Assembly (NCBI GenBank): GCA_000002435.2
Contig: AACB03000016.1
Strand: one strand, 5' to 3'
DNA from: Giardia intestinalis
Lineage: Eukaryota
Length of the DNA stretch: 10,865 nt
Shown here piece after piece: positions 1 through 10,865 of the stretch. The notes under the pieces are model-generated. The model did not search any database. It saw only the letters and a list, made by a program, of their open reading frames with translations, and was not told where the DNA came from. Within the stretch, counting starts at the first letter, position 1. Each line of letters opens with the position of its first letter. The position numbers and the translations under genes were made by a program.

Positions 1-3000
1 TATCTGCACCAACGGAGTCTGAGCACAGAATGCACTCGCTGCCCGGTGTCTTAACTGATGCCTTGTTTTGGAAAACACTTCCGTCAGCCTTGCAAGCGGC
101 ACATACCCCACCGACTGCATTGGTGCATATAAGTTCTCCGGGAGACGCCCCTGTTTTATAACGCCGCCCATGAAGAGGAAGTACCCGTCGCCGCCACATT
201 TACCACACGAGGTGTCCGTGCCCTCTATTGCGGCTCCGGCCGATTGCGTGCACTTTGCCGTCTTTGTGACGAGATCGTCCCCGAACGCCGTGCAGACACC
301 GTCGATGGGTGCGAAGCCCTGCTTGCATTGTGTACACGCTTGGGCTGATCCTATAGTTACCAGTTTGTCGACCTCGCATTGGAAAGACGGAGGGGCCCTG
401 CATGCGTTTGCGGCTCGTCCAGTGCGTGCCCCTCCGCGCATGCTTTGCACTTGGCTGTGCCCGTGTCCCTGTCGGCGCATCACAGGCCGCACAGTTTGCC
501 ACTCCTTTGTTGCTATCTGCACCAACGGAGTCTGAGCACAGAATGCACTCGCTGCCCGGTGTCTTAACTGATGCCTTGTTTTGGAAAACACTTCCGTCAG
601 CCTTGCAGCGGCACATACCCCACCGACTGCATTGGTGCATATAAGTTCTCCGGGAGACGCCCCTGTTTTATAACAGCCGCCCATGAAGAGGAAGTACCCG
701 TCGCCGCCACATTTACCACACGAGGTGTCCGTGCCCTCTATTGCGGCTCCGCCCGATTGCGTGCACTTTGCCGTCTTTGTGACGAGATCGTCCCCGAACG
801 CCGTGCAGACACCGTCGATGGGTGCGAAGCCCTGCTTGCATTGTGTACACGCTTGGGCTGATCCTATAGTTACCAGTTTGTCGACCTCGCATTGGAAAGA
901 CGGAGGGGCCCTGCATGCGTTTGCGGCCTCGTCCAGTGCGTGCCCCTCCGCGCATGCTTTGCACTTGGCTGTGCCCGTGTCCCCTGTCGGCGCATCACAG
1001 GCCGCACAGTTTGCCACTCCTTTGTTGCTATCTGCACCAACGGAGTCTGAGCACAGAATGCACTCGCTGCCCGGTGTCTTAACTGATGCCTTGTTTTGGA
1101 AAACACTTCCGTCAGCCTTGCAAGCGGCACATACCCCACCGACTGCATTGGTGCATATAAGTTCTCCGGGAGACGCCCCTGTTTTATAACAGCCGCCCAT
1201 GAAGAGGAAGTACCCGTCGCCGCCACATTTACCACACGAGGTGTCCGTGCCCTCTATTGCGGCTCCGCCGATTGCGTGCACTTTGCCGTCTTTGTGACGA
1301 GATCGTCCCGAACGCCGTGCAGACACCGTCGATGGGTGCGAAGCCCTGCTTGCATTGTGTACACGCTTGGGCTGATCCTATAGTTACCAGTTTGTCGACC
1401 TCGCATTGGAAAGACGGAGGGGCCCTGCATGCGTTGCGGCCTCGTCCAGTGCGTGCCCTCCGCGCATGCTTTGCACTTGGCTGTGCCCGTGTCCCCTGTC
1501 GGCGCATCACAGGCCGCACAGTTTGCCACTCCTTTGTTGCTATCTGCACCAACGGAGTCTGAGCACAGAATGCACTCGCTGCCCGGTGTCTTAACTGATG
1601 CCTTGTTTTGGAAAACACTTCCGTCAGCCTTGCAAGCGGCACATACCCCACCGACTGCATTGGTGCATATAAGTTCTCCGGGAGACGCCCCTGTTTTATA
1701 ACAGCCGCCCATGAAGAGGAAGTACCCGTCGCCGCCACATTTACCACACGAGGTGTCCGTGCCCTCTATTGCGGCTCCGCCCGATTGCGTGCACTTTGCC
1801 GTCTTTGTGACGAGATCGTCCCCGAACGCCGTGCAGACACCGTCGATGGGTGCGAAGCCCTGCTTGCATTGTGTACACGCTTGGGCTGATCCTATAGTTA
1901 CCAGTTTGTCGACCTCGCATTGGAAAGACGGAGGGGCCCTGCATGCGTTTGCGGCCTCGTCCAGTGCGTGCCCCTCCGCGCATGCTTGCACTTGGCTGTG
2001 CCCGTGTCCCCTGTCGGCGCATCACAGGCCGCACAGTTTGCCACTCCTTTGTTGCTATCTGCACCAACGGAGTCTGAGCACAGAATGCACTCGCTGCCCG
2101 GTGTCTTAACTGATGCCTTGTTTGGAAAACACTTCCGTCAGCCTTGCAAGCGGCACATACCCCACCGACTGCATTGGTGCATATAAGTTCTCCGGGAGAC
2201 GCCCCTGTTTTATAACAGCCGCCCATGAAGAGGAAGTACCCGTCGCCGCCACATTTACCACACGAGGTGTCCGTGCCCTCTATTGCGGCTCCGCCCGATT
2301 GCGTGCACTTTGCCGTCTTTGTGACGAGATCGTCCCCGAACGCCGTGCAGACACCGTCGATGGGTGCGAAGCCCTGCTTGCATTGTGTACACGCTTGGGC
2401 TGATCCTATAGTTACCAGTTTGTCGACCTCGCATTGGAAAGACGGAGGGGCCCTGCATGCGTTTGCGGCCTCGTCCAGTGCGTGCCCCTCCGCGCATGCT
2501 TTGCACTTGGCTGTGCCCGTGTCCCCTGTCGGCGCATCACAGGCCGCACAGTTTGCCACTCCTTTGTTGCTATCTGCACCAACGGAGTCTGAGCACAGAA
2601 TGCACTCGCTGCCCGGTGTCTTAACTGATGCCTTGTTTTGGAAAACACTTCCGTCAGCCTTGCAAGCGGCACATACCCCACCGACTGCATTGGTGCATAT
2701 AAGTTCTCCGGGAGACGCCCCTGTTTTATAACAGCCGCCCATGAAGAGGAAGTACCCGTCGCCGCCACATTTACCACACGAGGTGTCCGTGCCCTCTATT
2801 GCGGCTCCGCCCGATTGCGTGCACTTTGCCGTCTTTGTGACGAGATCGTCCCCGAACGCCGTGCAGACACCGTCGATGGGTGCGAAGCCCTGCTTGCATT
2901 GTGTACACGCTTGGGCTGATCCTATAGTTACCAGTTTGTCGACCTCGCATTGGAAAGACGGAGGGGCCCTGCATGCGTTTGCGGCCTCGTCCAGTGCGTG

Positions 3001-3528
3001 CCCCTCCGCGCATGCTTTGCACTTGGCTGTGCCCGTGTCCCCTGTCGGCGCATCACAGGCCGCACAGTTTGCCACTCCTTTGTTGCTATCTGCACCAACG
3101 GAGTCTGAGCACAGAATGCACTCGCTGCCCGGTGTCTTAACTGATGCCTTGTTTTGGAAAACACTTCCGTCAGCCTTGCAAGCGGCACATACCCCACCGA
3201 CTGCATTGGTGCATATAAGTTCTCCGGGAGACGCCCCTGTTTTATAACAGCCGCCCATGAAGAGGAAGTACCCGTCGCCGCCACATTTACCACACGAGGT
3301 GTCCGTGCCCTCTATTGCGGCTCCGCCCGATTGCGTGCACTTTGCCGTCTTTGTGACGAGATCGTCCCCGAACGCCGTGCAGACACCGTCGATGGGTGCG
3401 AAGCCCTGCTTGCATTGTGTACACGCTTGGGCTGATCCTATAGTTACCAGTTTGTCGACCTCGCATTGGAAAGACGGAGGGGCCCTGCATGCGTTTGCGG
3501 CCTCGTCCAGTGCGTGCCCCTCCGCGCA
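1..3528. repeat. Tandem array of a 516-bp unit. Copy starts at 1, 514, 1029, 1541, 2056, 2571 and 3087, so at least 6.85 copies in the window, and the array continues past the left edge. Copies are near-identical apart from single-base homopolymer indels and one substitution at 239.
   Basis: The string tatctgcaccaacggagtctgagcacagaatgcactcgctgcccggtgtc recurs with periods of 513, 515, 512, 515, 515 and 516 bp. Plus-strand ORF-track entries (683, 1711, 2225, 2741, 3257) repeat identical proteins at the same period. The repeat ends at 3528, where the sequence diverges into unique N-terminal coding sequence. Confidence 0.95.
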
Positions 3529-3654
3529 TTCCATGGGACTGCTTATTCCCTCTATTGTTCCGCACTGATTGCCAGTTGCGCGACTGTTTCTAGTGCCTCC
3601 AGCGCAGTTTGCAGCAAGCACATTCAGCACGAATAGAAGCTCTACTACCAACAT
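1..3654 (-). CDS. Cysteine-rich repetitive surface protein, VSP-like / high-cysteine membrane protein-like with furin-like CXXC repeats. 5' partial: ATG at 3654, C-terminal end beyond the left edge. Frame is intact from 3654 to ~2121 (42-aa unique N-terminus plus ~2.7 repeat units). Left of that, the copies carry frameshifting 1-bp deletions.
   Basis: The minus ORF 1741..3654 begins MLVVELLFVLNVLAANCAGG, a hydrophobic signal-peptide-like N-terminus. It continues with 172-aa units of about 12% Cys containing CTQCK, CGKCGGDGYFLFMGGCY, CAACKADG, CILCSDS, CAACDAP and CKAC. The CXXC spacing and the GGCY motif are hallmarks of Giardia variant-specific surface proteins. After SVFQ, at the ttt-for-tttt site at 2120, the translation changes to an R/H-rich nonsense tail, which marks a frameshift. 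ORFs 1254..1991, 1229..1747, 870..1235 and 200..640 recover the same Cys-rich frame piecewise. Confidence 0.6.
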
Positions 3655-3934
3655 TGTAGTATACCTTGGGCTTTACACCGACTCCTGGCGATAGCAGTGC
3701 CTGGGCGGGCCCCTTCCTCCAGGGAGAGTTCTAGTTCGAGGGCGACCGCCAGGGAGGAGCCCGGTGCTGTGTTACTGGCCCTTGTTCGATGCTTGGCCAG
3801 TCTGAAGGCTGGGGCGGGTCGCTGATAATATATAGTGCGACGTATCGTCCCACTGACGCATCTAAGCCTGTGCGCTCCTCAATTGCTCCGCGGGCATCCC
3901 AGCCCAAGCAGCCTCTGAGGCCCACGGATGATGC

Positions 3935-3976
3935 GGTCGGCTAACTCAGTCGGTAGAGCAACACTGGAGTCTGAAG
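3935..3976 (+). other. Solitary degenerate fragment of a tRNA 5' portion (acceptor 5' strand plus D arm), related to the tRNA in the downstream array. Not a functional tRNA.
   Basis: gcggtcggctaactcagtcggtagagc at 3933-3959 matches the array unit gcggtcggttagctcagtcggtagagc at 25 of 27 positions. The following aacactggagtctgaag only loosely resembles the anticodon-arm part of the unit. No T arm or acceptor 3' strand could be found. Confidence 0.4.
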
Positions 3977-6512
3977 TCTGAGATCAGATGCCCTCGATCT
4001 CGGGGGAAGAACTCCTATGCCCGCCTCCCCTAGAAGCTGCCGCTCCTCGCGGTGCCCCCTAGGACTTCCTTCTCTCTGGCCCGTCGGGGCCAACCATCGT
4101 CTGGCATCTAGTGAGCACCCGCTGTCCCGGGCCTTGCGTCGGTCACAGGACCTGGCCTCAGAGCAGTTGACTCTGGCGCTCCGTGACGAAGATGGGATAC
4201 GCCACGACCCCGGGTGCCTACCCCGTTCCTCGGGGTGCCTCTTCGTCTTCTCATGAAGCGAGTCATCAGTCCCGAGTATGATCGGAGGGTGCGCTCCCCG
4301 TGCGCCTCTGTCTTGGAGTCATAGTACGCGTTCGTGGATGCCGGCGGAGTACTCCTATACGTTGGCGTCGGGGAGGAGGCTCGGCCCTCTGCTCACGGAT
4401 CGCAGGGCGCTCTTGCAGGTGCTCCGTCACCCAGCACGAGATCATGTCGACGCTCACCCTGTGCAGTGTGTCTGGCTCAGTGATGTGTGGGCTGGTCCAT
4501 CCTCACACCGCACACTTGGGGTGATGCTTCGGTCCACCGAGGCGTCGTCCAAAGCATCAGAAGCGATCAGGACCGGTTCGCTGTCAGGCCGTCTCTCTCT
4601 ACAACCGGCACCCGTCTACTCGATGGTGTCAAAGGATTACGCAGCTGCTGTGGTAAGCGCCCAGCAAGTGGCCCAGGCCGCCACCACTCTCCGGTGCAGG
4701 CAGGATTAGTCCACTTCTGCCAGCCAGACACTCCAAGGATCCCGACTTGCCTGTCGAGGGATTCACATGGGTCACGTGTGGGTCCGTCTCGACCAGCGTG
4801 GTGAGTGATTAGTGCCATCACTAGCTTCAAGCTCTCCGTTGCCTTGGAAGCTCCTTAAGACCGGCCAGGAAGAAGGCCTCCTGCTCCTCAGTGCTCCCAC
4901 ACCCAGTGTTGACCGTCGAGCCAATCGCTTCGCCGGGCCTATCGCTTCTGTGACTGCCCCGTCGCGTCGCTGTCGTCGGCACGGGCAGTGAGCGGGGCAT
5001 CTCCTCAGCTCCTGGCGAGCAGGTTCTGTCCCGCGCAGCACAGAAGCATGCGCAGGGTCCCGAGGGACCGAGTCCAGGGGTGCAGCGTGTCGCAGCCGGA
5101 GGAAGGCCTCGACGCAGCTCCTTGGAACTGTGTTGTGGAGCGAATCATGATCGTCCGTTCATCGTGCTTGTCCTGCCCTGTCTCTGGGGAAGGGCTAGAC
5201 GGAACCGTACGGAGCACGCATTCCATCCTATGGATCGCGCCGAGGATCTCGCTGAAGGCCTGCACCCGGATGGGCTCGCCAGCGCAGGCCCGGAGACTTC
5301 GAGCCCCGCGGACTGGCCGTCCGTGCTCTCCGATGGCTGAGGGGGCTCTTGTCTCTCAGGGGCCAGGCCGTCCTGATCCGGCCCTCTGGATAGCAAGGTG
5401 CTGGTCGTCGGTGGCGCTGTTAGGGGGCAGCTCCCCCTCGAGGCGAGGCTTCAGGCCGGGCAGTGGGGTGGTGAATGCCGCTCCTCCGCTTCCCCGCTGT
5501 GTGGGGAGGTACCCTCCCCTGAGCACGTTCGCACGAAGGGCGCTGAAGAGGACGTCCTTCTCCATCCCCGCTGCCCCACTCAGTAGCACCCTGCATCCGG
5601 TGTCCGTGCTGCATACGTCTGGACGGCCTCGCCGCGGAGGGTCTTCGCGCAGGACAGGCACGTGCTCTTCCGCTCCTACTACTTTGGCGTTCGCCCGGTG
5701 CCGCTCCAGCGCAGAGTGCTCCTCTCCGTCAGGTTCCTAAGGTCCTCGTTCTCGCTGTGATACCTGATCTATCCCTCTTGAGGGGTGGGGTTCACGGTGC
5801 ACTGGTGCGTGTCCGGGGCGACGTCTCCCTTGTAGAGTTCTGCAGGTTCCACGACCCTCTGGGGATAGCCAGCGACTGGGACCCCTGTTTGAGGCTAGGG
5901 CTGGCCTGGCTCCACCGGGCCGCGAACAACTCAAGGGCGCTCTGGTGTCGCTGGTCTCTCAACCGCACACTCGACCTGTCTTAGCAGATAACGGGTCGTG
6001 CCTGGGCACCTCCGGGAAGCGCTCCGGTCCGATGCTTTCTGTCCGGGGCATCACGGCAGGCAACGGTGAGGGCCCACGAGGGACACCGCACTCGGGCGCC
6101 GGGGCATGGTGCATGGGCTGGCACCGTCTGTCTGTCGCAAGGCTGCAGAAGGAGCTCAGACGGGGAGGGTTCCCGAGACGTGCTGCTCAGGGCCCTCCGG
6201 TGATGTGAAGGAGGCGTGGCAGCTCCTCGTGCTGTGGATCGCATAGGAGGTCCCCGATGGTGCAGTCTCTTAGTGAACTCCAGCATCCTTGAGCCAGTTC
6301 GTGTAGTCAGCGAGTGACCCCATTGGGACCATTGAGAGCCTGCCACCATGCGCCGCTCTCCATGACAGGGAGGTGCGGGCCCCCTGCTCACTCTATCGGC
6401 TGCTCTCTAGACTCTCTTCTTCGGGCCTCTACAAGCCCTCCTCGGCGGCTTCCCGTCTGGGCCTCTCCCAAAGGCTCGGACTCTCAGACCTCGAGGGTGC
6501 GCAGAGGGCTGG

Positions 6513-9152
6513 CGGGTGCTGGGCCGGCGGGGGGTCCGGCGAGGGGCCGCGGTCGGTTAGCTCAGTCGGTAGAGCGTCAGTCTGATAAGCTGAAGGCGGG
6601 TGCTGGGCCGGCGGGGGGGTCCGGCGAGGGGCCGCGGTCGGTTAGCTCAGTCGGTAGAGCGTCAGTCTGATAAGCTGAAGGCGGGTGCTGGGCCGGCGGG
6701 GGGTCCGGCGAGGGGCCGCGGTCGGTTAGCTCAGTCGGTAGAGCGTCAGTCTGATAAGCTGAAGGCGGGTGCTGGGCCGGCGGGGGGTCCGGCGAGGGGC
6801 CGCGGTCGGTTAGCTCAGTCGGTAGAGCGTCAGTCTGATAAGCTGAAGGCGGGTGCTGGGCCGGCGGGGGGTCCGGCGAGGGGCCGCGGTCGGTTAGCTC
6901 AGTCGGTAGAGCGTCAGTCTGATAAGCTGAAGGCGGGTGCTGGGCCGGCGGGGGGTCCGGCGAGGGGCCGCGGTCGGTTAGCTCAGTCGGTAGAGCGTCA
7001 GTCTGATAAGCTGAAGGCGGGTGCTGGGCCGGCGGGGGGTCCGGCGAGGGGCCGCGGTCGGTTAGCTCAGTCGGTAGAGCGTCAGTCTGATAAGCTGAAG
7101 GCGGGTGCTGGGCCGGCGGGGGGTCCGGCGAGGGGCCGCGGTCGGTTAGCTCAGTCGGTAGAGCGTCAGTCTGATAAGCTGAAGGCGGGTGCTGGGCCGG
7201 CGGGGGGTCCGGCGAGGGGCCGCGGTCGGTTAGCTCAGTCGGTAGAGCGTCAGTCTGATAAGCTGAAGGCGGGTGCTGGGCCGGCGGGGGGTCCGGCGAG
7301 GGGCCGCGGTCGGTTAGCTCAGTCGGTAGAGCGTCAGTCTGATAAGCTGAAGGCGGGTGCTGGGCCGGCGGGGGGTCCGGCGAGGGGCCGCGGTCGGTTA
7401 GCTCAGTCGGTAGAGCGTCAGTCTGATAAGCTGAAGGCGGGTGCTGGGCCGGCGGGGGGTCCGGCGAGGGGCCGCGGTCGGTTAGCTCAGTCGGTAGAGC
7501 GTCAGTCTGATAAGCTGAAGGCGGGTGCTGGGCCGGCGGGGGGTCCGGCGAGGGGCCGCGGTCGGTTAGCTCAGTCGGTAGAGCGTCAGTCTGATAAGCT
7601 GAAGGCGGGTGCTGGGCCGGCGGGGGGTCCGGCGAGGGGCCGCGGTCGGTTAGCTCAGTCGGTAGAGCGTCAGTCTGATAAGCTGAAGGCGGGTGCTGGG
7701 CCGGCGGGGGGTCCGGCGAGGGGCCGCGGTCGGTTAGCTCAGTCGGTAGAGCGTCAGTCTGATAAGCTGAAGGCGGGTGCTGGGCCGGCGGGGGGTCCGG
7801 CGAGGGGCCGCGGTCGGTTAGCTCAGTCGGTAGAGCGTCAGTCTGATAAGCTGAAGGCGGGTGCTGGGCCGGCGGGGGGTCCGGCGAGGGGCCGCGGTCG
7901 GTTAGCTCAGTCGGTAGAGCGTCAGTCTGATAAGCTGAAGGCGGGTGCTGGGCCGGCGGGGGGTCCGGCGAGGGGCCGCGGTCGGTTAGCTCAGTCGGTA
8001 GAGCGTCAGTCTGATAAGCTGAAGGCGGGTGCTGGGCCGGCGGGGGGTCCGGCGAGGGGCCGCGGTCGGTTAGCTCAGTCGGTAGAGCGTCAGTCTGATA
8101 AGCTGAAGGCGGGTGCTGGGCCGGCGGGGGGTCCGGCGAGGGGCCGCGGTCGGTTAGCTCAGTCGGTAGAGCGTCAGTCTGATAAGCTGAAGGCGGGTGC
8201 TGGGCCGGCGGGGGGTCCGGCGAGGGGCCGCGGTCGGTTAGCTCAGTCGGTAGAGCGTCAGTCTGATAAGCTGAAGGCGGGTGCTGGGCCGGCGGGGGGT
8301 CCGGCGAGGGGCCGCGGTCGGTTAGCTCAGTCGGTAGAGCGTCAGTCTGATAAGCTGAAGGCGGGTGCTGGGCCGGCGGGGGGTCCGGCGAGGGGCCGCG
8401 GTCGGTTAGCTCAGTCGGTAGAGCGTCAGTCTGATAAGCTGAAGGCGGGTGCTGGGCCGGCGGGGGGTCCGGCGAGGGGCCGCGGTCGGTTAGCTCAGTC
8501 GGTAGAGCGTCAGTCTGATAAGCTGAAGGCGGGTGCTGGGCCGGCGGGGGGTCCGGCGAGGGGCCGCGGTCGGTTAGCTCAGTCGGTAGAGCGTCAGTCT
8601 GATAAGCTGAAGGCGGGTGCTGGGCCGGCGGGGGGTCCGGCGAGGGGCCGCGGTCGGTTAGCTCAGTCGGTAGAGCGTCAGTCTGATAAGCTGAAGGCGG
8701 GTGCTGGGCCGGCGGGGGGTCCGGCGAGGGGCCGCGGTCGGTTAGCTCAGTCGGTAGAGCGTCAGTCTGATAAGCTGAAGGCGGGTGCTGGGCCGGCGGG
8801 GGTCCGGCGAGGGGCCGCGGTCGGTTAGCTCAGTCGGTAGAGCGTCAGTCTGATAAGCTGAAGGCGGGTGCTGGGCCGGCGGGGGTCCGGCGAGGGGCCG
8901 CGGTCGGTTAGCTCAGTCGGTAGAGCGTCAGTCTGATAAGCTGAAGGCGGGTGCTGGGCCGGCGGGGGGTCCGGCGAGGGGCCGCGGTCGGTTAGCTCAG
9001 TCGGTAGAGCGTCAGTCTGATAAGCTGAAGGCGGGTGCTGGGCCGGCGGGGGGTCCGGCGAGGGGCCGCGGTCGGTTAGCTCAGTCGGTAGAGCGTCAGT
9101 CTGATAAGCTGAAGGCGGGTGCTGGGCCGGCGGGGGGTCCGGCGAGGGGCGC
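6513..9152 (+). repeat. 31 tandem copies of an 84-bp unit. Each unit is a 38-nt G-rich spacer (cgggtgctgggccggcggggggtccggcgaggggccgc) plus the first 46 nt of a tRNA (ggtcggttagctcagtcggtagagcgtcagtctgataagctgaagg; positions 1-46 covering the acceptor 5' strand, D arm with A box, and the complete anticodon stem-loop). tRNA-half starts are at 6551, 6636, then about every 84 bp to 9069. Copies are identical except for G-run and C-run length variants.
   Basis: The period was measured directly as 85, 84, 84 and so on. Each truncated unit matches the complete tRNA at 9153 through ...gctgaagg and then diverges (cgggtg for tcggggg) inside the variable loop. No unit except the last has a T arm / B box. 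Confidence 0.95.
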
Positions 9153-9224
9153 GGTCGGTTAGCTCAGTCGGTAGAGCGTCAGTCTGATAAGCTGAAGGTC
9201 GGGGGTTCGAGCCCCCACCGACCA
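9153..9224 (+). tRNA. Complete tRNA gene, Ile-type with anticodon GAU (isoleucine, reads AUC/AUU). It is the terminal, intact member of the 84-bp array.
   Basis: The cloverleaf was read by hand. Acceptor GGTCGGT / ACCGACC, 7 bp. D arm GCTC-AGTCGGTA-GAGC. Anticodon arm TCAGT-CTGATAA-GCTGA, with U33 and anticodon GAT at 34-36. Variable loop AGGTC. T arm GGGGG-TTCGAG(C)-CCCCC. Discriminator A at 9224. There is no encoded CCA, as expected for a eukaryote. The overall sequence is close to eukaryotic tRNA-Ile(AAU) and bacterial tRNA-Ile(GAU) (CTGATAAG...AGGTCGG.GGTTCGAG). The T loop is 1 nt shorter than canonical: 6 nt if the stem is GGGGG/CCCCC. That may be a C-run undercall, since homopolymer-length noise is evident elsewhere in the window. 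Confidence 0.75.
9160..9212 (+). promoter_or_regulatory. Internal Pol III promoter elements of the complete tRNA. A box TAGCTCAGTCGG at 9160-9171. B box GGTTCGAGCCC at 9203-9213, approximately.
   Basis: Matches to the A-box consensus TRGCNNAGTGG and B-box consensus GGTTCGANTCC. The 31 truncated units each keep an A box but have no B box. No run of four or more T follows the tRNA; there is only cacTTTgtcTTcc. Confidence 0.5.
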
Positions 9225-9240
9225 CTTTGTCTTCCATAAT

Positions 9241-9295
9241 GGGTCCTCTGTGGTGGGTCCTCTGTGGTGGGTCCTCTGTGGTGGGTCCTCGTGAG
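9241..9295. repeat. 15-bp minisatellite gggtcctctgtggtg, about 3.6 copies, 17 bp downstream of the tRNA 3' end.
   Basis: Direct reading: gggtcctctgtggtg at 9241, 9256 and 9271, with a partial copy gggtcctcgt at 9286. Confidence 0.9.
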
Positions 9296-9792
9296 CCTGG
9301 ACGGGCAGTCGTGCCTAGGGGAGTGCACCGGGGACAAAGTGGTGGGAGAGGTGTCCGGCGGCGTGCGGAGGTGCTGGTGCGAGCGGGGCCTCCTGCCGGC
9401 ACTGGACAGATCCGAGTGTGTGCCCGCAGCTGAGTGTCCCCCTGATATATACTCATGACGTTTCCACAATTCTTCATAGAGTTGTGAATATCTGATATCT
9501 TTAAAAGTAGTCACAAATTGTATGCATTTGCTATGACGATCCTTGCACAGATTGTTATTAAATATTGCTAAAACTAACCGTGTGTTCAATCTTCAAATAA
9601 AAGATTTAGATCTAAATAACAACATACATTTGGACACAGCCTTCTGAGAGCGCCAACTACTTTCACGTTTTAATCTTGTCCTCATCTCTACTTCTAATTC
9701 TAGACAAGTTCCATTTCGCTGATTGCCTAACTTTTAGTAAACCAAGGCGCTGCAAATTATCACTATATCAAACTTCTAATGTCTTAGAGTTC

Positions 9793-9799
9793 CTTTACT
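9793..9799 (-). promoter_or_regulatory. Possible polyadenylation signal AGTAAAG on the minus strand, 13 nt after the AP-sigma stop codon. It matches the Giardia AGTRAAY consensus at 6 of 7 positions.
   Basis: The reverse complement of ctttact at 9793-9799 reads AGTAAAG. The call is only meaningful if the organism is Giardia-like. Confidence 0.25.
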
Positions 9800-9812
9800 T
9801 AACTGTAGATGC

Positions 9813-10257
9813 TTAATTAATATTTGCAAGCTCAAACTGATCGTGCGCTGTTGACGCCTTGACGATGGCTTTGGTAGATGCTTCGCAAAAGCGCCCATTC
9901 ATTATTATTTCATCTAAGACATGATATGCCTTAAGGTAGTTGAAAATAAGGTCAAGCTCGCTTACACCTCCAAAGTATCTATCGAGACACGTAGCAAAGA
10001 AGTGGATCATTTCATGTGCTAGTAGCTTGTTGTCTGAATTCTCAACTGCAAAGACAATCGTAAGGTCTGCATACTGCCTTAAGATAAGAGAACCCTCTAT
10101 CCCAGTCGATAATCCCATTAGAAAGCGAGGCGTGGAGCTTCACAGTCCGTATAGCAAGCTGAATTGCGGCGGCTTGCTCAGCTGCCAGTAGGACCTTATA
10201 CCACTTGAGCAGCCGGATCTCGCTCTGTCCGTTGAATATGAGAACAAATTCAATCAT
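9813..10257 (-). CDS. Adaptor protein (AP) complex sigma small subunit, clathrin-adaptor sigma-adaptin family. About 147 aa, with one frameshift near 10094-10100. Best reconstruction: ...IIDWDRG/SLILRQYADL... if one base is removed from the ggg or tt run.
   Basis: The two minus ORFs 10042..10257 (MIEFVLIFNGQSEIRLLKWY...IIDWDRG) and 9813..10118 (...SLILRQYADLTIVFAVENSDNKLLAHEMIHFFATCLDRYFGGVSELDLIFNYLKAYHVLDEIIMNG...) overlap in different frames. Joined, they align colinearly with sigma-adaptins, for example the motifs MIxFxLxxNRxGKxRLxKWY, the YKRYAxLYFxxxxExxDNEL motif, and YFGNVCELDLIFNFxKxYxILDE. The stop TAA is at 9813-9815. The ATG at 10255-10257 is immediately preceded by an AT-rich tract, TTTAAAATAAATG. 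Confidence 0.8.
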
Positions 10258-10331
10258 TTATTTTAAACAAAAACATTGTTTATGAGCAAGGGATCTGAGA
10301 AGGGTGACACGCCAGCGATAGCCATGCTAAA
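10258..10331. promoter_or_regulatory. 74-bp divergent intergenic region between the AP-sigma gene (minus) and the downstream ORF (plus). AT-rich, initiator-like tracts abut both ATGs: ...gtttaaaataaATG on the minus side and ...gctaaaATG on the plus side.
   Basis: Very short 5' leaders and AT-rich tracts directly on the start codons are the known promoter style of Giardia and other diplomonads. The evidence is compositional only. Confidence 0.35.
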
Positions 10332-10865
10332 ATGCGTGAAGAAAGCTGTGATCCGACACTATTTGGAGTTTATGACGGGTATAGGGATATCATAGTGATC
10401 AAGTATGATCCAGAGAGTGAGACTCTCGTTAACTTCACAATAGATGAGCTACGCACCATTAGAATGCCTCAGTACAGAAGTATCCTTCTCAGGTATGAAA
10501 ACATACCCATCACTAATGTCCACTTTGGAACTGTGGTACGAAAATGCAGTGACCTATCTCTTGATGACTTGACGGCCTCTCCTGTTACTCCAGAGCTCTG
10601 CACGAAAATATTCATTGATCCAGAAACTAAAGCCCTTCCACCAATTCTAATTTATATCCCAACATGGGCTACGCAATCAGACACACCCGACTCTTCTAGT
10701 TCACTTCCGATTAATGCCCACATTATTTCTGCATTGTTAGAGAACTCTCCAATTGTCGCTATCTGCAAATCGTTTACTAATATAGACAGTTTAACATTCA
10801 AACCAATTTCAAGAAAATCTGTTCCGCAGATCTCTGATACACCTGGAGCAAGGCCAGATCCTGCC
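10332..10865 (+). CDS. Hypothetical protein. 3' partial ORF, open to the window end, with no stop from 10308 to 10865. First in-frame ATG at 10332, giving at least 178 aa (MREESCDPTLFGVYDGYRDIIVIKYDPESETLVNFTIDELRTIRMPQYRSILLRYENIPITNVHFGTVVRKCSDLSLDDL...). No recognisable family.
   Basis: Hand translation of the frame containing 10332, 10464 and so on, checked codon by codon. It is absent from the ORF track, apparently because the track omits edge-truncated ORFs. An upstream ATG at 10282 lies in another frame and is closed after 38 aa. A homopolymer frameshift joining the two frames cannot be excluded. Confidence 0.5.
   Translation, partial: MREESCDPTLFGVYDGYRDIIVIKYDPESETLVNFTIDELRTIRMPQYRSILLRYENIPITNVHFGTVVRKCSDLSLDDLTASPVTPELCTKIFIDPETKALPPILIYIPTWATQSDTPDSSSSLPINAHIISALLENSPIVAICKSFTNIDSLTFKPISRKSVPQISDTPGARPDPA

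Follow-up and report, generated by a model that had tools for sequence, protein, structure and literature searches.

The stretch of DNA analysed here (the window, 10,865 nucleotides) begins inside a long cysteine-rich tandem array, which raises two questions: to which gene does the array belong, and do the breaks in its reading frame reflect biology or sequencing error? Sequence comparison indicates, with a probability of about 0.95, that window 1-3654 (-) represents the 5' four-fifths of vsp122 (GL50803_113357), a canonical assemblage A VSP gene that stems from WB or from a very near relative, and that the frame breaks are consensus errors. The features on which this reading draws are listed in Table 1.

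Table 1. Positions of the features found in the window, with strand and basis of assignment
Feature	Position	Strand	Basis or remark
6.84 copies of 516-bp (172-aa) module	1..3529	-	repeat search, translation, alignment to clean unit
Ten homopolymer deletions and substitution at 239	162..2120	.	alignment of array to clean unit
Unique 5' coding sequence with hydrophobic leader MLVVELLFVLNVLAA and ~27 more residues	3530..3654	-	translation
Candidate VSP initiator element CAATGTT at start codon	3650..3656	-	sequence read-out; fits PyAatgTT consensus
GC-rich (0.58-0.67), gene-poor region upstream of VSP gene	3657..6510	.	composition, ORF scan
84-bp satellite, 32 copies, outside VSP gene	6511..9203	+	99% identity
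Sole complete tRNA-Ile(GAU) gene, closing the satellite	9153..9225	+	ARAGORN; Rfam RF00005, 72.2 bits
Sigma-adaptin gene	9813..10257	-	frameshifted in window by extra C at ~10093
Conserved methyltransferase-domain gene (686-688 aa), 5' end	10283..10865	+	frameshifted, e.g. missing T at ~10324

Repeat search and BLAST were used to delineate the array, in which 516-bp units follow each other head to tail as a 94-nt partial copy, six units and a 349-nt partial copy. The resulting 6.84 copies bear out the initial annotation, which had proposed at least 6.8 copies of a 172-aa module. As the array exits the window at its left edge, this count is a lower bound (at least 6.84). The unit is absent from the TRF output because the longest period covered by TRF is 500. 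Each module contains one GGCY motif, six CXXC pairs and 18 Cys residues (10.5%); the GGCY motif and the CXXC pairs had been described before, while the Cys content had been put at about 20. The copies had also been called perfect, with one substitution in ~3.5 kb. The substitution at position 239 is real, but ten single-base deletions are present besides. All copies being otherwise nucleotide-identical, the array appears to have been amplified recently or to be subject to continuing homogenisation, and recent unequal exchange or slippage together with gene conversion inside the array would account for this identity.

The VSP gene is read on the minus strand from an ATG at 3654-3652, and 125 nt (~42 codons) of unique coding sequence lie ahead of the first module, in agreement with the 42 N-terminal aa named earlier. 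Inspection and alignment with the leader of the WB VSP XP_001709557.1 point to MLVVELLFVLNVLAA as a hydrophobic N-terminal signal peptide, and the unique N-terminus is identical to that of XP_001705598.1 and KAE8304120.1. The candidate initiator element at the start codon follows the PyAatgTT consensus, which is typical of vsp genes and not universal (41% of 260 5'-complete genes; PMC2996952), and vsp122 itself is tabulated with CAATGTT (Adam et al. 2010, PMC2996952). A scan for bacterial-type promoters and terminators was set aside as irrelevant for Giardia.

Several lines of evidence place the encoded protein among the VSPs. The Pfam family PF03302 (VSP) was matched with 39.3 bits (E = 5e-10), above its cut-off of 31.4, and a homologous-protein search returned G. 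duodenalis VSPs at 44-64% identity, the exact WB/DH cluster not being among the returns. The module core is conserved in other G. duodenalis VSPs (YFLFMGGCY, ECILCSD and the Cys framework), and GGCY together with a CXXC-rich composition and ~10-12% Cys characterizes the family, the module standing at 10.5%. The 3' end of the gene lies outside the window, and the membrane-spanning part, the CRGKA tail and the full number of modules were taken from the WB and DH sequences. Both the full-length WB protein and the DH orthologue carry the membrane anchor and the CRGKA tail that had been suggested as a check. The extended VSP polyadenylation signal has the consensus ACTYAGRTAGTRAAY and is located shortly after the stop codon; in the DH orthologue, ACTTAGGTAGTAAAC is found 6 nt past the stop. 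The proposed assignment to the cysteine-rich surface proteins of Giardia (VSP/HCMP-like) is thus upheld by the PF03302 score, the VSP matches and an exact match to XP_001705598.1, and neither of the two outcomes that had been named as refuting it was observed. Assignment to the high-cysteine membrane proteins (HCMP/CRMP) instead of the VSPs is extremely unlikely. CXXC and GGCY motifs do occur in HCMPs as well (bioRxiv 10.1101/2022.03.07.483299), but these proteins are set apart by a different transmembrane segment, a tail without CRGKA and the lack of a VSP initiator, whereas the sequence-identical full-length protein ends in a VSP transmembrane segment followed by CRGKA, CAATGTT is found at the start codon, and the protein has been annotated and published as a VSP.

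The exact match was obtained when the N-terminus and three modules of the window were joined to the DH-type C-terminus: the resulting sequence is that of XP_001705598.1 (620 aa), annotated as 'VSP [Giardia lamblia ATCC 50803]'. A three-module protein with the C-terminus VAGFLCWWFLCRGKA, taken from an OCR'd supplement, gave no exact match. The same protein cluster contains KAE8304120.1 / XP_001705598.2 of the 2020 WB reference, a protein of 1480 aa (43 + 8x172 + 61) in which eight identical modules are followed by a transmembrane segment and CRGKA. With a 43-aa leader, n modules and a 61-aa tail, one module gives 276 aa and three modules give 620 aa with 60 Cys. The supplementary table of Adam et al. 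2010 (PMC2996952) lists vsp122 (GL50803_113357) as TT_TR516 on chromosome 4, with CAATGTT, 620 aa, 60 Cys and 18 CXXC, and the tandem repeats of WB vsp genes are given there as spanning 105 to 516 bp. VSP-122 is also used as the name of GL50803_113357 in PMC5192507. Once the ten deletions are filled, translation of the window reproduces the first 1221 residues of the 1480-aa WB protein, save for Ala in place of Gly at 1142; if eight modules are present here too, a further 259 residues (~780 nt) would be encoded beyond the left edge of the window. Identity to WB was assessed by protein sequence comparison. Window and WB vsp122 thus share the aa-identical N-terminus and module, the 516-bp unit, the CAATGTT initiator and a sigma-adaptin neighbour, and they differ in that the window copy ends at 6.84 units and carries the ten homopolymer deletions and one Gly>Ala change. 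Gene, family and 516-bp repeat have all been published, as has the unreliability of the assembled copy number, and there is nothing new in the gene as such; that gene and repeat were already in print had been overlooked. Since gene and repeat are already catalogued (PMC2996952), vsp122 carries little weight as a discovery.

The surroundings of the gene agree with this identification. KAE8304120.1 is numbered beside sigma adaptin KAE8304121.1, both on one contig of 2,761,001 bp, and a sigma-adaptin gene is also found in the window. The repaired protein is identical to WB XP_001705601.1 at 147 of 147 positions and shares 95.9% identity with its GS counterpart, in a cluster that includes WB, GS and P15 proteins. 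Because of this identity, the DNA is, on sequence grounds, assigned to Giardia duodenalis assemblage A. An unsampled species, which distant or empty homologue searches had hinted at, is ruled out by the same 100% identity to WB. One such empty search was made with the + strand neighbour ORF; it gave no returns, though the methyltransferase-domain gene occurs in all syntenic loci. In the DH locus (AHGT01000015.1, designated L003), the gene order matches that of the window: the methyltransferase-domain gene is followed by sigma adaptin, tRNA-Ile with a tRNA-derived repeat, a GC-rich spacer and the VSP gene. The corresponding spacer of the window (3657-6510) aligns to the DH locus at 83-97% identity, the alignment being interrupted by many gaps, and its ORFs gave no Pfam match.

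The reading frame of the array was analyzed by alignment to a clean unit. Single-base deletions are located at ~162, 413, 466, 606, 1267, 1306, 1433, 1455, 1985 and 2120, every one of them within a homopolymer 2-4 bases long, and at 239 a C>G exchange on the + strand replaces Gly by Ala at residue 1142. Because of the deletions, which the initial annotation had overlooked, three units as written (95-606, 1123-1634 and 1635-2148) are frameshifted and contain stops in translation. The longest intact ORF as written covers 1741..3654 (-) and encodes 637 aa. A database look-up for a contig record encoding either this ORF or the 1480-aa WB protein found none.

The right end of the window allowed the same type of change to be followed in housekeeping genes. 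Compared with four independent assemblies (L003, L005, L008 and L009), this 1.45 kb flank contains seven single-base homopolymer indels that are private to the window; the alignment of L009 begins at 9607, beyond the first two sites. These indels fall at identical positions relative to all four assemblies wherever the loci overlap. As a point against an origin from WB or a near relative, the window differs at 10706 from all short-read assemblies compared, and at 9424-9431 it differs from three of the four, L009 starting only at 9607. Homopolymer frameshifts of PacBio origin are known in Giardia drafts (PMC7000408). Since window-private homopolymer indels also affect the neighbouring housekeeping genes, the frame breaks in the VSP gene are most likely consensus errors, and the window is almost certainly to be regarded as an unpolished long-read consensus in which they carry no biological meaning. 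If the frameshifts were real, vsp122 would be a decaying pseudogene here and its first ~3.5 modules (637 aa) alone would still be translatable. The three broken units as written and the 208 pseudo-VSPs that Xu et al. annotate in WB speak for such decay, yet all ten changes are 1-nt homopolymer deletions with no stop-creating substitution among them, essential neighbour genes carry like indels that are absent from the four other assemblies, and the reference protein of WB is uninterrupted, all eight of its modules being perfect, which makes a pseudogene very improbable. The substitution at 239 could represent a real variant module.

Accepting the gene as an intact vsp122 with errors in its consensus leaves the number of its modules to be considered, and this number depends on the assembly. 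Three modules are present in the 2007 Sanger assembly of WB, eight in the 2020 PacBio assembly of WB, 1.08 in the 454 assembly of DH and at least 6.84 in the present window. For single-module short-read contigs, a collapsed array and a true single copy are indistinguishable, and Adam et al. warned of such condensation of arrays in assembly (PMC2996952). This spread between assemblies would also suit the suspicion that the copy number of the window is itself an artefact, the array having been expanded or collapsed, and that '6.8+' is uninformative on the real gene. Such an artefact is improbable, however, as an array of ~4.1 kb is readily spanned by long reads and at least 6.84 copies are compatible with the eight of the polished WB reference. 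It is likewise unlikely that the window represents a genuine vsp122 allele or isolate variant, with a copy number other than eight or with the Gly>Ala module at 239.

The DH orthologue (assemblage AII; ESU38233.1, 276 aa; L003:14313-15143) resembles the window gene in locus, synteny, leader, module, transmembrane segment and CRGKA, and its repeat DNA is 98.4-99.3% identical to that of the window. It differs by two aa changes (I37R and K>R) and by its 1.08 assembled modules, which may reflect the true copy number or an array collapsed in the 454 assembly. A short WB VSP, XP_001709557.1 (239 aa), aligns end to end with a single-module vsp122 at 50% identity, the alignment taking in the leader, the YFLFMGGCYKTG core, ECILCSD, the transmembrane segment and CRGKA. 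In contrast to vsp122, it has no tandem duplication and lacks ~39 residues (about 24-62), which reach from the end of the unique N-terminus of vsp122 to the start of its first module. Other repeat-bearing VSPs are similar in layout: in VspA6 / CRP170 (~23 x 195-bp repeats) and vspC5 (>20 x 105-bp), the ectodomain is mostly a tandem array between a short leader and a conserved 3' end. Their repeats are unrelated in sequence and much shorter, whereas the vsp122 unit comprises a whole 172-aa mini-ectodomain. The VspA6 repeat was reported to be immunodominant, and repeat number is allelically variable in vspA6 and vspC5 (PMC2996952). Around 36 of the 136 WB VSPs carry repeats, and in four VSPs the number of GGCY motifs exceeds two (4, 6, 8 and 13; bioRxiv 10.1101/2022.03.07.483299); the one with eight is probably vsp122. 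A sequence search of the PDB gave no related solved structure. For the leader with one module, an AlphaFold model reached a mean pLDDT of 69.6, with blocks from residue 61 to ~180 averaging 74-93; Foldseek found nothing significant in the PDB, the best hits being TNFR-type cysteine-rich domains at E = 0.07.

Between the VSP gene and sigma adaptin, the window contains an 84-bp satellite with a GC content of 0.70 and a GC skew of +0.36. Its unit consists of a 37-nt GC-rich spacer and the first ~47 nt of tRNA-Ile(GAU), so that the array is made of truncated tRNA copies, and the last unit runs on into the complete tRNA-Ile(GAU) gene. A 27-nt piece copied from the 5' end of tRNA-Ile (family D12) stands isolated at 3933-3959 in the GC-rich region upstream of the VSP gene. 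In DH, the satellite is built on the same plan, with unit lengths of 103 bp and 72 bp and a much lower copy number, and the short-read contigs all stop at the satellite edge. Literature searches found no description of this tRNA-derived satellite; Girep-1 (222-nt unit, nine repeats) was considered and is a different repeat. The satellite is the sole feature of the window without an explanation and is separate from the VSP finding. That it is functionally tied to the VSP locus is doubtful; if it were, possible roles would include those of a chromatin boundary and a source of small RNAs.

For the assembly as a whole, an error-prone long-read consensus means that ORF-based conclusions drawn elsewhere in it require polishing first. 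At the same time, vsp122 is a clear case of an assembled repeat number that depends on technology, with one, three and eight copies in 454, Sanger and PacBio data, respectively. Trophozoites are coated by VSPs, of which one is expressed at any time (PMC2996952), and the vsp122 product would belong to a repertoire of roughly 130-300 alternative coat proteins that are expressed singly. The predicted protein would start with the signal peptide and a short unique stretch, continue with identical 172-aa modules (eight in WB), each approximately equivalent to the entire ectodomain of a minimal VSP, and end in the transmembrane segment and CRGKA tail. The repeats would thereby extend the ectodomain and multiply one set of epitopes, and a change in copy number would be expected to alter both the length of the antigen and its epitope valency. 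Should the window after all contain a genuine allelic or isolate-specific variant of vsp122, this would mean that the array changes on laboratory time-scales.

The 84-bp satellite is derived from a tRNA-Ile(GAU) gene. Each unit consists of a 37-nt GC-rich spacer followed by the first ~47 nt of the tRNA, which comprise the 5' acceptor strand, the D arm and the anticodon arm; the T arm is missing. Following the usual positions in tRNA genes, the A box region would be retained in the unit and the B box, located in the T arm, would be absent. The copies are 99% identical, with a GC content of 0.70 and a GC skew of +0.36, and the partial tRNAs obtained Rfam tRNA scores of 27.8-28.9 bits, slightly below the gathering score of 29. 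The only complete tRNA-Ile gene is the continuation of the last satellite unit. A literature search did not identify a published description of this tRNA-Ile-derived satellite.

Features of the window outside the vsp122 gene
Feature	Position	Strand	Remarks
Spacer	3657-6510		gene-poor, ~2.9 kb, GC 0.58-0.67
Lone tRNA-Ile 5' end	3933-3959	+	27 nt, 25/27 identical
Satellite	6511-9203	+	84 bp, 32 copies
Complete tRNA-Ile gene	9153-9225	+	single
14-bp repeat	9240-9290	+	TGGGTCCTCTGTGG, 3.6 copies
Cysteine-rich short reading frame	9292-9456	+	VSLDGQSCLGECTGDKVV...ECVPAAECPPD
Sigma adaptin gene	9813-10257	-	frameshifted
Methyltransferase-domain protein gene, 5' end	10283-10865	+	frameshifted

A tRNA-Ile-derived repeat is also present at the syntenic locus of isolate DH (L003:11030-11476; assemblage AII, 454 assembly). 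However, its units are 103 bp (3.6 copies) and 72 bp (1.9 copies) in length, in contrast to the 32 copies of an 84-bp unit in the window. The difference reflects either strong polymorphism of the array between sub-assemblages or its collapse in the 454 assembly. All compared short-read contigs (L004-L009) end at the array edge (~9241-9607). The 14-bp repeat begins 15 nt past the tRNA-Ile gene. The sole match of the cysteine-rich frame was a weak, sub-threshold hit to Pfam TIL (E = 0.063), and this frame may be a remnant of another gene for a cysteine-rich protein.

The frameshifts in both housekeeping genes are caused by homopolymer indels private to the window (10093, 10324, 10785 and 10814), and further such indels were found at 9499, 9594 and 9791. 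These private indels indicate that the whole window is an unpolished long-read consensus. A word-indexed protein search missed the cluster holding the exact vsp122 proteins of WB, the reference isolate, and DH, and the conserved gene next door likewise gave no match in it; the collection does contain both. By itself, this outcome would have pointed, incorrectly, to an unsampled species.

A Pfam search of the open reading frames in the spacer yielded no match. Close to the VSP start (up to ~4177) the spacer is 97% identical to DH, and beyond this point identity is mostly 83-90% with numerous gaps. Relative to the satellite, the lone copy of the tRNA-Ile 5' end is located 2.6 kb upstream, and its distance to the VSP start codon is ~280 bp. 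Both the scarcity of genes in the spacer and its divergence from DH are consistent with the published remark that the surroundings of VSP genes are gene-poor and variable.

Follow-up and report, generated by a model that had tools for sequence, protein, structure and literature searches.

The tRNA-Ile(GAU) locus and its tandem array

The DNA analysed here (the window) is a stretch of 10,865 nucleotides from an unpolished long-read assembly of Giardia intestinalis assemblage A. It contains a tRNA gene preceded by a long tandem array, at a locus that adjoins a VSP gene (recognised by a Pfam match to VSP) and is flanked by conserved single-copy genes (adaptin at one end; a GTPase and a Rit1-like gene at the other). 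ARAGORN predicts one tRNA in the window, tRNA-Ile(GAU) at 9153-9225, for which the Rfam tRNA model (RF00005) returns 72.2 bits at 9153-9224; nothing in the rest of the window reaches the gathering score of an Rfam model. The gene possesses both an A and a B box, does not encode CCA, and has the cloverleaf as its minimum-free-energy fold (z = -3.44), and orthologues of it were found in isolates DH and P15. The B box (GGTTCGANNCC) is restricted to this intact gene (9201-9211). The features of the locus are:

6513-6550, plus strand: CGGGTGCTGGGCCGGCGGGGGGTCCGGCGAGGGGCCGC, 38 nt of native G-rich sequence that flank the tRNA gene on its 5' side and equal the consensus spacer of the array
6551-9152, plus strand: 31 truncated units, each consisting of tRNA-Ile positions 1-46 and, behind them, 37-39 nt copied from the 5' flank (TRF, exact 46-mer count)
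9153-9225, plus strand: sole intact tRNA-Ile(GAU) gene (ARAGORN; Rfam RF00005)
9226-9239, plus strand: 3' trailer CTTTGTCTTCCATA, a predicted terminator (sequence)
9240-9290, plus strand: second, smaller tandem repeat TGGGTCCTCTGTGG, 3.6 copies (TRF)

Tandem Repeats Finder (TRF) places the array at 6511-9203, with a period of 84, 32.1 copies and 99% matches. An exact-string search for the 46-mer GGTCGGTTAGCTCAGTCGGTAGAGCGTCAGTCTGATAAGCTGAAGG returned 32 identical copies in the window, the first at 6551 and the last at 9153, whose start-to-start distances are 84 (27 times), 83 (three times) and 85 (once); no copies were found on the minus strand of the window. Head-to-tail units of this kind, with a period of 84 and exact 46-mer spacing, lie within the 10-100 bp that characterise a minisatellite or VNTR. 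TRF, the exact 46-mer count and ARAGORN agree with the initial annotation, which had described 31 5'-halves and one intact tRNA in 84-bp units, and ARAGORN and Rfam likewise bear out its statement that only the last copy (one of 32) is a complete cloverleaf with a B box.

Positions 1-46, as present in the unit, comprise the acceptor 5' strand, the D arm, the anticodon stem-loop and the first bases of the variable loop. The truncated units retain the proximal 5' flank, the start site and the A box of the gene; they are devoid of a B box, an acceptor 3' strand and a T run, and a search for TTT/TTTT and AAAA across the array gave no hits. The first T run (TTT) past the start of the array sits in the trailer at 9226-9239, which is therefore presumed to hold the Pol III stop.

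Of the 31 spacers between copies, 27 are identical and 38 nt long, and the remaining four each differ by one base inside a G run or a C run. Letter for letter, the spacer equals the 38 nt that lie directly before the first copy (6513-6550), which form its leftmost instance and are preceded by unique sequence (...GAGGGTGCGCAGAGGGCTGG); this left flank of the array is shared with isolate DH. What is repeated, therefore, is the native 5' flank together with the first 46 positions of the tRNA. The earlier description of a spacer that had replaced the 3' half of the tRNA has to be abandoned: nothing was replaced, and the spacer is the native 5' flank. The smaller repeat at 9240-9290 varies in period and copy number between isolates (variants in L004 and DH), which shows that the locus is generally repeat-prone.

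The GC-rich block at 3660-6510 was considered as a retroelement or gene remnant, but its 13 ORFs gave no Pfam matches and it had no similarity to the P15 VSP or methyltransferase. The sole match of a 136-aa ORF in the left flank (5981-6391, minus strand) is a DH paralogue on another contig (L017), where the GC-rich block is present and the tRNA and the repeat are absent. The locus lies ~36.6 kb into a 163-kb contig in DH and ~89 kb into a 185-kb contig in P15. These contig-internal positions, at least 36 kb in and with core genes on both sides, lend no support to the initial suggestion of a subtelomeric or centromeric satellite.

Duplication junction and variation among isolates

The junction of the array, CTGATAAGCTGAAGGCGGGTGC, joins tRNA position 46 to the native flank, i.e., ...CTGAAGG/CGGGTGC in the array corresponds to ...GGGCTGG/CGGGTGC in the flank (the slash marks the breakpoint). 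The intact gene reads on beyond position 46 as AAGG/TCGGGGG, and an imperfect GG(T)CGGG microhomology is evident at the junction. These letters fit the initially proposed course of a breakpoint at a microhomology, one event and then unequal crossing-over, and the occurrence of the same junction in DH adds support. Judging from the sequence, a founding duplication that happened once, with unequal exchange or slippage thereafter, would fit the array as it is found.

The founding event would have been a single microhomology-mediated tandem duplication of a segment straddling the 5' end of the tRNA-Ile(GAU) gene, presumably made up of 38 bp of 5' flank and gene positions 1-46. The two sites between which replication slipped, or the template was switched, may have been GGTCGGG in the variable loop and a GGCGGG that precedes the gene by ~40 nt. 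Unequal sister-chromatid exchange or slippage could subsequently have expanded the array by ~31 copies in this isolate, and for other isolates further slippage between the short, G-rich direct repeats CGGGTGC, CCGGCG and GGCGG may explain units of 103 and 72 bp. Since the duplication is head-to-tail and ends at position 46, the 3'-most copy remains fused to the only 3' half. The intact gene still has its pre-expansion 38-nt 5' flank; the tRNA thus stays normal in its original upstream context, and the expansion comes at no obvious cost to the cell.

Among the assemblies retrieved, two others span the locus, those of isolates DH (A2) and P15 (assemblage E). At the same locus, DH has the same AAGG/CGGGTGC junction and four truncated copies, a number that may reflect a collapsed 454 assembly, at spacings of 72, 103, 103 and 103. 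Its unit lengths vary via gain or loss of G runs, and one real substitution is visible in the array. The orthologous site in P15 holds one intact gene and no 5'-half array, and the 5' flank of its tRNA-Ile is unrelated to that of assemblage A except for GGGCCGC (7 nt). Unit structure and copy number, therefore, differ by isolate, from 31 units of 84 bp in the window to four in DH (possibly collapsed) and zero in P15. The absence of the array from assemblage E and the difference in unit length between A1-like and A2 isolates give no sign of selection. The 23 loci retrieved yielded no further tRNA or half-copy.

P15 does carry a separate pseudocopy of positions ~24-73 with 3' flank, ~122 bp downstream of its intact gene, and this duplication of the 3' part is, on comparison of the two sequences, an independent one. 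Two Giardia lineages have broken this gene independently, assemblage E in duplicating its 3' part, so that the gene body seems to be a recurrent breakpoint; this could be the reason why the array arose at this site. It agrees with the established behaviour of tRNA genes as replication-fork pause or fragile sites and of G-run-rich minisatellites as unstable sequences.

The quality of the assembly bears on the variation within the array. Compared with every same-genotype Illumina contig, the window has seven single-base indels in 1.45 kb, mostly in short homopolymer runs, one of which frameshifts the sigma-adaptin gene. Once repaired, the protein is identical to WB/DH protein P0006 at 147 of 147 residues, which, together with the Pfam match to VSP, identifies the organism as G. 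intestinalis assemblage A. Four variant spacers per 2.7 kb are within the error rate of the assembly and, hence, provide no evidence of real variation. The initial annotation correctly noted that the copies differ only in homopolymer length, but these differences, which it cited in reading the array as very young or actively homogenised, are probably sequencing noise; the reading itself is still a reasonable one. Selection or active homogenisation, too, would be expected to leave 2.7 kb of perfectly homogeneous array.

Interpretation of the array and alternative explanations

In our reading, to which we assign a probability of roughly 0.8, the array is a GC-rich minisatellite (VNTR) of Giardia intestinalis assemblage A that is young, lineage-specific and probably neutral. 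The truncated copies are most likely inert pseudogene fragments, read as such because promoter and terminator elements, as defined in other eukaryotes, are missing, and the array is probably without a dedicated function. A counterpoint to the inert reading is that the proximal 5' flank and the start site are carried along in each unit. On present evidence, the array does not reveal a new RNA or chromatin system. It offers a clean natural case of minisatellite birth, in which the founding junction, the native flank and the later remodelling of the unit can all be read.

Two readings based on the tRNA portion of the unit were rejected. The Rfam tRNA model gives 27.8 bits per truncated unit versus a gathering score of 29 bits, and the unit folds no better than its shuffles (z = -0.04 and -0.86, compared with -3.44 for the intact tRNA), which argues against a T-armless mini-tRNA using GCCGGCG of the spacer as acceptor 3' strand; moreover, acceptor-like pairing of this kind arises in 38% of shuffled spacers. 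Neither are the copies tRNA-derived SINEs or otherwise retroposed, since they are strictly tandem, confined to one locus, have no B box and no tail, and are separated by native flank.

An involvement of Pol III requires more discussion. Published homology searches for TFIIIC 102 and 63 in isolates WB, GS and P15 found no homologues, and Giardia, in which TFIIIC, TFIIIA and B'' are not recognisable, may rely on TBP and BRF (PMC3369914). The TFIIIC/Pol III boundary envisaged initially thus finds neither TFIIIC subunits in these three isolates nor, in the units, the B box that marks ETC boundaries and type-2 Pol III genes, as the units stop at position 46, before the T arm. A functional Pol III-linked element of another kind, in which each unit initiates and, for want of a T run in the array, transcripts run through to the stop behind the intact tRNA, could yield 5'-half-like small RNAs, extra tRNA-Ile precursor or a chromatin boundary beside the VSP gene. 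The 5' flank, start site and A box kept in the units, the position of the array between the VSP gene and housekeeping genes, and a conceivable independence from the B box, should TBP and BRF suffice (PMC3369914), would all be in line with this. We nevertheless deem it quite unlikely. The 5' flank has no more than 7 nt in common with that of assemblage E and is, therefore, unlikely to be a promoter; assemblage E lacks the array and A2 has it in remodelled form; the unit does not fold stably; the sitRNAs of Giardia are 3' fragments of mature tRNAs (PMC2577346); and a literature search gave no match to the sequence. A survey of vesicle small RNAs in assemblages A, B and E mentions no Ile-derived species (PMC10253879), which is weak evidence. 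It is quite improbable, but worth spelling out, that the array supplies 31 extra Pol III initiation sites (TBP, BRF and proximal flank) from which read-through 'poly-half' transcripts run on to end behind the intact tRNA. The reasoning is that without recognisable TFIIIC, units with a flank, a start site, an A box and no terminator could serve as initiation sites. If true, this would give assemblage A a source of its own for 5' tRNA-Ile-like small RNAs or additional tRNA-Ile precursor. Separately, the independent 5' (A) and 3' (E) duplications would mark a naturally replication-fragile tRNA gene.

The remaining explanations dispense with the tRNA as an active component. That long reads were mis-assembled, or a much shorter repeat over-extended, to give the array or most of its 32 copies is very unlikely. 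Admittedly, one error-prone long-read assembly, with a high indel rate and a frameshifted housekeeping gene, underlies both the count of 32 copies and the contiguity of the array, and among the assemblies retrieved there is no second one with ~32 copies. All 18 short-read contigs stop before the tRNA: adaptin contigs of further isolates and assemblages (P0001, P0002, P0005, P0007, P0012 and P0016) end 23-814 bp past adaptin, and those of assemblage B also end before any tRNA. The idea that these contigs break at the array itself was rejected, as they break earlier, in a Cys-rich gene remnant or a 14-15-bp repeat. However, DH, assembled independently, shows this junction four times at the locus, which makes the repeat type a real one; tandem arrays are usually collapsed by assemblers and rarely inflated; and the unique flanks on both sides of the array are clean and match DH. 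A sequence-independent role as a G4/R-loop structural DNA element, e.g., in replication timing or chromatin demarcation at the VSP locus with the tRNA fragment as passenger, also appears highly improbable. The four G runs of each spacer form one relaxed G4 motif (loops up to 8 nt), so that the array has 31, all on the plus strand, which is the non-template strand for tRNA transcription, and its GC skew is +0.36; yet only one of the 31 complies with the standard rule (loops of at most 7 nt), the array is missing in assemblage E, and DH units gain or lose G runs. The G runs and skew also speak for the minisatellite reading, as they match the composition of classically unstable minisatellites. 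A protein-coding repeat, finally, is barely conceivable: the 84 bp correspond to 28 codons, one plus-strand frame stays open from an ATG at 6362 through the whole array, there is a 742-aa ORF at 6600-8828, and two of the six unit frames are open, but for a unit of 70% G+C with a length divisible by three an open frame is an expected by-product. The 28-aa repeat peptide has no homologue among 5.8 billion protein sequences, the sole Pfam match is below cut-off, and the 103-bp units of DH bring stops into every frame. With no homologues and a frame broken in DH, the array is non-coding and lacks a conserved reading frame, as is typical of a minisatellite (VNTR).

Comparison with known systems

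Full-text literature searches did not find the tRNA sequence in any paper, and the literature on Giardia minisatellites and tRNA-linked tandem repeats held nothing describing this locus. Neither the junction nor a tRNA piece had an exact match in the JGI metagenomes scanned, and the tRNA piece had none in bacterial and archaeal genomes. For assemblage A, in which sequence diversity is low, the array could serve as a high-resolution VNTR marker, a use to which tRNA-linked repeats are already put in Entamoeba. It also has a bearing on studies of tRNA fragments: 5' tRNA-Ile reads are ambiguous in that they match all 32 genomic copies and, consequently, only reads containing the junction or the spacer identify transcripts of the array.

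The small RNAs termed sitRNAs, from the same organism, are likewise tRNA-derived and nominally 46 nt long. They represent, however, the 3'-terminal ~46 nt of mature tRNAs, CCA tail included, after cleavage in the anticodon left arm, and stem from nearly all tRNA species (PMC2577346). sitRNAs are RNA cleavage products, whereas the array represents, at the DNA level, positions 1-46 of one tRNA; the two overlap in the anticodon arm only. The link to Giardia 46-nt tRNA-derived RNAs in the initial annotation is, therefore, not supported (PMC2577346): the array contains neither a 3' portion with CCA nor an end at an anticodon-loop cut, but ends in the variable loop.

Entamoeba, also a gut protist, has tandem units with tRNA sequence, and its short repeats are polymorphic and G/C- or A/T-rich. 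Each unit holds one to five tRNA genes that are complete and apparently functional, the arrays between them cover almost all tRNA species and occupy >10% of the genome without clear evidence of pseudogene copies, and a structural role has been speculated (PMC2652664). The Giardia array differs in being confined to one locus and in consisting of truncated copies with a single functional gene; ARAGORN and the Rfam gathering score recognise a tRNA in only one of its 32 copies, whereas in Entamoeba each unit has a complete tRNA gene.

Partial duplications of tRNA genes provide a further parallel. The tRNA operon of Photobacterium phosphoreum contains repeated tRNA pseudogenes, and organelle tandem repeats may include tRNA fragments. 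These resemble the Giardia array in having a unit boundary inside the tRNA gene and truncated copies beside an intact one, which are attributed to slippage or illegitimate recombination. The known cases are, however, bacterial or organellar and usually involve few copies, whereas the Giardia array is nuclear with ~31 homogeneous 5' fragments.

Human CEB1-type loci are GC-rich, G4-prone minisatellites. The Giardia array shares with them head-to-tail units of tens of bp, a strong strand asymmetry of G and C, G runs, near-identical copies, differences in copy number and unit structure by isolate, and an expansion and remodelling explicable by slippage and unequal exchange at short direct repeats; as regards hypervariability within a population, the Giardia comparison covers two isolates only. 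What sets the Giardia unit apart from these minisatellites is that it is a partial gene duplication, the 3'-most copy of which completes a working tRNA gene.

Anatomy and origin of the array

Tandem Repeats Finder delimits one large array at 6511-9203 (period 84, 32.1 copies, 99% matches), and an exact search of the window assembly with the 46-mer GGTCGGTTAGCTCAGTCGGTAGAGCGTCAGTCTGATAAGCTGAAGG returned 32 identical copies, their starts ranging from 6551 to 9153, at spacings of 84 (27 times), 83 (three times) and 85 bp (once), with 0 copies on the minus strand. The 46-mer runs from the acceptor 5' strand through the D arm and the anticodon stem-loop into the variable loop, of which it keeps the first bases; the T arm, with the B box, and the acceptor 3' strand are each present a single time. 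The tRNA-Ile gene scores 72.2 bits with the Rfam tRNA model, and no other element in the rest of the window reached a gathering score. The initial annotation, which counted 31 truncated copies and a single intact gene, is thus borne out for this assembly by the 46-mer search, ARAGORN and Rfam, and the array of tRNA halves is a real feature. The features referred to are:

1-3654, minus strand: VSP gene with a Cys-rich product (Pfam VSP match)
9153-9225: tRNA-Ile(GAU), the sole tRNA reported by ARAGORN in the whole window
9813-10257, minus strand: sigma-adaptin gene, interrupted by a single-base frameshift
L010 (orthologous locus of P15, assemblage E), about 11290-11345, minus strand: tRNA-Ile pseudocopy

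The anticodon GAU (G34) lies at 9186-9188; such a tRNA-Ile is usual in bacteria and archaea, while most eukaryotes use AAU (inosine 34). The C run in the T stem (9212-9216) counts 5 in the window but 6 in both DH and P15, its real length being uncertain.

The array had been attributed to an illegitimate duplication at a microhomology, with a G-rich spacer replacing the 3' half of the tRNA. This model of origin is right, but the "spacer" needs correcting, as its 38-nt consensus CGGGTGCTGGGCCGGCGGGGGGTCCGGCGAGGGGCCGC is identical to the 38 nt before the first copy (6513-6550), upstream of which lies the unique sequence ...CTCGAGGGTGCGCAGAGGGCTGG. What is repeated head-to-tail is, therefore, an unbroken 84-bp stretch of the genome, 38 bp of native 5' flank followed by gene positions 1-46. 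Each unit junction reads ...CTGAAGG|CGGGTGC; the corresponding stretches are ...GGGCTGG|CGGGTGC in the native flank and AAGG|TCGGGGG in the intact gene. The GG(T)CGGG common to both parental sites marks the junction as the product of a tandem duplication mediated by microhomology. Expansion would have followed, as we infer, through unequal exchange or slippage.

Across 9416-10865 the same seven single-base indels, mostly in short homopolymer runs, separate the window from three assemblage A Illumina contigs, and a fourth contig, aligned from 9607, has the five indels within its range. This indicates that the window derives from an unpolished long-read assembly with an indel error of approximately 0.5%. 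Within the 2.7 kb of array, four spacers deviate by a single base in a G or C run, fewer than this error predicts, and these variants are, therefore, not evidence of real divergence; all copies are effectively identical. The frameshift in the sigma-adaptin gene, one extra C in a C run near 10093 relative to all other assemblies, is among these seven indels in 1.45 kb. The repaired product is identical (147/147) to the G. intestinalis WB and DH protein (both assemblage A) and matches those of P15 (assemblage E) and GS (assemblage B) at 145/147 and 141/147 positions, respectively.

Variation among isolates and genomic setting

Only two other assemblies, DH and P15, span the locus. In DH (A2; AHGT01000015.1) the tRNA-Ile is intact and is accompanied by four truncated copies that share the AAGG|CGGGTGC junction of the window, at spacings of 72, 103, 103, and 103 bp. 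The 103-bp unit contains, beyond the 84 bp, a further 19 bp of native flank situated between two CGGGTGC direct repeats; in the 72-bp unit, 12 bp are missing between two CCGGCG repeats. A 15-bp stretch between GGCGG repeats is absent from the DH left flank, and one spacer bears a real G-to-A substitution. The common junction points to one founding event predating the A1/A2 split, and the differing units to ongoing slippage. At the orthologous P15 site, between the adaptin and VSP genes, there is one intact tRNA-Ile(GAU), whose 5' flank is unrelated apart from GGGCCGC, and no 5'-half array. The P15 pseudocopy (tRNA positions ~24-73, anticodon GGT, with duplicated 3' flank) lies ~122 bp downstream of the intact copy and arose independently, as a partial duplication whose breakpoint falls inside the same tRNA gene. 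This gene has thus been broken independently in two lineages, which suggests that it may be fragile. The assemblage B contigs contain no tRNA and end 208-814 bp past the adaptin gene in unrelated sequence; the remaining short-read contigs do not reach the tRNA, terminating within a Cys-rich gene remnant or a 14-15-bp repeat. Since DH shares the junction, P15 lacks the array and the units differ, the array is assemblage-A-specific, young and structurally unstable.

The tRNA is ~36.6 kb inside a contig of 163 kb in DH and ~89 kb inside one of 185 kb in P15, in both cases with the adaptin gene on one side and a VSP gene, followed by genes for a 389-aa protein, a GTPase and a Rit1-like protein, on the other. 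The locus is chromosome-internal and VSP-associated rather than a chromosome end, which leaves the proposal of a subtelomeric satellite unsupported. Upstream of adaptin, the gene order is thioredoxin-like, MORN and methyltransferase in assemblage A (L003, the DH locus) versus kinase and DNA primase in P15, which places the tRNA/VSP locus at or near a synteny break.

VSPs are the variant-specific surface proteins of Giardia. The VSP gene extends beyond the window start and repeats a unit of ~516 bp (172 aa) at least seven times in tandem, at spacings of 512-516 bp that suggest frame-breaking indel errors in the window; its DH orthologue (L003 14313-15143) is a single copy of 276 aa. This repeat may be either a second large tandem expansion, <6 kb from the tRNA array, or a collapse in the DH assembly. 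Between array and VSP gene, assemblage A has a GC-rich (~63%) block of ~2.4 kb (3977-6330) in which Pfam recognises no ORF. The block belongs to a dispersed repeat, a second copy with 80-87% identity occupying 8772-11223 of another DH locus (L017), beside a different VSP gene and with no tRNA; P15 has a 64-71% partial match on the opposite side of the adaptin gene (L010 8065-9441). The block could represent a repeat associated with VSP loci or a defunct mobile element. Immediately downstream of the tRNA, Tandem Repeats Finder reports a 14-bp repeat, TGGGTCCTCTGTGG, at 9240-9290 (3.6 copies), which on other assemblage A contigs (L003 and L004) has a 15-bp form with four copies or only ~1.5 copies, and is thus another polymorphic repeat of the locus. 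A short Cys-rich ORF at 9264-9458 on the plus strand (...SLDGQSCLGECTGDKVVGEVSGGVRRCWCERG...) resembles the tail of a VSP/HCMP-like gene, with a longer version in P15; it is in this remnant, or in the 14-15-bp repeat next to it, that the majority of assemblage A short-read contigs break off.

Capacity of the truncated copies and proposed roles

The truncated copies lack a B box, a terminator and a significant fold: there is no TTT on either strand of the array, the first occurring only after the intact gene, and the fold of the unit RNA is not better than that of shuffled sequence (z = -0.04 and -0.86), while for the intact tRNA the cloverleaf is obtained with z = -3.44. At a relaxed threshold Rfam aligned the unit as a T-armless tRNA, with spacer GCCGGCG as acceptor 3' strand, at 27.8 bits, i.e., below the gathering score of 29, and 38% of shuffled spacers allow pairing of this kind over a run of 6 bp or more. 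The 84-bp unit is open in two of its six frames, giving a 742-aa ORF, whose repeat peptide had no homologue in a protein search and no Pfam match above cut-off; the 103-bp units of DH break every frame. Each spacer contains four G runs, giving 31 G4 motifs in the array with loops of up to 8 nt but only one under the usual 7-nt limit. These runs and the GC skew (+0.36) are a plausible reason for the instability, not evidence of function. We infer that the truncated copies are inert.

The initial annotation's link to the 46-nt RNAs of Giardia is not supported: a cut in the anticodon left arm releases these sitRNAs, which correspond to the 3' ~46 nt of mature tRNAs bearing CCA (PMC2577346), and the shared number is coincidental. 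Ile-derived fragments are also unmentioned in a vesicle small-RNA survey of assemblages A, B, and E (PMC10253879), a weak negative, and a literature search found no paper containing the tRNA-Ile sequence. A TFIIIC-type chromatin boundary is unsupported, since homology searches of WB, GS, and P15 found TBP and BRF but not TFIIIC, TFIIIA, or B'' (PMC3369914), and the units lack a B box anyway. That the TFIIIC-less Pol III of Giardia initiates on each unit, yielding read-through transcripts, seems improbable. The array is best explained, with a probability of roughly 0.8, as a GC-rich minisatellite, young, confined to assemblage A and probably neutral, in which the 5' portion of a tRNA is included by chance and which is tolerated because its last copy remains a complete gene with an unchanged proximal flank. 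The tRNA arrays of Entamoeba are made of complete tRNA genes and give no clear sign of pseudogene copies (PMC2652664), whereas the Giardia array combines truncated copies with one intact gene.
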